Shown: in pieces, positions 1 to 64,000 of the stretch | Numbering within the stretch: position 1 is the first letter of the stretch | Layout of the letters: each line of letters opens with the position of its first letter | IMG/VR virus record: IMGVR_UViG_3300021387_001157 | Coordinates: 96,001 to 160,000 of that record | Strand: one strand, 5' to 3' | Source: a virus | Taxonomy: Duplodnaviria > Caudoviricetes | Length of the DNA: 64,000 nucleotides | Translations under genes and position numbers: made by a program | Notes under the pieces: model-generated | Told to the model about the DNA's origin: nothing | The model's database searches: none | Seen by the model: only the letters and a program-made list of their open reading frames with translations

Positions 1-285
1 CTTGATAGTTTTCTTGTTAGCCTCGATGACACATTTTGGTTTACCACCGACAAGGATGATGTCTCCGATGTCAACCTTGTTGGTAGGAATGATGAAGAAC
101 ATCTCATCACCGACGTTGAAACAGAAGTTGGTTACGTTGGTGAGCGTGCCCTTCTTCACATTGTATGTCTTGTACTCACCATTACCACACTTGACGGCGA
201 TACCACCGTTCATTGTTAAACGACATTTGCCCGGTTCAATCTTACCGAACATACCATTGAAATTTTTTTGAATGTTTTCGAACAT
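1..285 (-). CDS. Hypothetical protein, 3' end outside the window
   Basis: Read manually: MFENIQKNFNGMFGKIEPGKCRLTMNGGIAVK... stays open to the window edge; absent from the ORF track. Confidence 0.7.
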   Translation of the reverse strand, partial: MFENIQKNFNGMFGKIEPGKCRLTMNGGIAVKCGNGEYKTYNVKKGTLTNVTNFCFNVGDEMFFIIPTNKVDIGDIILVGGKPKCVIEANKKTIK

Positions 286-303
286 AACTTTAAATTTAAT
301 TGT

Positions 304-749
304 TTATAAAATTTCCTCGATTGTAACATTTTCATCAATCCAAAGTGAAGCCTCCTCTGCTTTCTTTTTTGATGAAAATATTGCCTTATGTTTTTGTGAA
401 GAAGCATAATATGTGAAAATGAGTTTTCCAGTATCAATGTTTCTTAACACAAATAGTTTATCATATTCTGTTTTCATTTGAAGTTTGGTGGTTTTGGGAG
501 TTTTCTCCAATGAGTTACTTCACACTGGTTGTTGATATAGATTTCATCACATCTGTCGTCATTATCGAGAATCCATCTCTCTAATTTCCATGAATATTCT
601 GAAATTGATGGAAGTCCTACAAACCCATCATATTTCTCTCTATGTGCAATGAGTACCCAATCCCATCTACGTCTGTCTGGTAGGTGTTTCTTACATGGAA
701 TCCAAAACCCCAATAGGGCAAGAAATTCCCAAAATGCATTCTTTATCAT
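304..749 (-). CDS. Two small hypothetical proteins (304-510, 474-749)
   Basis: Co-oriented, overlapping ORFs; the second ends HWRKLPKPP, a DUF551-like tail. Confidence 0.55.
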
Positions 750-759
750 AACTTATTTT

Positions 760-1497
760 TTAGAACAATGCCTCACCATAGTTTTGGTCGACATTAGGTT
801 GTTTTATTCCGAGTATAAAGTCACATATCCAGTTCCTTGCATAATCGTGACTTATCATACTTCTGTCCTCCGAACACAAACCCGCTTGACCACTACTCTT
901 GGATGAAAGAATATTTTTAACAACTTTACTTTGTTGTCGTGTCTCACCATCAAGAGGTTCACAGTTGATGAAAAAGTATGCCGTAGGTTTCTTGAAGAAA
1001 TCACCACGTTTGGTTCTATCCATATCAACAAGTGTGGGTGGCATCACGAAGTTTGCTTTTAAGAATGTCTGCTCACTCCAAGGATTCTCCATTATGAGTC
1101 TCAGACCCCTCATCTGTGCAACAGCAAGCATCTTTACAGCAAGACTGAAGAAGTATTCTCTGTTGTGACTTCTCTCAAGAATCAAGTCTGTCTTTTCCTT
1201 CATTGTTTTCTTCCGGTAATTCACACACGTCCAATACATTAACATCTGTGACAATGCTGAAAAATATATGCAAGGGAAGAAAGCCACTATCAAGTCGTCT
1301 TTGGTTATGTTATCGAATATGGAAGGTTTGTAGTCGTAGGCATTCTCTATCTCCTTAAACAAGTCATCTTGATGGTCGGTCTCACCGAAGTTGTTCTGAA
1401 TGTCATAGTCTTCGGCGGGTATTCCGAGTTTAATGAACTCGTTTTTAAATGTACCGGATTGTTCAAAGAAACAATGAACCTTTCCCTTAATCTCCAT
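760..1497 (-). CDS. Putative DNA cytosine methyltransferase-like protein
   Basis: N-terminal CFFEQSG, FFPC and IMENP motifs resemble C5-MTase motifs I, IV and VI. Confidence 0.55.
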   Translation of the reverse strand: MEIKGKVHCFFEQSGTFKNEFIKLGIPAEDYDIQNNFGETDHQDDLFKEIENAYDYKPSIFDNITKDDLIVAFFPCIYFSALSQMLMYWTCVNYRKKTMKEKTDLILERSHNREYFFSLAVKMLAVAQMRGLRLIMENPWSEQTFLKANFVMPPTLVDMDRTKRGDFFKKPTAYFFINCEPLDGETRQQSKVVKNILSSKSSGQAGLCSEDRSMISHDYARNWICDFILGIKQPNVDQNYGEALF

Positions 1498-2495
1498 CAG
1501 AACTTACGTTTGATTATATCTACAGCTAGATGGTTGAGTTCTTTATTGACGACCTTTTTCTCATTGGATGAAAGGTCGTTATACTCTGGATGGTCTTTTG
1601 TAAATTCCTCAAGAGTATCTGCTGAGAACTCTTTAATAAGAAGACCCATCTGCTTTGGCATCTCAAGCTCACCGAGGTGTGACACGACATTGTTGATTCG
1701 TGCCTCAGTCACATACTGACCAATCACCGATACGAGTTCGTTGCAAGTGTTTGAGTATACTACCTGAACCTTTTCTTTTTTGTCACTCTTCTCAAACTCG
1801 TTGAACTTCGGGTTCTTGTTCTTGATGATGATTCTCTCACCGTTGGCGAATCTGATGTCCTCGATAGGTTTGATTACAACACCCTCTGCATAGTTATTCT
1901 CAAGTCTTGGATAACCGAGACGCTCACCTATGGTACTGATGAAGATTGGGTCGTAGGCGAGACACTCATCAAGTGTACCACGGAAGAGTTCCTTATTATA
2001 GAAGAAACCGAACTCTTCGAAAAGACGATTACACTCATCAACACCTAGGTAGATATTCTTCTCATTGTTACTCACGAGAATGTCAAATGCATAGAACTCG
2101 TGGTTTGGACAATACTGAATACCTTTCTGAATCTTCGGAACATTACTCTTATAACCGTCATATCCACCACCAAAGAACTCACCAAACACTTGTATCTGCT
2201 TGATGTTATTCTTCTTGAGTTGTTCCATGATACCGATGACACCACCTTTGAGACGACTTTCGGCGAAATCTTGGAAACCGTAGAACTTATCTTCTGGAGT
2301 AAGAACTGAACCACGTTTACCTGTTATAATTTGTCCAGAACCATCTGTGATTACTGATGTGTTGCACCCATCAACTTTCTCCGACACGGAGAAAAGCATA
2401 TTTGGACAACCAAGGAAGTTGAGACTCTCACGTACTTTCTCAATGTATGCTTCCCTGTAACTATTCTCAATTGAGGTATATTTCTTGAATTCCAT
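1497..2495 (-). CDS. RNA ligase, Rnl2 family
   Basis: Nucleotidyltransferase motifs EKVDGCN, FGEFFGG, FYAFDI, EGVVIKP, IKNKN; C-terminal YVTEARINNVVS. Confidence 0.9.
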   Translation of the reverse strand: MEFKKYTSIENSYREAYIEKVRESLNFLGCPNMLFSVSEKVDGCNTSVITDGSGQIITGKRGSVLTPEDKFYGFQDFAESRLKGGVIGIMEQLKKNNIKQIQVFGEFFGGGYDGYKSNVPKIQKGIQYCPNHEFYAFDILVSNNEKNIYLGVDECNRLFEEFGFFYNKELFRGTLDECLAYDPIFISTIGERLGYPRLENNYAEGVVIKPIEDIRFANGERIIIKNKNPKFNEFEKSDKKEKVQVVYSNTCNELVSVIGQYVTEARINNVVSHLGELEMPKQMGLLIKEFSADTLEEFTKDHPEYNDLSSNEKKVVNKELNHLAVDIIKRKF

Positions 2496-2517
2496 AACTA
2501 AACTATATTTTTTAATG

Positions 2518-3552
2518 TTAAACTTTCGTTTCTTTTTTCTTCACTATTAAAGATAACAAAATTGAACCAAAAAGTATTCCTAAAATTACAAAAAGTGAAG
2601 ATAATGTTGAAATTTCTATTCCAAATATCTCGTGATTTATCATTTTTATTCCGACAAACACGAGCAGACACCCAAGACCATACTTCAACATCCAGAATTT
2701 GTCATTGACACCGCTAAACAAGAAGAACAACGACCGGAGACCCATGATTGCAAAAATGTTGGAGAAATATATGACAAACGTATCTCTCGTTACAGAAAAT
2801 GCTGCCGGTATCGAATCTACTGCAAATACAATGTCTGAGAACTCAATGACAAGTAGGACGAGTAGTAACGGAGTTATATGTAATATTCCATCGATTTCTG
2901 TAATAAACTTGTGTCCGTCAAGTTTTTTAGACACACAGAAGTATTTGTTGGCAAACTTGACAATTGGATGGTCTTCTGTTTTCACATCACCATCGTCTTT
3001 ACTATAAAACATTTTCACACCACTGAAGATGAGTATCACACCAAAGATGGCAAGTATTATAGAGAATTTAGAAACAATTGTACCGAGCAAAAAGATAAAT
3101 ATGAATCTCATCACGATGGCGACCAAGATACCCCAAAACAAGACTCTGTGGTAGTATATCTTGTCTATTCCAAAATTGATGAACACCATCAACATCACAA
3201 ATATATTGTCAATCGACAGTGATTTCTCCAACCAATAACCTGCCATATACTGCTCGAAGATTTCCTTTCTGTATATCTTCAGTGCTTCCGAATACTCCAT
3301 ACCTGGTTGAATAAGTTTTTCAAGTCCTACATCCTTTGCATAATTCAAAAGACTCTCCATGTCAGTTATTCCATGAATCCACTCTGCATGGAACAACAAG
3401 ACAAGACTGAATAGCATTGCCATTCCAATCCAAATTCCTGTCCAAATGGCAGCTTCCTTGATTCCAATCACATGGTCTTTTTTGTGGAAGACTCCGAGGT
3501 CGAGGGCGAGCATTGCCGTTATAAATACCAAAAATATGATAAAAAATGTCAT
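2518..3552 (-). CDS. terC: TerC/Alx family membrane protein
   Basis: LEKSLSIDNIFV, DIVFAVDSIPA, SNIFAIMGLRSLFF; multiple TM segments. Confidence 0.93.
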   Translation of the reverse strand: MTFFIIFLVFITAMLALDLGVFHKKDHVIGIKEAAIWTGIWIGMAMLFSLVLLFHAEWIHGITDMESLLNYAKDVGLEKLIQPGMEYSEALKIYRKEIFEQYMAGYWLEKSLSIDNIFVMLMVFINFGIDKIYYHRVLFWGILVAIVMRFIFIFLLGTIVSKFSIILAIFGVILIFSGVKMFYSKDDGDVKTEDHPIVKFANKYFCVSKKLDGHKFITEIDGILHITPLLLVLLVIEFSDIVFAVDSIPAAFSVTRDTFVIYFSNIFAIMGLRSLFFLFSGVNDKFWMLKYGLGCLLVFVGIKMINHEIFGIEISTLSSLFVILGILFGSILLSLIVKKKETKV

Positions 3553-4245
3553 GTCATTATTGTTGTTACTGATTCTTCTTTTTTAATTGGAACAAATATT
3601 GCATAATCGTTATCGTCTTCAAAGTGATTGATGGTGTCCAAAAATGAGTTACCCCACTTGAAACGAAGATACTCAAATTCAGTGCCGTTCCATTTTGCAT
3701 GGGTTGTATTCCGTGTGTCACCAAGATACCAAGAGCCAACTTCAAGGTCTTTCTTTGCTATGGCACCACAACGGATTAGGTTGGGTACTATAACATCATT
3801 GTAGAATGCTTTCTCTTCGTCGGTTCTGCAAAGAGGAATGTCTGGTATGTCGTGTTCATTTTCGAAATGTTTCAGACTTTCCCAATACTCTTTTGTAAAT
3901 ATTTCATTCATTTTCTTCGTTTGCTCGTTTCTCTTGTTTCCAAAACTCACAAGTATGGCAATAGCACCGGAACTTATCCTTACCGTTTTGGTTGGATGGA
4001 TGTGTGCATAAAATTCCGTCCGGAATTCGAAAATCACGGTTAGGGTCACGGTTTGCACATACGATACAATGTTTTAATTTCAGATGTTCAACATATAGTT
4101 TGTCACCGTAAATTGACTCTGTAAGTTTATCTATCTTCTTCTCAACTCTATCCATTAACTTTTGAAGACGACTCTTCTTTGAATTGAGTTTACGGAGACG
4201 TGCATTTTTTGCTTTGAATATTTTACCCATTGTATTTCCTTTCAT
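3549..4245 (-). CDS. Two hypothetical proteins (3549-about 3910; 3904-4245)
   Basis: Abutting ORFs; the first probably starts at MNEIFTKE. Confidence 0.55.
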
Positions 4246-4489
4246 TCCACTTATCCATTATTTTCGTTGCTATTTGTTGTACACCAAACATTCTGCCACT
4301 CATCTTCATTTCGACACAACAATGTGGACATTTGATAACAATAGTCCTGCTCGGCGTGTATTCGTTTCCTCTTAGATGCCAAATTGGTGTTGTTCCACAA
4401 AACGGACATGGTTTCAAAAGAGGATTTTCTGAGTCGTAGTTGTGGATTTCAACTTTTGTTTCGGGTTCAAAACCAAGATTGATTTGCAT
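4223..4489 (-). CDS. Lar-like (restriction alleviation) zinc-finger protein
   Basis: LKPCPFCG...CPHC. Confidence 0.65.
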   Translation of the reverse strand: MQINLGFEPETKVEIHNYDSENPLLKPCPFCGTTPIWHLRGNEYTPSRTIVIKCPHCCVEMKMSGRMFGVQQIATKIMDKWNERKYNG

Positions 4490-4490
4490 A

Positions 4491-4955
4491 CTAAGCGAGT
4501 CTTAAACCATTGAGAACTTCTTTTTTAACAGCATTCTCTATTCCACCGACAAACGATATGAAATCTTTTTCAAGAATTTCTTCATCTGTTACACCTTCTC
4601 CTACCCGTTTCAACTTGTATATATCAAACGTAGGATAGTTTTCACGGTCCCACACCTTCTCGTCTGCAAGTAGACAAATTGATGTAGTTAGGTCTCCAAG
4701 GTCTTCCTCTTCGAATGTCTCAAATTTGATTCCATTTTCCGTGAAGATTTTCTTTATGTTGTGCATATCAAAGGTGGTGCCGCCAGACAACATAACTAGT
4801 GTCTTGTCTTTGTTAATCCACTGTTGCAAGTCCTCATCGTCCCAATGTTTTCTGATATACTCACACACACCGTGAGTTGTCTGGACACCCTTGTTCTGAC
4901 CGTCAAGTTGTCTCAAGACAATGCTGTACATCTTGTAACCTTTTTTCTCTTCCAT
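4491..4955 (-). CDS. Peptidyl-tRNA hydrolase, PTH2-like
   Basis: MYSIVLRQL..KGVQTTHG..W..KTLVMLSGG..FEEEDL..TSICL pattern of phage PTH2-like proteins. Confidence 0.65.
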   Translation of the reverse strand: MEEKKGYKMYSIVLRQLDGQNKGVQTTHGVCEYIRKHWDDEDLQQWINKDKTLVMLSGGTTFDMHNIKKIFTENGIKFETFEEEDLGDLTTSICLLADEKVWDRENYPTFDIYKLKRVGEGVTDEEILEKDFISFVGGIENAVKKEVLNGLRLA

Positions 4956-4957
4956 TT

Positions 4958-5521
4958 TTATTTAGTTAATTCTTCGATTTCTTTTGATATTTGTTTTTGT
5001 ACTTCCTCAACACTAGGATATATGATGTTTGGTGCAACAACATTTGGTGCAATCTGTTCTGGTGTGATGTCTTCCATTTTATCACCCTTTTCGTTATTAC
5101 AGATAACACACATGGTCTGATAGTTTTCAAGCTTGTTCTCACCACCTTTGGAACGTGGTATAATATGGTCCTTTGTCATAAGGACATACTGACCATCCGG
5201 TTTCTGACCGATAAGTTCAAGATGATAGTGTGGGTCTGGGGTACCTTTTTTACTTTTGTTTTTTACCATTATGAAGAATTTTCCTTCTGCACCACACACC
5301 ACACATTTCATTCCCTTTGTGAAGAATAGTTGCAGTCTCTGTGAGTTTGCTTTCACTTCCTCACCATCAATCTCAACACGTTTTATGTTTCTTTTACACT
5401 TAATGTAATCTGAGAACAAATCATTTTTGACTGCTTCATGCACTTCCTCAATCGAGTATATCCTGTCACGAACTATGACACTATCTGGGATTCCGAAAAC
5501 TTCAATTCCGTTGATATTCAT
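4958..5521 (-). CDS. HNH endonuclease
   Basis: CVVCG...TKDHIIPRSKGG...NYQTMCVICNNEKG. Confidence 0.88.
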   Translation of the reverse strand: MNINGIEVFGIPDSVIVRDRIYSIEEVHEAVKNDLFSDYIKCKRNIKRVEIDGEEVKANSQRLQLFFTKGMKCVVCGAEGKFFIMVKNKSKKGTPDPHYHLELIGQKPDGQYVLMTKDHIIPRSKGGENKLENYQTMCVICNNEKGDKMEDITPEQIAPNVVAPNIIYPSVEEVQKQISKEIEELTK

Positions 5522-6673
5522 ATTTTACACTCTTTCAATATGTTTAACGTTATAATATCGTTGTTCTGCTGAGACATATAGTTCAGTTTTTCCAAATCAA
5601 ATTCCTCCTTTTGGAATTTGAACTGAATCCAGTTTGGTTCGTCCTCACGGTAATCGAGCCAACTCTTTGGTTCGTCGGTTTCCAGAACAAGCTTCACCAT
5701 TCTGAGAAGTCTTTCACCAGCAAGTTTCGACTTAACGAATCCAGAGAGGTCGTATCCAATTCCAAGAGATGTCCAATACTCACCTTCTTCTGGTCTTTCA
5801 TCTGGGGCGACGTAATGGATACGCTGATTATAATTTCCAGTAAACTCGGTATTTAGTCTGAATGTCATACCTATTCTTGAACCAAAGGAAGTAGATGTAC
5901 TTTCTATGCAGAATAGTTCATTATTGGATTCTATGAATGCTGGAAGACTATATATGTCTATATTGTTTCTGTTGGCTGTTTGTACGGCATTTTCAACACA
6001 TTCAAATAATTCACCTAGTGATAAGGTTCTGATGCCCTTATTCTTTTCGTCATAACTTTTATATTGAGAGCACTCGTAGTTGTTATAATTTTTACCCAAA
6101 TACATAATGTTTTTTTTAAAGATACTATTTTTTTTCTACACAATCCATAATGTAGTCCATAGAATATACGGTAAACATTTTTTTTGCCTTTTCGGCATCT
6201 TCTTTCGTGTGGAAAAGAAAAATTGATTTGCAGTAGTTTGTTATTTTTTTCCAAGCGAAATAATCGATTTCGTGTACTGCAATACCTTTGTCTGTGGTTT
6301 CACTGAACGAGAGAATCCACTTTGATGGTGCCGCTACAAGATTTATCTCACCCTCTTCAATAGTTCTACTTTCATTTTCATTGTACAACTCATAAGTGAC
6401 ATAAAGCAAGTCTTTTATCACCTTATAGTTTATCTTTTTGACTATGTAGACTTTTTGCTCTTTTTGGTTAATGATTCGTACCTTGTCACCAACGAGGAAT
6501 TTGTTGCTTCCTTCGAAAATATATTCAAAGTAATCTTCATTGTTAAAGTCGATATATGGATATGATTTCTTTACATCTTTCGTATTGAAGATTTTACCTG
6601 CAATGAACGGAGTTCCTTCGATTGATTTTTTTACTCTTATTGCTGGAATAAAACTTTTTCCTTTATTTTTCAT
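5518..6673 (-). CDS. Two hypothetical proteins (5518-6105, 6125-6673)
   Basis: Long co-oriented ORFs. Confidence 0.65.
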
Positions 6674-7245
6674 TTTAGTAAATATTTAATTCCAATTGTT
6701 AGAAATAAACCGCTTTCGTCACGGATATAGTTGTCCGATGATGAATATAAAGTTAAATTTTGAACGAACCCTAACTCACTTGATACCCACAAGTTATTTG
6801 ATATTGGGAGGTTATACCCGAGTCCCAAGACGAATGAACAGAATATCAAGAAGTGACTTGCTGTGGTATAATTCACATCTATTCTAGTTGCATCACAACG
6901 TGGTCTGATTTCGAAAAAAATATATGGTTTCCCTTCACGTGTCGATACAAGAAGTCCGGCACCGATATTAAGAAGTACACTCGGAAGACCGGATGTGTTG
7001 AAGTTATATCCGATGTCTCCTCTCAGACGGACTGCTGTTGCTTCAGTGAAGAACGAAGAAAATTCACCTCCGGTGGAAAGTACTATAGATTTATGACCGA
7101 ACACATAAGGTATGCTAGACGAACTAACAAAGTTTGATGTTATACCTATATTTCCAGATACACACAAATATGAATCTGCATCACATTGTGCATATGTAGA
7201 TGTTGCAAATATCGCTGCAAACAGTATGATTATTATATTTTTCAT
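6670..7245 (-). CDS. Secreted protein, outer-membrane beta-barrel-like
   Basis: Signal peptide, alternating hydrophobic strands, C-terminal LTIGIKY. Confidence 0.55.
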   Translation of the reverse strand: MKNIIIILFAAIFATSTYAQCDADSYLCVSGNIGITSNFVSSSSIPYVFGHKSIVLSTGGEFSSFFTEATAVRLRGDIGYNFNTSGLPSVLLNIGAGLLVSTREGKPYIFFEIRPRCDATRIDVNYTTASHFLIFCSFVLGLGYNLPISNNLWVSSELGFVQNLTLYSSSDNYIRDESGLFLTIGIKYLLK

Positions 7246-7472
7246 TTCCTAAATATTATTTCATTGCAACTGCTTCAACCTGCATCTTTTCGATGATTTC
7301 ATCAACGATGACTATTGTCTGCATCTGGAGATTGACAATAAAAATCATAGTTGGGCTCGTCAAAACTGTCGAAACAACAACTCCTATCTTCTTCATTGTG
7401 ACACAAAGGGCAGTCGTTGCAATGTTCAACATTTATGGTTTGTGTTATTGTAATTCCCATAGTCTTATTCTT

Positions 7473-8351
7473 TTAAATTGTTTCTAAAATATTTTTTACA
7501 TAGTCAAGATGTTCTTGAGTCATCTGCTTACCAGCATAATTGACAAGGAGGAATGTCTTGAGGACATCATCGTCAGTCGTTCTGCAATTCATAGTCGCTA
7601 ATGTGAAGCATATAACGAAGCGAAAATCATGTCTAGCAATTAATGACATATCTGAGAAGTACTTACCATTAAGGTCGGGATACTTGTCGTTTACAAACTC
7701 AATAAGAGCATTCAGACGCTGCTTTCCATCCACGATATCGTAGAAAGCAATTTCTTCATCATCGTTTTTCAAAGTTTTCTCAACTTCGTCGTAGGAATGT
7801 TCCCTTAATACAATCTTACCACAGTCGACACCACGATAGATTGACTCAATGAGTTGTTTTTTCTCATCAAGAGACCAACAGAAGTCACGTTGGTAATATT
7901 GCTTTTCACCATCTTTGTTGATAACGTATGGATTCCAATTCAGAAACTTGACTGGCAAGATTCTTCCAGTTTTGGATTTTACTGTCCATTTATTCTCGGG
8001 TCTTTGACCATATTCTCCAATCGTGCTGAGTAAAGAACTGATACAACAAGGTATAAAATTGATTTTGGGAATTTGGATTGTTTTTTCAAATGGATTATAT
8101 CCAACATACAAAGGGTCTTTCTCCAAGTTAGATATATTTAACTCAAAGGTTTCCTCTTTACATATTATAGAACTATCATTGATTTTTACAATACATTTTC
8201 CATTTGAAAAAATTTCTTCGACAATGGCATGTGTTGTCTTATTCTTTTCTTCCCATGGTCTAATCAATTCAAGTGGAAACTTAACGTAGTCGCCAACTTG
8301 TATTGGGGTATCCATATATTCCCTAGCCTCTTTTGATAATTTGTCTGTCAT
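7473..8351 (-). CDS. DUF262 (ParB/GmrS-like) domain protein
   Basis: YQRDFCW, IVDGKQRL and F..VN motifs. Confidence 0.8.
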   Translation of the reverse strand: MTDKLSKEAREYMDTPIQVGDYVKFPLELIRPWEEKNKTTHAIVEEIFSNGKCIVKINDSSIICKEETFELNISNLEKDPLYVGYNPFEKTIQIPKINFIPCCISSLLSTIGEYGQRPENKWTVKSKTGRILPVKFLNWNPYVINKDGEKQYYQRDFCWSLDEKKQLIESIYRGVDCGKIVLREHSYDEVEKTLKNDDEEIAFYDIVDGKQRLNALIEFVNDKYPDLNGKYFSDMSLIARHDFRFVICFTLATMNCRTTDDDVLKTFLLVNYAGKQMTQEHLDYVKNILETI

Positions 8352-8399
8352 AATTTTTTTTTCCTTTTTTTTAAAGATACTATTTTTAATTGAGAAAAT

Positions 8400-8431
8400 A
8401 AAAAAGGAGGATTTTTTAAATCCTCCTTTTA
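8400..8431. terminator. Intrinsic terminator (bidirectional form)
   Basis: aaaaaggagg-att...aat-cctccttttt. Confidence 0.75.
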
Positions 8432-8800
8432 ATACGTTTCATCGTTGTCGGTTTCTGTTTCTTCTACTTTTGGTGGCAACTTTATAACGCCCAAAGACCT
8501 TATGAAGTCATACGACCACAGACCGTTGGCAGAAATTGTGCATAAAATGAATTTGATTACAAAATCAAACCAGCTTTTGAAAGAATTAACTTGGAAATCT
8601 GCAAACATTCCTGTTTCGTAGAAGTGCCCCATTAAAAGTGCAAGACCACAACATAATATTGATACGACTAGACTAAGAATTTGTTTCGGTAATTTCTTGT
8701 CTGGAAATTTTTCGTCAAGTTTCAATTTGTTTTTCAACAACTGTGTTAGTGCAATCACCAATGCAGTGACACCGGCAAAACTGAAATCAAGTTCAATCAT
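8429..8800 (-). CDS. Small 3-TM membrane protein, holin-like
   Basis: Three hydrophobic segments, SANGLW, acidic tail. Confidence 0.5.
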   Translation of the reverse strand: MIELDFSFAGVTALVIALTQLLKNKLKLDEKFPDKKLPKQILSLVVSILCCGLALLMGHFYETGMFADFQVNSFKSWFDFVIKFILCTISANGLWSYDFIRSLGVIKLPPKVEETETDNDETY

Positions 8801-8821
8801 TGTTTTTTATTTATTGTGTAT

Positions 8822-10423
8822 CTAGAAAAAATTAGACAATCTGCTAAAAATTTTCTTTACCCACAATGGATATAACTCACCGTGTTTATCAATATGTTTC
8901 TTAACACAATCTTCAATTATATTACTTAATATAAATAGTATAGTCCAAAGACATGCAAGGAAAACATATAGTATGATAAACGGTAGTGATACAACTATTA
9001 GCAATATCGTCAAAATTCTAAAGAGTATTACCTTTATCTTATTCATATTTATGGACGTATATATTTTATAATTTTGTCGGTCGTGGATGTCACCACTTCT
9101 ACAATTTCCAATTCAAGATTGATTGGATTCACACGATGTTCTGCATGAAAACATAATGATAAACAGGCAAGTTTTGCACCATTGATATTTTTGAATATTT
9201 TTGCTCTTTTAAAATCACCGAATGAAGAATAATAAAATGTATCAGAACCGTTGTAATAATCCTTTTCTTTAACTCTTCTTATAACATATCTATTTTTAAT
9301 TTCTTCCATAACTTAAAGGTTTTGTTCTTGTTATATTGAAGTAATATTTTTCATCGTTATCACCACACTTTGTAACTATTTTTAAAAAATTATCATCTAT
9401 TTTTTTCATTTCTATATATTTATAATGGAGATAAAGATGATACAAGGCATCACCAATATTTTCGAAAAATAATTGGTCTGTAAGTCCGAAAGAATTTATG
9501 TAAACACTTCCGTCTTCATTCGTCCGTTCTAAATATATTATATCATTCATCTTCGTCGTTTAAGAAATCACAAATTATTTCATCATTTAGTTCCCAATTG
9601 TGTATCTTACCATTTTCGTCTATGTTTATTATGATATAGTCACCATATCCACTATCTTCTATCGACAAGAAGTCTGGGACATAACACCAATGTACTTCTC
9701 TGAGTAGATTTCCACCGAGTCCGAAAAATGAAATATCATTCTCATCACAAGATTTATAATGCACTTGTGCAGTCATGCCAGTTGGCCAGTTTTTAATCAC
9801 TCCGGTCTTTGCATCAATGTCTATTGTCCAAAACACTTCATCTTTATTTACCTTTTCAATGAAAGGCATTCGTGGATTGTTTTCGTCATCATCCTCACCA
9901 TTGATGGTTGTATCTCCAACATATCTTATATTTGAATGTAATCTGATGAATCCGATTTCTGACATGTGTGGGATATATTTATTTTTTTCATCGTCTTTTC
10001 TATTAATATATTCGTCTGGTGTTTCGAAATATTTTGGAGACACACACCATCCTGAGTCTTTTAGGACTTTTATTTCTTTATTGTTCGATAAAAAGGTGTC
10101 AAGGTCATCTTTTGTCGTACATTCGGCAATAATTGTTATAATTTTTTCATTCATGTTTTACTGTTTATTTATTCTTCATTAAATTTTTCTGAAAATCCAA
10201 CTTTTTCGGCATCGATAGTTTCGATTGAAATAATTGGATAATAACCATTTAATTTTTCCCAATATACTTTTTCAGCTTCTGAGAAATTTGGTGCAAGTAC
10301 AATATATGTATCACAATCACAATAATTACTACCCTTTGTTGTAATTCTAAACGCTCTGTTAAAATTTTTATATGTTTTTTCCATTATTATAAATTTTTTA
10401 TATCTATATACTAAATATAACAA
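8822..10423 (-). CDS. Five small hypothetical proteins (8822-9046, 9049-9309, 9296-9550, 9543-10154, 10169-10423)
   Basis: Tightly packed minus-strand ORFs. Confidence 0.6.
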
Positions 10424-10427
10424 AAAA
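10411..10427 (-). promoter_or_regulatory. Recurrent motif TTTTGTTATATTTA (putative promoter, class A)
   Basis: Also near 14026, 25524, 30230, 48541, 49443, 58779 and 62975, mostly upstream of minus-strand genes and often just after a terminator hairpin. Confidence 0.65.
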
Positions 10428-10513
10428 GTTGGTGAAATTTTAATCTCACCAACTTTTTATTTTTCTTTAATATTCAAGATTCAATATTAGAAAGACTATT
10501 TTTTTTCAAAATA

Positions 10514-11536
10514 TCAAATGAGTTTTTTACATTTCTGTGTATATTCCTCATCCATAGAGATAAAATTATATCTGTCAGACTTGAAAACCTCATCTCTCAA
10601 CACAATAGGGGAATGTGATATGATTATTATCTGTTTTCCATATTTGTCAAGCAATTTCGGAAGAATGTTGGTATACAGTTCGTTGATGTTGAGAATATCC
10701 ATTGACTTATCAATCTCATCAAACAGATATGTATTCTGACCGTTTGGGTCAAAAGCCATAGGAAAAGATTTGAAGTACTCTTCTTGTGCAAGAAAGCAAT
10801 TTTTCCAACATTCATTCGAGTGTAGATATTTTCGATTAGGTTCCAAAATCTCCTTGTATGTTATGGTCTTTGACATAAATTTCATCAACTTTGAAAACTG
10901 ATAAAACATTTTCTGACCGGATGAATTTCTGTTCCTATCAATAATGTACATCATCTCTTCACCAATATTATCTATGATTGAACCAGTTAGGTCTCCGATA
11001 TATCCATAATTTTGTCGATTTTCGAAATTGTGGTAATAAATTGGACTGCCATCCCAATCGACTTTGGATGACGTGTCACTCATTCTTAGTATTATTCCCG
11101 CTATATTTTTTTTATATGATTCTAAAGAATTATCTTCATCAAACCCAACTCTAAAATTGGTTGGTTTTTGAAACGAAGAAAACCCATCCGTGCATAAGGC
11201 GTGTGAGGCAATAGACTTTAATATGGTAGATTTACCGGAAGCGTTTGGTCCGAAGATTAGGTTTATTTTGTCAGAAGAAAATTCGAATTTACGACCAATG
11301 AGAAGTTCTGAACACTTGACCTTGTATTGGTCTTTGTGTTTTTTATAGAACTTCATATCTTCTTTATATATTTCCATAGATTTTGAAAATTTTTCTTCAT
11401 CAAGAATCCGCTGGTTTTTTTCGTCATATTTAATGTACCGATAATCATTCTTATTCGGTTTTTCTGGTTTATCGGCGGTTGTATATTTTTCACCTATATA
11501 ACCCTTTTCTCCGTCAAATAATATACTCTTAATCAT
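10514..11536 (-). CDS. ABC/AAA-type ATPase
   Basis: Walker A GPNASGKS, signature-like SSGQ, Walker B LFDEID, ISHSP. Confidence 0.85.
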   Translation of the reverse strand: MIKSILFDGEKGYIGEKYTTADKPEKPNKNDYRYIKYDEKNQRILDEEKFSKSMEIYKEDMKFYKKHKDQYKVKCSELLIGRKFEFSSDKINLIFGPNASGKSTILKSIASHALCTDGFSSFQKPTNFRVGFDEDNSLESYKKNIAGIILRMSDTSSKVDWDGSPIYYHNFENRQNYGYIGDLTGSIIDNIGEEMMYIIDRNRNSSGQKMFYQFSKLMKFMSKTITYKEILEPNRKYLHSNECWKNCFLAQEEYFKSFPMAFDPNGQNTYLFDEIDKSMDILNINELYTNILPKLLDKYGKQIIIISHSPIVLRDEVFKSDRYNFISMDEEYTQKCKKLI

Positions 11537-12178
11537 CTTCTTCCGTGTTTTATTCCTTTTTCTTTTTTTCTTTTTTTCTTGGCTCTATCAACCTTATATT
11601 TCGCCATATTACCCTTTGTGGTATCCTTATATATGATGTTTGGGACAACTGATGATAAGAAAGAAGATACTTGTGAGTTTTCATTATAATCCTCACATGT
11701 CTCTGCATCCATATTGTCTGTATGTCCAGCATTGCACCACCATCTACCAAGGTTTATCTGACATCCGTAATTTGAGCACTTACTGCAACGTTTTTCGTTA
11801 TCTTCCATCTTTTATTATTTTTATTGCTATCGTGTTTGGATGTATTCCGAAAATTTCCTTATTCACGTTACACAACCATATTGTATTTGTCTTAAATACG
11901 TATTTTGATTTTACGATATTGTATGTTGCACCAACATCATCCTCATCAATCTTATTGATGAGGATGTCAAAATTGTTGACCATAGAGTCATAGACTTTTT
12001 CTACAACATCTTCGTATACTATATCTAGATACACGTAACAATCATTTTCGGTGATTTTTAAAATTTCATCAAGTAGTTTGTCAGAACCATCAACCATCTG
12101 CATTTCAAGAATACGGTCGATTGAACATAGGTTATCAACGAACCAATGACCACAAACTTTTACAAACTTAATTCTCAT
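11533..12178 (-). CDS. Two hypothetical proteins (11533-11808, 11798-12178)
   Basis: Overlapping stop/start junctions. Confidence 0.6.
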
Positions 12179-13008
12179 TGTGGTATCATTTTCATTAATT
12201 CGTTTTTACCATCCATTTCAGACAATATTGGCATAGGAAATGGTTCCCAAAACATTCTCATGGTTGTATCTACACCATCTTTCACGAACTGTTCTGGAAT
12301 CTTTACTTCTTTCTCAATCTTTTTGATAAGTCTACCGAATTTGACTTCAGGTTCGAAGTCGTTCCAGTCAACTCCCTTTTCGTTTTTCAACATTTCAACC
12401 TGTTTGTCTGAATCAACACCGATGAGTTTGTTGTGTGACAACCAAGTCTGTGCTGTCTGCTGCTTCGAGTTACGGATACAGTCGAGCTGCCTGTAGAGGA
12501 ACCAAGCAAAAACGTCGTTGGCTGTAGGAACGTTCCACACCTTGCAATCGAACTGGAATGGTTTCATTGAAAGTATCTGATTTGACAAATTATCGAATTC
12601 TTTCTTCCAATCTTTTTCCACGTCACCTTCTGTACTCTTCATAATATTCTGTGAGAGAAACAACTGATTGAATCTACCGGTTGCAAGTGAAGCGGCAATC
12701 GACAACAATTTTGTCTGTCTCAATCCGAAAAATGAACCAGATGTCGGTTCGTCTTTGATATATAACGAGATTTCGTCTGACTGGACATAGGCGAACTGAA
12801 CACCAGGAATGTTCTCACACAAATACTGTGCAGTTAGGTTCATCAACCCAACAAATATAGGGTCGAATGGAAGTTTGAACCTTTTTTTAATTACTTTTGA
12901 AAATGACCTGCCGTCAAGCATCATAATGATGTGACCATTTGGCATTAAAGAGTGTTCTCCTCCTTTACGATAGTAAAGGCACTTGTCTGCTAATGAATCG
13001 AAAATCAT
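12175..13008 (-). CDS. Thg1-like tRNA guanylyltransferase / 3'-5' polymerase
   Basis: LDGRSFS, YVQSDEISL, FDCK, RQLDCIRNS motifs. Confidence 0.92.
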   Translation of the reverse strand: MIFDSLADKCLYYRKGGEHSLMPNGHIIMMLDGRSFSKVIKKRFKLPFDPIFVGLMNLTAQYLCENIPGVQFAYVQSDEISLYIKDEPTSGSFFGLRQTKLLSIAASLATGRFNQLFLSQNIMKSTEGDVEKDWKKEFDNLSNQILSMKPFQFDCKVWNVPTANDVFAWFLYRQLDCIRNSKQQTAQTWLSHNKLIGVDSDKQVEMLKNEKGVDWNDFEPEVKFGRLIKKIEKEVKIPEQFVKDGVDTTMRMFWEPFPMPILSEMDGKNELMKMIPQ

Positions 13009-13171
13009 ATCTTAATTTTTTATTTTTAATTCTATTCCGTACTTGTTACAACATTCATTAATGATATTAATAATCAACTATTTGTGATTTCCAACATAAT
13101 TGAGTTTATCGACATCAATGATGAACCTGTCGATACATATTATATGTTTCTTGTTATGTTTTTTATTCCAC

Positions 13172-13567
13172 TTACCACCTTCTATTGTAAATCTTGTTAT
13201 ACCAATTCATACCAAACCGTCCAAACCAACTTTTCTGTGAAAGATAGTATTTTCCTGTGAATACCCATTTCAATGGAAGACATATAAAACATTCTATTAT
13301 GTAAAAAACCAAAAATAACGGGAACGTAAGTCTCCATCCGAAATTTCCGGATGTTTCTTCTTCTTCCCAAGCATATGCTAAAAACGGCATATCCAAGTTT
13401 CCACGAATTCCACCGTTTCCGAATTCCTCAGTTAGTTTTCTTTTCTGCCACTCTTCCAACCCCTTTTTTCCACAATTTGCCTTTTTCAATGCTTTGTCAA
13501 TCAAATTGACTGTTTCAAAACCACTCAAAAGGCGGTATCTGTCTCCGAGATTTCTTACTAATTTCAT
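13172..13567 (-). CDS. Hypothetical membrane protein
   Basis: One hydrophobic segment. Confidence 0.6.
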   Translation of the reverse strand: MKLVRNLGDRYRLLSGFETVNLIDKALKKANCGKKGLEEWQKRKLTEEFGNGGIRGNLDMPFLAYAWEEEETSGNFGWRLTFPLFLVFYIIECFICLPLKWVFTGKYYLSQKSWFGRFGMNWYNKIYNRRW

Positions 13568-13569
13568 AA

Positions 13570-13977
13570 TTACATCATATATTTTTGATAAAAAATTTTA
13601 TAATCAATTTGTTTTTTCACCACACTTCCTTTATCTTCTATGATGGAAAATTCAAAATCATAGATTTTTTCATCCTTGATGTTATAGTTAATGTCTTTGA
13701 GTTGGTTGTCCAAATCTATTCCACATTTTCCAATCATAAAACCGGGTCTTATCACATATACAAAAATCGTTTTTCCCAAAACAATGATGTCTGTGATTTG
13801 GGGTGCCATCTTTCTTTTTGTCCAATATTTTGATATTTTTGATATTACATAATCAAATTCTTCTTTATTTTGAAGTTTTTTTCCAAGATACCACCAAATA
13901 GACGAGGTTATATTTTTTCCTCTTTGTCTATCTTTCAAACGGGTTTCGACAATTTTGATGAGTATTTTTTTAAACAT
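13570..13977 (-). CDS. KH-domain protein similar to the ribosomal protein S3 N-domain
   Basis: IFVYVIRPGFMIGKCG resembles S3 RPGxxIGKxG. Confidence 0.55.
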   Translation of the reverse strand: MFKKILIKIVETRLKDRQRGKNITSSIWWYLGKKLQNKEEFDYVISKISKYWTKRKMAPQITDIIVLGKTIFVYVIRPGFMIGKCGIDLDNQLKDINYNIKDEKIYDFEFSIIEDKGSVVKKQIDYKIFYQKYMM

Positions 13978-13994
13978 AATCTAATATTTTTTAA

Positions 13995-14007
13995 AAAGAT
14001 ACTATTT
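13995..14007 (-). promoter_or_regulatory. Recurrent motif AATAGTATCTTT (putative promoter, class B, Bacteroidetes -7-like)
   Basis: Also near 6118, 8373, 31728, 43408, 47528, 62816 and 63045; TCGTATCTTTGCA at about 41638-41651 matches TAnnTTTG. Confidence 0.65.
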
Positions 14008-14085
14008 TTTTGTGAAACTTACAAATTAAATATAACAAAAAATCCACCCCTTCCGGAGTGGATTTTCGAAAAATGATTTTATTTT

Positions 14086-17000
14086 TTAGAATGTAAATGT
14101 GTCTGTAGATGTTGTTGCCCCATCAACTCTAACAACATCACCACTATTGAATGTTCTCGATGTGAACAAGGCGATATGGTCTGTCACATTAACCGTTTCC
14201 ATCAATGTACCATTGACATATAATTTTGCCGAACTTCCATCGTTTGTGTAGCATTTTATAACCCTGTCGGTTGTTTTGGTGTAGTCTTTACCACATATAT
14301 GGATAAACTTGTCAGTATTGTTCCACTCGGCCTTGTAAAGATAGAACGTGTCTTTCTTCGTAACATGGTCTCTTTCTACAAGACCCTTGTTGTTCAATCT
14401 CCTCAAACTATCATCTGTTGATACGGTTTCACCGTCAAGACATACCGTGTAACCTTCATTTCTGTTGGCGACGGCAATGTCAAACAACTGCCATTCTGCT
14501 GTGAAGAGCAATTGTGGGAAGTTCCTGATGGCGGCAAGTTGTCCCTCATGCAACCACATTTGATATTCAATGTCGTGTCTTTCGTGATTACCTCTTGTTG
14601 TTGTATTCAAAAAGGCATCCGAATGACAATGTTGAGTACCACCACAACCATATTCAGAATATGCAAACGGTTTACTTATTCTATTGACCGTGTTGTTAAT
14701 ACGTGAGTTTAGTCGAGTTGTTGGATTGTTTGAGTTTGTATCAATATACCAACCGGTATAAATATTTCCGCCAAACCAATCAACACCACTTGGGTCATTA
14801 TAGTAACCACTTGGGTTATCATAGCTGTGACTCATAACATAACCAACCAAACGTTCAGAATCGAGACTCTTTATGATTGATGCATAATTCTCAATCTTTG
14901 CTTTTGCAAAAGTCTTGTCATCGGTCGTTGTCTCATTCGACAATCCCCAGAACATAATGCAAGGGTGATTATAGTGTTGGTTGACCATATCTCTATATTG
15001 TCCTTCCAAGTGTGTGTAGTAGTCTTCTGGCATTGTTGATTGCATCTTGTTGACACATGGAACCTCTGTTTGTACAATTATACCCAATCTGTCACACCAG
15101 TCATATACCTCTTTCGGGTGTGGGTAGTGTGCAAGACGGATGAAGTTACATCCGAGTTCATGTATGATTGCAAATTCTTGTGTATAATCTGCTGCATTCA
15201 AAGCGTTTGCTTTACCATCCAAGTCATCGTGCATACATACACCTCTCAAATAATATGGTTGTCCGTTTAGCAAGAAACCTGTGTATGGGTTGTTGTTCAC
15301 TAAAACATTCTCATCGTTTATCACATAACTATAATATCTCAATCCGTAATCTCTCTGGAATCTATGATACAAGGTTCCATTCTTACTTATTTCCAAAGTT
15401 ATAGTGTACATGTGTGGGTCAGAAATACCATTCCACAAGTGTGGATTTTGAATGGTCGTATAGAATGTCATCTCTTCACCATCACTAATTTTCGTATCAC
15501 TCCAGTTATATGTTCCGTCATCGATTGTGCATACAACTGATGAACCCGATGGGATGGTTGTATTGACATAGACTGTGGCCGATGAAGATGTCACGTTAGA
15601 TGTCACATGGAATCCGTCATAACCATATTTTGTTGCTGGAAGACAAGGAGATGTTAGTAGTTTCACATTACCGAGTGTGGCGTTGAAGTTAAAGTCTCCT
15701 GCCGCCGGTGCTAGTGTGCTTCTTGTCTGGTTACAGAGAGCAACCTTGATGTTATTTGTTCCTTGATGGACATAGTTTGATATGTCCGAGAAGAAAGCGT
15801 TATAACCACCCCAATGAGTATCCACCTTTACGTTATCTACATATATGTCAGCAGATTGGTCTGCATGTTGGAACCATAGATACGTTGGTTGTGCTTCCCT
15901 CAAAGCAAAACTTGTTTCGAAATTGAATGTACCTTTTGCATAAGATGACGAATGACCGTCAATCTGGTTTACGGAATATGGTGTCGTTATCATATTGCCG
16001 TTATAAGTCCAAGAATCAAGTATTCTATTTGATGCTTCTATTGGGACATTTGAAACATATACACATTTTTTCAAAGTTACCGTACTTGTGTTTCCACCGA
16101 ATGTTGAATATGCCTCAATTATTGTCGTTGTATTAATTGTTATTGGTGAATTATACACAGAATAATTTCCTGTATTGTTCAACCTATAATAGATAGTTGC
16201 ATCTTGTGTTACACAAGTTATTGTAATTGTGTCAAATCCGTCATAAGAGATAACCGGTGATACAACTGCTGAATCGTTCTGTGTCACCCATCCAGATGGA
16301 ATACCACTTAGACCAGTATCCCATGTTGTGTTACCGTCCTTTACAAATGTACCGGTTGCCGATACGTCTTTTGTCCAGTTCTGTAAACAGTTCGTTGCTG
16401 ACCTATTTGTTGCAAGACATTTGATAAAGTTAAGGTTTGAACATCCTGTGAACATACTACCATAACAATATTGTGCAAGTGATGTTGCAGGAAGTTCTGG
16501 TGCAGTAGTGATTGCAGTTTTTTCAAACATATAGTAATAGCAATACTGTTCAAGGGTTGTTGCTGGCAATTTTGGTGGTGTTGTTAATGACGATGCAAAA
16601 CTAAACATAGCACGATAACAACTTCCTTTTAATGTCGTTGCTGGCAATATGAGATTTTCTGCCGATATTACGTTTGACATTTTAAATATAGAACAGAAAA
16701 TATAGGAATAATTAGGAAGTGTATCATTTCCTATGAAATTATCACCATATAACAAACTATGTATATTACCCTCTATATCAAATGTTGCAGTACCACCTTG
16801 AAATCCCGAATAATTACTCTTGTCTTTGGCGTAGGACGACTCGGTACCCTTAAATCTCACAACATCATTTTGACTTACATTTATTGAAGATGAACTACTT
16901 GCTAACAATGAAGTCCACTCTCCATCGTTTATACTATATTGGATTGTTTTTGCAAAACCAGAACCTATTGAGTTCCAAATGATAGTACCACCAGTCAATA

Positions 17001-19473
17001 CTCTGAATGTCAAATAGTCTTGACTATAATCATGTACGGGATTATAAACACAAGTTTCTGTTACGATACTGCTTGTTCTACCGTGAATGGTTGAATATGT
17101 TTCAACGACTGTATCTGCAAGTATCGGAATCGGTTCTGTGTATTGTGTATAACTTCCTGTACCGTCAAGTTTGTACATAATTGTTGCACCTTGTGTTGCA
17201 CATGTAATAGTTACTTGTGAACAATTGCAAGTTACCACTGGACTTACAAGTATAACTGGATTATATACACAAGTTTCCGTCGTATGCAAACTACTATGTC
17301 CATTCAACTCTGCATATGCCTCTACAATGGTTGTTGCATTGATTGGGAAAGAATCACTATATTCTATGTAATTACCACTATCAAGTTTGTACCAAATCGT
17401 TACACTAGGTGTGTCACATACTATACTGACATATTCGCCATCACAATATATAACAGGTTGTTCTATAACGAATCTGTACTCACAATTTTCTGTGATTGTA
17501 TTACTTGTACGATTATCCAAAACAGAATATGCTTCAACAGTTACGTCTTCACTTATTGCTATCGGAGTAGTGTATGTCAAAAAGTTTCCACTCTCATTAA
17601 GTCTATACATGATTGTTGCATTCTGTGTTGCACAGGTGATAGATACTTGTGTTCCATTACAAGTTATAACCGGCGGATATAATGTAGGTGGTACATATCT
17701 ACACACCTCTGAAACCGTTGCTGTTGTCCTAGTACTTAACGTAGAATATGCTTCAACGGTTGTTGTTGCATTAATTGAGAATGGTACTGTGTATTGGGCA
17801 AATTCACCATCATTGACTCTGTAATAAATGTCTGCACCAATTGTCGAGCATGTTATACTTACCTCTTCTCCGTCACATGTTATCTCTGGTGTCGATATTC
17901 TTGACAATTTCGTTATTTGGAAATTCAAAACATCTATTTTTGAATATCTGTATGGGTCGCCATTTGAATCCAATCCATATCCTACACAAACAGTCAAGTA
18001 CTTGAGTTCTTCTATATCAGGGAATAACTTATTAGACGTATAGACTGTTGTGTTACCAATAAGTTCTTTACAAATAAATTTATCGGTTGCAGCACTTGGG
18101 TCGTATACTATCTGAATATTATATTCTGCAAGCTTGTTTTCTTGCACCCATCTTTGTGGAGTGATTTGAGTGTTTATGTTTGAACCACTTTCAAACTGAG
18201 TACCCAATATGATATACTTGTTGTTATTACTCTGTCTCAACTGGAAACCATACCAAGGTTCTGGGTCAGCCCTTTTCATCGTAAGTATTTGATGGTGGTT
18301 TTCGTTCTGACCGGCGGGGTTATTCGTCACATCAACTATAAAGTGCATATTGAGTACGAAACCATCTGTCATATCAAATCCGTAAAATTCTGTATTAACA
18401 CCATCTCCGTTAAAGTTTTTTTCACCATTTTCATTACCTGTAGTGTCAATATTATATCCAGTTATGACTTCATTGCCTTCAGAGTCATACCCTATTTCCT
18501 GTGTTGAGATGTTACCACTTGTATCACCTTCAACGTTTTCACCCCTTACTGGGTCTCCATTTTCATCAAAATTGGTCGTAGAACCACTGTAACTTCCGTC
18601 AGTATTGTTGATGACGGTACTTTCGGATGAAGTTCCATCCGAATTTGTTGTCTGTGTCTGTGTGGTTGTCGAACCGGTCGTAGCATCCGGAGCCGAAGTT
18701 GTGGATTGTGTACTTGATGAAGTTCCGTCGGAATTTATAGTGGTCGAACTTGTGAACGAACTTCCGTCAGTGGCGGTAGTTGTTGTAGATGTAGTTGAAC
18801 TCCAACTTCCGTCTTCGTTCATAGTCGTACTTGTGCTCTCTGTCGTAACATCTCTGGTGTTTGGGTCTGTTGTCTCGACACTTGTCTCAGTGGTGATACT
18901 TCCGTCTTCGTTTTCAACAATTGTTGTTGCAGAAGTATTACTGTATACGAGTTGGATTGTCTTTGTTGCAGTATATCCAAGATAGGAAACCTGTACGGTG
19001 ATGCTTCCACTATCTAAAATAGTGAAAGCACCCGTACTTTCGATTATTCCGTTATTAATATGTGACGAACCACTTGTTACAGTGATTGTTGTACTACTCG
19101 TGATATTTTCTGAGTTGAACTTAACAATGATGTTTCCTTCCGTTCCAGTTATAGTTGCAGGAGACTCTATAATCAACTCGTTATCGTATGTCACTGTTAT
19201 GGACTTTGTTGCAGTATATGTTCTATTATTGGAAACATATGATGCAGAAACGATTACCACATTGTTTATTGAACCAGATTCAATAAAGACTTTTCCGTTT
19301 TGATTTATGGTGGCATAGTTATTACCACTTGTTATAGACCAAGTTGGTTGAACATCATTTCCATCAAAAGTCGAGGTTAGGTTAAGAGATTTTCCTTGTA
19401 CAGAACTAGGACCAGATATTAAGAATGTGTGTTCAACAACACTTATGTAGTAATATGATGTTCGTCTTGCCAT
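14086..19473 (-). CDS. 1795-aa multidomain protein: Ig-like domains, T/S-rich linker, Fn3/CHB_HEX_C-like repeats, LRR-like segment, C-terminal GH2 glycosidase; probable virion adhesin or depolymerase
   Basis: Repeats PxITCxG..V.I.C.T....I.Y; LPATTL...CY..MF repeats; GH2 motifs RGVCMH, RLAHYP, WGLSNE, YSEYG. Confidence 0.85.
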   Translation of the reverse strand: MARRTSYYYISVVEHTFLISGPSSVQGKSLNLTSTFDGNDVQPTWSITSGNNYATINQNGKVFIESGSINNVVIVSASYVSNNRTYTATKSITVTYDNELIIESPATITGTEGNIIVKFNSENITSSTTITVTSGSSHINNGIIESTGAFTILDSGSITVQVSYLGYTATKTIQLVYSNTSATTIVENEDGSITTETSVETTDPNTRDVTTESTSTTMNEDGSWSSTTSTTTTATDGSSFTSSTTINSDGTSSSTQSTTSAPDATTGSTTTQTQTTNSDGTSSESTVINNTDGSYSGSTTNFDENGDPVRGENVEGDTSGNISTQEIGYDSEGNEVITGYNIDTTGNENGEKNFNGDGVNTEFYGFDMTDGFVLNMHFIVDVTNNPAGQNENHHQILTMKRADPEPWYGFQLRQSNNNKYIILGTQFESGSNINTQITPQRWVQENKLAEYNIQIVYDPSAATDKFICKELIGNTTVYTSNKLFPDIEELKYLTVCVGYGLDSNGDPYRYSKIDVLNFQITKLSRISTPEITCDGEEVSITCSTIGADIYYRVNDGEFAQYTVPFSINATTTVEAYSTLSTRTTATVSEVCRYVPPTLYPPVITCNGTQVSITCATQNATIMYRLNESGNFLTYTTPIAISEDVTVEAYSVLDNRTSNTITENCEYRFVIEQPVIYCDGEYVSIVCDTPSVTIWYKLDSGNYIEYSDSFPINATTIVEAYAELNGHSSLHTTETCVYNPVILVSPVVTCNCSQVTITCATQGATIMYKLDGTGSYTQYTEPIPILADTVVETYSTIHGRTSSIVTETCVYNPVHDYSQDYLTFRVLTGGTIIWNSIGSGFAKTIQYSINDGEWTSLLASSSSSINVSQNDVVRFKGTESSYAKDKSNYSGFQGGTATFDIEGNIHSLLYGDNFIGNDTLPNYSYIFCSIFKMSNVISAENLILPATTLKGSCYRAMFSFASSLTTPPKLPATTLEQYCYYYMFEKTAITTAPELPATSLAQYCYGSMFTGCSNLNFIKCLATNRSATNCLQNWTKDVSATGTFVKDGNTTWDTGLSGIPSGWVTQNDSAVVSPVISYDGFDTITITCVTQDATIYYRLNNTGNYSVYNSPITINTTTIIEAYSTFGGNTSTVTLKKCVYVSNVPIEASNRILDSWTYNGNMITTPYSVNQIDGHSSSYAKGTFNFETSFALREAQPTYLWFQHADQSADIYVDNVKVDTHWGGYNAFFSDISNYVHQGTNNIKVALCNQTRSTLAPAAGDFNFNATLGNVKLLTSPCLPATKYGYDGFHVTSNVTSSSATVYVNTTIPSGSSVVCTIDDGTYNWSDTKISDGEEMTFYTTIQNPHLWNGISDPHMYTITLEISKNGTLYHRFQRDYGLRYYSYVINDENVLVNNNPYTGFLLNGQPYYLRGVCMHDDLDGKANALNAADYTQEFAIIHELGCNFIRLAHYPHPKEVYDWCDRLGIIVQTEVPCVNKMQSTMPEDYYTHLEGQYRDMVNQHYNHPCIMFWGLSNETTTDDKTFAKAKIENYASIIKSLDSERLVGYVMSHSYDNPSGYYNDPSGVDWFGGNIYTGWYIDTNSNNPTTRLNSRINNTVNRISKPFAYSEYGCGGTQHCHSDAFLNTTTRGNHERHDIEYQMWLHEGQLAAIRNFPQLLFTAEWQLFDIAVANRNEGYTVCLDGETVSTDDSLRRLNNKGLVERDHVTKKDTFYLYKAEWNNTDKFIHICGKDYTKTTDRVIKCYTNDGSSAKLYVNGTLMETVNVTDHIALFTSRTFNSGDVVRVDGATTSTDTFTF

Positions 19474-19481
19474 ATTTTAGA

Positions 19482-21782
19482 TTATTGTTGTATTGCTTGT
19501 ATTTGAGATGCTTTATCACTCCAATATTGTGCTCCTTTATATGCCTCTACACTTTCAGTAGGTACATAGATTGTATAATTTGCATGAGTTGGAAGTGTAT
19601 CATATTTTATAGTTGGAGTAGTTGTGTTTAATGATGTAATTGAAGTAATACCACTACACCTATAGAAAGCACCACCTCCAATACTTGTTACTGAGTTAGG
19701 TATTGTGATTGAAGTTAGGCCACTACAACTACTGAAAGCATTATCTCCAATACTTGTCACTGAATCGGGTATTGTGACAGAAGTAAGACCACTACAACCA
19801 TTGAAAGCCCTACTTCCAATACTTGTCACTGAGTTAGGTATTGTGATAGAAGTAAGACCTCTACAACCAGAGAAAGCATTACTTCCAATACTTGTCACTG
19901 AATCGGGTATTGTGACAGAAGTAAGACCACTACAACCAGAGAAAGCACTACCTCCAATACTTGTCACAGAGTTAGGTATTGTGATAGAAGTAAGACCTAT
20001 ACAACCAGAGAAAGCATACTCTCCAATACTTGTCACTGAGTCAGGAATAATTACATTATTACCAATTATATTAATATCAGCACCAGCTAAAGTAGTTTTA
20101 GTACTATCGGTATATAAAAATCCATTATCAAAAATACCATTCCTAACTAATGCACCCCAGTTATTATTATTAGTATCTTCTGCATTTCCAGTATAATTAA
20201 TATTCTTTACTCCATTGAAAGCCCTACTTCCAATACTTGTCACAGAGTTAGGTATTGTGACAGAAGTAAGACCACTACAACCAGAGAAAGCATAATCTCC
20301 AATACTTGTCACTGAATCGGGTATTGTGACAGAAGTAAGACCACTACAACCAGAGAAAGCATAATCTCCAATACTTGTCACTGAATCGGGTATTGTGATA
20401 GAAGTAAGACCACTACAACCATTGAAAGCCCTACTTCCAATACTTGTCACTGAATCGGGTATTGTGACAGAAGTAAGACGAGTACAACCTTTGAAAGCAT
20501 TACTTCCAATACTTGTCACAGAGTTGGGTATAGTGACTGAAGTAAGACCTCTACAACCAGAGAAAGCATAATCTCCAATACTTGTCACAGAGTTGGGTAT
20601 AGTGACTGAAGTAAGACCAGTACAACCTTGGAAAGCACTTTCACAAATACTTTTCACAGAGTTGGGTATTGTTACAGAAGTAAGACTGTAACAATCAGAG
20701 AAAGCAAACTTTCCAATACTTGTTACAGAGTCGGGTATTATTGTATTTTTACATCCAACAATTAACGTATTGGTTGATGTCTCTATAATAGCGTTACAAT
20801 TATTACGACTATCATATTTAGTATTACCATCAGAAACTACTATTGAACTAAGACCACTACAACCACCGAAAGCATAATCTCCAATACTTGTCACAGAGTT
20901 AGGTATTGTGATAGAAGTAAGACCTCTACAACCAGAGAAAGCATACTCTCCAATACTTGTCACTGAATCGGGTATTGTGACAGAAGTAAGACCACTACAA
21001 CTAGAGAAAGCATAATCTCCAATACTTGTCACTGAATCGGGTATTGTGACAGAAGTAAGACCACTACAAGCAAAGAAAGCCCAAATACCAATACTTGTCA
21101 CATCACCGTCAAAAGTAATAATTCCAACCCCATTTTTATAAACATTAGTATTAATTGTTGCACCAAAAACATCTGATTTATATGGAGTCACTACATTTCC
21201 ATTACTACTCGTATAATATATCACAGTTTTTTGTGGTTGTGTTATAGGCATTTCAATCGATTTTGAAATTATCCAGTTATAATCCATAACTTTAGTTGAT
21301 ATTTCAATACCATTATTTGCATGAAGTGTTATTGGTGTTAAATCACCAATTATACATACACTTTGTATAATTGGAACAAGTGTTATAGTCAAATCAGACG
21401 AAGATGTATTTTTTAGTAAGAAATAGTGAATGTACTCGTTACCAAACGAGTTATTGTTCTTTGAAGGAAAATTGATTGGAATTTCAATTGTTGTTCCAGT
21501 AATGTTTACTGCCGTAGAGTCAAATTCAACGAGTGTGTATGAATTATTAGTATTTGTTATTTTGTTGATATAATCATTTGAACCAAAGTATGAAAACATT
21601 TCAGTATCATAATATGTTTGGTCAGATGTGTATTTTTTTGACTGAGTAATTGTCTCAGGTCTAGAAAACCTATCACCGCCGACATATATTGACTTTGACT
21701 TTGTGTCAAAAACAATTACACCAGAGTTTGAATCTTCTGATAAATTAAACCATTTTCTTTTAAATTTTACTTTAGTTGGCAT
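19482..21782 (-). CDS. BspA-type (LRR_5) leucine-rich repeat protein
   Basis: About 18 copies of TSVTIPxSVTSIGxxAFxxCxxL. Confidence 0.93.
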   Translation of the reverse strand: MPTKVKFKRKWFNLSEDSNSGVIVFDTKSKSIYVGGDRFSRPETITQSKKYTSDQTYYDTEMFSYFGSNDYINKITNTNNSYTLVEFDSTAVNITGTTIEIPINFPSKNNNSFGNEYIHYFLLKNTSSSDLTITLVPIIQSVCIIGDLTPITLHANNGIEISTKVMDYNWIISKSIEMPITQPQKTVIYYTSSNGNVVTPYKSDVFGATINTNVYKNGVGIITFDGDVTSIGIWAFFACSGLTSVTIPDSVTSIGDYAFSSCSGLTSVTIPDSVTSIGEYAFSGCRGLTSITIPNSVTSIGDYAFGGCSGLSSIVVSDGNTKYDSRNNCNAIIETSTNTLIVGCKNTIIPDSVTSIGKFAFSDCYSLTSVTIPNSVKSICESAFQGCTGLTSVTIPNSVTSIGDYAFSGCRGLTSVTIPNSVTSIGSNAFKGCTRLTSVTIPDSVTSIGSRAFNGCSGLTSITIPDSVTSIGDYAFSGCSGLTSVTIPDSVTSIGDYAFSGCSGLTSVTIPNSVTSIGSRAFNGVKNINYTGNAEDTNNNNWGALVRNGIFDNGFLYTDSTKTTLAGADINIIGNNVIIPDSVTSIGEYAFSGCIGLTSITIPNSVTSIGGSAFSGCSGLTSVTIPDSVTSIGSNAFSGCRGLTSITIPNSVTSIGSRAFNGCSGLTSVTIPDSVTSIGDNAFSSCSGLTSITIPNSVTSIGGGAFYRCSGITSITSLNTTTPTIKYDTLPTHANYTIYVPTESVEAYKGAQYWSDKASQIQAIQQ
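19640..21100 (-). repeat. 69-bp near-identical tandem repeats (LRR units) in three blocks
   Basis: Recurrent ccaatacttgtcac...ggtattgtga.agaagtaagacc.ctacaacc. Confidence 0.92.
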
Positions 21783-21813
21783 ATTTTTTTTATATTTTTT
21801 TTATTTACATTAT

Positions 21814-22380
21814 TTATGATAACCAATGGTGTCTGCAAACAGATTTATATGTTATATTTTCTGTTTCTATTGCAACTGGTTTCACAATTCCTTTTTCCCG
21901 TACACCATTGATATATCTGATATGGGCTACCGCTTTATGTGAGCATCCTTCTATTTCACAAGGGACTTCTATTTCATTCGTCTCGTCGGCAAGAGCCAAA
22001 AGTGACGCTGCACCAGAGAACAAGTCTCCGTTCACATCTGTCTTTAAACCATAACAAATAACTTCTTTTTCTTCTGCAACTTTACAGAGAACCATAACAT
22101 CTTCTTTTGTCAAAAACTGTGCCTCATCGACAAACAATGTATTGAAGTCCAATTTCGAAAGTTCTGAAGACAAATCTGCATAATAGTACGATGGTTCCTC
22201 ATACTTTGTAATTCTTGATTTCGTAATTCCCCATCCGACAAAGTTTCCTTCCCTGTTGTCTATACACGGTTTGACAATAATCGGTTTCTTTCCACGACGT
22301 TTGTATGAGTCGAATTTGGTGAGCATTGCCGTGGTCTTTCCACTTCCCATACATCCATAGTTAAAAACAAGTTTTCCCAT
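21814..22380 (-). CDS. tdk: Thymidine kinase
   Basis: GCMGSGKT, VDEAQF, YGLKTD, C-terminal Zn motif ending YKSVCRHH. Confidence 0.93.
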   Translation of the reverse strand: MGKLVFNYGCMGSGKTTAMLTKFDSYKRRGKKPIIVKPCIDNREGNFVGWGITKSRITKYEEPSYYYADLSSELSKLDFNTLFVDEAQFLTKEDVMVLCKVAEEKEVICYGLKTDVNGDLFSGAASLLALADETNEIEVPCEIEGCSHKAVAHIRYINGVREKGIVKPVAIETENITYKSVCRHHWLS

Positions 22381-22383
22381 ATA

Positions 22384-23106
22384 TTATTTTTTTGATAGTT
22401 TGCATAAATCCCTTATCACATTGTCCAAATATATACCCCCATCTTCAAAATTAAAGAAAATATCCTTGAACTGATATGATGACAAATCTGCCCAAAATCC
22501 TTCTTTTCCTCCTTTTGTCACATCTATTCCAACTTTTCCTTCAACCTTTTCACGAAAATCAACAATTGTATATTTGTTCTTTGTAGGACACCAAATGAGG
22601 GCGACTGCTTTATATTTATCACCATATTCTTTATATTCGTATCTTCTGAAAAAGAATTTTTTTTCACGTATCGACCTGCCTGCCCAATCGATTTTCAAAT
22701 CAAATCTCATATTTTTTTTATCACGAAGGTTTCTGAAGATAAAGTCTGGCGTGTTCGTTGCAATCTTTTCAATATCCCTTGTCTCGTACTCATTCAAATC
22801 TATTTTAATATAGTCTGAATACTTTTCGTTGAATGGCTTAATGAATAAGTCTTCGGTTACAAAATTACTACAAATGTCACGAGCAGCTTCAAAAGGAGTT
22901 CTATGGTCAGTTCTTATTTTATCAAATTCGAGTATTTTTTTATACTCATCTGGAAATTTCAATTTAAATTCATTCTCATCCAAAGTTAAAATTCCTTTGA
23001 TATATTCTTTATATCCGAACTCATTATATATTTCATTAATGTCCTTACTTGGACATATCTTTTGTAGATAGTCTAAAATTTTCGTGAGATTATTTGTATA
23101 TTTCAT
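22384..23106 (-). CDS. Hypothetical protein, possible PD-(D/E)xK nuclease
   Basis: TPDF...FDLK pattern. Confidence 0.45.
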   Translation of the reverse strand: MKYTNNLTKILDYLQKICPSKDINEIYNEFGYKEYIKGILTLDENEFKLKFPDEYKKILEFDKIRTDHRTPFEAARDICSNFVTEDLFIKPFNEKYSDYIKIDLNEYETRDIEKIATNTPDFIFRNLRDKKNMRFDLKIDWAGRSIREKKFFFRRYEYKEYGDKYKAVALIWCPTKNKYTIVDFREKVEGKVGIDVTKGGKEGFWADLSSYQFKDIFFNFEDGGIYLDNVIRDLCKLSKK

Positions 23107-23110
23107 TATA

Positions 23111-23254
23111 TTAACTTTTTATTTTTCTAAAATAATATGAAAACATACTTTCAATGAATAAAACGGAAACGAGTTCCCAACCATTCTTTCCTAAAAGGTT
23201 AAGTTTGGAACTCGTTATCTCGTTTGATGTGTGTATTATCTTATATTCGTACAT
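23111..23254 (-). CDS. Small DUF4177-like protein (47 aa; missed by the ORF track)
   Basis: MYEYKII...LNLLGKNGWELVSV...YYFRK. Confidence 0.7.
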   Translation of the reverse strand: MYEYKIIHTSNEITSSKLNLLGKNGWELVSVLFIESMFSYYFRKIKS

Positions 23255-24444
23255 TATTTTCCTATTGTAGTTGTTTCGTAAGTTCTATTTAATTGATTAT
23301 TAACTTTATAAAACTCACAGTATTTTGAAATATCTTCTAGTTTTTTTGCACCAATATATGCCATTGCTGAACGAAGACCTCCAAGAAATTCGTTGTTCAT
23401 ATCGTGAACACTTCCGGTATATGGGACAAGTGACACACGTCCTTCAGATGTTGTGTACCAACTTTTTCCGTTTCCAAATTTTTCTTGGGCGAGTTCAGAA
23501 CTCATCCCATAGAACAATTTATATTTCCTTAGAATTTCTTTACGATTTTTCTTCTCATCAAATACCGGTAATGCTTCCGCCTTTTTGGTTGGTTCTGTAA
23601 ATATACCACCTTCTCCAACGTATGTGTAATAATCAGGAGTATAGATATTTGTAAATTCTTTTTCGTAAATGATGTCACCTTCTGCCTCGTCGGTACCGGC
23701 GTAAAGAGACCCAATCATAACAAGGTCGGTACCTGCCCCAAATGCCTTTACAATGTCTCCAGTGCAAGTGATTCCACCATCTGAACAAACCAATCCACCG
23801 ACTTTATGAGCTGCCTTTGCACACTCTATTATTGTCGATAGTTGTGGTCTTCCGACACCGGTCTGTTTTCTAGTCATACATTGACCACCCCCACCGATAC
23901 CAACTTTAACTATGTCTGCTCCGGATTTGATTAATTTTTTGGTCATATCTCCGGTGACGACATTCCCGACCATCAATATACATTCAGGAAATTCCTCTCT
24001 TACTTTTTTTACAAGGTCGACAACATTAGAGATATATCCGTTTGGAACATCAATACAAATAGGTGGAATTTTACCACAATTTCTTTTTTCTATTCCTCTT
24101 ATTTTGTTGATACCATCGTCTCTCAACCCTATCGATAAAAAACATTTATATCTTTTTCTACTCCAGAACAATATATCATTATAAAATTTATAGAGTTCAT
24201 TACTTTCATGATGTTTGTGAAGACATGCAAAAAGATTATCATCAATCATTTTTCTAGCGAGATTGAAATTACCGATAGTACCCATATTTGCATTTATTAT
24301 ACCAACTCCTCTCACAACAGTACCACTCCACTTGAATTTATATTCACGTGTAACATCAACACTCTCTCTTGATGTAATATTTGATGATTTTGGTCTTATT
24401 AAAACATCGTTGAAATCAAGTTCTGTATTTTTCAATATCTTCAT
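23254..24444 (-). CDS. guaC: GMP reductase
   Basis: LDFNDVLIRPK, IDVPNGY, GNVVTG, KVGIGGGGQCMTR, SDGG, FYGMSS, GGLRSAMAYIGA. Confidence 0.9.
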   Translation of the reverse strand: MKILKNTELDFNDVLIRPKSSNITSRESVDVTREYKFKWSGTVVRGVGIINANMGTIGNFNLARKMIDDNLFACLHKHHESNELYKFYNDILFWSRKRYKCFLSIGLRDDGINKIRGIEKRNCGKIPPICIDVPNGYISNVVDLVKKVREEFPECILMVGNVVTGDMTKKLIKSGADIVKVGIGGGGQCMTRKQTGVGRPQLSTIIECAKAAHKVGGLVCSDGGITCTGDIVKAFGAGTDLVMIGSLYAGTDEAEGDIIYEKEFTNIYTPDYYTYVGEGGIFTEPTKKAEALPVFDEKKNRKEILRKYKLFYGMSSELAQEKFGNGKSWYTTSEGRVSLVPYTGSVHDMNNEFLGGLRSAMAYIGAKKLEDISKYCEFYKVNNQLNRTYETTTIGK

Positions 24445-24462
24445 ATATTTAACTTTTTAAAT

Positions 24463-24496
24463 AAAAAGGGTGGGTTTTTGCTCCCACCCTTTTTTT
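24463..24496. terminator. Intrinsic terminator
   Basis: aaaaagggtggg...cccacccttttt. Confidence 0.75.
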
Positions 24497-25505
24497 AATT
24501 TTTGTTTTTGGCACAATAACCAGTTTCCATCACACGTTCCAAAGCCTCACTCTCGGCAATGGTTACTTGATTGAAATGGTCTGCTGAAATCTCGAAGACG
24601 GTGGAAATTGCACAGAAAATACCATGAATTTCTGTCATAATCTTCCAAGCGGTACTCTGTGATTTATACTTTGCCTTGGTCATAGCGACATTATAACCAT
24701 ATTCCTCACTATACGGGTCTCCACCATCACTTCTGTGAAGTGTCTCACCTTTGAATCTTCTTGTCCAACCACCGAGTTTGTAATCATACTTGAAACCATA
24801 TTTTTCAAGAATGTCTCTAATAAACTCTGGAACTTCTTTGAAACCAAGTTCGGAAAGTTCCTTATTCAATCTAGTTTCTTTGAAAATACATGGGATACTT
24901 ACAATCGTTTTTGTATAAGTGATTCCATCGATTTCCTGCTTTACTACCTTTACGCTTTTTTTCTTTTCGTCGTAAGTAAGTTTGATTCTGTTCATTTTTC
25001 TAAATATTTAATTAAACTTTTAATAAAAAACTTCTTGAAGATTATCAACACATACGTCAGTACATATATCATTCACATAAAATGTGACATCTACTCCAAT
25101 TGTATGAGGATATTCACCATCTGCTTCATACTCTCTATATTTAACAATAAAACCACCACATTTTATTGTACATTTTCTATCAATTGCATCATCGATAAGT
25201 TTGAACATACATTTTTTAATCTCATCTTCTGTTGGAATACCAAATTCTGCATCTGCCCAACGCCATCCAACACTTTTCATGTGATTGTGTATTTTTTCGA
25301 GGTCTATTTCTCTAAGACAATTCTCTTTTATTTTTCTTTTAATATCCTTTATGTTTTTAACTTGTGTATTAATTTTTGTTTTACAATAAGGACATTCAAC
25401 AATACCGAAATTAGTATCTGACTTTTCATATGTGAATACACATCCACATTTTTTACAAGTCATTTCAATTGATTTGCTTCCTTCTTTTATTATGTTTATC
25501 GCCAT
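24495..25505 (-). CDS. Two hypothetical proteins (24495-24995; 25020-25505 with a Zn ribbon)
   Basis: CKKC...CPYC in the second. Confidence 0.6.
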
Positions 25506-25610
25506 ATCTAAACTCCATTTATTCTAAATATAACAAATTATTTTCCTATTTGCATCAAAGTACTAATAATTTCTTCATTTATTTCTTCCAATATTTTATT
25601 AGATAATATT

Positions 25611-27320
25611 TTAGTCAAATCTTCCATCTTTTCCATAAAAATAGATAACTGTTGGGAACCTAAGTGATATACCTCCTTGCATATTGTTTGTTTCCTCAAA
25701 ATATTGAACCTTAACAATAGAACCCTTGATTTCTTCTGGATGGTCGTGTAGATATTCTCGTTCCTCTTTCGAAAATCCAGAACCAACTTTGACATTAAAT
25801 CCTTTGTGTTTGATTACAATAGCAGATAGAACCTCTTTTTCTACTTGACGACCTTCTTCTACAAATCTCATATTTCCCATCTCATAGTCAACAACTTCAT
25901 ATTCATTGTCAAAGAAACCTTTTACCTTTAACAAATTATTTGTTCTACCACACTCGTATGGAACATCCTTTCTAATCATCAATCCTTCCCATCCTTTCTC
26001 TCGTGACTTTGCAAATTGTTTCATCAAGTCATCCTTTGATTCAACCTTTGTCTGCTCAACGATATTGAAATTTTTACCAATGATACTACCATTCTCTAAG
26101 AAGAATCTTTTCAACTTTTCATATCTTTCTGTGAATTTTGGACTTATTGTACGGCCGAAGAACTCATCTTCTGTCAAAATGTCAAACACTTTCATAACCG
26201 GATGCTCAATGGTGTAGTTTTTCTTTGTGATTACTTTCATAATCTCTTGGAAATTTTCGTTTCCTTCATCGTCTATGATACACACCTCACCATCAAGAAC
26301 AAAGTCTCCATCTACTTTTCCTATGATATTTCTCAACACATCTAGTGTTTTTATCTCTTTGCCTTGTCTAGAGAAACATCTTACACCAGATTTGTTCTTT
26401 ATTAGAATGAGTCTGTTTCCGTCAAGTTTTCTGCTCCACAACCACACCTCACGTAAAAAGTCAACCTTATCCTCACGGTCAAAGTACTTGTTAGCGAGGG
26501 CGACATACTCTGTGAACGGAAGTTTTACGGGAAACACTTTCGCCATAGTTTTAACATTCACACCACACTTGAAGTCTTTGTCGAGAATCATCTTGAACAT
26601 TTTAACAGATTTTTCACCATAATCTCTATTCAACATATCGACAAATTTCTTTGTTGTTGCCAATGCAGTGTCACCGGTTAGTCTTCTTTCGGATAAATCA
26701 TCAAGAAGTGTCATAAATTCACTATATATGTTTCCGACAGTATCTTTTGAGAAATCGTCAACTTTTTCAGATGTTATTCCAAACGTGATGTCACCATCAT
26801 ATATATAGTTTAAAATCTTATTATAATAAGACATTCCGTCAATATATGCATCACTGTTTTTGAAACGTGTCAAAATATCAATTTTCGACTTTGTTGATGA
26901 TATTGATGAAAGACTCTCATGTAAATCATAAAGTGTTTCAAGAAATAAATTCACATCAACAATTTTATCATGTATTGCATTGATTGAAATTATACTATCT
27001 ATTACAGTGAGTTCCTCACCGGTTTCTTCATTTATTTCTTTGTGACAGTACCCTGTTGGGAAAAATCTGAAATAATTTGGAGATTTTTCAATCATCTGTT
27101 TAAATATAGTACCTTCAATTGGAGTTATGTCCCCAACAATTGTGTTGTCTATATTCTTATAGATTTCGTTAACCCTATATATTGAATCTATCAACCGTAT
27201 TGTTGGTTCTGGATGGTCCATCGTACCAACACAATCTCCCCTTTTAACTCTTTCGACAAATTCCGACATAACTTTATCTGGAATTTTAAAGTTTTTTCCA
27301 AGTTCTATGTTTATTTTCAT
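25611..27320 (-). CDS. lig: ATP-dependent DNA ligase with N-terminal extension
   Basis: KLDGNR, LDGE, VFD, EGLMIR, LLKVK, VGSGF, LRFP. Confidence 0.92.
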   Translation of the reverse strand: MKINIELGKNFKIPDKVMSEFVERVKRGDCVGTMDHPEPTIRLIDSIYRVNEIYKNIDNTIVGDITPIEGTIFKQMIEKSPNYFRFFPTGYCHKEINEETGEELTVIDSIISINAIHDKIVDVNLFLETLYDLHESLSSISSTKSKIDILTRFKNSDAYIDGMSYYNKILNYIYDGDITFGITSEKVDDFSKDTVGNIYSEFMTLLDDLSERRLTGDTALATTKKFVDMLNRDYGEKSVKMFKMILDKDFKCGVNVKTMAKVFPVKLPFTEYVALANKYFDREDKVDFLREVWLWSRKLDGNRLILIKNKSGVRCFSRQGKEIKTLDVLRNIIGKVDGDFVLDGEVCIIDDEGNENFQEIMKVITKKNYTIEHPVMKVFDILTEDEFFGRTISPKFTERYEKLKRFFLENGSIIGKNFNIVEQTKVESKDDLMKQFAKSREKGWEGLMIRKDVPYECGRTNNLLKVKGFFDNEYEVVDYEMGNMRFVEEGRQVEKEVLSAIVIKHKGFNVKVGSGFSKEEREYLHDHPEEIKGSIVKVQYFEETNNMQGGISLRFPTVIYFYGKDGRFD

Positions 27321-28063
27321 TTTTCGTAGTTAAAATCTGTTATGATGAATGGTGAACCATTCGTCTCATATTTTTTATAGTCATCCTCAGTAAAATAATT
27401 ACTTACTGCACAGTCAAGACAGACATACATATCACTATTCAAACCGCTCAATATGCTTTTATCAGTTATATCCATCACTTTATTGAAGTTGTAATACACT
27501 TTTACAGAATCTGGATACCAAAGCAAATCACATCTATTTTCTTTTTTAAGATTTTGATACCATTGATATGTTAAATTATTTGTACCAAAGTTACCATACC
27601 CTTTTCCGAAAACATTATCACCATCTCGTCCATAGAACACACCTGGATGGATACGATTAAATCCAAGAAACTTCTTATAATTTGGTTTATTTTTACAGAA
27701 GTATCCTTCTCCACTCCAACCTTCAACAATATCAATTTCTGGCGGCCAACCGTCCCACCCGCTTAGCCAAATTGCCGGCCACAGATGTACACCGATTGGT
27801 AGCATGTATTTAAACTCAAAGTGTCCGAATCTGAATCTTTCCAAAGTGGATATATATCCACATCCATATGGTTTTGTGTGATTTACCTCTCCGTCGAAAT
27901 ATTTTGCATCATCAACAATACTTAAAATTAAGTTATCGTTATGGTCTTTTTTTACACAATCTTCATTAGAGTACCATAACTGGTTTTTATCTGGATGGGC
28001 GACACCCCAAGGTTGTCCGTTCATCCATCCATAACCTTTCCAATCTAATATTTTTTTTGGCAT
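27317..28063 (-). CDS. Glycoside hydrolase family 16
   Basis: WPAIWL...WPPEIDIVE catalytic motif. Confidence 0.88.
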   Translation of the reverse strand: MPKKILDWKGYGWMNGQPWGVAHPDKNQLWYSNEDCVKKDHNDNLILSIVDDAKYFDGEVNHTKPYGCGYISTLERFRFGHFEFKYMLPIGVHLWPAIWLSGWDGWPPEIDIVEGWSGEGYFCKNKPNYKKFLGFNRIHPGVFYGRDGDNVFGKGYGNFGTNNLTYQWYQNLKKENRCDLLWYPDSVKVYYNFNKVMDITDKSILSGLNSDMYVCLDCAVSNYFTEDDYKKYETNGSPFIITDFNYEK

Positions 28064-28064
28064 A

Positions 28065-29192
28065 TTAAAACAATGATATTTTATATTTTTTATCTATAAA
28101 CATTCTCTTAAAAATAAAATAAAGTACTGATACGACGATACTGTTACCAGCAAGTTTTAGACATTGTGACCTAGGCGTTACTTCCATGATTTTGTCTATG
28201 TCTGATTCATCAACATCCATCAACCTGAAATTTTCTCTAGGTGTAAAATATCTGACTTTTATACAATGGTCTATATTGTCAAGTGTCACTTTGTCATATT
28301 TGTTTTCTATTGGTTCTATAAGAATATTATCCTTCAGTACTGTAGTTACTGTATTTGCACAACAATTCTCACCAATGTCATAATACTTGGAACCACTTCT
28401 GAATTTTGCACCAGTGTCTCCGAAATTATGCCGTCTTAACTTCTCCTCATCCGTCCTTCTCATCTTCAATACTTGTGGATACTTTATTTCCATATTGTTA
28501 AGACGACAACCGACAGGTCTGTTTTCTATGGCATATCTGAACATCTCCACCAATGTTTCTTTTTTAAAATAATCGTCTGCTGAAACGTTTTCCTCAATGA
28601 TGTCAAACACGTGCTTTTTTAGTTCAACACTAGATGGGAACTCAAACCATTCATCACCGAGAATAGACACCATAAAGACACGTTTTCTTGATTGTGGAAC
28701 ACCATAATCCATAGAGTTCAACATTTTGAAAAAATTTTGATACCCATAAGACTCAAGTATCTCACACCATTTGTTAAAATTCTTTTTGTGTTTCTTCGAC
28801 AGAATGTTGTCAACATTCTCCATCAATAGATACTTCGGTCTCTTAATCTCAACGGTTTTTCTACACTCCCATAATAAAGATGAACGAGTTCCAGTACCCT
28901 CTTCTAGTCCTTTCCCAAAACCACCTATTGAAATATCTTGACAAGGAAAACTGTATGTGAATAAGTCAAAGTCTGGAACGTCATTCCAATCTATTTTCGA
29001 AATATCCCCATAGTTTTTATCGACAGAATCTGGAAACAAGGCGTTATGGGCATTTATTGCATATCTATCTATCTCACTCCATCCAACCAAATCATAATCG
29101 AATAAATCGGGGAAGTCTCGCTTCAATCTATCCAAAGCGAGACATTGACTGTCATATCCACTAAATGCAGTAAATACCCTTATTTTATTCAT
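28065..29192 (-). CDS. dcm: DNA (cytosine-5) methyltransferase
   Basis: FSG, SFPCQD, MENV, QSRKRVF, AGNSI. Confidence 0.93.
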   Translation of the reverse strand: MNKIRVFTAFSGYDSQCLALDRLKRDFPDLFDYDLVGWSEIDRYAINAHNALFPDSVDKNYGDISKIDWNDVPDFDLFTYSFPCQDISIGGFGKGLEEGTGTRSSLLWECRKTVEIKRPKYLLMENVDNILSKKHKKNFNKWCEILESYGYQNFFKMLNSMDYGVPQSRKRVFMVSILGDEWFEFPSSVELKKHVFDIIEENVSADDYFKKETLVEMFRYAIENRPVGCRLNNMEIKYPQVLKMRRTDEEKLRRHNFGDTGAKFRSGSKYYDIGENCCANTVTTVLKDNILIEPIENKYDKVTLDNIDHCIKVRYFTPRENFRLMDVDESDIDKIMEVTPRSQCLKLAGNSIVVSVLYFIFKRMFIDKKYKISLF

Positions 29193-29722
29193 TTTCTTTT
29201 ATTCAATTTTTCCAATATGATGTCAAGGATTACCTTATATCCGTCAACATTTCCATTTATAATCATATATGGAATTTCACTTTCATCAAGTGTGTTCTTA
29301 ATCTTATCGTCAATATTCTTTGCCTCGTCCTCAGTCTGGAATCTTCCATTTTGGTCATAAGGAACTGTTCTCCTGAGAAGAATGTTCATATTGTTTTTTT
29401 CATATTTGTTAAACTCTTCAAGAACAGCAGATTTGAACTTGTCTGATTCACTATATGCCATACTGATGGCGATTGGTGAGTCTGTGATAATGACATCAAC
29501 TTTTCCGAAACACCTAGATACCTTAAATGATTGTTTTCCTGTGATGTAGAATTCACATTTGAAAACTTCTCCATTATTCTCCCAAACTTTGTCTTTGGCA
29601 AATTCTGAGACATATTCACAGTCGACACCATTTAGTTTTAATTGTGAAAACAACCACGATGCACCAGTTGATTTACCACAGCCAGGACCAGCGAAAAAAT
29701 TTACAACGATTGTATCTTTCAT
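29189..29722 (-). CDS. NadR/AAA_28-like P-loop kinase
   Basis: GPGCGKS, SEFAK, ITDSP. Confidence 0.75.
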   Translation of the reverse strand: MKDTIVVNFFAGPGCGKSTGASWLFSQLKLNGVDCEYVSEFAKDKVWENNGEVFKCEFYITGKQSFKVSRCFGKVDVIITDSPIAISMAYSESDKFKSAVLEEFNKYEKNNMNILLRRTVPYDQNGRFQTEDEAKNIDDKIKNTLDESEIPYMIINGNVDGYKVILDIILEKLNKRK

Positions 29723-29725
29723 AAA

Positions 29726-30223
29726 TTATAGATTTAATTTTTTACATGCTATTTTTAATTCACTTTCAATCTCATTCACAAAATCGGAATACTTTCTTAT
29801 TTCTTCCAAGTTTTTTCTATCCGGAAGCAATCCAAGTTTAGATAACTGCCTAATCGTTTTGTTACTTTCATCAAATGAACGTAATGTGGAGATTATTCTT
29901 TCAATCTCACCATTTGCATCCAACTCGGCAGCGTGTTTTGTATAATGAGAACATTCCCAGTCGATGACCATTGCATCCCAGTCTGCATGTTTGATTCCAT
30001 GTAGAAATACATATAGAAGATGATGATGACTGTGTTTATTATGGAACATTTGCACTTTGTCATAACTCATAAACAGTCTCAACCAAGGTTTGTACCAATC
30101 ATGAAATAAATATTTGAATTTCCATTGATGACAATTGAGGGCTACCATCTGAAAAGAACACCAATGGGCAAACCAGTATGGAAACGAACTCCTATCCTCT
30201 TTTGTAAAACCGTATTTCTTCAT
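29726..30223 (-). CDS. His-rich HD-like hypothetical protein
   Basis: HDWYK, HNKHSHHH, MVIDW. Confidence 0.5.
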   Translation of the reverse strand: MKKYGFTKEDRSSFPYWFAHWCSFQMVALNCHQWKFKYLFHDWYKPWLRLFMSYDKVQMFHNKHSHHHLLYVFLHGIKHADWDAMVIDWECSHYTKHAAELDANGEIERIISTLRSFDESNKTIRQLSKLGLLPDRKNLEEIRKYSDFVNEIESELKIACKKLNL

Positions 30224-30293
30224 AACATATTAAATATAACAAAAATGGAGAAAGAAGTAAATTCTTTCTCCATTTTTATTTTAGTTATTTTAG

Positions 30294-30371
30294 AGCACAC
30301 GGTTGGATTCGAACCAACGATGATAAATCGGTTTTGCAGACCGACGGTTTCGACCACTCGCCCACGTGTGC
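30294..30371 (-). tRNA. tRNA-Cys(GCA)
   Basis: Cloverleaf, loop CTGCAAA. Confidence 0.88.
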
Positions 30372-30381
30372 ATGTTTTTTG

Positions 30382-30453
30382 TTCACCCATCAGGATTCGA
30401 ACCCGAATCTACTGGTCCGTAGCCAGTCGTTCTATCCATTGAACTATGGATGA
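30382..30453 (-). tRNA. tRNA-Arg(ACG)
   Basis: Cloverleaf, loop CTACGGA. Confidence 0.85.
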
Positions 30454-30459
30454 ATTTTG

Positions 30460-30532
30460 TACCCTAGTTGGGACTCGAACCCAAGTTTCCACCTTGAGAG
30501 GGTGGTGTCCTAACCAATTAGACGACTAGGGT
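30460..30532 (-). tRNA. tRNA-Glu(CTC)
   Basis: Cloverleaf, loop CTCTCAA. Confidence 0.9.
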
Positions 30533-30562
30533 AAGTTTCCCACACGAATGTGGGATTATATA

Positions 30563-31243
30563 TTAGTCTTCAGGTACAATATAACCGAAAACTGGAATTG
30601 TGTCTGTCGTAGTAACAGTGTCTTCAATAATGGTGTCGTTCACATCGAGAGTGTCTACCATAATTGTGTCATTCACATCGAATCCGTCAAACACGGGGTT
30701 TGTGGCACTCACACTACCAGTCATTACATCAACATAGACTTGACACTGCTTATTACCAAAAATGTATTGTGGGTTACAGTCTTTGGGTCCGACCTCCTTA
30801 CGGATGACACAATGTCTGCTGTGTGGCTTTTGGCAGTTTGCCTTATACATCTGTGACAATGCCTTTTCAAGATTAACCTCGAATGGTGAGAATGTGTCCA
30901 TTCTGTTATCACCTACCCATATGCCATACCTTTCTTCGGTGACCATAGTGTCTCTTGTGTGTGCAATAAGAACAACTTTTTCTACGAAATTTGCACTATC
31001 GACAGCGGTAACAATCTTGTAGATGTTAGCCACACTGGCGACTTCGTGTCCGTTGTCTTCGTCAAGAAAATCGACGAAATCAATGCAGCACTCGAGCCAC
31101 TGATAGTCATCATTTGCATAGTTTTCAGCCATATACTTGGCATCTTCCTGGTTGATTTTTTCAACCCACCCGTCCTTGTTACATGATGTTACAAACATTG
31201 TAGCAAGGAGCATAATCACACTTAAAAAAATGTTTTTCTTCAT
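30563..31243 (-). CDS. Lipoprotein, paralog of 48747-49400
   Basis: Lipobox VTSC; WLECCID and KPHSRHCVxRKE are shared. Confidence 0.75.
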   Translation of the reverse strand: MKKNIFLSVIMLLATMFVTSCNKDGWVEKINQEDAKYMAENYANDDYQWLECCIDFVDFLDEDNGHEVASVANIYKIVTAVDSANFVEKVVLIAHTRDTMVTEERYGIWVGDNRMDTFSPFEVNLEKALSQMYKANCQKPHSRHCVIRKEVGPKDCNPQYIFGNKQCQVYVDVMTGSVSATNPVFDGFDVNDTIMVDTLDVNDTIIEDTVTTTDTIPVFGYIVPED

Positions 31244-31276
31244 AGATTTTTTTTGTTAATTTGTTTATGTTATTTA

Positions 31277-34200
31277 TTATATTACTTTGTATCCTTGTTC
31301 TTCTAAAAAACGTATAGCATCTCTCTTTTGCTTTTCAATCATTTGTCTCTTTTGTTTTTCACTTTCCTCTATATGTTTATCGATTAACTTTTTTTGATGC
31401 TCAATTCTTTTTTTACGTTCTTCTTGTGATTCTTTTATTTCTTCTTCTGTTTCAATGTATATTGATGGTACCGTATCTTCATCATCACATAAATCACAAT
31501 TATAATATCCCTCAAATACATTTATGATGAATCTTATATTATTTCTTTCTTTGAATTTATCTCTAGCCTTGACTAGTTTATCGACAAATGCAGAAAAATC
31601 TTTATTTGTCATACGTATTTTGTTTGTTTCACCCAAACAATTGGCGTCACCGAAAACTTCACAAACTTTTTCTTTTTTATATGTAGATACGTTATCTTCT
31701 ATTTTAACACCTTTATATTTCATTTTTAAAAGATACTATTATTTATTCATATTTTTAAAAAAATCACAATTATTTTTTTAAATCAGAAAATGTTATCTTA
31801 TTATTCTTTTTAGAATTTATTATCTTCCAAAACTGATTGAATGATATAGAAAAGTCTTCGTAAAAGATAACAAGGTCATCCGATGTAAATTTTGTTCCAA
31901 TTTTTTCTTTTGAATTTTCACCGTCTGGAAATGTTCCAAAATCAAAATGGTCAAAAATATGTCCTATTTCTTTTATCATCTTTTTTTTAGATATAATTCT
32001 ACTTTTCTCTTTGCTTTCAGTGCTTCAAGTATATCTTCTGGTACTTCCTCTAAATATGCAAAGTAAAAATATTCACTACTATTGGCGGGGTCGTTGGCAT
32101 CTCTGTAAGAATACCAACATTTATATAGTTTGTCATTCTGTATCCTATTTTTTACGGATGGGTCAAAATATCTTACATGTCTGTAATCACCAAGAAAATC
32201 TGGTTCGGTTTCGAAAAGTTGACTACCTTTAAACAAATCTACTCTAAAATCAGATAGTTTACTATGACCCAAGGTCCATTATTTCTTATTTCTTCATCCG
32301 TTGGTTTTCTCTGTATTTGTGACATTTACTAATATCCTTTCCTTAATTTTTTATACTTCTTCTGTTGTTGTTTTATAAAAGTCAGAAATCTCAACTCTCA
32401 AATTTCTATATTTCTCGTCTTGCAATTCATACTCCTCTATATATTTAGAGACAACTTTCTTTATGTCCCTTTTATTACAGTCGAACCTTCTTTCTGAAAA
32501 ATCATCCTCTTCTAACCATTTATTCTCATCCTCATCAAAATACTCATACTTCCAAGAAAAGGAAACAAACCACGAATAGTCTCTTCCAACTTTCATAACT
32601 TTTTATCTTCGTTTAAATATTCCCAACTAATCACTTTGGTATCTATTTGATAACCGGGTGGAATTATAAACATATCTGTGTATGTGTCAAAGTCTATGAG
32701 TGCTTCGACTTCTGTCCATGTTTTTAGTTTTGCACGGACTGTTACGTATCTTTCACCAAACGGAGCTTCCGGTATTCCTGTCATAATAATGTGATTTAGC
32801 CTAATTAATCAAAATTACATACCAATCCATCCAAATTGGTATAATGTTTCAAATCAACTTTTTTATTCTTCATATTTATATCTCTGAAACTTTCTCTATA
32901 TTTTTTATAGAAAGTTTCAAAATCTGTAGAGTCACGATAAGCAATTTCCATTGCTTCTTTTTCAATCTGATTATAGTCTTTTTTTACTTCACAATATCCA
33001 ACCAACTCAAAACTATCATAATAATCATCAGGAATCAATTCGTTTCGAAAAGTACCATAAGAATATAATGTACCGTCAATATAGCATGGGTATACGGTGG
33101 ATTTCTTAAAGAGAGCCTTTTCCATACTCCGGATAAAGTCTGGATTTGCACACCAAATAGTTTCAGATGCTTTATATACACATCCCTTTTTAAATTTTAT
33201 CTCTTTCATATTGGTAAGTCATTTTTAGAATCTTCCATGTGTTTTTTAAAACTTTCTATAAATTCCTTAACCAAATCTCTATCCTCACAATTCATACAAA
33301 GTTTGCTCATTGTATTTCCGTCTAACCAAGACACTGCTTTTTCGACTATCATATCTTTTATTCTTCTAATTAAATGTCGATTATGATAGTTATCTGTTTC
33401 TGTTCCATCCAGTTTTACTGAACCATAAATTTTAGGAGGAAGTGAATTTTCATTTCCCTCAAGATACCTTTTAAAAGAGTCCTTAAAAAAACAATTGCAA
33501 TCATCTTTACAATTGTTATTACACTCACAATCAAGACAATACCATTTCAATGCCTTTTCGATAATGTTTTCCATTATATTATCCCTTTCTTAATTAGATA
33601 TTGTGTAATCGTAAGCATATTGAACATCCCAAGAGATTCATCGGAACAATCATAGGCATATTGTGCAATCTTATAATCGTCAATGTCTCCAGTCAACCAG
33701 TCGTTGACATCATTATATAACTCATTGTTATAGTCTTTATATTCTTCTTTGTATTCAAAATCTTCTTTTTCTAAAATATCGATTCCAAGAAGGGAACTCA
33801 AAATGTATCTACATTCACGAAGAGTCAGTTTTCTTTTCAGAATAAATCCCTTTGGAAAACCATTACTATGCATTTCGAGTTTTACCTTACCTATATTAAG
33901 AAATTTTCTCATCTTATTTTTCTTTATTACCATAAATCACTACTATCTAGTTTGTCTTTCCAATACCAGATTGCACTTTCAATCCTTCGTCAAAACCTTT
34001 ATGTACATCACCGTTTTCGTCGGTTATAACAATTTCATTCTTCTCCATTATCGTTTGGCTCTAAAATATACCATTTATCAGAAAGACTTTTTATATTAAC
34101 AAGTTGTTTCTTATGTTCTTTACCATATTCTATTATTGCACTTGATGTTTGTGTATCTATAATAAAATCAGTAATGGAAGAATATGTCAAATCGAATGGA

Positions 34201-35034
34201 AGTTCCATCAGCCTCTCACCAATTTTTATGGCTTTATAGTTACCATCAACCGGTTCCAATGGAAATTGAAAACGAAGATTCCCAATTATTATTTGGGATT
34301 TTTTTACCTCCACCGATTCTTTGATGTTTTTTCTTTTTAACGACCACATAGAACTTTTATTTTTTTATTTTAGATATTATCTTTAAAATAAATTTATAAA
34401 CCGGATATAGAATTACTATGATTATCGAACTAGGTATTAATGCAAACCACATAAGAGCAAAAAGCAATGATATGACTATAACTAAATCCGAATCAAAATC
34501 CGTAAATTTGGATATAAGAATTATAGATGCTACAAAAAAGACGAAAAAACCAGTGATATAGATTATCCAATACACACTCATATTTATATAATTTTATTAA
34601 TTTTACAACCATCAAGTTACATCATATAAACCTATTTTATTTTGAAGTTTATTGAAATCTTCTTCTAGTTTTTTGCTTTTATCTTTTATATCATTTACAA
34701 TCTTTTTTACTTCATCAAATTTCTCTGGCGTCGATTCTTTCATCAATGAACAAAGACCTTTATCAATAAGTTCAATATACGAACCACAAAATGTATCTTG
34801 TACGAGGAATTTTCCATAAATATCGTGATATAAGTGAATATACCCCCAATGATAGTTGCATCCGATACATAGTGTGTCTATACCAGTTGATGTCTTTATA
34901 AACTTTACCATTTCTATACGGTCGTTCATATCAAGGTCAAAGAAGACACGACCATCATATTTTTCGGCGAGTTCTGGTGTAATATCAATTTCTGTTTTCA
35001 TCACCGGTTCCAATATATCATCTATTTCTTCCAT
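31277..35034 (-). CDS. Run of about 11 small hypothetical genes
   Basis: Packed minus-strand ORFs in the track; no recognisable motifs. Confidence 0.55.
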
Positions 35035-35256
35035 AATTGTTTCTTTATGTTATAAAGATAACAAAAAAATTACTCGTTTTTCATTTTTTCATCACTTTTA
35101 TCATCTTTAAAAATGGCAAATATAATAGTGAGAAAAAATACAATTACAAAAAATATAAGAAAAAACATAAAATATTATATTTATTCAAAGTAAGACAAAA
35201 TTGAATTAATCCTACCTCAACAATCTATTTGGATTCAACATATTGGACGAGTATTA

Positions 35257-36351
35257 TTATTGTTTATACCTAACCAATTCTTTTTTATTATTGTCCCATT
35301 TGTATCCTGCTTCTTTCATCTTTTTGAACAAGAGGTCACGTTGTTCTTTAGTTGCAGGAAAAACACTACGAAGTTCACCAAAATGGGATAACATGTTGTG
35401 AGGATTTTTTAGTGTAAGTTCTTCATTTGCATCAATACCAGCATAATAGTAAGCAAGTCCATTATTATATCGGTTTTTATCATATATAAACGGATTACCT
35501 TTTTTAGTTGAAAGAACATCACCATCATTTGCATCATCTATACTCCAAAGACGACAGTCATCTTCTTCATCAAAACCAATGTAATACTGCATCCCATCAT
35601 TATTCGAAATTACTTCATACCAAGATTTGCATACTTCTACAATTTTGTATGTACTTAAACTATCCTCTAGTACAACCCAATCACCAACTTTAAACTTTGT
35701 ATCATATCCATCCTTTAATTCAAGATGTTGTTTTTTCTCACATTGTTTTTCAAGCCAATTGTATTTACCATCATGTGTTAAATGTTCGTACCCATTTCTC
35801 TTATACCACTCTTCCATCCATGTGTTACTTTCAACTTTTAATCGGATTTTAGATATTCCGAATGTTTTAGCAACCTCTTCGGCTGCTTTCAGAATCTTTC
35901 TACCATATCCACGTTTCCTATTACATTCTTCAACAAACACACTTGACAAATAAAGCGTATCATCATCATATTGATAAAATGCAAAACGTAATAATACATC
36001 ATCATTTATTTCATGTTTCTGTTCAGTGGAAACTATTTCTGATATAGACTTTGTTTTTCCACGCTTTTCATACAATCGACCCTCTTCAAATCCTTCAAGA
36101 TAAAATTTATCTTTGGTCGTTTCATATGTATATTTCTGCTTTTCAAGCCAAGCAAATGCTTTATCTGCAAATACATTGTTAACTACACCATCTTCAACAT
36201 ATTTGTTTTCAAGTTCTTTTTTTATCCATTTCCTTATACTTTCGTCATTTTCTTTGAGTTCTGGAATAAGAGTTTCAAGAGCTTCGCAAAGCATTATTCT
36301 ACCGGTAGGAAAATTGCTACGTATTATTTTTATTGCTTCGTTTTTATCCAT
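35257..36351 (-). CDS. Mosaic protein with an internal GNAT acetyltransferase domain
   Basis: LSSVFVEECNRKRGYGRKIL...WYKRNGY; flanks shared with 37065-38426. Confidence 0.7.
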   Translation of the reverse strand: MDKNEAIKIIRSNFPTGRIMLCEALETLIPELKENDESIRKWIKKELENKYVEDGVVNNVFADKAFAWLEKQKYTYETTKDKFYLEGFEEGRLYEKRGKTKSISEIVSTEQKHEINDDVLLRFAFYQYDDDTLYLSSVFVEECNRKRGYGRKILKAAEEVAKTFGISKIRLKVESNTWMEEWYKRNGYEHLTHDGKYNWLEKQCEKKQHLELKDGYDTKFKVGDWVVLEDSLSTYKIVEVCKSWYEVISNNDGMQYYIGFDEEDDCRLWSIDDANDGDVLSTKKGNPFIYDKNRYNNGLAYYYAGIDANEELTLKNPHNMLSHFGELRSVFPATKEQRDLLFKKMKEAGYKWDNNKKELVRYKQ

Positions 36352-36352
36352 T

Positions 36353-39300
36353 TTATTCTCCTTTCTTTATATAATCATTTTCAAGAAGCCAACAAATCAT
36401 TTCAAATGCAGTTTCAATAAGTGGCTTACTTCCTATATCATGGTCACTATAAATGTCAACTAAACATTTGTCTCTATTGGTAGTAATGTATCTCAAAGAG
36501 TTGTCATTAGCAAACTGCCACTCTAAATTATAGAAATAAGCACTTCTTTTGTCAACTGGAACTGATATAACTTTAGGCATCAACTCTAATAATGCTCCGA
36601 GAGACCAACAAGGTATATCTCCTTTATCATATTCAGGAAGTCTACTATGAAGATGTTTTTCTACAATGATAAAAGTTGGATACATTACATTACCAGCAGG
36701 GGTTGGGTTACAAAAATAATACATATCAGCAGTATCAGGATTCAATCCTAACTCTACTAATTTCTTACTTTGTTCAATTGATGTGTAGTGTTGCATTTAT
36801 TCTTCTCCTTTCTTGCTACTTCGGTTTTAACATTGGTATAGAAGTCCCATGCAGCTTTATAGATGGTATCACCAAAGCCACATACACCTTCTTGAATATT
36901 CTTACCATAAAGAAAGCACCACTGGTTTCCATCTTTGAATGGTTTTATATCAAGGGCAGAAATGCATTCCCACATTGCATGAGTTTCAAGCACTTCTCCA
37001 TATTGACCTGTTAGAATGTTCAGTAATTCTTCTATGTTCATTTATTTTATTCTCCTTTCTGTAATTAATCATTATATCCTTCGTACATCTTTTTACCAGT
37101 TATTTCGGTATAAAGATTTTCAAACTCAATCTGAACTTCTTTATCAATTTGAGTTAAGTGACCCCGAATTATTCTTGCAAATTGTTCTGCTATTTCAGTT
37201 TTATCAAGGTACTTCTGTTCACTTTTCTTTTTAAGCCAATCAATAAGGTCTTCACAGTTACACTCTCTGTCAAAACTTTCCATATCGACATAAGTTTGAA
37301 GTTTTGACAATAGTCTTTCATCCTCTTCACTCCAAGCAAGATTTTGCTCTGAAAATATTGCAGATTTCGTCGGATACGGACTACCTTTTTCTTTCACGTT
37401 ATAACCACCGTTAACAATCTTACAATTTTCAGGAAGAACATAATCAATGTGATTAGGTTCATCTTCTATACCATAGTATGTTATACCAGCAATATCTTTT
37501 ACTTCAAGTACATTATACTCAATGTCTGCATATTTAACCTTAAATTTTGGTTCAACTTTATCAGTAGGATTCTGTTGAATATAACTTAAGCATTGTTTTG
37601 TACCGTGTGTTCCAGGAATCATCCAAGTTTTTATTTCTTCTGTTTTATATTTGGAATTAAAATGATTTCGTTCACAATCACTACATTTAGGAATTGTACC
37701 TCCATATTTACAATAAAAATATGCTGAGGAATCTTGTTCAATCTTTTTCAACTCTTTCTTTTCGGCATCACTTGCAAGTACATCACCATCCTTTGCATCT
37801 TGGAAAGTCCAAAGGTGGCAACTGCCATCAACGAAACAAGGCATAGGGTCTGTCAGATTTCCATTTGACCATTCAATGTAGTATCTGAGTGTTCCATAAT
37901 TATCGTACTTTATTTCAGATATTTTGCCAATTCCACCTTTCTTGTTTACAATCCAATCTCCAACTTTAAACTTTGTTCCAAACTTATCAACGGGATTATT
38001 CTCACCTTGTTTTTCAAGTTCTGTATTGATGTATTGCAAACCACATTCTAATAGCGCTTTTGCATCTTCAAGACTACGAGTGTCCCAGTCTATATTAGAT
38101 TTTCCATTCGATTCAGTAATTAAAACAACTTGTTTTTCAGAGTTTACTTTCCTTGAAAAATGAATTCTTTTTCCTTTTTCTTTCATTTCTTCAAGAAAGG
38201 TAATATACTCTTGTTTTTTGTTAGAAAGAAGCAAGGTTGGGTCAGTGACAAAATCAATAATACCATTTATTATTTTTTCGTATTCATATTCAATACTCTT
38301 TTTGAGCTCGGGAAAGACCCTTTCAAGTCTTTGTTTTAGCTCCTCGTGAGAATATGCAAGATTATTAAAATTAAACTCTTTCTTACATCTTTCAAGAGCC
38401 TCTTTATACATTTTTTCGTAGTCCATTTTATTCTCCTTTCTTTATATAATCATTTTTGATATAACCGTATTCAGGATGTTCCATTTCCTCCTTTTTTGCT
38501 TTAAGGCCAAGTTCAAAGAAATGCTTGGCGATAGATTTACCAACAATATTGTTCACTAACTTGCTATATACAGGGTCATCTTCAACAAAATTCTTATATT
38601 CTTTATTCAAGTCAATATCTTTCACTTCAAGGGTGTCAATAGCGGATTTTTTTATAAGTTTCATATTATTTAGATTTAAATATCATACATTCCTTCAGGT
38701 GCTTCCAATGCTAGACCTTTTTCAATTAAACCTGAATAATCCACATTGATAGAACGTAAATAATTCAAGCAATCCTCCATCACATAATATGGAGTATATA
38801 CTGGATAAGTCATGTCATGCACTACACCATTATCATAAGTGTTTAGGCACGTCATCTTAGATACATGTCTTTTCTCTTCTTCAGTCATACTTGACATCGG
38901 ACGTAGATAAGGCTTGATATCTACAATAGAAGCTTCGTAATCAACACCCGGTTCTGGTTGACATAAAACATTAATGTAATAATCATCAATATTTTTACCA
39001 TAAGTCGATATTTTCATTATTTTAACATTACGAAACTTATTTAATGCTTTATGATACCACTGAGCAAAAATTTTATATGGTAACCTTGAACAAAGGTCTC
39101 TCAGTAATAATTGCTTATCTTTCTCTGTCATACTCTATAAAATATTTTTCAATTTCGTTAAACAATAGTCTCTTCTTATAACGAGTTGCATCCATATGCC
39201 CCTATTTTTATCCCTTAAAGTACGTTTCATACCATCAAATCGGACTTCTGTTCCATTTTTATTTACTGCTAAGTATGGCATAATATTAAATTAAATTATC

Positions 39301-40161
39301 TCTGACAGATTTCTTAACTTTACATTCTTTGTACTTGTCGGTAATCATAGATTTTTGTGTCTTAAGCATTTCAATAAGTTCTAAGTTCCCATCTTCATGG
39401 TCAACATATAATGATTCGTATTCGTACTCACCCATATCCTCAATTACAATGTCACGAATGTTTCCTCTTATAGTAGCTGAAAAATCAAAGTACCCTAACC
39501 TCATTTCGCCTGCATATCCTTTTACTTTTACATAAATATCATCAGTATTCATTTTTGTAAAAGTAATAAGACGACCATTATGGTCTAAAATTGGGTTTAT
39601 TTCTGTTTTTGGAACAAAAATTTCCGTTAATAAAAGGTCATCAAATAGATTTTCAATAGATTTAGGATTTTTTAGAATATATCTTTCAAAAGGATAATAC
39701 TCATTAAAAACGTCAATAAATTCTTTATCATTCATCTTTTAAATCAGATTAGTTAAACAATACTTAATTGCTGCTTCACAAGCTCGTTCATAGGACTCAT
39801 ATACCCACCCCTGATGATACGTTTCATTAGTTTTTGCAACTATTATCTCAATATCCCAGAGAAATTTTTCATTATCGAGGACACTACTTAAAATTGGTAC
39901 AATAGCAATGCCTTTGGCTTCTCTCAGCCATTTCATTGCCATTTGAAGTGTTGGAGCATATACTGATTTACCAGATGCTTTGTATCCTCCTAATTGCATG
40001 TCAAAGAATTTATTTGCTTTAAATGCTATACCTCCTCTGTTGCTGCGATTCTTAAATACACATTCTGTAATGGTATATACAGTTGTGCATTTTGTATCAA
40101 ACCCCTTTTCTCTAAGAAGTTTAGCTATTTCAATACTAACATAATCTTCGGTAATAGTCAT
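36353..40161 (-). CDS. Cluster of modular hypothetical genes (36353-36796, 36757-37041, 37065-38426, 38428-38664, 38676-39131, 39286-39735, 39739-40161)
   Basis: Shared modules such as KFKVGDW, DAxDGDVL and NDYIKKGE. Confidence 0.65.
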
Positions 40162-40193
40162 TATTTCTATGTTTTTAAAGTTAAATTTTTCAA

Positions 40194-41054
40194 TTACTTC
40201 CTTTTTCTTTTTCCTCCGTGATATTCTTCACCTCGGAAGGAGGTCTCTTCATCAAAGCCATGTTTAATGATTTTGATAGAGTTTTCTTTTCTTTCCTTTA
40301 TCTTACGTTCTTCCTCAATATCGTGAAGGAGACTCTCCTCTTTTTTTAGTTTTTCCCTCATACGTTCTCTTTCTCTTTTTTTGTAAGCATCTATTGATTC
40401 TTGTCGGCACTGTTTGTGTTTAGGAGTTTTTCTTTTAATTTCCATAAATTCACCATCAACGATAGGATGTGCCTTTGTTTCAATATCTACTGGACCAGGT
40501 GCAATCCACAAGACATTGAGGAGTTTATTAAGTTTCTTATACTCCTCAGGAGTTATTACCTCGTTAAAGATATGGTTGATTTTATCTCTTCCAACACGTT
40601 TGATAACCCTATCAATTTCTTCTTTGGTAAAGTCTGATTTGTCAAATACATATCCATGAATGACTCTATTGTCAATTTTGTAAGTCAAGTGACTTCTCTT
40701 CCAACTTCTTTTGTTCTTGTAGATGTTTCCGTTCTCATCAATAACAAACTCATTAAACCAATAACATGGTTTAGTTGAAATTAGGTTTAAATCAGTATGA
40801 ATTATAGAGAGAAATTCCTTGCTGTATCTAAACTTTTCTTTAAGATTACAGAAGAGTTTCTTACGACACTCATTATAGTTTTCACCCACATGTTTTCCCC
40901 AAAATCTGTAGATATAGGAATAGATTTTTCTCAGGGCGAACCATCTTCTTCCTTTATAGTCTCCGAAGTCACCAACTTTTTTTGTACTGTAGAGGAATGT
41001 ATCTTTTGTAAGACTTGTATGTTGTGGGAAGTCTGTAAAATTCTTGTTTTTCAT
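40194..41054 (-). CDS. Basic hypothetical protein, paralog of 61542-62381
   Basis: Shared TKDTF, SYIxRFWxKHVGENY, EESLLH, KHGFDEETSFR. Confidence 0.75.
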   Translation of the reverse strand: MKNKNFTDFPQHTSLTKDTFLYSTKKVGDFGDYKGRRWFALRKIYSYIYRFWGKHVGENYNECRKKLFCNLKEKFRYSKEFLSIIHTDLNLISTKPCYWFNEFVIDENGNIYKNKRSWKRSHLTYKIDNRVIHGYVFDKSDFTKEEIDRVIKRVGRDKINHIFNEVITPEEYKKLNKLLNVLWIAPGPVDIETKAHPIVDGEFMEIKRKTPKHKQCRQESIDAYKKRERERMREKLKKEESLLHDIEEERKIKERKENSIKIIKHGFDEETSFRGEEYHGGKRKRK

Positions 41055-41093
41055 TAGCCAACTCTGAGTATATAGTCCATTTTCTACTTCTAT

Positions 41094-41618
41094 TTATTCA
41101 AAATATGCCATTGCTTCATAGTTAAATCCCACAAATGGAATGTTGTAATCACACTGTGACTGAAGAATATCAACCCATTGTTCCATTGGAGTACCATCAA
41201 GAATCAACCTGTTGAGAGCGTCTCCGAAAATGATGTTCTGTCTATTAACCTCATCTTCTGTAGTATCAAATCCATATTCACAAGCCTCTTTAATGTTGGA
41301 TATGAACATAGATGTGAAGAAACCGTGTAACCCGTATCTGTCTGCAAAGTTACCAGCGTAGCACCAGACTCCAATAATTCTTCTCTTTCTCAACATTTCA
41401 AGATGTGACCTATCGATGCAGTATCCGTTCCAATGTTGATTTATCAAACCCAATTCAGTACCATGTCCAAACAGTAATAAATCATTAGAACTATTTCTTA
41501 TAAGGTCTTTGATTTTATGTCCGCTTGGATTTACAAGAAGATTTGTCTCCACATCAGATATTATATGAGTATAATATCCGGTATCTGGCATACTATCTAT
41601 TACTATTGCATCTAACAT
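41094..41618 (-). CDS. Hypothetical protein (possible caspase/CHAT-like His-Cys pair)
   Basis: LLFGHG...GVWCYA. Confidence 0.45.
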   Translation of the reverse strand: MLDAIVIDSMPDTGYYTHIISDVETNLLVNPSGHKIKDLIRNSSNDLLLFGHGTELGLINQHWNGYCIDRSHLEMLRKRRIIGVWCYAGNFADRYGLHGFFTSMFISNIKEACEYGFDTTEDEVNRQNIIFGDALNRLILDGTPMEQWVDILQSQCDYNIPFVGFNYEAMAYFE

Positions 41619-41726
41619 ATCATTGTATATTTTCTCGTTGCAAAGATACGAACTTTTTTTTAATTACCAAAATTTTTTTTCAAAAAAAATTATTTTTTTA
41701 TATAAAATCAAATCAATAAATACTTT

Positions 41727-42032
41727 ATGGGATATGTATATTTGATTTGTGACAGTAAGAATGAGTATTATAAAATAGGTGTCACTACAGGAAAAATTGA
41801 AAATCGTATTAAACAATTACAGACTGGCAATGGTACTGAATTGTTCATACGAGATTATTTCGAAACTGAATACCCATTTAAACTTGAAAAACTACTACAT
41901 AACAAATTCATGACAAAAAAAGTATTGAATGAATGGTTTATGCTTTCAGTTGAGGATGTATGTAGATTTAAGAACACATGCAAAGAACTTCAGCACACAA
42001 TTGAAATTCTACTAAACAATCCATTTTTTTAA
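41727..42032 (+). CDS. GIY-YIG / T5orf172 family protein
   Basis: GYVYLI, YKIGVT, RIKQLQTGN, LEKLLH, EWF; the only convincing plus-strand gene. Confidence 0.88.
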   Translation: MGYVYLICDSKNEYYKIGVTTGKIENRIKQLQTGNGTELFIRDYFETEYPFKLEKLLHNKFMTKKVLNEWFMLSVEDVCRFKNTCKELQHTIEILLNNPFF

Positions 42033-42555
42033 ACGTTTCATAGTTATAATTTTTATAGAAAAATATTCTAACCAATTATTTTATACTCTCCAATCCATTA
42101 TCTTTGATGTAAGATATAAAATGGAATGGGAGTATAGCAATATAAAAAATAATGATAAATGGCCAAAAAAAATGCAAAAAATGCACACGCTTCTGGATAT
42201 TCTTCATCTATAAAATAACTAATATCGCTATTATCAAAAAGTTCTTGAAAATAAATAGATTTTCTGTCAAGATACACGAACAAAAACAAGGTTAAAACAC
42301 CAAGTACGAAATATAATATAACGTATAAAAAAAAAAACATAATATTTTATTTTTAATTTTAATCAAGAAATCTAATATAGCACATACCATTTCTCAGGTA
42401 TACATATTCATACGGACGACCTTGGTCGTAGAACACATCACCATCACCGGTGTTTCTCTCAATTTTGAAAACGTGAAGCAATATACCGATAAGTATAGGT
42501 ATGCTTACAATAATACAGATGATAACTAAGAAGATTTTTAACATAATACTTGATT

Positions 42556-43389
42556 TTATTTGGAAATTTGTTGAACAACTCTGTTTTTTCTATGTAGTTC
42601 TCTATAACAAGATGCACATGATGGTATGAAAATTTTATAAAATTTCTGATTAAAATCTTTAAATTTTTTTGCAAACCCACCATCCAAATAGTTATCAATC
42701 ACTGCATAATTTAGAATACCCATAGGACATTTGTAAATGTTTCCTATTTCATCAATGAGAAACCCATACATTTCATCGTTCTGTGAACAAAATGTTCCCA
42801 TATAATTATAAAAACTACTGCCAGCAAGTTCACCTCTTCCAACAGGAACGATGGAATCTTCACACATATAATCTTTCTCAGGTATATTGTAATTTACACC
42901 AGTCTCTTTTAAAAAGAGTTCGGCTGCATCATTGTTACGGTTAGTGTGCCATTTGTCGTTTGAAATCGAGATACGGATACTTTTTTTATACAAGTCTATG
43001 AATTTTGCAAGTTTTTCTTTAACTTTCTCATTGTGTGCCCAATCACCATTGCTAACGATTCTTGTGAATTTTACATTTTGTACAATAAGAGACATGATTT
43101 CAAACCAGTCTGGGTTGCAGAAAAATTCACCACCCATAATCTGACATGATGAAATCTCGTTACTCGTGAGAAATTTCACGGTTTTTTCTGCTTGCTCAAT
43201 AGACATAAAAACATTACTTTCAGGTGAACTTTCAAAACAGCAGTGTATACATTTTTGTGTGCATCTGTTTGTTATACGGATTGTTGGGTGCAATTTTCGA
43301 TAACATTTTGTAGACAATACACATGTACAACAATGACAATTATGTTCACCTTTACAAGTTTCTTCTATGCAAATGTCACAAGTTCTCAT
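42556..43389 (-). CDS. Radical SAM protein
   Basis: CTQKCIHC, MGGE, SNG, Cys-rich termini. Confidence 0.88.
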   Translation of the reverse strand: MRTCDICIEETCKGEHNCHCCTCVLSTKCYRKLHPTIRITNRCTQKCIHCCFESSPESNVFMSIEQAEKTVKFLTSNEISSCQIMGGEFFCNPDWFEIMSLIVQNVKFTRIVSNGDWAHNEKVKEKLAKFIDLYKKSIRISISNDKWHTNRNNDAAELFLKETGVNYNIPEKDYMCEDSIVPVGRGELAGSSFYNYMGTFCSQNDEMYGFLIDEIGNIYKCPMGILNYAVIDNYLDGGFAKKFKDFNQKFYKIFIPSCASCYRELHRKNRVVQQISK

Positions 43390-43780
43390 AAATATATTCT
43401 TTTTTACAAAGATACTATTATTTTTTTTAATTAAACAAAATTATTTTGTCATTTCACAATATGGTGTCTTTGTAAACAAATCACACATCACATTACAATC
43501 TTTTATAATTTCATTTCTCGGTTCCTTGCAGTCGTGATTATGACAGACCCAACAACAACACTTTGACATCAAGTCACAAAACCTGAATATCTCCCCTTTT
43601 GTACCATTCACATTTATTGTGTACCCAACACTATATCTACATTTTTAATAATTTTGTGTCTATCAGTCCCATTTTCTCTTTCTTTTAATTCATCTGAGTC
43701 GATTCCGAAAGCAGCTATACAAAACTCATCATACGACATTTCGTTAACATTAATCGACTTATAATCATTTATTAAAGTAC

Positions 43781-44299
43781 TCATACTTTCTTTTTTTCGT
43801 CATGTATATTACCTATTACTTCGGCAAATAACAAATCATTCTCGTTTTCAATAAATGGAAACTCCTCTTTATTCAAGATATTGCAAAATATGTCAATGAT
43901 TTTAGATGGGTCTATGACTCTATATTCACTCGATAATATATTCAGAGGAATCTCACTATCAACGGTGTAAAATTCTCCATTTTCGAATTTTATCTCATCT
44001 TCAACTTTTATAATATCTTCTTCTCGTGGATAATCAAATATGTCTGATAATTCTCTAACTTGATAAAAAATGATAATATCGTGTTCATATATCATATTAC
44101 CGTTCTTATCTGTTAAACCGGAACATTCCCCTACTGTGTTAGGGTCAACTTCATACTCTTCACCATCTTTTGTTATAATAATATAATGGTTTATCTGACC
44201 ACGATGATGTGTACCTTGTTCGACTCTTTCGAAATACCAGCCATATACCCATTTTGAATCATGGATACATTTTCCTCTAAATATTATTTCTCTTTTCAT
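43781..44299 (-). CDS. YopX family protein
   Basis: REIIFRGK, WVYG, GLTDKNG..IYEHDI, EVIGNIHD. Confidence 0.88.
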   Translation of the reverse strand: MKREIIFRGKCIHDSKWVYGWYFERVEQGTHHRGQINHYIIITKDGEEYEVDPNTVGECSGLTDKNGNMIYEHDIIIFYQVRELSDIFDYPREEDIIKVEDEIKFENGEFYTVDSEIPLNILSSEYRVIDPSKIIDIFCNILNKEEFPFIENENDLLFAEVIGNIHDEKKKV

Positions 44300-44574
44300 T
44301 TGGTAAAAATATTTCTTTAACAGGGTCTCTTGTATCTTCCCAATCAGGACTATAATTAAATGTATCTTGAAAAACTTCTTTCATTTTTCCAATTTCAAAG
44401 TTTCTCTCTCCATATTATTAATAAACTCATCTTTTTTATCCAAATCGAATGTTCCATCATCTTTCATAAGTAATGTACAGCATCTCGTTTAAAATCATCA
44501 GATACTATATAACTGTTTATAATTGATGTTACTATATTTTCACCAACAATTTTTCTATCCATAATTTTTATATT

Positions 44575-47500
44575 TTATAAAACAAAGTCAAATTCAATAC
44601 CAATATCATTCATAATATGTTGTAAATGATGTAAACTTTCAACTTTTGTTACAGTATAATCACCTATATAACAGAACATACCAACATTATCAACCCTGAT
44701 TTTTATAGTTTTATCACCAATTGTCTTCGACCATTCGTGATAATCGTAGTAGTCACTATCACCGTATCTAAGTTTAAATCCATTCTTTTCAAAAAACTCA
44801 TCCGACAGAGGAATTGGACGGATACAATCCAAACTATAAATTTCACCATCGGCACCAATAGCATCATCTGCTTCTGACATATAGTCTATTCTATGTCCCT
44901 TACATTCTGGTTCGTGGATAAACACGAAATCGCCTATCATAAATTCATTTATCTTCATATAATTCCTCTTTTAATTCTTTCCAAGTAAGATTTCTATAAC
45001 ACATTGGATGAATATTGTTTTGAAGATTGAGATATGGATAAATCCAACCAGATTTATATAGACCATCAAAAGAAAAATTTTCATTCACTTTGAAAAAAGG
45101 ACTTTCTTCATCTCCATGTTTTTCAACCATTTCATCCAAAAGAATCTTTAAAAGTTTATGCTTGTCAATCATTTTGTTTTGTTTTAATATATATTTTTAT
45201 CATGTTCTTGATGCCACTCATTAACAGACTTGTGCATCAAACTCGGTTGAAGACCACCGTTTATACTCCAGTATTCATTCGGATAGTGTATACAGCTACT
45301 AGTTATACTATTGCCTTTATATTCAGCAACAGTTATTGCAAACGGGTTTTTATTATTTACAATATATTCCAATACTTCGTCACACTCTTTGTCTGACACA
45401 AAGTGTTTCGCCTCACATATGTTTCGTGTTGTGGTAAGTTCTCCGTCTTTGAAATCTTTTACAAAAAACGAATTTACATCACTATATAACATTGATGTAC
45501 AAGAACGCCAAGGATGACCATAAACATATTCTGGAGTTATTTTAAAGGTGATTATACATGTTTTGAGTTCTTCAAAGGCATGTTCAGATATGAGACCTAA
45601 ACCAGGTACATAATACTTATACACAAATGGTGTTCTCATAAACCCACAATGTTCTTTCAATCTGCATTTAGTCATACAGAAATCATACATGTCTGCAACA
45701 GATGTGTAAGAATATCTGCACCGACATATATCTTTTAAATTATTTACTTTTTTACACCATTCTTTATCTATCATCTGTCATTATCCAATTTAACTCCATA
45801 TTTAGATTCAAATTTTTCTTTCATAGCATTATATAAAGATAAAACCGATTTTATATCGTTTAAATCAGATTCTTTTTGAAGTTAGTTGATTTCGAAAAAA
45901 TCTTTGGCGACACCAATTTGTACCATATCATTTTTGTTACTAAAAATTATGACATTCCCACATTCAATTCTACAAAAGAAACTATCTTTGAAAAAAAGTG
46001 TTCCTATTTTGCACGATTTAGAAATTCATCCATCATCAACTAACTCTTTTTCTGTCATATTTTATTAATTTTTAAATTCCCACAAATCTTTTTCTTTCAG
46101 TTCTATAATTCTTCCATCAACACGCTCGTCAAATGTTCCGTTTTTAATTTTTTCTTCTTGTTCGTCGGTGACGGCGGCATACATTCCCGAATGGATGGAA
46201 CTTATACATGCTTCGTATTTACAGTCTTTATTTGAACATATGTGTTCATATTTAAGTGGTGAAGTAAGGTATGCACCACCTTCTGTTTCTAATGGACTAC
46301 CACACTCAGGACACCGTAAAACTATGTGTATCGGATGACGTGGTTCTACTTTTTCCACATCCCTAATTGGTCTAGACCATGGTTTATATTCAAACCGTGA
46401 ATTCATTTCCTCCTTTGTTATCTCAATCTCGTAACCGTCATTCATACGACACATCTTATGATACTCAGTATTTCCGATAACATACATTGCACCATTAAAC
46501 CAAAAATCACCAGTTGATTTTTCAATAAATCTTTCTCTTTCCATATTTTTATTGTTTTTTCTTTTCTTCGATTTGAATAAAATTTTGGAAAAGTTGTTTC
46601 GGTGTTATATGAAACTTTTTATTCAAGATATTGTCACTTCTACCGACATAGATGTCGTCATTGATATATTCTAACCAATAAGTTTCTCCTTTTGAAAATC
46701 CATTGAATGAATTTACACATCTAATGAATTTCCCAGAAACATATTCATACTTTTCGTTTTCTGTTTCTCGTGTGTTATCCGATATTTCTACCATTTTATC
46801 TTTTTTTATAAAAATCTCCATCAATTATTTCCTCTTCGTTCATTTCTGTTCCATCATCAAAAACATATACCCAATCTTCATAATAATCATCAAACCTAAT
46901 TTTGACAATTTCACCATATTCGGTCTCACCCTCATAGTCTGTTGTACACTCGTATTCTGCTAAAACATCACCAACATCGTAACGAGGTTCTTTACCACAT
47001 ATATACACAAACCGACTGTTTTTTTCACGGTTTATTGTAATTGTGTCTTTTAATGTTGAACTTTTATCTGAAACAGTTGAATCAACATCAGACTGTGCAG
47101 AATCGTCTTCATAAAATCTTTTACCGGTTATTAACTGGTAAATAGTATCATATTTAGAATCCCCATCATTTACAACGGTTATACCTTTTTCTTTACAGAA
47201 ATCATACTCATCTTGATATATCTCAATACTAGAAGCGACTCTTAGAATCAACTTTGTTTTTTTGATTTTATCAACAATATCGTGGAAAAGAATAAATCCG
47301 GTTTTCGTCCCAGCTTCACATCTTTTCAAATCAAATTTGTCTCCGACTGCTAAAAACATCGTACACACTATATGACTAAACTTCTCGAGTTCTTCGATAT
47401 GTGACAATACATAATCGGGGTTATCATCAGTAACAACCTCTATTCCACGTTCTTTTAAAATATTTAACGAACATCCGTCGTAATACTTGTGGTTAGTTAA

Positions 47501-48516
47501 CCATAAAACCTTTTTATCCATATTTAAAAGATACTATTTTTTTACCAATCTTCATCAATCAACATTTATTGAGAAACCATACTTGTCACAATATGTTTTC
47601 ACAATATTGTCAAGTTCTGGTTTGAACTCGTGGTAATGTCTTTTTTGACTCAAATCCAAACTACATATGCTATTATTATGACTCTCCCAAAGCCATCCAC
47701 GTAGTTCTTCTATGACTTCTGAATCGTTAATAAATTCATCGAGATTAAAATTCTTGTCATTCAACTTATCTTTTAAAAAATGTGAAACCCCCCTCACACA
47801 TTCACAACAACAAATCTCAGAATACCAACTATCTGCTTTGGTTTCATCTTCTGTTTGATAGAAGTCTATATCAAACATTTTATATTTCCTATAATAAATT
47901 TTTATAACCATATAACTTTATTTTTTACAATAACAACTTTCTGAATGAATTATAGACACACCACCATTTGAATGTGCTGCAACAACATATTTGTGACCGT
48001 CTTCTATAACAGTTCTCACATCAACATTATGTGAAGATATACGATAAGAGTACGATGAAGAAAATAAAATTATTAGAAGACATAAAACAAATCCTATTAT
48101 AAAACTTTTCTTTTTCATATCTTTCTCCAATCCCATTTTCCGTTAAGACACCCCCATTCCTTAACCTCTCCATCAATATTTGTCCTTATATTTTCACTGA
48201 AATAACCGGTGTGGTTTTCACAAGCAAATCCCATTTTCAATGGACAACTATCATCCCCACGTTTTGGACAATTTGTAAAACAAGAATTTCCATATTTTTC
48301 ATTCATTGTTTCATCTATTGTCTTTTCCGTTTTTATTCTGTCCACAGGAAACCAGTTCCAATAACCATTAAGACACCCCCATTCGTTTAAGATGCCATTA
48401 ATCATTGTTTTTTTACCTGTTAGAAAAATACCTTCATGATTTTTACACGTAGAACAATCACCCCTCATCAAGGGACAATACGTACAATCTTTTGAATGTT
48501 TGCAAAAATTATTCAT
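44575..48516 (-). CDS. Run of about 9 hypothetical genes
   Basis: Packed minus-strand ORFs in the track. Confidence 0.55.
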
Positions 48517-48639
48517 AGTGATAAAATATTAAACTTCATACTAAATATAACAAAAAAAGGGTACAGAATGTACCCTTTTTATATTTTTTTCAACAAGGGT
48601 GTGACACCCATTGAGATATTGAAGACAGGATATTTTTTG

Positions 48640-48712
<73 letters not shown>

Positions 48713-48746
48713 ATTTAGTCAATATTTCTATCGACTAATTTATATT

Positions 48747-49400
48747 TTACCAATTGAAAGCATAACCAAATCTTTCGTCTGGACGATTTGGAACTGGATA
48801 CACGGGGTTATACGATGAAACAGAACCATCAACAGAAGATACATATGCTTGTACGTCTTGATTTCCAAAGATGTATAAAGGTTCCTTTTCGATTTGACCA
48901 GATTCTTTACGAAGGACACAGTGTCTTGAATGTGGTTTTACACAATTTGCTCTCATCATTGCATCATAGGCGTGTGCAAAATCAATTCCCATAGGGTTAA
49001 ATTTGTTCATTGGTTCGTCACCAAGCCAAAGACTGCTCGGAATTGAGTCATAGATTGTCGAGTCTACAGTATGTGTTATCAAATATATATCCATATCTCC
49101 AGACATTGAATCGGGTGCAAACGTAACAACTGAGAATATGTTTGTAACACTTGCAATATCGAAAACATCAGAGGAATCAATCCAGTCCTTTGAATCAATA
49201 CAGCACTCGAGCCAACGATAGTCTTTGAAATTTACAGTCATATACTCATTGTCAAGCATAATTGCTTTTTCAACGTCGACACCGGTAACATTATATGTAA
49301 GTGTATCATTTTCACCATCATTCTCTTGATGGCAAGAACTGCAAGAAATCGTAAAGACGGTAAGAAAAACCATCATCATAACAGTAAAAATCTTTTTCAT
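48747..49400 (-). CDS. Lipoprotein, paralog of 30563-31243
   Basis: Lipobox TISC; shared Cys motifs. Confidence 0.75.
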   Translation of the reverse strand: MKKIFTVMMMVFLTVFTISCSSCHQENDGENDTLTYNVTGVDVEKAIMLDNEYMTVNFKDYRWLECCIDSKDWIDSSDVFDIASVTNIFSVVTFAPDSMSGDMDIYLITHTVDSTIYDSIPSSLWLGDEPMNKFNPMGIDFAHAYDAMMRANCVKPHSRHCVLRKESGQIEKEPLYIFGNQDVQAYVSSVDGSVSSYNPVYPVPNRPDERFGYAFNW

Positions 49401-49525
49401 TTTTTGTGTATTTTTGTATATTATTATTTATTGTTTTGTAATCTAAATATAACAAAAAAGGTGTGATTTTTCACACCTAGATACAAATCTGACTTGGTTT
49501 TTTCATATTGTTATATTTGATTTTG

Positions 49526-49896
49526 TGACACCGGTGGGACTCGAACCCACGACCCCAGCATTAACTTACCACACTTGCTTTTATACAAGTCATCTCATTG
49601 AGACGTTGTAGTCTGGACTATTTCTTAACCATGCTTTACAGTTTAGGTCTCCACCTATATAGTCTCTACGCCATTTACACATTTCTGTGCTTTAGAGAGC
49701 CGTCGCCAAAGTCTATGTCACCATAGACGAGGTTTCCGTTTGTTAGGGTGGATTCTACATCCCGACAGCATTAATTGTCGTTTTCTCCTTTCAGAAAGGA
49801 TGCACTCTTTTTTGATTATGTTCTTTTCCATAAACTTTGTTATGAAAAGCACAAATCAGTCAAAGTGCCGTGCTCTACCTACTGAGCTACGGTGTC
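49526..49896 (-). tRNA. tRNA-Lys(TTT) interrupted by a group I intron
   Basis: Exons CGGCA-CTT and TTAA-TGCTG join to give loop CTTTTAA. Confidence 0.88.
49565..49862 (-). ncRNA. Group I intron (298 nt) after U34
   Basis: R-like GTAGAGACTATA, S-like AAGAAATAGTCCAG, terminal G. Confidence 0.88.
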
Positions 49897-50467
49897 AAAT
49901 TGACAGAAGTTCTTCAAGTTTTTCATTTTTTGTTCTGACTTGTGTCGACAAACTTGTGTATCGGTGAATACTTTCATTCGGCTCTGTCAAACCGTCCAAA
50001 AAAACTATCACAACTCTGGACTCTCTTCAGCATCCCTTTGAAGTCTTATGAGTCTTCGATTCTCGACAGGACACCACTCCCAAAGAAAGTGTTTTAGAGC
50101 TCATTATACACAATCTATCGAGGAAAAATCTGCTTCGGATGCATCGTGGGTTATCCCCTACCACGGGTAGAATGTTTATCGTCTCACATACCATTGACGT
50201 TAGCGAAACTATTTTGCATGACTCGGGGACTCGAACCTCCATCTCCACAGTTGGACCCGTGTTGTTCTACCGAATTAAACTATCGCCACTAGACGAGGTT
50301 TTGGACACCTCGTTTGTGATAATGGGTGGATTCGAACCACCATAGCCAAGAGTCTTTTCGTCTCAGTCAAGTATAGACCATGCTATCGTGGATAGTCTAT
50401 ATGACCTTCAAACGATTACTAATTAATCTTGTAGCACATCCTATCTGCTTCACACTATCATATTTTG

Positions 50468-50606
50468 CAGGAGTGGGAGGATTCGAACCACCGTCTACGG
50501 TTTTGTGACTATATATCAATTTCTCAATATATAACCTAGAATTAAAGGCTCTCACAGGACCTCACCCTGTATGGAGACCGTCATTCTGCCACTGAACTAC
50601 ACTCCT
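50468..50606 (-). tRNA. tRNA-Trp(CCA) with a 68-nt insert in the anticodon loop (50504-50571)
   Basis: ACGGT-CTCCA[insert]AA-ACCGT. Confidence 0.8.
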
Positions 50607-50726
50607 ATATTTGATACGACACTGAGATTCGAACTCTAAACCCCTTCACCCATTTAAGGGAGTTATCTGACCGTCGTCAGTCCCAGCATTGGGAGTGTGC
50701 TACTATTACACCATATCGTAATTTTG

Positions 50727-50800
50727 GGTGGTAAGTGAGATTCGAACTCACACTTCCGGTTCCACAGACCGACGTGCTAACCATTAACACTATAACCACC
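50727..50800 (-). tRNA. tRNA-His(GTG), G-1 encoded
   Basis: Loop CTGTGGA; G-1:C73. Confidence 0.88.
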
Positions 50801-50810
50801 ATATTTTTTG

Positions 50811-50884
50811 TTGCCATGATGGGACTCGAACCCACGACCACCTGCATATCCGGCAGGTGCTCTAACCGTCTGAGATACATGACA
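50811..50884 (-). tRNA. tRNA with GAT anticodon and atypical loop CGGATAT (G33)
   Basis: Full cloverleaf but non-canonical positions 33 and 38. Confidence 0.6.
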
Positions 50885-50966
50885 GATGACATGCCAACAA
50901 TGCATAAAATTAAGTCCTAATCAACCATCACGTGTTTTGGTTTTTCGAAAATAACCCGATACATCG

Positions 50967-51040
50967 TACCGTCGGGTGGATTTGAACCACCGAATGCAGC
51001 CTTATGAGAGCTGTGTCTTAGACCACTTGACGACGACGGC
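50967..51040 (-). tRNA. tRNA-Met/Ile2(CAT)
   Basis: Loop CTCATAA. Confidence 0.85.
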
Positions 51041-51172
51041 ATATAAATTCAGACGATGAGACTTGAACCCATACTCCAATGCAGGAACCGGTTTTTCTTG
51101 GAAATTGCTGACTTATTCTTTACATTGACCAAGAATATCCCTAATTCGACCAGCGTGTCTACCTTTCACTTG

Positions 51173-51246
51173 TACCCACGATGGGACTCGAACCCACAAA
51201 TCCTACATCCTAAGTGTAGTGCCTATTCCAATTCGGCTACGAGGGT
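51173..51246 (-). tRNA. tRNA with TAG (Leu) anticodon and no long variable arm
   Basis: Loop CTTAGGA; short variable loop. Confidence 0.75.
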
Positions 51247-51442
51247 GTTTTATTAGTGGAGTTATGTGGATTCGAACTTCATCTTCCAAACATCCATCAA
51301 TGTTCCTTTGACAAATGTAAGGTCTGATGAAGGGGGCAAAAGTTTTATAAAACCCCCACACACCCTCCTGTAACAAGTCTGTACACAACCATTACAGCCG
51401 GCTTCCAGCCCGTTTAAGAGAACTTAACCCCGTTTTTTTTTG

Positions 51443-51514
51443 AGCAGGTGATGGTAATCGAAACCACATATCCAGCTTGGAAGGCTGGCATACTAACCAT
51501 TGTACTACACCTGC
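51443..51514 (-). tRNA. tRNA-Gly(TCC)
   Basis: Loop CTTCCAA; U73. Confidence 0.88.
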
Positions 51515-51678
51515 TTGTTAAATATACAAGAACCGACCGGACTCGAACCTGCACTGACTGTCGTATTAAAACCTTTCGGTCTACCGTCCTACATTTACAA
51601 GGGACTCACCCCTTTCCAGTACTCATACAATTCGTGGCGAGAGTATACCAATTCCTCCTCACAGTCCTTGTCTATTTG

Positions 51679-51755
51679 TGTTGCTGGTTGGATTCGAACC
51701 AACGACCTTCTGTGTATCAGACAGATGCTCTAAAAACCAACTGAGCTACAGCAAC
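51679..51755 (-). tRNA. tRNA-Ile(GAT)
   Basis: Loop CTGATAC. Confidence 0.85.
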
Positions 51756-51763
51756 ATATTCTG

Positions 51764-51940
51764 TGGTGAGGGTAGGATTCGAACCTACGAACTCCGAAGA
51801 GGGCAGATTGCTCTGTATGCCAGACTCGAACTGACTATTTATGTTTATCATAAATTCTCCCGAATGAGTTTATACAGAGTTTGATTTTCAGTTTTCTCTG
51901 TATTACAGTCTGCTGCCATTAACCACTCGGCCACCTCACC
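51764..51940 (-). tRNA. tRNA-Tyr(GTA) with a 94-nt insert in the anticodon loop (about 51810-51903)
   Basis: GCAGA-CTGTA[insert]AA-TCTGC; long variable arm. Confidence 0.82.
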
Positions 51941-52130
51941 AAATTTGCAAGCTACAAACGTTTTCTCGGAACTTAACTTGCTGTGTTGTACTTCCACAAT
52001 AGTTTTGGGTGCTTTATCCTCACACCTCGTGGTTCTGATTTATCTAGTCAATTCAGAACAAACCCTGCTTTGCTCCGTTCCAATGCACTTATTGTCTTTG
52101 GCACTAGAATCGCTTAACAGTACAATCTTG

Positions 52131-52207
52131 TGCAGACAATGGGACTCGAACCCATAACCACCCACCGGTTTAGAGCAGGCACTCTACCATCATTGAGTTA
52201 TGTCCAC
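52131..52207 (-). tRNA. Atypical tRNA, possible CTA (amber) anticodon
   Basis: CTCTAAA in an imperfect anticodon arm; an alternative fold gives a 9-nt loop. Confidence 0.45.
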
Positions 52208-52212
52208 TTTTG

Positions 52213-52286
52213 TGGGACCGAGCCGATTTGAACGGATACCTCCAGATTTTCAGTCTGGCGTGACACACCAGTTACACCACAGTCCC
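52213..52286 (-). tRNA. tRNA-Phe(GAA)
   Basis: Loop CTGAAAA. Confidence 0.85.
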
Positions 52287-52321
52287 AATTTGAGGTTTTT
52301 GATGAACCTCTTAACATTTTG

Positions 52322-52444
52322 TCGGGAGGGTGGGACTCGAACCCACGACCACGGCTACCCAAAAGCTATTAGAAAAACGTTGCTGTTTGATTCTTTACCA
52401 AGAATCTATCATTTACGTGCTCTAACCAACTGAGCTACCTCCCG
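52322..52444 (-). tRNA. tRNA-Pro(TGG) with a 49-nt insert at 28/29 (52367-52415)
   Basis: CG[insert]GCT-TTTGGGT-AGCCG. Confidence 0.8.
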
Positions 52445-52549
52445 TTCTTAAAAAAAGCAGACCCGCTTACCAACTACTTGACCGAGGGCTGTCTCCCCTT
52501 TCGAGGTGCCTTCGTTGGTGGACTTGAACCACTCCCATATCTGCTATTG

Positions 52550-52624
52550 TGGGACCCCAGGGAGTTGAACCCCAGCCTCCGGATTTTCAGTCCGGCGTAC
52601 AATTACCACCTATACGAGAGTCCC
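52550..52624 (-). tRNA. tRNA-Phe(GAA), second copy
   Basis: Loop CTGAAAA. Confidence 0.85.
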
Positions 52625-52971
52625 AAAAAAACGAGTATATACTTATGAATCCTCGTCATCCTATATACCCCACGACCAAACTAAACGTGTTGACCTGCTC
52701 CATAGTTTACTTAATGGCCTCCAGTATAAGCGAATGTACTCGTTTGTGAAATATGGTGGGACTTGAACCCACGGCCTCCCCCGGCGGGGGGTGCTCTACC
52801 AACTGAGCTACACAATCACTTCCGAATCACATGGAAAATGGTTCTTTATAGTACCAATAACCTTGTTTCCACCAGTTAGGTCAGGAACATACCTCCGCCT
52901 ATTTCTACCAAGACGGCTAATCCTCATCCTTTTATATCGCCCGACGAGGAACGGGCTATCACATGTGAGAG

Positions 52972-53045
52972 TGGACCACGATGGGATTCGAACCCACGAC
53001 CCTCTGACTGCCAGTCAGATGCTCTACCGACTGAGCTACGAGCCC
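52972..53045 (-). tRNA. tRNA-Ala(GGC)
   Basis: G3-U70; loop CTGGCAG; one extra nt in the acceptor 3' strand. Confidence 0.85.
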
Positions 53046-53141
53046 ATGAAAATTGAGTTGTTTAAGGTCTAACTCAAGACTAACGACCGGGGCTGTCATC
53101 GATTCCACCATCCGATTTTATACGACATCGGAAAACGTTAG

Positions 53142-53261
53142 CGGAGAGAGTGGGACTCGAACCCACGACTACGGTCGTGACAGGACATTGAAGAACGTTG
53201 CTGTATGATTCTTTTTCAAGAATACTCTATTTACGTGTTCTACCAACTGAACTACCTCTCC
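53142..53261 (-). tRNA. tRNA-Asp(GTC) with a 47-nt insert at 28/29 (53187-53233)
   Basis: CG[insert]GTC-CTGTCAC-GACCG. Confidence 0.8.
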
Positions 53262-53406
53262 ATTTTGAGTTGTTTTAAGTCCAACCCAAACGACTGGGGC
53301 TTGCCGGTTTGAATCCGACGAGCGGTTCCACCATCCGATTTTATACGACATCGGAAAACGTTAACAAGAATCCATAGAATAGTTCAGTAAAATATAGAAA
53401 AATATT

Positions 53407-53735
53407 CTAATATCTTACATTTTGTTCGAGGTTCATAGAACTTGCTACTGCTTGTTCTCCCACTCGCTTAAATTCGGGTGAACTCAACCCTATTATTCGT
53501 TTTCCTTCTTCTAGTATATTCTTTGCTGCGTTAATATCTCTGTCGTGTACAACACCACATTCAGGACAAAACCCACTCTCTATCAGAGAGTTGTAATAAG
53601 TCATTTTTATAACCACAGCAATAACATGTCTTTGATGAAGGATAAAATCTATCTATAAAGATTACTTTTTTATCATTCCAAGATGCTTTGTATTGAATTA
53701 TTTGTTTTTAACTCACAGAAACTAACATCCAGTGT
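53407..53735 (-). pseudogene. tnpB: IS200/IS605 TnpB C-terminal remnant, frameshifted
   Basis: QIIQYKASWNDKKVIFIDRFYPSSKTCYCCG in one frame, CPECGVVHDRDINAAKNIL in another. Confidence 0.85.
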
Positions 53736-53745
53736 TTTATCTTAG

Positions 53746-53819
53746 TGGACACAGATGGGAATCGAACCCATGACTACCTGTTTGCAAAACAGGAGTTCTA
53801 CCAACTGAACTACTGGCCC
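53746..53819 (-). tRNA. tRNA-Ala(TGC)
   Basis: G3-U70; loop TTTGCAA; one extra nt in the acceptor 3' strand. Confidence 0.85.
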
Positions 53820-53877
53820 ATGAAAATTGAGTTGTTTAAGGTCTAACTCAAGACTAACGACACTAACTTACCAATTG

Positions 53878-53962
53878 TGCCCAAGACAGGACTTGAACCT
53901 GCACTCCCTAAACGGGAACCAGCCCCTCAAGCTGGCGTGTCTACCAATTCCACCACCTGGGC
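53878..53962 (-). tRNA. tRNA-Leu(GAG)
   Basis: Class II body; loop TTGAGGG. Confidence 0.9.
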
Positions 53963-54019
53963 ATTTGTTGTTTTTAATGCTTCTATATATTTTTTAGTTC
54001 ATTTTTTTAGTTCAAATTG

Positions 54020-54090
54020 TTGGAGTAACTGGATTTGAACCAGTACTATATCCTCCAAAGGGACATGTGCTGCCATTACACCATACTCCA
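54020..54090 (-). tRNA. tRNA-Gln(TTG)
   Basis: Loop CTTTGGA; U1-A72. Confidence 0.88.
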
Positions 54091-54114
54091 ATGTCCAATG
54101 TTGTTTTATCTGCA

Positions 54115-54151
54115 AATAAAAAATCCCACACTTTCGAAAGAATGTGTGAGA
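54115..54151 (-). terminator. Terminator hairpin just upstream of tRNA-Gln
   Basis: TCTCACAC...GTGTGGGA followed by a U-tract. Confidence 0.65.
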
Positions 54152-54213
54152 TGTTGGATATATGTTGAGATTAAAATGTGTTTCTAAAAAATCTTACAAA
54201 TGATACAAACAAA

Positions 54214-54309
54214 TCACACAACTATGGACACAAATAGGATAATCGCCATCTGATAAAACCAGTAGACGAGTCCTTTTTTAAATCCCTTATGTTGTTTATT
54301 TGTATTCAT
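54214..54309 (-). CDS. 31-aa small ORF, candidate leader peptide
   Basis: MNTNKQHKGFKKGLVYWFYQMAIILFVSIVV, read manually. Confidence 0.4.
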   Translation of the reverse strand: MNTNKQHKGFKKGLVYWFYQMAIILFVSIVV

Positions 54310-54340
54310 ATCTTCGTTATTTATGTAAGTTTCTTTTCTA

Positions 54341-54877
54341 TTATTTATGTAAATTAATTTCATATGGTTTTATTGAGCGTTTAACTCTTGCACCACTTCC
54401 ATATATAAGACTATCTGCAAGTGTATTTCCGACTTCTGGAAGACCATTACGTCTTTTGTTGTTTAACTGGTCAGTATCTGGTTTCAATTCCTTTATTTTT
54501 ATAACCACAGAATATACAACCACTTTATCATATGGATAACCAAACTCTCCGAAAGTTTTTGCAAAATCTGGATAAACAGAAAGATATACATATCCACATT
54601 CAGACTGAAAACTTTTTTTCCTTTTTAGACTTGTGGTTAAAATACCCTTATCCATTATAGGATTTTTTTCACTTGTACCATGATAAAGTCTTATATAGTC
54701 TTCCTTGTGTCTTCTCAACCATTTGTTAAACTCATCAACAAGTTTTTCGTTATATTCACCATTAAATGAAGTGAAGAACTTAGAAGTTTCCTCATCATCT
54801 AATACATCGTATGTCTTTGGCTCTCTATAACTACCATAGTATAATTCATTAATAAATTCATCAAACTTTTTAATCAT
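54341..54877 (-). CDS. Hypothetical protein with ADP-ribosyltransferase/Tpt1-like motifs
   Basis: RLYHGTS...I...G...YVYLS...A..F; N-terminal IKKFDEFINE leader typical of large-phage proteins. Confidence 0.5.
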   Translation of the reverse strand: MIKKFDEFINELYYGSYREPKTYDVLDDEETSKFFTSFNGEYNEKLVDEFNKWLRRHKEDYIRLYHGTSEKNPIMDKGILTTSLKRKKSFQSECGYVYLSVYPDFAKTFGEFGYPYDKVVVYSVVIKIKELKPDTDQLNNKRRNGLPEVGNTLADSLIYGSGARVKRSIKPYEINLHK

Positions 54878-54911
54878 ATTTATGTTTGCTTTATTTATTT
54901 ATGAATTTTTG

Positions 54912-54985
54912 TACTCCGGACGGGACTCGAACCCGTAATCTCCACCGTGAAAGGGTGGTGTCCTAACCAATTAGACGACCGGAGC
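54912..54985 (-). tRNA. tRNA-Glu(TTC)
   Basis: Loop CTTTCAC. Confidence 0.92.
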
Positions 54986-55054
54986 ATAGTTGTACCGATG
55001 TCGCTCGATACGGGCGGGTGAAAAATCACCATCTTGCCAAGTCGGGTTTTTATG

Positions 55055-55127
55055 TCGGGCAGAGAGGACTCGAACCTCCGACCCCTTGGTCCCAAACCAA
55101 GTGCTCTACCAACTGAGCTACTACCCG
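55055..55127 (-). tRNA. tRNA-Pro(TGG), intact
   Basis: Loop TTTGGGA. Confidence 0.92.
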
Positions 55128-55583
55128 TTTTTACTAAAGTGTGTTGTGAATACACTTATAGTCTAACACATAACCTATTTCAGTGTATTCCAAAGTGAAT
55201 ATCTCTTTGACCGGTTTGCTACCATACAAATTCGGTCAGAAGGACTGACCATTTGTGTGTTTTTTTCCACACCAGCACTCCTTTAGGGAAACATTCTCTT
55301 AACATATTTCCCGTTCTCGGTCGTTTCCAATTCCGATACTAGGTAGTTGTCTTACATCACCTGAACATCCGGTTGACAACTGGGCGAGCATAAATTTTCC
55401 GGATATCTTTTCCAAACTTTCATTGCTTATAGGAACAATATTTGGGTTTCGGGTTTCACTTATTCAGACTCCAATTGATATATAATAGAGTGTGAACGTG
55501 AACATTTCATATATATAATACCATAATTTCTCTGCCTATAACACCTCGGATGAAAATTCCGAGCCCTATTCCTTATAGTATTG

Positions 55584-55656
55584 TGGACCCACTGGGAATC
55601 GAACCCAGACCTAAGGCTTGCAAAGCCCTCGTGCTCGCCGTTATCACCATAGGCCC
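55584..55656 (-). tRNA. tRNA-Ala(TGC), second copy
   Basis: G3-U70; loop TTTGCAA. Confidence 0.85.
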
Positions 55657-55723
55657 ATATCAAGACTTTTTGACACAAATTCTTCAAATCAACTTAGAAG
55701 AAGTGATATTATTTGTTGCATAA

Positions 55724-55846
55724 CAAGATTCTTTAATTAACTTCATAAAAAGTATCTTTTCAAATTTGTGCCGGACGGTCTTGTCTTCGTCCTTAAACGT
55801 TTACATGATGCTTATAATTTTGTAAATCGTTGCTGTTTGAATCTTT
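55724..55846 (-). ncRNA. Free-standing ACAGCAA stem-loop RNA, long form
   Basis: AAGATTC-AAACAGCAA...GAATCTTG. Confidence 0.55.
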
Positions 55847-55860
55847 AACAAACAATATTG

Positions 55861-55932
55861 AGCCCTCTATTGGAATCGAACCAATATCTGAAGATTACAA
55901 ATCTACTATAATAACCTTTATACTAAGAGGGC
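55861..55932 (-). tRNA. tRNA-Thr(TGT)
   Basis: Loop TTTGTAA. Confidence 0.82.
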
Positions 55933-55937
55933 TTTTA

Positions 55938-55999
55938 CAAGGTTCACTTTTATGAGTCGAACATAATAGAACCGAAAAACAGTTGCTGTATGAACCTTT
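55938..55999 (-). ncRNA. Free-standing ACAGCAA stem-loop RNA
   Basis: AAGGTTCA-TACAGCAA...TGAACCTTG. Confidence 0.65.
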
Positions 56000-56004
56000 A
56001 ATTT

Positions 56005-56838
56005 AGTGAGCAATGAGCAGTCTCCCACTCAAAACCCAATTTCCTCTTTTGGAAAGCCTGAGAACTTAGGCAAAGTTGTCACCATTACACGACAGTTGGA
56101 CATCGTTGTTCACAGTATGTATTTCTACATCCTAGGTGACATGTGCTCCAGTTTTGTGAAAACTGACAAACTCTTACTGCTTGATATCGTAGATTTCCGT
56201 TCTCCACCGACCGTCTTGCATAAGACTTCTGAAGATGCCTCCTCATTGTTCGATGATTACTTGTACTTTCTTGTCTTCAACCTTGCAAGTCTCCGACACC
56301 CCCGTGTTACAGAGGGACAAGCACATTTTCTACCAAACAGTGTCGTGCTCTTTTGCTTTTCTTTCAACATTTTTACCCTAATAAATAATTGAATCTTAGC
56401 TTTTTTTGATAACTGTTTTTAGAAAGATGTGGCACGACTTTGGTCATTCCTACCTTTTGAGTAAGACCCAACCAACACCTTTCTATGTTTCATCGTTCCC
56501 CAACGACTCCACATTCTCCGTTTCATCCCATACAATTTCTCACACAGAACTAATCCTTTGTAATACTTGCAATTGACAGGGAAATCTTTCACAAGTACCT
56601 GCTAAAGACCTCTATTGTACTTTCATACTCAAACCAGGTTTTACCCGATTGTCATCTACTTCATCCTCATCATTTGACATTGGATTTCCCACAGATAACG
56701 TGTCTTTTCACTTTTCAACAGATTGCATCTTTCGATACAACGCCACATCCCGTTTATCTCGGATATGACTTTATCCCATTGCTGGATTATCCTTTTGTCA
56801 AGTCCGAAGACTCAACACGGTTCTGAAAGCGAACCTTT
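56005..56838 (-). ncRNA. Candidate large structured RNA (GOLLD-like by size and context)
   Basis: About 830 nt, no minus-strand ORF, higher GC, many hairpins, directly downstream of tRNA-fMet. Confidence 0.5.
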
Positions 56839-56843
56839 TTTTG

Positions 56844-56915
<72 letters not shown>

Positions 56916-56925
56916 ATCTTTTATT

Positions 56926-57480
56926 TTACACAAAGAACAAAATACCACATTCTATCATATCTTCTACTTTACAAAGAAAATCTGTTATATTTTCGTCTTT
57001 TATTTGGTTTATTTTCAAGTTATTACGATTTGCATTTAAGATAATAAACTCTTTCCATTTCTTCATATCTATCATACATCTTTTGATAATATTTGTTGTA
57101 TTCCTTTCAACAAATGTACAATAGACATAATCACATTTTGTGATAATCGACCAACCAAAATTTCCATGAGAAATAATCTCAAACGGAAGATTACCAGTAT
57201 CAAGAGCACGACCATCAGATTTAACCTCTATCTTTTTGTATCGTTCTCTTTCAGATAAAACTATATCCAATTCAGGTAAACTATCACCATATTCATTATC
57301 TATTACAAAATCGATATCAATCAACTGATACTCCTTTATATCTGAAACGTCAAATATCTTTCTGCCAACATTCTGAGGTTTACTTGTAAACCATTCAATA
57401 AAATCTTTCTCACTTATTTTCCCGTCATTCAAGTCTTTCTTGAAATTAGGTTTTCTACTTGTTTTCTCTAAAACGGCCAT
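56926..57480 (-). CDS. Putative PD-(D/E)xK (restriction-like) endonuclease
   Basis: YQLIDIDF...KIEVKSD....TGNLPFE. Confidence 0.6.
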   Translation of the reverse strand: MAVLEKTSRKPNFKKDLNDGKISEKDFIEWFTSKPQNVGRKIFDVSDIKEYQLIDIDFVIDNEYGDSLPELDIVLSERERYKKIEVKSDGRALDTGNLPFEIISHGNFGWSIITKCDYVYCTFVERNTTNIIKRCMIDMKKWKEFIILNANRNNLKINQIKDENITDFLCKVEDMIECGILFFV

Positions 57481-58277
57481 ACGTCAATATCATAATTCGT
57501 AATCACAATTTCACCACCCTTTTTACATTCTTTTCCACCAACATTCGTCATACTGTATACAAAATCAAAACTATAAATGTTGTAATCCTTATACAAATCT
57601 CTTATGTCAGAAGATTCATCGTAACTTATCATAATCTTATTATTTCCAGAGTGATTTTTAACCCATTCAAACAACATATTATGATTAAAGTTTTTATGAA
57701 GTTCTCCCTTATCTCCATATAGTCCGATTTTATTGTTTTCTTTATATGGCGGGTCAAGATAGATAAAGAAACCATCAATATCAATATAATCGTCAAGTTT
57801 AATAAAATCAGTATTCAAAAACGTTGTCCTTTGAATGACACTGGAAATATCCTTAATCTTGTTAATTCCATCAATTGTGAAATTCCGATTGAATGCTTGT
57901 GAAGAATAATTGCTATTCAATCCACTAAATGATGTCTTATTTGATATGAAAAAATGACTTGCTTTATTTCTATCAAGATTCAAGAACTCATTCTTAAATG
58001 TTTCACAGTTAAACTGGTTTTTTATCTCCAGACACTCATCAATAATACTCTGTGGGTTATTTTTAACAGTGTTGTAATAGTTTATTAACTTACAATCAAT
58101 ATCGTTTGCATATATCACTTGTGGATAATACTTCTGTATGATATACAACAAAACACTACCACCACCCGTAAACACTTCAAGATATTTATTGACTTCATTT
58201 GGAAAGAATCTATCCAAAATCTTTGTCATTTTGGACTTTCCACCAGGCCAACGTAAATTAGATTTTACTTTACTCAT
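57468..58277 (-). CDS. dam: DNA adenine methyltransferase (D12/Dam family)
   Basis: LRWPGGKS, EVFTGGGSV, YLDPPY, MISY, EIVITNY. Confidence 0.92.
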   Translation of the reverse strand: MSKVKSNLRWPGGKSKMTKILDRFFPNEVNKYLEVFTGGGSVLLYIIQKYYPQVIYANDIDCKLINYYNTVKNNPQSIIDECLEIKNQFNCETFKNEFLNLDRNKASHFFISNKTSFSGLNSNYSSQAFNRNFTIDGINKIKDISSVIQRTTFLNTDFIKLDDYIDIDGFFIYLDPPYKENNKIGLYGDKGELHKNFNHNMLFEWVKNHSGNNKIMISYDESSDIRDLYKDYNIYSFDFVYSMTNVGGKECKKGGEIVITNYDIDVWPF

Positions 58278-58281
58278 ATAG

Positions 58282-58354
58282 CGGGGATGGTAGGACTCGA
58301 ACCTACGACCCAGTGGTTAACAGCCACTTGCTCTACCTGCTGAGCTACGTCCCC
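58282..58354 (-). tRNA. tRNA-Asn(GTT)
   Basis: Loop CTGTTAA. Confidence 0.9.
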
Positions 58355-58486
58355 AAAAATGATTTTTCTTTACCGTTGAAAACCTAAAACGTAATAGTCT
58401 TTACTCCACACCATCAAGCGACGACTCTTCGGATTACTCAGTAATTTACCTTTATATACTCTGGTCAGTCGTTGACCAACAGCTGC

Positions 58487-58562
58487 TGGCGGTCTATACG
58501 AGATTCGAACTCGTGTCACCGCCGTGACAGGGCGGCATGCTAGGCCTCTACACCAATAGACC
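58487..58562 (-). tRNA. tRNA-Asp(GTC), intact, CCA encoded
   Basis: Loop CTGTCAC. Confidence 0.92.
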
Positions 58563-58589
58563 ATACCTATTTATGTTTAGGAAATTTTA

Positions 58590-58737
58590 CAAGGTTCACT
58601 TTTTTATCTTGTTATCTGAAATATGGTTCGGATTAGATTTTTTTATTGCTGTATGAACCTTTAAATGTATGCAAGAATCTTTTCATGAATGATTCAAAAA
58701 CTCTGAATTTCATAAAATTGTTGCTGTATGATTCTTT
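58590..58737 (-). ncRNA. Two tandem ACAGCAA stem-loop RNAs (58590-58662, 58672-58737)
   Basis: AAGGTTCATACAGCAA...TGAACCTTG and AAGAATCATACAGCAA...GATTCTTG; covarying stems. Confidence 0.7.
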
Positions 58738-58831
58738 ATCTACACGATTTCCTTATTTATTATTTTTCCCTAACAATATAAATATAACAAAAAAATTCAA
58801 GAAAATTCAATTTTTTTGAATTTTTTTTTTG

Positions 58832-58903
58832 AGAAGATGAGCAGAATCGAACTACCATCCCCAGCGTGGCAAACTAGTACACTAACCATTGTGCTACATC
58901 TGC
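58832..58903 (-). tRNA. tRNA-Gly(GCC)
   Basis: Loop TTGCCAC; one acceptor mismatch. Confidence 0.75.
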
Positions 58904-58907
58904 ATTT

Positions 58908-58997
58908 TGGCGGAGAGGGAGGGATTCGAACCCACGGGGGCTGTTACACCCCAACGGTTTTCAAGACCGCCGCCATAAACCACTCGGCCACCTCTCC
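58908..58997 (-). tRNA. tRNA-Ser(TGA), CCA encoded
   Basis: Class II body; loop CTTGAAA. Confidence 0.92.
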
Positions 58998-59124
58998 AAT
59001 TGCCGTTTCTGTCTTTGTTGCAGAAGACTAACGGCTGTGTGGAAACTGTCTCCTGACATTACACTGCAACAACGTATGTCTCTTGAAACGTGATGACAAC
59101 CACAATCCTTCACGATTGATTTTG

Positions 59125-59242
59125 CAGGGTGGGTAGGATTCGAACCTACGTCACGGCTACCAAAAAGCAAAGAAAACGTATTGCTGTAAGATTCTTTCAC
59201 AAGAATCAAAAATACGTGTCCTAACCACTAGACGACCACCCA
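59125..59242 (-). tRNA. tRNA-Gln(TTG) with a 46-nt insert at 28/29 (59169-59214)
   Basis: CG[insert]GCT-TTTTGGT-AGCCG. Confidence 0.8.
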
Positions 59243-59244
59243 AG

Positions 59245-59331
59245 CGGAGAGGGAGGGATTCGAACCCCCGAGCCCCTTACGGGACTACCGGTTTAGCAAA
59301 CCGGGGCATTCGGCCACTCTGCCACCTCTCC
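59245..59331 (-). tRNA. tRNA-Ser(GCT)
   Basis: Class II body; loop TTGCTAA. Confidence 0.9.
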
Positions 59332-59337
59332 AAATTA

Positions 59338-59396
59338 CAAGGTTCTTCTTTCGACTTTTTCCACAAATCTTTAAGAAAGTTGCTGTATGAACCTTT
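59338..59396 (-). ncRNA. Free-standing ACAGCAA stem-loop RNA
   Basis: AAGGTTC-ATACAGCAA...GAACCTTG. Confidence 0.65.
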
Positions 59397-59399
59397 ACT

Positions 59400-59750
59400 C
59401 TGTGAGAGTTGAACAATCTCTCGTTCAATTCCCATCTCCGTTGTTTTGGTACAAGGAGAAAACCTGCCCTTAAAGACATTGGTCTAAACTACCACCGATT
59501 AGGCAGCAGCGAGCATCACCATTTCGTTGGTGTTGTTGTTAAAGTTGCCATTTACTGACAAGATGAGTCTCTACGCTTTTCATAATGATACAGCATCAAA
59601 TCCAAGTCATCCCCATGTTACCTCGATAGTTCTGTCTCGTATAGACCGCCCAATGTTGAATGTTTTTTCTACACTGAACAAACTGGTGGAGATGTTGGGG
59701 TTCGAACCCAAGTCTACCATACTTTCCTAAAAGTTTCAAACGAAACCCAT
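59400..59750 (-). ncRNA. ssrA: Circularly permuted (two-piece) tmRNA
   Basis: Acceptor piece ends CATCTCC-A-CCA at 59684; coding piece starts GGGGATG at 59614; G3-U70; tag frame 59549-59499 encodes GNFNNNTNEMVMLAAA*. Confidence 0.85.
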
Positions 59751-59835
59751 TTGTGATGTCACGGGAGTCGAACCCGTCAAAATTCCAAAGACATCTGATT
59801 CTATTTATGTTTTTTTATTTTCGAAATTTTTTTAG

Positions 59836-59909
59836 TACTGACGGATGGGCTTGAACCATCGACCACCATCTTATAAGGATGGTGCTCTAACCAACTGAGC
59901 TACGTCAGT
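59836..59909 (-). tRNA. tRNA-Ile(TAT)
   Basis: Loop CTTATAA. Confidence 0.88.
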
Positions 59910-60175
59910 ATTTTGTTGAATATCACACCGGAACTCCCTTTGGTAATTACTTAATGGATATTCCACTTTATCCATCCAACACTCACTGTGTTGTTGTTGG
60001 TTATCTGTTCCGATTACAAGCAGCACACTTGATGATGTGGAAAAAAGTCTTACTTTGTTCACGGTTATTTGCCATTCACCGTTACTCCAACCGTACCGAC
60101 TACCTATCAGCAATCGAGGTTTTACGTCAGTCGTATTGACCCATTTGATAAAACATCCTGTGATTTTCAACATTG

Positions 60176-60249
60176 TGGTCCTGGAGGGACTTGAACCCCC
60201 GACTCGCTGATTATGAGTCAGCCACTCTGACCAACTGAGTTACAGGACC
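60176..60249 (-). tRNA. tRNA-Ile2/Met(CAT)
   Basis: Loop CTCATAA. Confidence 0.9.
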
Positions 60250-60261
60250 GATTATGTTTTG

Positions 60262-60882
60262 TACTCCGAGTGGGACTTGAACCCACACGCCCTTTCGGGC
60301 AAGGGATTTTCTTACTACACTATGTTACCATAGCACAAACAAACGTTCTTGATACCTCAATGCCGTCCCTTGTTGAACTATTATGGACAGTTTCCATATT
60401 TTGTTTGTTTGTAGTCTCGACTATGTTATAACCATATTGAAATTCTTGCAAGATATACACTACTTAGACATCTATTGTTTAATTAGACATATCTTTATTA
60501 GAGTTAATTACTCTCTGTAGGAATTGCCATATACTCCAAGTGTTCTGTTCGTTAGTATAAATTTCAACTTAGGCTGCACCTCTATAGTCTGTACACGTTT
60601 ATGAAGGAAAAGATGTAAAATCTTTTTGTAGATTAACCTTCAATTTAGCTCGGCGTTGTCCTACACATTATTGATTAGTGGTCTCACGCCCATGTTTTAC
60701 GCTTTGACATGTAGTACAAGACCGGAGTTTAACCGGATATCCCTCATAAAGAGGGTTAGACAAATCTCTTCAGGTACATAATCAAGGTTTTTCACCGAAT
60801 TAGGGTGCTTCTAACAAGGACTTTCGTGCCTTGTCACTCAAATTTCTTAAGTCCCTCGTGTCTACCATTCCACCACCGGAGC
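60262..60882 (-). tRNA. tRNA-Leu(TAA) interrupted by a group I intron
   Basis: AGGGA-CTT and AAAA-TCCCT join to give loop CTTAAAA. Confidence 0.88.
60311..60848 (-). ncRNA. Group I intron (538 nt) after U34
   Basis: R-like GTACAGACTATAG, S-like ATAACATAGTCGAG, terminal G; 3' end similar to the Lys intron. Confidence 0.85.
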
Positions 60883-61541
60883 AGAGATACTTAGTACTCA
60901 AGTGGGAGTCGAACCCATGGAAATACATCCCCCCAATGACTTTGTTCCCAAGCCACCAAAGCACACGAGTCTGTGTACGAGCAGCACGTCGTCCCATTGC
61001 CATTGCTTGAGTATCTCATCCGTTGTATATTCCGAAGGAATGTCGATGTTTATCCCTTATTATTTTTCCATCGACTCACATTCGGGTCGTGATGTTTCCA
61101 TTCAGAAAACACAACAGACGATTTTGAGAATTTTTCTTCACTCAATCGGATTGGCCTAACCCGAAGAACAAAGGCGACCTTTATATACATTTAGAGGAAT
61201 CTTTCATATGGGTTGTACACCCCACCACCTTCTTCCATTTTATTGGTGGTCTCTCCCTCATTTAGTTCTGTCATAACATTCTTCTTGGATGAGGTTGAAT
61301 CTTAGTTTAACGTCTTCCACAAGTTACGGACGTATGGCTTATGAGTGGGTTTTCCTACTCTACCTCAACATACGGATTGGATTTCTATGCCTCATAGGGC
61401 AAACCTTAATCCCCTGTGTTTAAACACATATTTTCTCTCTCCTGGGGATACTCGATTTTACGAGTGTACCATTTGAAGAAGATGACACGATTTGGGTCAC
61501 ATTTCTCATTTACCATCATAAAAAGAGGGTCTGAACTATCG

Positions 61542-62381
61542 TCAGATGGTGTAACGACAATTCCTGAAAGAAGTCTCTTCGTCAAAACCGTGTTTTCTTA
61601 TTTTTATGAGATTTTCACTCCATTCTTTCGATTTACGGTCTTGTACAATTTCGTGAAGAAGACTCTCTTCTTTTTCGAGTTTCTCCCTTTTTTTCTCTCT
61701 CACGAACTTCTTGTAGGCGGAATCACGCTCATATCTAGCACGTGAGTATTCGGGAGTTCTCTTTCCGAACTCTATAACTTCACCATCAATGACGGGATGA
61801 GCCTTTCTATATAGTTCGACAGGTAAAGGATAGAAAGACACCATTTTCGAAATTTTTTCGTACTCTTGTGGTGTTATCGTCTCCGTGAAAAGACGATGCA
61901 GTCTGTCCTTTCCAATCTTTTTCACGAGACTCAAAATCTCAGTCTTAGTGAAGTTCTCCACATTAAAGGTGTATCCTGTCACAACTCTATTGTCAATGAG
62001 AGCCGTTGGCACTTTTTTGTGAAACATTGAGATTCTCTCATCTTTGGTGATATTTCCGACTTCATCGACAACATATTCGTTGTATTTTGAATGTGGATGT
62101 GTGATTGGATAAAGTTCTGAGTGTATCAGGAAATGTCCGTCATAACCATATCCGAATTTCTCACGGATGTTATGGATGAGGGTTCGCCGACACTCGCCGT
62201 AGTTTTCTCCGACATGTTTTTCCCAAAATCTGTTGATATAGGAGAAAACCTTACTTCTACGACACCACTTCTTCTCATAAAAGTCATAGAAATCACCATT
62301 TTTTTTACCGCTGTAACAGAATGTGTCCTTTGTGCAGGATGCATGTTGTACGGATTCTTCGTTTTTTTTAATTTTTTTCAT
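61542..62381 (-). CDS. Basic hypothetical protein, paralog of 40194-41054
   Basis: Full-length similarity. Confidence 0.75.
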   Translation of the reverse strand: MKKIKKNEESVQHASCTKDTFCYSGKKNGDFYDFYEKKWCRRSKVFSYINRFWEKHVGENYGECRRTLIHNIREKFGYGYDGHFLIHSELYPITHPHSKYNEYVVDEVGNITKDERISMFHKKVPTALIDNRVVTGYTFNVENFTKTEILSLVKKIGKDRLHRLFTETITPQEYEKISKMVSFYPLPVELYRKAHPVIDGEVIEFGKRTPEYSRARYERDSAYKKFVREKKREKLEKEESLLHEIVQDRKSKEWSENLIKIRKHGFDEETSFRNCRYTI

Positions 62382-62472
62382 AGTATTTATCCTTAGTGTT
62401 ATATACTTCGGATAAAACTAGAATTATAAATTTCGTGATTCATTTTTTTTACTTTTTAGACGTTAATATTTG

Positions 62473-62557
62473 TGCCCAAGGTGGGACTCGAACCCACACC
62501 CCCTCAACGAGGACAACATTTTGAGTGTTGAGTGTCTACCAATTCCACCACTTGGAC
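62473..62557 (-). tRNA. tRNA-Leu(CAA)
   Basis: Class II body; loop CTCAAAA. Confidence 0.88.
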
Positions 62558-62562
62558 ATTTG

Positions 62563-62635
62563 AGCCCCATGCCGGATTCGAACCGGCGACCTACTGCTTA
62601 CGAGGCAACCACTCTACCGGCTGAGCTAACGGGGC
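62563..62635 (-). tRNA. tRNA-Thr(CGT)
   Basis: Loop CTCGTAA. Confidence 0.88.
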
Positions 62636-62879
62636 AAAAACTAGGGAAGTGAATGGGATTGAACCCGTATCATCCGACATGCACACGCTTTGAAAGAAGT
62701 GCAAGTCTCAGATTTCACCCCCCGACGACCATCATTCCCCAAAGGTGATTTGTCGTCAATATATCCTTATCTCCAATATGTCAAAGAACTTTTGGAACTT
62801 TCGTTCCTCGATTTCAAAGATACTATTCTTTTTTGATTTTTTCAAAAAGATTGCATCTTTTTTGAAATCTTTTTTTTTG

Positions 62880-62954
62880 TACCCCGTACAGGATTCGAAC
62901 CTGTGACCTATGACTTAGAAGGACATCGCTCTAATCCTACTGAGCTAACGGGGC
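62880..62954 (-). tRNA. tRNA-Arg(TCT)
   Basis: Loop CTTCTAA. Confidence 0.88.
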
Positions 62955-63062
62955 ATATTTTTTATCTCATCAGATTAAATATAACAAAAAATCTGAAAAG
63001 ATTATTTTTTTTTCAATGTACTCTCGTGATTTTCTCACGATTTAAAAGATACTATTTATTTT

Positions 63063-63413
63063 TCAAACTATCAAAAAACTTTCAACTTTTTTATTTATGT
63101 CGGGGTTTTCTTGAAGAAGTTTTTTTGGAACAAGCACGTATTCATCACAGTTATATATCTTTGACTCAGCCTCCCTCCACAACCGTTTAACTTCTTCTTC
63201 CGTCTCTCTCACATAGTATCCGTCAATGGGACAATCATCCAAACCTGTATAATATCTCACACACACTTTTCCATCCTTTTGGGTTTTTACTCCGGCAAAT
63301 TCTTCCGTGTCCTGCCATTCTTCTTCACCAGTTTTTAAATCATGGACACAAAATGATGTTGTGTGTACCATATCTACTTCGACTCTTACCTTTTCATCTT
63401 TATATATTTCCAT
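63063..63413 (-). CDS. Hypothetical protein
   Basis: ORF between tRNA genes. Confidence 0.6.
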   Translation of the reverse strand: MEIYKDEKVRVEVDMVHTTSFCVHDLKTGEEEWQDTEEFAGVKTQKDGKVCVRYYTGLDDCPIDGYYVRETEEEVKRLWREAESKIYNCDEYVLVPKKLLQENPDINKKVESFLIV

Positions 63414-63432
63414 ATCTTATATTATTTAGTAG

Positions 63433-63505
63433 TACCAGTACACGGACTCGAACCGTGATTGGGGCTTTAGGAGAGCCCTGTTCTATCCCGTTGAACTATA
63501 CCGGC
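63433..63505 (-). tRNA. tRNA-Arg(CCT)
   Basis: Loop CTCCTAA. Confidence 0.88.
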
Positions 63506-63512
63506 GAACAAA

Positions 63513-63878
63513 TTAACAAGGAACAATCTTACCGAATTTACCGTCTTGTGCAATCATCGGAACGACAACTTCGGTATGTGAAAGTTCACTTTCATCGTTT
63601 ATACTGTCCCATAACGGATTTTTCGAAAAAACGAGACAATCACTACCAAAAGGAATAATATTTCCAAAAATGATAAGTCTTTCAATCGGCAGCTCGCCGT
63701 CAATACATGTTTGACACGATTCAATTTCAGAAAGAACTTTATCAAATTCTCCAATGAACCCCCATTTCTGAGACTTGGAATTTTCAGTCACGTTATATGT
63801 GACGTAAAACCCATAAACATCACGGTTTCCCAATTTCTCAAAATCTTTAATCTCTTTTTCCAAATAATTTATTTTCAT
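63513..63878 (-). CDS. Hypothetical protein
   Basis: ORF track. Confidence 0.6.
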   Translation of the reverse strand: MKINYLEKEIKDFEKLGNRDVYGFYVTYNVTENSKSQKWGFIGEFDKVLSEIESCQTCIDGELPIERLIIFGNIIPFGSDCLVFSKNPLWDSINDESELSHTEVVVPMIAQDGKFGKIVPC

Positions 63879-64000
63879 ATTTATTAAATTGAAATATTGA
63901 TATTTTCTGGAAGTTCAAGAACACAATAACCTAATATTTCAGTATTATCCCATTCATTTTCTAAAAAATAGTTATGTGCAAATATTGTAATAGATGGATA

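What the first reader, a model, noticed from the sequence alone, without database searches (positions are those of the whole stretch)
50468..50606. tRNA-Trp with a 68-nt structured, non-group-I insert just 3' of the anticodon
Seen: ACGGT-CTCCA[TACAGG...GTCACA]AA-ACCGT. The insert has hairpins ACAGG/CCTGT and TATATA/TATATA and is too short for a group I core. Like the Tyr insert it begins with (A)TACAG and ends with CA, and ATACAG also starts the ACAGCAA motif. It is the only Trp tRNA in the window. Inference: a eukaryote/archaea-like short loop intron in a phage, sharing a recognition signal with the Tyr insert.
Basis: partly seen in the sequence, partly recalled or inferred. Interest (0 to 1): 0.72.

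Follow-up and report, generated by a model that had tools for sequence, protein, structure and literature searches.

The report
Short conserved intron in phage tRNA-Trp
The only tryptophan tRNA gene of this giant rumen phage is split right after its anticodon by a 68-base insert whose first 34 bases are almost unchanged in related phages; it belongs to the little-understood short introns of phage tRNAs, for which no cutting enzyme is known in bacteria.

Summary
A tRNA-Trp(CCA) gene lies on the minus strand at 50468-50606 and carries a 68-nt insert after anticodon base 36.

- **Boundaries.** An intron-less homologue in another giant phage (L115) fixes the boundaries to within one A.
- **Conservation.** The insert is present in three phage lineages. 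The exons changed at 13 of 71 sites, including four compensatory base-pair swaps. The first 34 nt of the insert changed at 2 sites. The 3' part is variable and largely missing in one lineage, where the intron is 46 nt.
- **What it is not.** It is not a group I intron. The splice sites do not form a bulge-helix-bulge. I found no EndA, RtcB, MazF, PIN or RNase III in these phages, one of them 96% complete.
- **Closest relatives.** It shares its site (36/37) and a 5' "UACA" hairpin with this phage's tRNA-Tyr intron and with the "enigmatic" Lak megaphage introns. It lacks their tRNA-like domain.
- **Likely mechanism.** An unidentified nuclease probably cuts it out, and the phage's RNA ligase/kinase/phosphoesterase genes beside the tRNA array reseal the exons. 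Splicing is not shown.
- **Earlier notes.** The scan noted a similar 68-nt tRNA-Trp insert in another genome, and tRNA-shaped mini-introns in many phages.

The parts
50468..50606 (-). tRNA-Trp(CCA) gene including the insert (A1 at 50606, discriminator G73 at 50468; no encoded CCA)
   Evidence: ARAGORN; Rfam RF00005 at 50.4 bits; sequence
50572..50606 (-). 5' exon, tRNA positions 1-36, ending CUCCA
   Evidence: aligns with intron-less L115
50504..50571 (-). 68-nt insert/intron under the 36/37 reading (UACAGG...GUCACA); 50505-50572 under the 35/36 reading
50539..50571 (-). Conserved 5' module; with A36 it forms the 34-nt block AUACAGGGUGAGGUCCUGUGAGAGCCUUUAAUUC
   Evidence: 0/34 differences to L001 and 2/34 to L011/L023
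50553..50571 (-). Hairpin 1: UACAGG / CCUGUG with 7-nt loop GUGAGGU, starting at the 5' splice site
   Evidence: same type of hairpin in Lak introns
50547..50553 (-). GAGAGCC, able to pair with 5' exon GG(U)CUC; pairing CUC:GAG leaves C35-A36-U in a 3-nt bulge holding the 5' splice site
   Evidence: predicted; all columns invariant, so untested by covariation
50507..50536 (-). Hairpin 2: 13-bp stem with GNRA loop (GAAA). Kept in L001, where the loop is GAGA, four wobble pairs become Watson-Crick and two pairs are broken. Absent in L011/L023
50468..50503 (-). 3' exon, tRNA positions 37-73
51763..51940 (-). Related case in the same array: tRNA-Tyr(GUA) with a 94-nt insert that also starts (A)UACAG as the 5' strand of a hairpin

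Best explanation
This is a genuine, long-maintained intervening sequence in a working phage tRNA-Trp gene. It is a stripped-down member of the short non-group-I introns of giant gut and rumen phage tRNAs.

**Shown.**
- The insert sits precisely at 36/37.
- The cloverleaf is under selection.
- The first 34 nt (a UACAG hairpin plus GAGAGCCUUUAAUUC) are almost invariant.
- The 3' part is dispensable.

**Inferred.**
- The precursor is cut at both ends by a protein endonuclease not yet identified, from phage or host. This enzyme would recognise the invariant 5' module at the 5' site. It would place the 3' cut by distance from the anticodon stem.
- The two halves stay held together by the tRNA body.
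- The phage's own RNA end-healing and sealing enzymes then rejoin them to restore the loop CUCCAAA.
For: 1. **Precise insert.** Intron-less L115 tRNA-Trp matches the 5' exon at 92% and the 3' exon at 85%, and the gap is exactly the 68 nt.
2. **Function of the tRNA body.** Between lineages there are four double compensatory pair changes (3:70, 27:43, 28:42, 50:64) and none in the slid controls. A1-U72, G73 and the CCA anticodon are invariant. These are bacterial TrpRS identity elements by established knowledge.
3. **Only source of Trp.** In relative G001 (96% complete) 19 amino acids have intron-less tRNAs, and Trp is supplied only by the interrupted gene. The same holds in this contig.
4. **Constraint on the module.** It shows 2/34 changes against 13/71 in the exons (binomial P 0.038). 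Against L001 it shows 0/34 changes, while the 3' part shows 8/34 (Fisher P 0.0025).
5. **Family link.** The Lak Tyr, Phe, Thr and Gly introns all parse at 36/37. Each starts within one base with a UACA (UAACA in Phe) hairpin whose distal pairs covary. L011 Trp shares the 9-mer ACAGAGUAA with Lak Phe.
6. **Sealing kit beside the array**:
   - CCA-adding enzyme with HD domain
   - RNA ligase PF09414 (E 1e-24)
   - a 525-aa protein with the PHA02142 OB-fold domain
   - a second weak PF09414 hit
   - AAA_33 kinase
   - two metallophosphoesterases
   - a weak Trl1-CPD-like hit
   The ligase (86% aa identity) and the CCA enzyme (74%) flank the array in G001 too.
Against: - There is no RNA evidence.
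- No endonuclease candidate was found. EndA, RtcB, Tpt1, PemK/MazF, PIN and RNase III are all absent from G000-G002. ORFs inside and beside the array have no informative Pfam or PHROG hit.
- Healing and sealing kits are common in large phages as counter-measures to host anticodon nucleases, so their presence is not specific to splicing.
- Near-total conservation of 34 nt is more than a typical protein-binding site needs.
- This array also holds tRNA-shaped RNAs that carry foreign modules and may never be spliced (earlier notes e1-5750681 and e1-5750688).
Confidence: 0.45

Rival explanations
1. The insert is never removed. The tRNA-Trp body serves as a stable, correctly processed scaffold that displays the 34-nt module as a protein handle, decoy or regulator, like the other tRNA-shaped RNAs with foreign modules in this array.
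For: - The module is more conserved than the tRNA itself.
- The same array holds tRNA-like genes with ACAGCAA hairpin modules and 'tRNA-shell' RNAs (earlier notes e1-5750681 and e1-5750688).
- No splicing nuclease was found.
Against: - Removing the insert restores a perfect 7-nt Trp anticodon loop with U33 and A37, identical to intron-less L115.
- Trp would then be the one amino acid missing from otherwise complete phage tRNA sets.
- The insertion site and 5' hairpin match Lak introns, for which alleles with and without the intron exist (PMC6784885).
Confidence: 0.2
2. The 34-nt module is a new very small self-cleaving RNA. It cuts at its own 5' edge (the 5' splice site, held in a 3-nt bulge). 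The 3' end is trimmed or cut separately, and the phage ligase kit joins the exons.
For: - Nearly every base of the module is fixed.
- It starts exactly at the splice site.
- Two folds are possible: helix / 3-nt bulge / hairpin, or an H-type pseudoknot (ACAG/CUGU plus RAGG/CCUU) in which both observed substitutions are tolerated.
- The kinase and phosphoesterase kit suits 2',3'-cyclic phosphate and 5'-OH ends.
- Gut phages do use small HDV-like ribozymes for tRNA end processing (PMC10879173).
Against: - No Rfam ribozyme family matches even at E up to 10.
- The order of helices cannot be threaded onto an HDV-like fold. Only 7 nt lie between the two strands of the first helix.
- There is no hammerhead core.
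- 34 nt would be smaller than any known natural self-cleaver.
- With four sequences there is no real covariation.
Confidence: 0.15
3. Excision is done by the ordinary tRNA end-trimming enzymes (RNase P and RNase Z) followed by a ligase, as earlier agents of this scan proposed for tRNA-shaped phage mini-introns.
For: - In the Lak Gly and Thr introns and in this phage's Tyr intron, the 3' splice site lies one base after an acceptor/T-arm minihelix. That is where RNase Z cuts, by established knowledge.
- Hairpin 1 has T-arm dimensions (5 bp plus a 7-nt loop). The same stem, UACAGG...CCUGU, is a real T-arm in tRNAs of G001 and G002.
- A different, cloverleaf-like insert sits at the same site of tRNA-Trp in G003.
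Against: - The Trp insert has no T-loop and no acceptor-like closing helix.
- Hairpin 2 ends 2-3 nt before the 3' site and is absent in L011/L023.
- RNase P acting on the exon-intron minihelix would cut inside the anticodon stem.
Confidence: 0.1
4. It is an archaeal/eukaryal-type intron cut at a bulge-helix-bulge by a splicing endonuclease.
For: The 5' site can sit in a 3-nt bulge next to a 3-4-bp helix (UCUC:GAGA), cut after the second bulge base as in a BHB half-site (the geometry is from established knowledge).
Against: - The sequence before the 3' site (..AGUCACA in the window..AAAAAUA in L011) cannot pair with exon CUCC, so there is no second bulge at the true 3' site.
- The site is 36/37.
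- No EndA or RtcB is present in four phage records.
Confidence: 0.03
5. It is a dead gene or a DNA-level selfish insertion (a miniature hairpin transposon) with no RNA-level removal.
For: There are two hairpins near the ends and no target duplication, as in IS200/IS605-type elements.
Against: - There is one copy per genome.
- No Y1 transposase is present.
- The cloverleaf is maintained by compensatory changes across lineages whose CCA enzymes are only 74% identical.
- The module pattern found no other host site in IMG/VR, in JGI metagenomes or in 185,579 genomes. The one exact genome match and three metagenome matches are chance hits outside any tRNA.
Confidence: 0.05

Closest known systems
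'Enigmatic' tRNA introns of Lak megaphages (Devoto et al. 2019, PMC6784885, Table S6)
   Same: - Short (79-114 nt there, 46-68 nt here), with no Rfam hit, in phage tRNA anticodon loops.
- All parse at 36/37.
- The intron begins within one base with a UACA (UAACA in Phe) hairpin, followed by an A/U-rich stretch.
- Sequence is highly conserved between phages.
- L011 Trp shares ACAGAGUAA with Lak Phe.
   Different: - Lak introns, and this phage's Tyr intron, carry an acceptor/T-arm minihelix that ends at the 3' splice site.
- The Trp insert has a plain GNRA hairpin instead, or nothing in L011.
- It has an extra invariant GAGAGCCUUUAAUUC segment.
- No Trp intron is listed for the Lak phages.
Archaeal/eukaryal tRNA introns (BHB motif, EndA/TSEN, RtcB or Trl1)
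   Same: - Short, protein-dependent and located in the anticodon loop.
- The 5' site can sit in a 3-nt bulge.
- A kinase, phosphoesterase and ATP-dependent ligase set like the fungal heal-and-seal route is encoded nearby.
   Different: - The position is 36/37.
- There is no second bulge.
- No EndA, RtcB or Tpt1 is present.
Group I introns in bacterial and phage tRNA genes (e.g. Azoarcus tRNA-Ile and Agrobacterium tRNA-Arg at 36/37; by knowledge)
   Same: - Same insertion site class.
- This phage also has a 298-nt intron in tRNA-Lys(UUU) that earlier notes read as group I.
   Different: - At 46-68 nt it is far below a group I core.
- There is no terminal G and no U at the end of the 5' exon.
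- There is no Rfam hit.
Theta (minimal HDV-like) ribozymes next to phage tRNAs (PMC10879173)
   Same: A small RNA element abutting a phage tRNA segment exactly at a processing site.
   Different: - Theta ribozymes lie 3' of the tRNA, not inside it.
- The HDV-like fold cannot be threaded here.
- That paper reports no introns.

Membership tests
Lak-type short phage tRNA introns | Insert in the anticodon loop between positions 36 and 37 | tested here: met
   The window Trp parses as CUCCA|UACAGG...ACA|AA. The Lak Tyr, Phe, Thr and Gly genes, re-parsed from their sequences, all fit 36/37.
Lak-type short phage tRNA introns | Intron starts with a hairpin whose 5' strand begins (W)UACA | tested here: met
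   - Trp here: UACAGG/CCUGUG.
- Lak: UACAGG/CCUG, UACAAG/CUUGUA, UACAAUC/GAUUG, UAACAG/CUGUA.
- Window Tyr: AUACAGAG/CUCUGUAU.

Lak-type short phage tRNA introns | tRNA-like acceptor/T-arm minihelix filling the 3' part and ending at the 3' splice site | tested here: not met
   There is no TTCRA-type loop in the insert. The 3' part is a 13-bp GNRA hairpin in the window and L001, and 12 nt of unstructured sequence in L011.
Lak-type short phage tRNA introns | Alleles or homologues with and without the insert differ by a precise indel | tested here: met
   L115 intron-less tRNA-Trp against the window.
BHB introns (EndA/TSEN) | Two 3-nt bulges separated by a 4-bp helix, holding both splice sites | tested here: not met
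   Only a possible 5' half-site exists. The bases before the 3' site cannot pair with exon bases 32-35 in either lineage.
BHB introns (EndA/TSEN) | Splicing endonuclease and RtcB or Tpt1 available | tested here: not met
   PF01974 and PF01139 are absent in G000-G003. PF01885 is absent in G000-G002. Controls rang in the expected reference genomes. Host enzymes were not examined.
Group I intron | Conserved catalytic core (P3-P8, about 200 nt or more), terminal G, and U.G at the 5' site | tested here: not met
   The insert is 68 or 46 nt. It ends in A or C. The 5' exon ends in A36 (or C35). No RF00028 hit at E up to 10.
Known small self-cleaving ribozymes (hammerhead, HDV-like/theta, twister, pistol, hatchet, hairpin) | Match to the family covariance model or core motif | tested here: not met
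   cmscan with permissive filters on 50250-50730 gave only tRNA and three chance hits. Read by eye, there is no CUGANGA...GAAA core shared by the lineages.
Functional bacterial-type tRNA-Trp | Cloverleaf kept by compensatory change; CCA anticodon, G73 and A1-U72 | tested here: met
   Four pairs changed on both sides, and 96% of cells are paired. A1, U72, G73 and C34-C35-A36 are invariant. Charging was not tested.
Spliced intron (any mechanism) | Mature RNA lacking the insert exists | not testable with these tools

The most novel reading that the evidence does not exclude
The invariant 34-nt module is the minimal signal of a third, so far unknown way of splicing tRNA, used by phages of bacteria. 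It would be either the docking and cutting site of a new endoribonuclease or a tiny self-cleaving RNA. Because a ligase kit reseals the cut, the junction next to the anticodon could carry a mark, such as a 2'-phosphate, that protects the phage tRNA from host anticodon nucleases.
Probability: 0.2. Interest if true: 0.85.

Novelty: new variant of a known kind. Interest (0 to 1): 0.58.

Why it matters
Bacteria and their phages are thought to have only self-splicing (group I) introns in tRNA genes. Short introns in phage tRNAs were reported in 2019 and are still unexplained in the literature I could search.

This Trp example is the smallest and simplest version I found: 46 nt in one lineage, with no tRNA-like domain. 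Two things follow.
- It argues against tRNA-trimming enzymes as the general excision route.
- It narrows the essential element to a 34-nt block that can be tested directly by mutation, in vitro cleavage and pull-down.

Finding the enzyme or RNA chemistry behind it would add a new RNA-processing pathway. It could also explain why giant phages keep RNA ligase kits next to their tRNA arrays.

Tried and rejected
- **Searches for more homologues.**
  - An exact 21-mer of hairpin 1 and a module 18-mer in IMG/VR found only L001, L011 and L020.
  - A degenerate pattern in JGI metagenomes found the same lineages plus L023 and three chance hits.
  - The module 18-mer in 185,579 genomes gave one chance hit inside a coding region.
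  - Patterns for longer UACA-type Trp introns found nothing new.
  - L002 was a false hit made of two adjacent tRNAs.
- **ARAGORN intron calls.** Most calls over about 80 loci were chimeras of neighbouring tRNAs and were discarded.
- **Endonuclease hunt.**
  - Family searches for EndA, RtcB, Tpt1, Hen1_L (its control did not ring, so this one is uninformative), PemK/MazF, PIN, RNase III and the Y1 transposase were all negative.
  - Pfam and PHROG scans of ORFs in and beside the array were uninformative.
  - The 217-aa ORF family that sits next to tRNA clusters looks like a lipoprotein, not an RNA enzyme.
  - The ligases have no PDB relative by sequence.
- **Trans target.** Complementarity of the module to other parts of the genome is at chance level.
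- **Extra motifs.** GGGUGARGG and CCUUUAAU are not enriched in the array.
- **Other ideas rejected on reading the sequence.**
  - HDV-like threading and a hammerhead core do not fit.
  - TRAP-type GAG repeats have irregular spacing.
  - RNase P use of the CCA anticodon as a mock 3' end is specific to Trp and cannot explain the family.

Full report
**What is there.** All tRNA genes of this window lie on the minus strand. ARAGORN with introns allowed finds tRNA-Trp(CCA) at 50467-50606 with a 68-nt intron. The Rfam tRNA model scores 50.4 bits over 50468-50606, with the extra bases in the anticodon loop. Read directly, the gene has three pieces:
- a 5' exon, AGGAGUG...ACGGU-CUCCA, at 50572-50606
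- the insert, UACAGG...GUCACA, at 50504-50571
- a 3' exon, AA-ACCGU...CACUCCU-G, at 50468-50503

One A is ambiguous, so the cut could equally be 35/36. The window is part of a 193,840-bp IMG/VR phage contig that is 67% complete. This is the contig's only tRNA-Trp.

**The boundaries are those of a precise insertion.** A 413-kb phage contig (L115) carries an intron-less tRNA-Trp with the same acceptor stem. It aligns to the window gene as two blocks, at 92% and 85% identity. The blocks stop at 50572 and resume at 50505, so the gap is exactly the 68 nt.

**The interrupted gene is old and under selection.** The same gene with the same insert occurs in two further lineages:
- L001/L024, on a 185-kb contig
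- L011/L020/L023/L025, on a 363-kb contig that is 96% complete

Between the window and L011 the exons differ at 13 of 71 sites. Eight of these are four double compensatory changes in the acceptor, anticodon and T stems, and slid controls show none. A1-U72, G73 and the anticodon never change. By established knowledge these are the identity elements for bacterial TrpRS.

In the 96%-complete relative, 19 amino acids are served by intron-less tRNAs, and Trp only by this gene. That pattern makes best sense if the gene yields a working tRNA. The CCA-adding enzymes of the two lineages are only 74% identical, so the arrangement has lasted through substantial divergence.

**Anatomy and conservation of the insert.** The first 34 nt, counted from the ambiguous A, read AUACAGGGUGAGGUCCUGUGAGAGCCUUUAAUUC. 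They are identical in L001 and differ at two transitions in L011.

The remaining 34 nt differ at 8 sites from L001. In L011 they are replaced by 12 unrelated bases, giving a 46-nt intron (Fisher P 0.0025 for module against 3' part; binomial P 0.038 for module against exons).

The module starts with a hairpin, UACAG(G)/(C)CUGUG, with a 7-nt loop. This hairpin has the size of a T-arm, and its stem sequence is a real T-arm in other tRNAs of the relatives. After it comes GAGAGCC, which can pair with exon bases GG(U)CUC.

With the cloverleaf enforced, the fold costs about 1 kcal/mol more than the free minimum. In that fold CUC:GAG stacks on the anticodon stem, and C35-A36-U forms a 3-nt bulge that holds the 5' splice site. 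An alternative H-type pseudoknot (ACAG/CUGU plus RAGG/CCUU) tolerates both observed substitutions, whereas extending the hairpin by G7-C15 does not. All other columns are invariant, so none of these pairings is tested by covariation.

The 3' hairpin of the window is a 13-bp stem with a GAAA loop. L001 keeps it with a GAGA loop. There, four wobble pairs have become Watson-Crick and two pairs are broken. Its absence in L011 shows it is dispensable.

**What it is not.**
- **Not group I.** It is too short, has no terminal G, and the 5' exon does not end in U. There is no Rfam hit at E up to 10.
- **Not a BHB intron.** The bases before the 3' site (AGUCACA in the window, AAAAAUA in L011) cannot pair with exon bases 32-35. 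The site is 36/37. EndA and RtcB are absent from all four phage records, with controls ringing in the expected reference genomes.
- **Not a known small ribozyme** (and reading by eye).
- **Not a multi-copy DNA element.** There is one copy per genome, no Y1 transposase, and no other occurrence in IMG/VR, JGI metagenomes or 185,579 reference genomes apart from chance hits.

**What it resembles.** Devoto et al. 2019 reported "enigmatic" introns in Lak megaphage tRNAs. I re-parsed their four gene sequences. All sit at 36/37. Each begins within one base with a hairpin that opens UACA, or UAACA in Phe:
- Tyr: UACAGG-AAACAA-CCUG
- Gly: UACAAG-AAUAAA-CUUGUA
- Thr: UACAAUC-AAUAAA-GAUUG
- Phe: UAACAG-AGUAAA-CUGUA

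The distal stem pairs covary while C-G and A-U at the base stay fixed. An A/U-rich linker follows, then an acceptor/T-arm minihelix that ends one or two bases before the 3' site.

This phage's tRNA-Tyr intron (51763-51940) has the same plan. The Trp insert shares the site, the UACA hairpin (L011 even shares ACAGAGUAA with Lak Phe) and an A/U-rich stretch, but has no minihelix. I therefore file it as a variant of that class, not a full member.

In a further phage (G003) a different, cloverleaf-like ~60-nt insert occupies the same site of a tRNA-Trp, next to an intron-less copy.

**Enzymes.** Just beyond the window's end lie these genes:
- a CCA-adding enzyme with an HD domain
- an RNA ligase (PF09414, E 1e-24)
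- a 525-aa protein with the PHA02142 OB-fold domain
- a second weak PF09414 hit
- an AAA_33 kinase
- two metallophosphoesterases
- a weak Trl1-CPD-like protein
- a NADAR protein

The ligase and the CCA enzyme flank the array in the 363-kb relative too. This set could heal and seal 2',3'-cyclic phosphate and 5'-OH ends, but such kits also serve to repair damage by host anticodon nucleases.

No phage-encoded MazF/PemK, PIN, RNase III or Tpt1 was found. ORFs inside the array gave no informative domain.

**Mechanism and odds.** I rate the readings as follows.
- **Protein-cut and ligase-sealed intron, 0.45.** Cutting would depend on the invariant 5' module, with a 3' cut placed relative to the anticodon stem, because nothing conserved lies next to that site.
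- **Unspliced tRNA scaffold displaying the module, 0.2.**
- **New tiny self-cleaving RNA acting at its own 5' edge, 0.15.**
- **RNase P and RNase Z excision, 0.1.** This is weakened by the missing minihelix.
- **Pseudogene or DNA element, 0.05.**
- **BHB/EndA intron, 0.03.**

Shown here are the precise insert, selection on the tRNA body, the conservation pattern and the family resemblance. Splicing itself, the nuclease and the role of the ligase kit are inferred.

**Limits.** Only three lineages (four distinct sequences) carry the insert, so structure inside the module cannot be tested by covariation. No expression data could be obtained. Host enzymes were not examined. The literature I could search holds no explanation of these introns after 2019.

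Earlier notes of this scan flagged a similar 68-nt tRNA-Trp insert in another genome (e1-5747214, e1-5747231) and tRNA-shaped mini-introns in many phages. I used them as leads only.

Noticed in passing
window 49525-49896 (-): tRNA-Lys(UUU) has a 298-nt intron after U34 that ends in G. There is no Rfam group I hit at E up to 1. The close relative G002 has the same tRNA without the intron (L031 3485-3558).
   Followed up: partly
window 56055-56483 (-): A GOLLD-like RNA sits inside the tRNA array. It scores 77.8 bits, below the gathering score of 150, with E 5e-19 and full model length.
   Followed up: no
window 59408-59776 (-): A permuted tmRNA scores 63 bits against Rfam tmRNA_permuted. ARAGORN gives the tag peptide GNFNNNTNEMVMLAAA.
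   Followed up: no
window 52130-52207 (-): An amber-suppressor-type tRNA (anticodon CUA) is present, although ORFs in the region read well under the standard code.
   Followed up: no
window 50317-50387 and 50612-50720 (-): tRNA-like RNAs flank the Trp gene. Each has an acceptor stem and a TTCGAAT T-arm but an aberrant middle. The first scores only 18 bits against Rfam tRNA.
   Followed up: no
window 51978-59386 (-), nine sites: A conserved motif, AAAGRWUC-WW-ACAGCAA, occurs both inside three tRNA-like genes (52386, 53204, 59187) and in spacers between tRNAs. ACAGCAA is enriched in the window, 16 seen against 6 expected.
   Followed up: partly
L003 208-345 and L032 2900-2971 (contig IMGVR_UViG_3300026549_000056): Another phage has both an intron-less tRNA-Trp and a tRNA-Trp with an unrelated ~60-nt insert after CUCCA. 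The ends of that insert pair (GUCCUU/AAGGAU) and enclose three small hairpins, giving a cloverleaf-like shape.
   Followed up: partly
L023 1929-4483: In one variant of the 363-kb lineage the CCA-adding enzyme gene is split by an inserted ORF. That ORF is homologous to a 318-aa ORF at genome 14708-15661 and is probably a mobile element.
   Followed up: no
window 48747-49400 and 30566-31255 (-): Two paralogous ~220-aa ORFs with a lipoprotein-type signal peptide each sit directly beside a tRNA cluster. A homologue has the same position in the 363-kb relative (L030 679-1326).
   Followed up: partly
L029 5222 and 6858; L031 5480: Ordinary tRNAs of the relatives have T-arms reading UACAGG-UUCGAGU-CCUGU. 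This is the same stem as the first hairpin of the Trp insert and hints at a tRNA-fragment origin of the insert.
   Followed up: no

Follow-up and report, generated by a model that had tools for sequence, protein, structure and literature searches.

A tRNA-shaped insert in the anticodon loop of a phage tRNA-Tyr gene belongs to a family of inserts in large gut phages

Results

The Only tRNA-Tyr Gene of the Phage Is Interrupted in Its Anticodon Loop

The DNA analyzed here, which we call the window, is a 64,000-nt stretch corresponding to bases 96001-160000 of a 193.8-kb IMG/VR phage record (67% complete by estimate; 34.9% GC). A sequencing run labeled as gut metagenome (X1) contains 99% of this stretch and may be its source, and bovine and sheep gut runs contain DNA that matches it in part. 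About 40 tRNA genes and a permuted tmRNA lie on the minus strand at ~48.6-63.5 kb, in addition to a small cluster at 30.3 kb, and all the tRNA matches of the 194-kb record fall inside the window (Table 1). An earlier note on this DNA had singled out one gene of the array as the only tRNA-Tyr in the window, which proved correct since it is the sole tRNA with a GTA anticodon. The only tRNA-Tyr gene and the only tRNA-Trp gene of this genome are both interrupted. Both an ENA assembly (L132) and a Logan contig (L133), possibly from the same sample as the window, contain an identical tRNA-Tyr gene. The array also includes a suppressor-type tRNA with a CTA anticodon; it led us to look for recoding of TAG, of which a simple genome-wide count of stop-to-stop ORFs gave no clear sign.

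Table 1. Position of the interrupted tRNA-Tyr gene, its parts, and other features of the phage
Feature	Position	Strand	Description
Interrupted tRNA-Tyr(GTA) gene	51764-51940	minus	class II body, A73, C74, CCA not encoded
5' exon	51904-51940	minus	37 nt, nucleotides 1-36, last bases CTGTA
tRNA-shaped insert (putative intron)	51810-51903	minus	94 nt, after nucleotide 36
Family 5' element	51880-51903	minus	ATAC start, hairpin CAG-AGAAAA-CTG, A-rich spacer AAAATCAAA
Acceptor-like stem, 5' strand	51872-51879	minus	CTCTGTAT, 8/8 pairs with 51811-51818
D-like arm	51857-51868	minus	CTC-ATTCGG-GAG, GG in loop
Hairpin at anticodon-arm position	51837-51855	minus	ATTTATG-ATAAA-CATAAAT, 7 bp, 5-nt loop; not a decoding loop
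T arm	51819-51835	minus	GTCAG-TTCGAGT-CTGGC, 5/5 pairs
Acceptor-like stem, 3' strand, and terminal C	51810-51818	minus	ATACAGAG (51811-51818), then C; 3' junction after C
3' exon	51764-51809	minus	nucleotides 37-73, first bases AATCTGC
tRNA-Lys(UUU)	49525-49896	minus	insert of 298 nt, group I size
tRNA-Trp(CCA)	50467-50606	minus	insert of 68 nt; counterpart at L121:15012-15151
Suppressor-type tRNA	52130-52207	minus	anticodon CTA
tRNA-Pro(TGG)	52321-52444	minus	~48-nt insert
tRNA-Asp(GTC)	53141-53261	minus	~48-nt insert
tRNA-Gln(TTG)	59124-59242	minus	~48-nt insert
Permuted tmRNA	59408-59776	minus	inside tRNA array; Rfam tmRNA_permuted, 63 bits
Rnl2-type RNA ligase	1497-2495	minus	Pfam RNA_ligase 2e-21, T4_Rnl2_C 5.6e-19; phrog_548 3e-63
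RNA-repair cluster	L207:1161-10202 (= G000:C1:160161-169202)		past the window end, genes on one strand
CCA-adding enzyme			cluster gene, 478 aa
RNA ligase			cluster gene, 225 aa, L207:3486-4163
140-aa protein			cluster gene, weak 2H/CPD-like match
RNA ligase			cluster gene, 525 aa, phrog_968, L207:6703-8280
Metallophosphoesterase			cluster gene, phrog_547, L207:8557-9030
Polynucleotide kinase			cluster gene, phrog_505, 1.2e-30, L207:9233-9769
NADAR protein			cluster gene

The whole tRNA-Tyr gene matches Rfam model RF00005 with 45.3 bits and a single 95-nt insertion, which the alignment places in the anticodon loop. When the insert is removed in silico, ARAGORN calls a tRNA-Tyr(gta) at default settings, and the exons have A73 and a long variable arm, as in bacterial tRNA-Tyr. 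Their sequence is GACTGTA...AATCTGCC, next to GACTGTAAATCTGCC in intron-less phage tRNA-Tyr genes, and we set the end of the 5' exon from these intron-less genes and from the family rule described below. The Asp(gtc) call that ARAGORN makes for the interrupted gene was rejected, its boundary being shifted and the class II body not fitting a tRNA-Asp.

The Insert Mimics the Top Half of a tRNA

All the stems listed in the earlier note (acceptor-like, D-like, hairpin, and T arm) are present on the minus strand, together with the repeat of ATACAGAG, the second copy of which forms the first 8 nt of the insert (51896-51903). In folding calculations, the insert reaches a z-score of -3.25, with 1 of 200 shuffles folding equally well. 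The cloverleaf with the small 5' hairpin has a free energy of -20.2 kcal/mol, compared with -20.9 kcal/mol for the minimum free energy (MFE) structure, and an 8/8 partner for the 3' strand of the acceptor-like stem occurs in 0.1% of shuffles (P = 0.001). Together with the 13 other inserts described below, which share the same layout, these values show that the structure of the insert exceeds chance.

The insert is nevertheless tRNA-shaped and not a decodable tRNA, since it alone has no match to RF00005 at E ≤ 10, is called by ARAGORN only at a lowered threshold, and presents at the anticodon position a 7-bp stem with a 5-nt loop. It does have the parts expected, on structural inference, of a substrate for RNase P and RNase Z, namely a 13-bp stack, a TTCGAGT loop, and GG in the D-like loop. 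The original proposal that the insert folds as a cloverleaf is upheld in the form of a mimic of the tRNA top half. Bacterial tRNA-Sec has an 8/5 acceptor/T geometry, also giving a 13-bp stack; the mimic shares this 8 + 5 bp stack but is without a decoding anticodon loop.

Fourteen Inserts in Seven Virus Records Share One Layout

By following a neighboring protein and by scanning for motifs, we reached related records and collected 14 inserts of one layout, from seven virus records and in 10 tRNA types. Apart from the tRNA-Tyr of the window, they interrupt tRNA-Arg and tRNA-fMet in G002, tRNA-Phe and tRNA-Arg in G004, two tRNA-Gly and one tRNA-Pro in the Lak-type records G003 and G005, tRNA-Asn, tRNA-Tyr, tRNA-Thr, and tRNA-Lys in L202, and tRNA-Phe and tRNA-Tyr in L204, with up to four insert-bearing tRNA genes in one phage. 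The inserts are 74-115 nt long. In all 14, the (A/T)TA(A/C) start is followed by a small hairpin, whose loop is of the ARUAAA type, and by a spacer rich in A. All 14 also have a T stem of 5 bp capped by a T(T/C)CGAnT loop; beyond the stem come exactly 8 nt, then one C, then exon 2. The acceptor-like stem of 8 bp is fully paired (8/8) in 13 members, its sequence varying from one to the next and its pairing having a shuffle P of 0.001 to 0.07 per member. While GG is found in the D-like region or loop of 13/14 members, the middle part is variable, and the hairpin at the anticodon-arm position is variable or missing in the other members. The family fold is the MFE structure in half of them (7/14).

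Comparison between members shows which parts are held constant. The tRNA-Tyr genes of L202 and L204 have identical exons and 5' elements around different mimic sequences, and the 5' element of the window (ATACAGAGAAAACTGAAAATCAAA) differs by 1 nt from the one in these two tRNA-Tyr inserts. Where orthologous exons could be compared, in tRNA-Arg (L130 and L199) and in the interrupted tRNA-Trp (window and L121), the differences are confined to loops or are wobble or compensatory changes.

The exact insert of the window was sought by several routes. A megablast of positions 49000-54000 against GenBank phages gave no match; an exact-pattern scan for AGACTGTAATACAG in viral contigs gave at least 103 chance matches, none a tRNA among the matches listed; no matches came from viral contigs searched with a 3'-junction pattern or from metagenome contigs searched with a pattern of both junctions; and a search with the 5'-exon pattern matched only intron-less phage tRNA-Tyr genes. 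Contigs encoding homologs of the neighboring 217-aa protein either stop at the tRNA array or are without an array. These sequence and pattern searches found no ortholog in which covariation with this insert could be examined. The comparison with related phages that the earlier note had called for thus yielded the family layout in 13 other inserts and no ortholog of the exact one.

Inserts of this kind have been described before. Devoto et al. 2019 (PMC6784885, Fig. 4 and Table S6) reported "enigmatic" introns, listed in Tyr, Phe, Thr, and Gly tRNAs, in Lak megaphages and remarked that one of them "may encode a tRNA," a suggestion ("could encode another tRNA") repeated for such introns in a 2026 survey of jumbo phages (PMC13037316). 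The Lak introns of Table S6 resemble the insert of the window in that they start with (A/T)TA(A)CA and a hairpin and continue with an A/T-rich spacer and an acceptor-like stem, to which are added a T arm of the TTCGAAT type and a C at the end. The start of a Lak Gly intron, ATACAAGAATAAACTTGT, is identical but for one position to the start of the Arg insert in G002. Conversely, the insert of the window has the marks of the Lak type: a place in the anticodon loop of an intact tRNA gene, the 5' element, the 8-bp/5-bp stack, and the terminal C. The phages themselves are unlike, with a genome of ~290 kb and 35% GC for the window compared with 540 kb and 26% GC for Lak, and so are the host tRNA and the mimic sequence. 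The window gene is a member of a published family for which our literature search retrieved no paper proposing a mechanism, the published accounts containing neither the boundary rule nor the link to C74 set out below.

One Boundary Rule Fits All the Inserts

A single rule delimits the inserts in 14/14 cases: they run from the (A/T)TA(A/C) start to the C located nine nucleotides past the T stem. It was fixed by members in which the anticodon is unambiguous, a tRNA-fMet (L130:5009-5190) with an initiator-like body that must carry CAT and a tRNA-Pro (L201) with a C1-G72/A73 body that must carry TGG. When the rule is applied to the 14 inserts, it yields canonical tRNAs at the default ARAGORN threshold in every case (14/14), each with an anticodon that suits its body, with the caveat that precise removability holds for any DNA insertion by construction. 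The Lak-type IMG/VR records (L196 and L201) follow the rule as well. It also corrects annotation, since ARAGORN and tRNAscan-type intron calls mis-assign the anticodons. For example, the gene listed as tRNA-Tyr(GTA) in Lak A1/A2 (Devoto 2019, Table S6) has a class I body and G73, and under the rule its loop reads CTGTTAA, that of a tRNA-Asn(GTT).

The junction thus defined falls at 35/36 or 36/37. Since it differs even among tRNA-Tyr genes (36/37 in the window, 35/36 in L202 and L204), it is the insert and not the host loop that would set the cut sites. All four bases occur before the 5' junction, the last base of the insert is always C, and exon 2 starts with A in 11 members, T in two, and G in one.

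The 3' Junction Resembles the 3' Boundary of the Phages' Ordinary tRNA Genes

We compared this terminal C with the ends of ordinary tRNA genes, surveying positions 30293-63505 of the window and nine loci (L121, L130, L195, L196, L199, L200, L201, L202, and L204). Among the 34 tRNA genes called by ARAGORN in the window, 32 have a C at position 74, with A as the next base in 27, and CCA is scored as encoded in none (0/34), one tRNA-Ser seemingly encoding it. In the nine loci, which represent six related virus records, C74 is present in 142 of 148 tRNA genes and is followed by A or T. Almost none of the ordinary tRNA genes of these phages encode CCA. Overall, C74 is found in ~95% of the ordinary genes, and T at position -1 in ~75%. 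This suggests that C74 is retained and that processing is followed by the addition of CA only. When the count starts at the T stem, the terminal C of the mimic falls on position 74, in the same ...N-C/A pattern (the slash marking the boundary). With its C at position 74 followed mostly by A, the 3' junction copies the 3' boundary of the ordinary tRNA genes.

Precursors of tRNAs that lack an encoded CCA, several T4 tRNAs among them, rely on RNase BN/Z and a CCA-adding enzyme. A canonical RNase Z cut after position 73, by the T-arm count, would fall one nucleotide before the junction placed by the rule. To account for this offset, the 8-bp stem would have to shift the cut, or the nuclease would have to act after C74; in the 8/5 geometry, position 73 of the mimic is paired. 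At the other end, an RNase P cut at 51880/51879 would leave a tail of 24 nt (51880-51903) on exon 1, so that RNase P alone cannot make the 5' junction, which is marked throughout the family by the conserved (A/T)TA(A/C) start and the small hairpin. The idea that tRNA-processing nucleases help excise the insert therefore fits the 3' end, which lies where a tRNA 3'-end nuclease is expected to act, and fails for RNase P as sole author of the 5' end.

RNA-Library Contigs Contain Unspliced Sequence

The contigs of three RNA (metatranscriptome) runs and one DNA run were compared over positions 49400-53400. One RNA-library contig (run X18; 51857-52035) is unbroken over the boundary between 5' exon and insert, and may represent precursor RNA or carried-over DNA. 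A joint skipping 51810-51903 is absent among the 15 of 22 joints listed, which derive from tRNAs of other organisms. Since contigs cannot show RNA ends, and standard RNA-seq contigs rarely contain mature tRNAs, a missing joint does not count against splicing. The junction-spanning sequence that had been proposed as a check was seen only in its unspliced form, possibly from DNA, and at the 5' boundary only.

The Phage Encodes Three RNA Ligases and End-Healing Enzymes

The Rnl2-type protein that the earlier note put forward as a sealing enzyme is confirmed as an RNA ligase of that type, but it is neither the only nor the nearest one. Two further ligases belong to an RNA-repair cluster less than 10 kb from the tRNA array, which brings the number of RNA ligases in this phage to three. 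With ligases, a kinase, and a phosphoesterase at hand, 3'-OH/5'-P ends could be sealed directly or cyclic-phosphate/5'-OH ends could be healed first, so the chemistry of the ends is not to be read from the gene content. All the insert-bearing records except G004 (82% complete), which shows none, have RNA_ligase genes (six of seven); since RNA ligases are common in jumbo phages, this co-occurrence is weak evidence. Searches of the 67%-complete phage record found no genes for EndA (PF01974), RtcB, Tpt1, or an RNase Z-like protein (Lactamase_B_2), and RtcB is absent from all six insert-bearing records searched.

Other tRNA Genes of These Phages Carry Inserts of Different Kinds

Several tRNA genes of the window and its relatives are interrupted in other ways. 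A tRNA-Lys(UUU) has an insert of group I size, and G001 contains a different tRNA-Tyr with a ~225-nt group-I-like insert at 35/36 as well as another class II tRNA with such an insert (L121:12392-12697 and L121:5186-5523); none of the group-I-sized inserts in the window reaches the Rfam gathering score for group I. The insert of the only tRNA-Trp starts like the family, with ATACAGG and a 7-bp hairpin, and ends in a long hairpin and AC, not in a T-arm mimic. Between the window and L121 it shows four one-sided changes that retain the pairs.

A third kind, of ~48 nt, is common to a tRNA-Pro, a tRNA-Asp, and a tRNA-Gln, all mis-called by ARAGORN, and has variants in G001, G002, and G004. It consists of a hairpin, ATTCTTGnnAAAGAAT, followed by WWACAGCAA, and comes behind C27-G28 on the 5' strand of the anticodon stem. 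Each of these three genes duplicates an intron-less isoacceptor elsewhere in the array. Excision of this insert would leave a nick inside a duplex, the preferred substrate of Rnl2. Finally, two odd tRNA-like genes were seen: one (L130:4149-4263, equal to G002:343148-343262) has a second T arm, GCGG-TTCGAGT-CCGC, in mid-gene, and the other (L199:4929-5082) has an insert that starts with ACATCAG and a hairpin and contains an acceptor-like GCTATAT/ATATAGC stem without a T loop.

Discussion

Our preferred reading, which we hold tentatively and rate just short of an even chance, is that the insert is an RNA intron of a tRNA-shaped family in jumbo and mega phages, with a 3' end made by a tRNA 3' nuclease and exons sealed by a phage ligase. 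We infer splicing itself from the integrity of the exons across the 14 members, and every enzymatic step is likewise deduced; the 3' cut is the best supported of these steps, by its geometry and by the parallel with C74. Such an intron would have no ribozyme core and would instead confront the enzymes trimming the phage's other tRNAs with a tRNA top half, with the 8-bp acceptor-like stem stacked on the 5-bp T stem and the T loop and GG-containing D-like loop able to form an elbow. After transcription of the tRNA array, an RNase Z/BN-type nuclease would cut after the single C of the mimic (51810/51809) and free exon 2. A second cut before AUAC (51904/51903), directed by the conserved 5' element, would free exon 1, and RNase P would probably also cut at the 5' end of the mimic. 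The exons would be held together by the pairing of the tRNA body until one of the three phage ligases seals the loop, after healing of the ends by the kinase and the phosphoesterase if needed. The expected product is a tRNA-Tyr with the anticodon loop CUGUAAA.

Two main rivals have to be weighed against this reading. In the first, which we consider unlikely, a dedicated metal-independent endonuclease of the phage or its host would recognize a three-way junction or the tRNA-shaped handle and cut both junctions, leaving 2',3'-cyclic phosphate and 5'-OH ends to be healed and sealed by a chemistry like that of fungal Trl1-type enzymes or T4 Pnkp/Rnl1, while RNase P and RNase Z would define no junction. 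A kinase, a metallophosphoesterase, a weak 2H/CPD-like protein, two ligases, and a NADAR protein are indeed clustered within 10 kb of the array, the (A/T)TA(A/C)-hairpin at the 5' junction resembles a protein recognition site, and the canonical RNase Z cut is off by one nucleotide. However, our searches turned up no endonuclease suited to this part, EndA being missing from the 67%-complete genome and RtcB from the six records searched, and heal-and-seal cassettes are well known to serve phages against the anticodon nucleases of their hosts, which makes a link to introns unneeded. A dedicated endonuclease also leaves unexplained why the acceptor, T, and elbow mimic is kept together with the C/A boundary.

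In the second, to which we also attach a low probability, the insert is a selfish tRNA-shaped DNA element that is not removed, so that the gene would be dead or would yield only a tRNA-like small RNA released by RNase P and RNase Z, with the host supplying tRNA-Tyr. This agrees with the unspliced sequence that alone was seen in RNA-library contigs (among the joints listed), with the different Tyr gene and ~225-nt group-I-like insert that the closest relative, G001, has here, and with the intron-less alleles in Lak phages (Devoto 2019, PMC6784885). The association of the same 5' element with different cargos in many tRNA types shows mobility. An unspliced element is hard to reconcile, however, with exons that are intact in 14/14 members and give canonical tRNAs once the insert is removed, or with orthologous exons whose changes are limited to loops or are wobble or compensatory. 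Furthermore, both the only Tyr and the only Trp gene of this genome are interrupted, and one phage can have as many as four tRNA genes with inserts of the family.

That the insert is a decayed group I intron, or a novel small RNA able to cleave or splice itself, appears very improbable. The conserved 5' element could belong to a ribozyme, and group-I-sized inserts occur nearby (298 nt in tRNA-Lys(UUU) here, and in the tRNA-Tyr of G001), but a group I core would not fit into 94 nt, or into the 74-115 nt of the family, no Rfam ribozyme or intron family matches at gathering score or at E ≤ 10, the base before the 5' junction is variable, the terminal base is C and not G, and the conserved parts are precisely those of the tRNA top half. 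Two known intron classes were rejected: a group I intron, with no RF00028 match that would reveal a P3-P8 core (gathering score or E ≤ 10), 94 nt as opposed to more than ~140 nt, A before the junction, and a terminal C; and an archaeal-type bulge-helix-bulge (BHB) intron, in which a 4-bp helix lies between two 3-nt bulges, with a 4/4 central helix possible in 5/14 members even when offsets are free, at most 3 pairs in 9/14, and EndA absent from the 67%-complete phage record. Least probable of all is the conformational switch originally raised on account of the ATACAGAG repeat, in which CTCTGTAT would pair with either the 5' or the 3' copy of ATACAGAG and so gate maturation: both pairings are 8/8 in the window insert, the full-precursor MFE structure uses the 5' pairing, and this would put a helix exactly at the 5' junction, but the alternative reaches 8/8 in no other member (7/8 in two relatives, 3-6/8 in the remaining eleven), lies 2.4 kcal/mol above the cloverleaf when the insert is folded alone, and involves a 5' copy that is simply the family's conserved start motif.

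The proposed intron can be set beside several known systems. Group I tRNA introns of bacteria, plastids, and phages (Leu-UAA, fMet, Arg-CCU, Ile-CAU) also interrupt the anticodon loop of bacterial-type tRNAs; unlike them, the tRNA-shaped insert of the window lacks a ribozyme core as well as the U that precedes the junction and the terminal G, and it is shorter by a factor of 3-4. Archaeal and eukaryal introns handled by EndA/Sen and RtcB/Trl1 offer a similar outline, in which proteins cut, the tRNA body holds the exons, and a ligase joins them, and Trl1-like ligase, kinase, and phosphoesterase activities are present in this phage as separate genes. They differ in that no conserved BHB was found, nor EndA in this genome (67% complete) or RtcB in the six records searched, and in that the position of the junction follows the intron and not the tRNA. 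MALAT1 (which gives mascRNA) and MEN-beta have tRNA-like 3' modules that are processed by RNase P and RNase Z. An embedded tRNA mimic that directs tRNA end-processing cuts is common to both cases, but the phage mimic lies within another tRNA, and its flanks would need to be rejoined. In T4, which also has Rnl2, Pnkp and Rnl1 repair the cleaved anticodon loop of tRNA-Lys. There too a phage ligase seals a break in the anticodon loop, and the same enzyme families are encoded here, but in T4 the break is damage by a host nuclease, whereas the break proposed for this phage would be programmed and part of tRNA maturation.

Splicing of tRNA introns by proteins is considered an archaeal and eukaryal trait and, to our knowledge, all tRNA introns reported so far in bacteria and their viruses are self-splicing group I (rarely group II) ribozymes. 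The family described here has no ribozyme, is widespread in large gut phages, and has gone unexplained in print since 2019. Our analysis gives it new handles, namely a single boundary rule, a 3' junction that equals the phages' own boundary between C74 and A or T, and a defined 5' element, and it offers a gene set beside the array with three ligases, a kinase, a phosphoesterase, and a CCA-adding enzyme. It is possible, if rather doubtful, that phages of gut bacteria practice a protein-only tRNA splicing new to the bacterial world, in which the nuclease that cuts after C74 would make the 3' splice site, the AUAC-hairpin would direct the 5' cut, phage ligases would join the exons, and the mimic, once excised, may live on as a small RNA with a CCA tail.

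Follow-up and report, generated by a model that had tools for sequence, protein, structure and literature searches.

The 64,000-nt stretch of phage DNA analysed here (hereafter the window) encodes on its minus strand a circularly permuted, two-piece tmRNA, a conclusion supported by ARAGORN, Rfam, covariation, conservation of the tag and a phage SmpB gene. We consider this element to be a functional permuted ssrA gene of a ruminant-gut jumbo phage, probably infecting Bacteroidales, and give this reading a probability of about 85%. ARAGORN reports a permuted tmRNA at 59408-59776 (-), whose tag, GNFNNNTNEMVMLAAA followed by a stop codon, is identical to the one read in the original prediction. 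With the covariance model RF04321 (tmRNA_permuted) the locus scores 63 bits, its gathering score being 47 (E = 8e-10 over the whole 64-kb window), far above chance level; both checks had been suggested when the element was first noticed. A close relative, G002, reaches 68.2 bits with the same model, and all 17 other phage permuted tmRNAs tested score higher than the window (79-150 bits). The one-piece model RF00023 gave only a partial match of 26.9 bits to the 3' part of the window's gene, below its threshold of 47 bits.

The layout and all the coordinates of the original prediction hold: on the minus strand, CATCTCC-A-CCA ends at 59684 and GGGGATG starts at 59614, the proposed 69-nt spacer lies between them (59683-59615), the acceptor stem comprises 7 bp with G3:U70 and a discriminator A, and the tag frame is found at 59549-59499 after UAAAU. 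The range first given, 59400-59750, designated the right locus, but the element begins about 45 nt further upstream. Its features are, from upstream to downstream:

59799..59826, minus strand: AT-rich conserved block abutting the upstream side of the tmRNA unit, with the palindrome TTTCGAAA at 59826-59819.
59754..59796, minus strand: mini tRNA-like element, 43 nt (fold at -12.9 kcal/mol; conserved in five of six distinct relatives), with an acceptor-like stem of 6 bp (59795-59790 with 59760-59755) and a T stem of 5 bp (59777-59773 with 59765-59761; loop UUCGACU).
59684..59753, minus strand: acceptor piece, about 70 nt (ARAGORN, 3' tRNA domain 59722-59684; RF04321 alignment), with the strands P2c (59750-59742), P2b (59733-59729) and P2a (59722-59715), the T arm (59711-59695), the 3' acceptor strand CAUCUCC (59694-59688), the discriminator A (59687) and an encoded CCA (59686-59684).
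59615..59683, minus strand: intervening segment (spacer), 69 nt.
59435..59614, minus strand: conserved core of the coding piece (ARAGORN, pair counts, RNAalifold), with the 5' acceptor strand GGGGAUG (59614-59608) followed by a D-loop analogue, the strands P2a (59595-59588), P2b (59580-59576) and P2c (59571-59563), the resume context UAAAU, a tag ORF that opens with GGC at 59549 and closes with UAA at 59501-59499, and three hairpins: one at the stop codon (59507-59502 with 59496-59491), one after it (59485-59482 with 59477-59474) and a terminal one (59458-59452 with 59443-59436); the 3' end at 59435 is uncertain.
59397..59434, minus strand: lineage-specific 3' tail with the hairpin UUGAAC..GUUCAA (alignment; common only to the window and L055-58), which may or may not belong to the mature coding piece.

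The same gene is present in eight loci (six distinct sequences) of related phages, the scaffolds of some measuring 377-390 kb; in these loci a neighbouring ORF is 47-97% identical to that of the window. All eight display the permuted order, the 3' half of the tRNA-like domain standing upstream of the 5' half with a segment between them. The columns of the 7-bp acceptor stem with G3:U70, the discriminator A, the CCA and the T arm with its UUCGAxx loop are invariant across the six distinct sequences, and the bracket structure proposed by ARAGORN agrees with them. The CCA is the sole one encoded among the tRNA-type genes of the window.

Covariation gives further support to the two-piece architecture. 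Across the six distinct sequences, 97.8% of 402 pair cells are paired, versus 39-50% when the partners are slid by 1-3 columns. The inter-piece helices P2a, P2b and P2c amount to 22 bp with 100% pairing; one-sided variation is seen in ten of these pairs and compensatory change of both partners in two, as in the passage from AUGGGUUUC/GAGACUCAU to ACGAAUUUU/GAAAUUCGU. Two helices between the pieces had been proposed. One of them, TGCTGTAT/GTATGGTA, is P2a, which stays paired in every sequence while three of its eight pairs vary on one side. The other, TGAACGAGA/TTTCGTTTG, lacks such conservation: L002, L052 and L053 have no first strand, and L055/L056 carry an uncompensated change in the second, the strand UGAACGAGA falling in the non-conserved 3' tail. 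The actual third helix is P2c, formed by AUGGGUUUC (59750-59742) with GAGACUCAU (59571-59563). Two 3' hairpins covary too, according to pair counts and RNAalifold. Cofolding of the two pieces brought a modest gain over shuffled sequences (z = -2.8); it mispredicts the T arm and was hence not relied on.

As for pseudoknots, PK1 included, RNAalifold and manual checks give hairpins only, the candidate pairings being devoid of covariation, with the reservation that these methods cannot rule one out. The candidates UGGUA/UACCA, CUGCC/GGCAG and GUUUU/AAAAC were discarded on account of mismatches in relatives. The resume codon follows P2c after only 12 nt and G1 after only 65 nt. Two-piece tmRNAs have a reduced number of pseudoknots (PMC3968760), a pattern that the lack of a supported one in the window's tmRNA would fit.

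The tag frame, whose loss in homologues had been named as an argument against the gene, is intact in the eight loci. In all loci the tag follows the consensus GN[F/Y]NNNTN[E/N]MVMLAAA with neither frameshift nor premature stop, the relatives having Y at the third residue; the codon differences amount to four synonymous and two replacement changes. The window's tag has 16 residues, from an initial Gly to a terminal LAAA, and matches none that ARAGORN recognises. We also observe that tmRNA tags usually end in ALAA or LAA rather than LAAA.

The spacer is 108-109 nt long in all the relatives, the window carrying a 39-nt deletion. From our reading of the alignment, the relatives share a covarying spacer hairpin (CCUUGGGCGG../..CCGCCAAGG in L002, CUCUGGGCGG../..CUGCCGGAG in L055), which has decayed in the window. 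Removal of this segment is required because the CCA end must be freed.

tRNA-like elements adjoin both ends of the gene, so that its maturation is probably carried out by tRNA-processing enzymes, which are known to cut the precursors of permuted tmRNAs (PMC11915505). On the upstream side, the mini element possesses a tmRNA-style D-loop motif (UUGGAAUUUUGA) and a discriminator A, and its last base is the one directly preceding the acceptor piece. In L053 its place is occupied by a tRNA-like gene that ends at the same base before CAAAUGGG. The mini element is followed by a CAA trailer, as are 22 of the 34 tRNA genes of the window. It has neither G3:U70 nor a paired 1:72, which makes its charging unlikely; it probably serves in processing and fixes where the acceptor piece has its 5' end, which would then lie at 59753. 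On the downstream side, a tRNA-Phe(AAA)-like gene takes the place of the 3' tail in L002, L052 and L053 and starts directly after the ..GGUAAAU of the coding piece. The AT-rich block, TTTCGAAAA..AAAACATAAATAGAA, is nearly identical in the window, L002, L052 and L055-58, and absent in L053, where the tRNA-like gene stands instead. It is a possible phage promoter; a scan with the sigma-70 consensus found no match at 59799..59826.

The phage also encodes, outside the window, the partner protein of tmRNA. An intact SmpB ORF lies at G000:C1:43927-44352 (PF01668, 175.7 bits), and the gene is intact in G002 too. Its nearest named relatives belong to Bacteroidota: among the matches listed, the identity is 50-59% to SmpBs of this phylum versus 42-47% to most of those from Bacillota. 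A ClpP homologue (240 bits) is encoded in the phage genome as well, and no ClpX-type unfoldase was found in the 67% of this genome that was searched. In the relatives, a CCA-adding enzyme and an RNA ligase are encoded beside the same tRNA array. Rfam detected no glutamine riboswitch in the window.

On this basis, we propose the following scheme. A single precursor, transcribed together with the phage tRNA array or adjacent to it, would contain, in order, the mini tRNA-like leader, the acceptor piece, the spacer and the coding piece, and would then be cut by tRNA-maturation enzymes. A 3'-end tRNA endonuclease of the RNase Z type could cleave after the discriminator of the leader and free the acceptor piece at about 59753, RNase P could cut 5' of G1 (59614), and trimming of the spacer would stop at the encoded CCA (59684); the 3' end of the coding piece could, in some relatives, be produced by RNase P acting on the downstream tRNA-like gene. 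The two resulting RNAs, one of about 70 nt and the other of at least about 180 nt, would be held together by the 7-bp acceptor stem and the 22 bp of helix 2 (P2a, P2b and P2c). Alanyl-tRNA synthetase would charge the molecule through G3:U70, the phage's own SmpB would bind the tRNA-like domain, and the complex would enter stalled ribosomes. Translation would resume at GGC and add GN(F/Y)NNNTN(E/N)MVMLAAA to the nascent chain, marking it for proteolysis. The benefit for the phage would presumably be to keep ribosomes free during the destruction of host mRNA or RNA cleavage by host defences.

One would also wonder where this permuted gene comes from. Two answers can be envisaged, and both are compatible with a functional permuted ssrA. 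The first one, to which we grant a little less than an even chance, is a split independent of those of the alphaproteobacterial, betaproteobacterial and cyanobacterial lineages, in which a one-piece tmRNA of the Bacteroidota type, captured by phages of this phylum, would have undergone tandem duplication followed by loss of the outer parts. Several observations favour it. In each of five Bacteroidota genomes selected for their SmpB similarity, the tmRNA is of the standard type, 367-402 nt long, with a 9-residue tag that starts with Gly, like that of the window (GENNYALAA, GENSYALAA, GESNYALAA, GENNYAYAA). The tmRNA database lists 24,380 standard versus 48 permuted forms for this phylum, and a search of 401 Bacteroidales genomes gave no full-length match. 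Moreover, the sister phages L011, L054 and L028 possess a one-piece, Bacteroidota-style tmRNA (RF00023, 101 bits in L011) with the tag GNNTYRLAA, located in L011 and L054 within 0.3 kb of the same conserved ORF, and the phage SmpB is itself Bacteroidota-like. Two more compact permuted tmRNAs with a Gly start were found in IMG/VR, L295 (GEKQTQFAMAA) and L296 (GENKTEMAMAA), the latter being identical to the window at 19 of the first 20 nt and sharing its tag end.

An independent split would also be consistent with the low scores of the window against the bacterial lineage models: 20.2 bits for the alpha model RF01849 (cut-off 50; tRNA-like core only), 28.7 for the beta model RF01850 (84) and 29.5 for the cyanobacterial model RF01851 (70). 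However, this failure is weak proof of a new lineage because nine of 17 other phage permuted tmRNAs fail all three models too. In this IMG/VR control set, eight of the 17 copies pass the alpha or beta model; as controls, eight phage copies other than the window's pass the alpha model at 58-97 bits, and L161, L163 and L164 pass the beta model at 88-157 bits. A presumed loss of PK1 could not be retained as a unique trait, a G1-to-resume distance of 61-68 nt being found in seven of 58 other phage copies, Ala-start forms among them. Further points weigh against this first origin or do not discriminate. The permuted and one-piece phage forms have no significant similarity outside the tRNA-like domain and the tag (z = 1.5-1.9 for the coding piece), Ala-start permuted phage tmRNAs rank equal to or above the Bacteroidota type in similarity of the tRNA-like domain and tag region, the Gly start may reflect host adaptation, and scans with the tag and resume context revealed no intermediate form.

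The second answer, possible although we rather doubt it, is descent from a pool of phage tmRNAs already permuted and alpha-like, one of which would have moved into a Bacteroidota phage, its tag then drifting or recombining to the style of the host. Such a pool is visible in IMG/VR: among the matches listed from a generic pattern scan, more than 50 of the 79 loci kept are permuted according to ARAGORN, and almost all of them have AND.. or ANN.. tags. Several share with the window the GGGGAUG/CAUCUCC stem, the GAU..GUAGAC junction and the compact layout, and L195 is 77% identical over the tRNA-like domain, the best of all those compared. For the coding piece, the best local match (z = 9) is to L018, a marine copy of the alpha type; this comparison is biased because L018 was selected with a pattern derived from the window. 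On the other hand, the local matches to 58 other permuted phage tmRNAs span only the 5' acceptor strand and the D-loop (scores 20-30), and the UGAU leader that precedes G1 in the Ala-start copies inspected is absent here, AACAU or AACAC standing instead. A Bacteroidota-type SmpB and Gly-start tags, a hallmark of this phylum, are also at odds with such a descent, as is the absence of the lineage from deposited phage genomes searched with blastn.

Other searches for further members brought little. Blastn against deposited phages returned nothing relevant, pattern scans of the 5' end contributed no more than L028, the one-piece sister copy, and a duplicate of L002, scans with the tag and resume context yielded no new members, and no tmRNA was found on four short contigs surrounding homologues of the neighbouring ORF. 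Neither local alignment with shuffling against one-piece phage, Bacteroidota and alpha-type tmRNAs, which was uninformative as an ancestry test, nor rankings by identity over the tRNA-like domain (70 tmRNAs) or over the tag region discriminated between the two origins. An independent permutation is plausible but unproven. We tentatively put forward a broader scenario, to which we give less than even odds, in which the compact Gly-start forms of Bacteroidota phages (the jumbo-phage clade, L295 and L296) would represent a further independent permutation of ssrA, arisen in a phage-borne Bacteroidota one-piece copy and not in a cell. The new RNA ends would have been recruited to tRNA-like punctuation, host tRNA-processing enzymes maturing the RNA, and the phage SmpB, possibly with ClpP, would constitute a private rescue and tagging pathway.

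That the element is no working rescue RNA at all, and rather a decoy blocking host trans-translation (for which PMC11915505 cites a reported precedent, the CDS-less tmRNA of the mycobacteriophage DS6A), a relic in decay or a set of tRNA fragments brought together by chance in a tRNA array, is very improbable: the decayed spacer, which has lost the hairpin and the 39 nt kept by all relatives, the lowest RF04321 score among those compared, the unusual tag ending and the adjoining CDS-less mini element would suit it, but the tag frame is intact with mostly synonymous differences across loci whose neighbouring protein is as little as 47% identical to the window's, the helices joining the pieces show compensatory changes, G3:U70, A73 and CCA are all kept, and a dedicated SmpB is intact in both genomes examined.

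Among convergent gene permutations, that of tmRNA is the textbook example, the two-piece form being known in three bacterial lineages as well as in organelles. Another origin, in phages of a one-piece phylum, would, if true, provide a data point on recurrent selection for a split tmRNA, and would indicate that phages are able to remodel a core translation RNA beyond merely borrowing it. The tRNA-like elements at both outer ends offer a concrete model of how the pieces could be excised. A phage equipped with tmRNA, SmpB and ClpP may have a pathway of its own for quality control or protein turnover while infecting rumen Bacteroidales. Annotation is concerned as well: such phage contigs end up binned in Bacteroidota genomes, which may account for some of the stray permuted tmRNAs listed for this phylum in databases.

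A parallel can be drawn with several known systems. The CDS-less mini tmRNA of DS6A (cited in PMC11915505) resembles the 43-nt element of the window in being a bare tmRNA-style tRNA-like domain without a reading frame; it differs in that the 43-nt element lacks G3:U70 and a paired 1:72, serves as the leader of a complete tmRNA and is replaced by a tRNA-like gene in one relative. With the one-piece tmRNAs of Bacteroidota and of L011 and L054 (RF00023), the window shares the resume codon GGC (Gly) and a tag end ..CUCGCUGCC followed by the stop codon. The L011 and L054 copies also lie in a phage tRNA array next to the same conserved ORF, and the T-loop UUCGACU and CAA trailer of the mini element are both found in the L011 tmRNA. 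Nevertheless, the one-piece forms are continuous genes of 342-402 nt with PK1, later pseudoknots and 9-residue tags, the phage copies do not encode CCA, and their overall similarity to the permuted form is not significant.

Two-piece tmRNAs occur in Alphaproteobacteria, a betaproteobacterial group and cyanobacteria (Keiler 2000 and Sharkady and Williams 2004, both through PMC3968760 and PMC3978253). The window has in common with them (RF01849, RF01850, RF01851) the gene order, the break downstream of the tag, the joining of the pieces by acceptor stem and helix 2, an apparent reduction of pseudoknots and an expected maturation by tRNA-processing enzymes. It differs from them by scores of 20-30 bits (cut-offs 50-84), the 65 nt from G1 to the resume codon without a supported PK1, a 16-residue Gly...LAAA tag, and tRNA-like elements at both outer ends of the gene.

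The closest parallel concerns phages themselves. A 2021 study reported 53 unique permuted tmRNAs in phage genomes and described the Methylophilales phage Melnitz (PMC9004378), so the phage-borne permuted form as such is not new; the list of known cases accompanying the original prediction had left these out. We found no published description of the lineage reported here. Melnitz, the pelagimyophages and the cyanophages likewise carry a permuted ssrA on a lytic phage, called in the same permuted class by ARAGORN, and these marine and aquatic myophages share with the window the succession of acceptor piece, spacer and coding piece with a private tag (PMC9004378). However, their tmRNAs were assigned to the alpha or cyanobacterial lineages of their hosts, whereas that of the window passes no lineage model, its tag starts with Gly instead of Ala, its likely host phylum has a one-piece tmRNA, a phage SmpB gene is present and no glutamine riboswitch was detected beside it in the window. 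What is new is a compact, Gly-start two-piece lineage, carried by phages that have the one-piece form both in their likely hosts and among their sister phages.

We found the predicted permuted layout unchanged when the minus strand was re-read. The 3' half of the tmRNA comes before the 5' half: downstream of the T arm (UUGGG-UUCGAAC-CCCAA) comes CAUCUCC-A-CCA, which ends at 59684, and after a spacer of 69 nt GGGGAUG begins the 5' half at 59614. With ARAGORN, positions 59408-59776 were classed as a permuted tmRNA, drawn with a complete tRNA-like domain that includes G3:U70. The program also returned the same tag, GNFNNNTNEMVMLAAA, encoded by the frame GGC..UAA at 59549-59499 (minus strand). The general permuted-tmRNA covariance model of Rfam, RF04321, matched with 63 bits, the gathering score being 47 (E = 8e-10, whole window).

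Relatives were reached through homologues of the neighbouring 279-residue ORF (window 61542-62381), on contigs from IMG/VR and from ENA/Logan assemblies. The same permuted gene is present at seven further loci (L002, L052, L053 and L055-58), where this ORF is 47-97% identical to that of the window; together with the window they provide six distinct tmRNA sequences. The tags at the seven loci read GNYNNNTN[N/E]MVMLAAA. The tag frame is never broken in the related loci, and its codon differences, read by eye from the alignment, are four synonymous changes and two replacements (F/Y and E/N). We then counted pairs over the six sequences in a hand-drawn structure of 67 pairs. Paired cells amount to 97.8%, against 39-50% when the partners are slid by 1-3 columns as a control. 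Three helices connect the two pieces:

59722-59715 with 59595-59588, minus strand: P2a, 100% paired in the six sequences
59733-59729 with 59580-59576, minus strand: P2b, 100% paired in the six sequences
59750-59742 with 59571-59563, minus strand: P2c, 100% paired in the six sequences

Ten pairs of these helices show one-sided variation and two show compensatory two-sided changes, such as AUGGGUUUC/GAGACUCAU in the window, which becomes ACGAAUUUU/GAAAUUCGU in L055. Covariation is also observed in two hairpins 3' of the tag. Two inter-piece helices had been proposed beforehand: TGCTGTAT/GTATGGTA corresponds to P2a, fully paired, but TGAACGAGA/TTTCGTTTG is not conserved among the relatives and was rejected. 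No pseudoknot is supported in the tmRNA of the window and its relatives, and between P2c and the resume codon there are only 12 nt, so that the RNA is compact, with pieces of about 70 nt and about 180 nt.

An intact SmpB is encoded in the same phage genome, outside the window (G000:C1:43927-44352; PF01668, 175.7 bits), and also in the close relative G002. The same protein is found at 98% identity on a 387-kb ENA scaffold (ERZ919312 scaffold_1), and in the cluster index 13 blocks are listed with a longest contig of 0.2-1 Mb; a 390-kb scaffold carries an SmpB that is 76% identical. Apart from phage copies, all organism-named entries among the best 120 SmpB matches are Bacteroidota, at 56-60% identity, and a scan of species genomes gave 50-57% identity for Bacteroidota and mostly 42-47% for Bacillota among the matches listed. 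Altogether, the two-piece tmRNA of the window is real and conserved, comes with the phage's own SmpB and is very probably functional. Further genes of possible partners are the following:

G000:C1:172171-172698, minus strand: ClpP homologue (L286), outside the window; PF00574 240 bits, intact 232-residue frame
L052 5562-8148, L053 6415-8523, L055 5156-8160: RNA ligase / CCA-adding enzyme region

The ClpP homologue, also present in G002, could degrade tmRNA-tagged proteins or act in head maturation. No ClpX-type ATPase was found in the 193.8-kb IMG/VR virus record from which the window comes, estimated to be 67% complete. In the relatives, the RNA ligase (PF09414) and the CCA-adding enzyme (PolyA_pol plus HD) lie just upstream of the tRNA/tmRNA array; at the matching position, just past the end of the window, G000:C1:160161-161609 is an open frame of 483 codons, measured from stop to stop. 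The sister phage L054 encodes a TROVE/vWA Ro60-like protein, and a phrog_850 RNA-binding protein is encoded in the genome holding the window.

The tmRNA gene belongs to a densely packed array with 34 tRNA genes, all of them on one strand. Five Rfam tRNA matches on the minus strand are 118-177 nt long (50468-50606, 51764-51940, 52322-52444, 53142-53261 and 59125-59242) and are thus tRNA genes carrying large inserts. An amber-suppressor-type tRNA with anticodon CUA (52130-52207, minus strand; labelled 'Pyl' by ARAGORN) is shared with L052, L053 and L055; despite it, ORFs are long under the standard code, according to stop-to-stop ORF statistics. Elsewhere in the window, the region 14086-21782 (minus strand) encodes two large surface-type proteins, one with GH2 and chitobiase-like domains (1795 residues) and one with BspA-type leucine-rich repeats (766 residues). 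Two additional BspA-type proteins are encoded elsewhere in the genome; such repeat proteins are common among gut anaerobes.

The tmRNA unit is bordered by several elements:

59826-59799: AT-rich block upstream of the tmRNA unit, conserved in the alignment; contains the palindrome TTTCGAAA
59796-59754, minus strand: mini tRNA-like element of 43 nt, directly upstream of the acceptor piece
59338-59396, minus strand: stem-loop module AAAGGUUC-AUACAGCAA-..-GAACCUUG, between tmRNA and tRNA-Ser; also in L055-58
L002 2926-2999 (minus strand), L052 12744-12817, L053 13296-13369: tRNA-Phe-like gene, unusual in its AAA anticodon

The AT-rich block precedes the unit in every locus but L053 and may be a promoter. 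The mini element displays a 6-bp acceptor-like stem, a tmRNA-style D-loop motif (UUGGAAUUUUGA), a 5-bp T stem with the loop UUCGACU and a discriminator A, without G3:U70, and it folds in the drawn form (-12.9 kcal/mol). Of the six distinct sequences, only L053 lacks it. In that locus a tRNA-Ile(GAU)-like gene whose D region is greatly enlarged (about 12835-12937, plus strand; not called by ARAGORN) substitutes for tRNA-Ile(UAU) and the mini element, its acceptor strand stopping at the identical base before CAAAUGGG. On the other side, the tRNA-Phe(AAA)-like gene, which may be a true tRNA or a mere processing marker, begins right after the conserved core in L002, L052 and L053; the window has none, and there, as in L055-58, its place is taken by a hairpin and the ACAGCAA stem-loop module.

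The acceptor piece of the tmRNA bears the only encoded CCA, against 0/34 in the tRNA genes of the window (e.g. 62472-62557, 60175-60249, 51678-51755). CAA directly follows the discriminator in 22 of these 34 genes, and position 74 is C in 31. The same trailer is found on the mini element, and the one-piece tmRNA of the sister phage L011 likewise ends ..CUCC-A-CAA. The CAA trailer looks like a signature for 3' processing that the tRNA-type genes of this phage have in common. We propose that the outer ends of the tmRNA pieces probably arise when the tRNA-like elements on either side undergo tRNA 3' and 5' processing; at the predicted sites, RNase P would free G1 of the coding piece and the spacer would be trimmed back to CCA. 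Such a scheme is in line with the literature, which states that tRNA-processing enzymes cut permuted tmRNA precursors (PMC11915505). The spacer of every relative is 108-109 nt long with a covarying hairpin inside (alignment read by eye); the window has suffered a 39-nt deletion and its hairpin has decayed, so that the spacer structure is dispensable.

Concerning the origin of the gene, we give the possible independent permutation of the original prediction, with a Bacteroidota-derived split form, a probability of about 45%. In its favour, all five sampled Bacteroidota genomes have a one-piece tmRNA with a 9-residue Gly-start tag (GENNYALAA and variants), the tmRNA database holds 24,380 standard versus 48 permuted forms for this phylum, and a search of 401 Bacteroidales genomes gave no full-length match. 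Some of these 48 may be accounted for by mis-binned contigs like L048 (29.8 kb, JAFNQP010000900.1, from GCA_017386025.1, a MAG labelled Prevotella sp.). It carries the SmpB of the 390-kb scaffold and, since its SmpB and gene neighbours match that phage scaffold, looks like a mis-binned phage fragment. The sister phages L011, L054 and L028 have a one-piece tmRNA with the tag GNNTYRLAA, located in L011 and L054 less than 0.3 kb from the ORF that also neighbours the permuted gene, and the SmpB of the phage resembles that of Bacteroidota. By a pattern scan of IMG/VR, two further permuted tmRNAs of compact form were found whose tags start with Gly, L295 (GEKQTQFAMAA) and L296 (GENKTEMAMAA); over the first 20 nt the latter agrees with the window at 19, and the two have the same tag end. 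The window tmRNA also fails all the lineage models (alpha 20.2, beta 28.7, cyano 29.5 bits).

On the other hand, of 17 other permuted tmRNAs from phages, 9 fail all three models as well, and in similarity rankings over the tRNA-like domain and over the tag region Bacteroidota-type tmRNAs do not come out ahead of the Ala-start forms of phages. Beyond the tRNA-like domain and tag, the similarity of the one-piece phage form to the window tmRNA is not significant, the compact layout also occurs in some Ala-start phage forms, and sequence scans found no intermediate between one-piece and permuted forms. Descent from an existing pool of permuted phage tmRNAs is another possible explanation, which we rate somewhat lower. 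If the permutation is independent, it probably happened before the present phage clade arose, since other phages also have permuted forms with a Gly-start tag.

As a kind, the phage two-piece tmRNA is already known. It has been described in phage Melnitz, and 53 unique permuted forms, 50 of them from aquatic phages, were reported among 133 phage tmRNAs (PMC9004378); huge phages reportedly carry tmRNAs and SmpB, the gene form not being mentioned (PMC7162821). In our generic pattern scan of IMG/VR, ARAGORN made a permuted call in more than 50 of 79 loci among the matches listed, with tags that are nearly all AND.. or ANN... The published literature, as far as searched, did not yield any description of a permuted tmRNA in Bacteroidota phages, and nothing similar to the window tmRNA was found in the deposited phage genomes searched. 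Compared with these systems, the new part is the lineage, together with its maturation signals, and both merit specialist attention. Four traits set the lineage apart: its tag has 16 residues and starts with Gly, no pseudoknot is supported, tRNA-like elements mark its ends, and its likely host phylum has the one-piece form.
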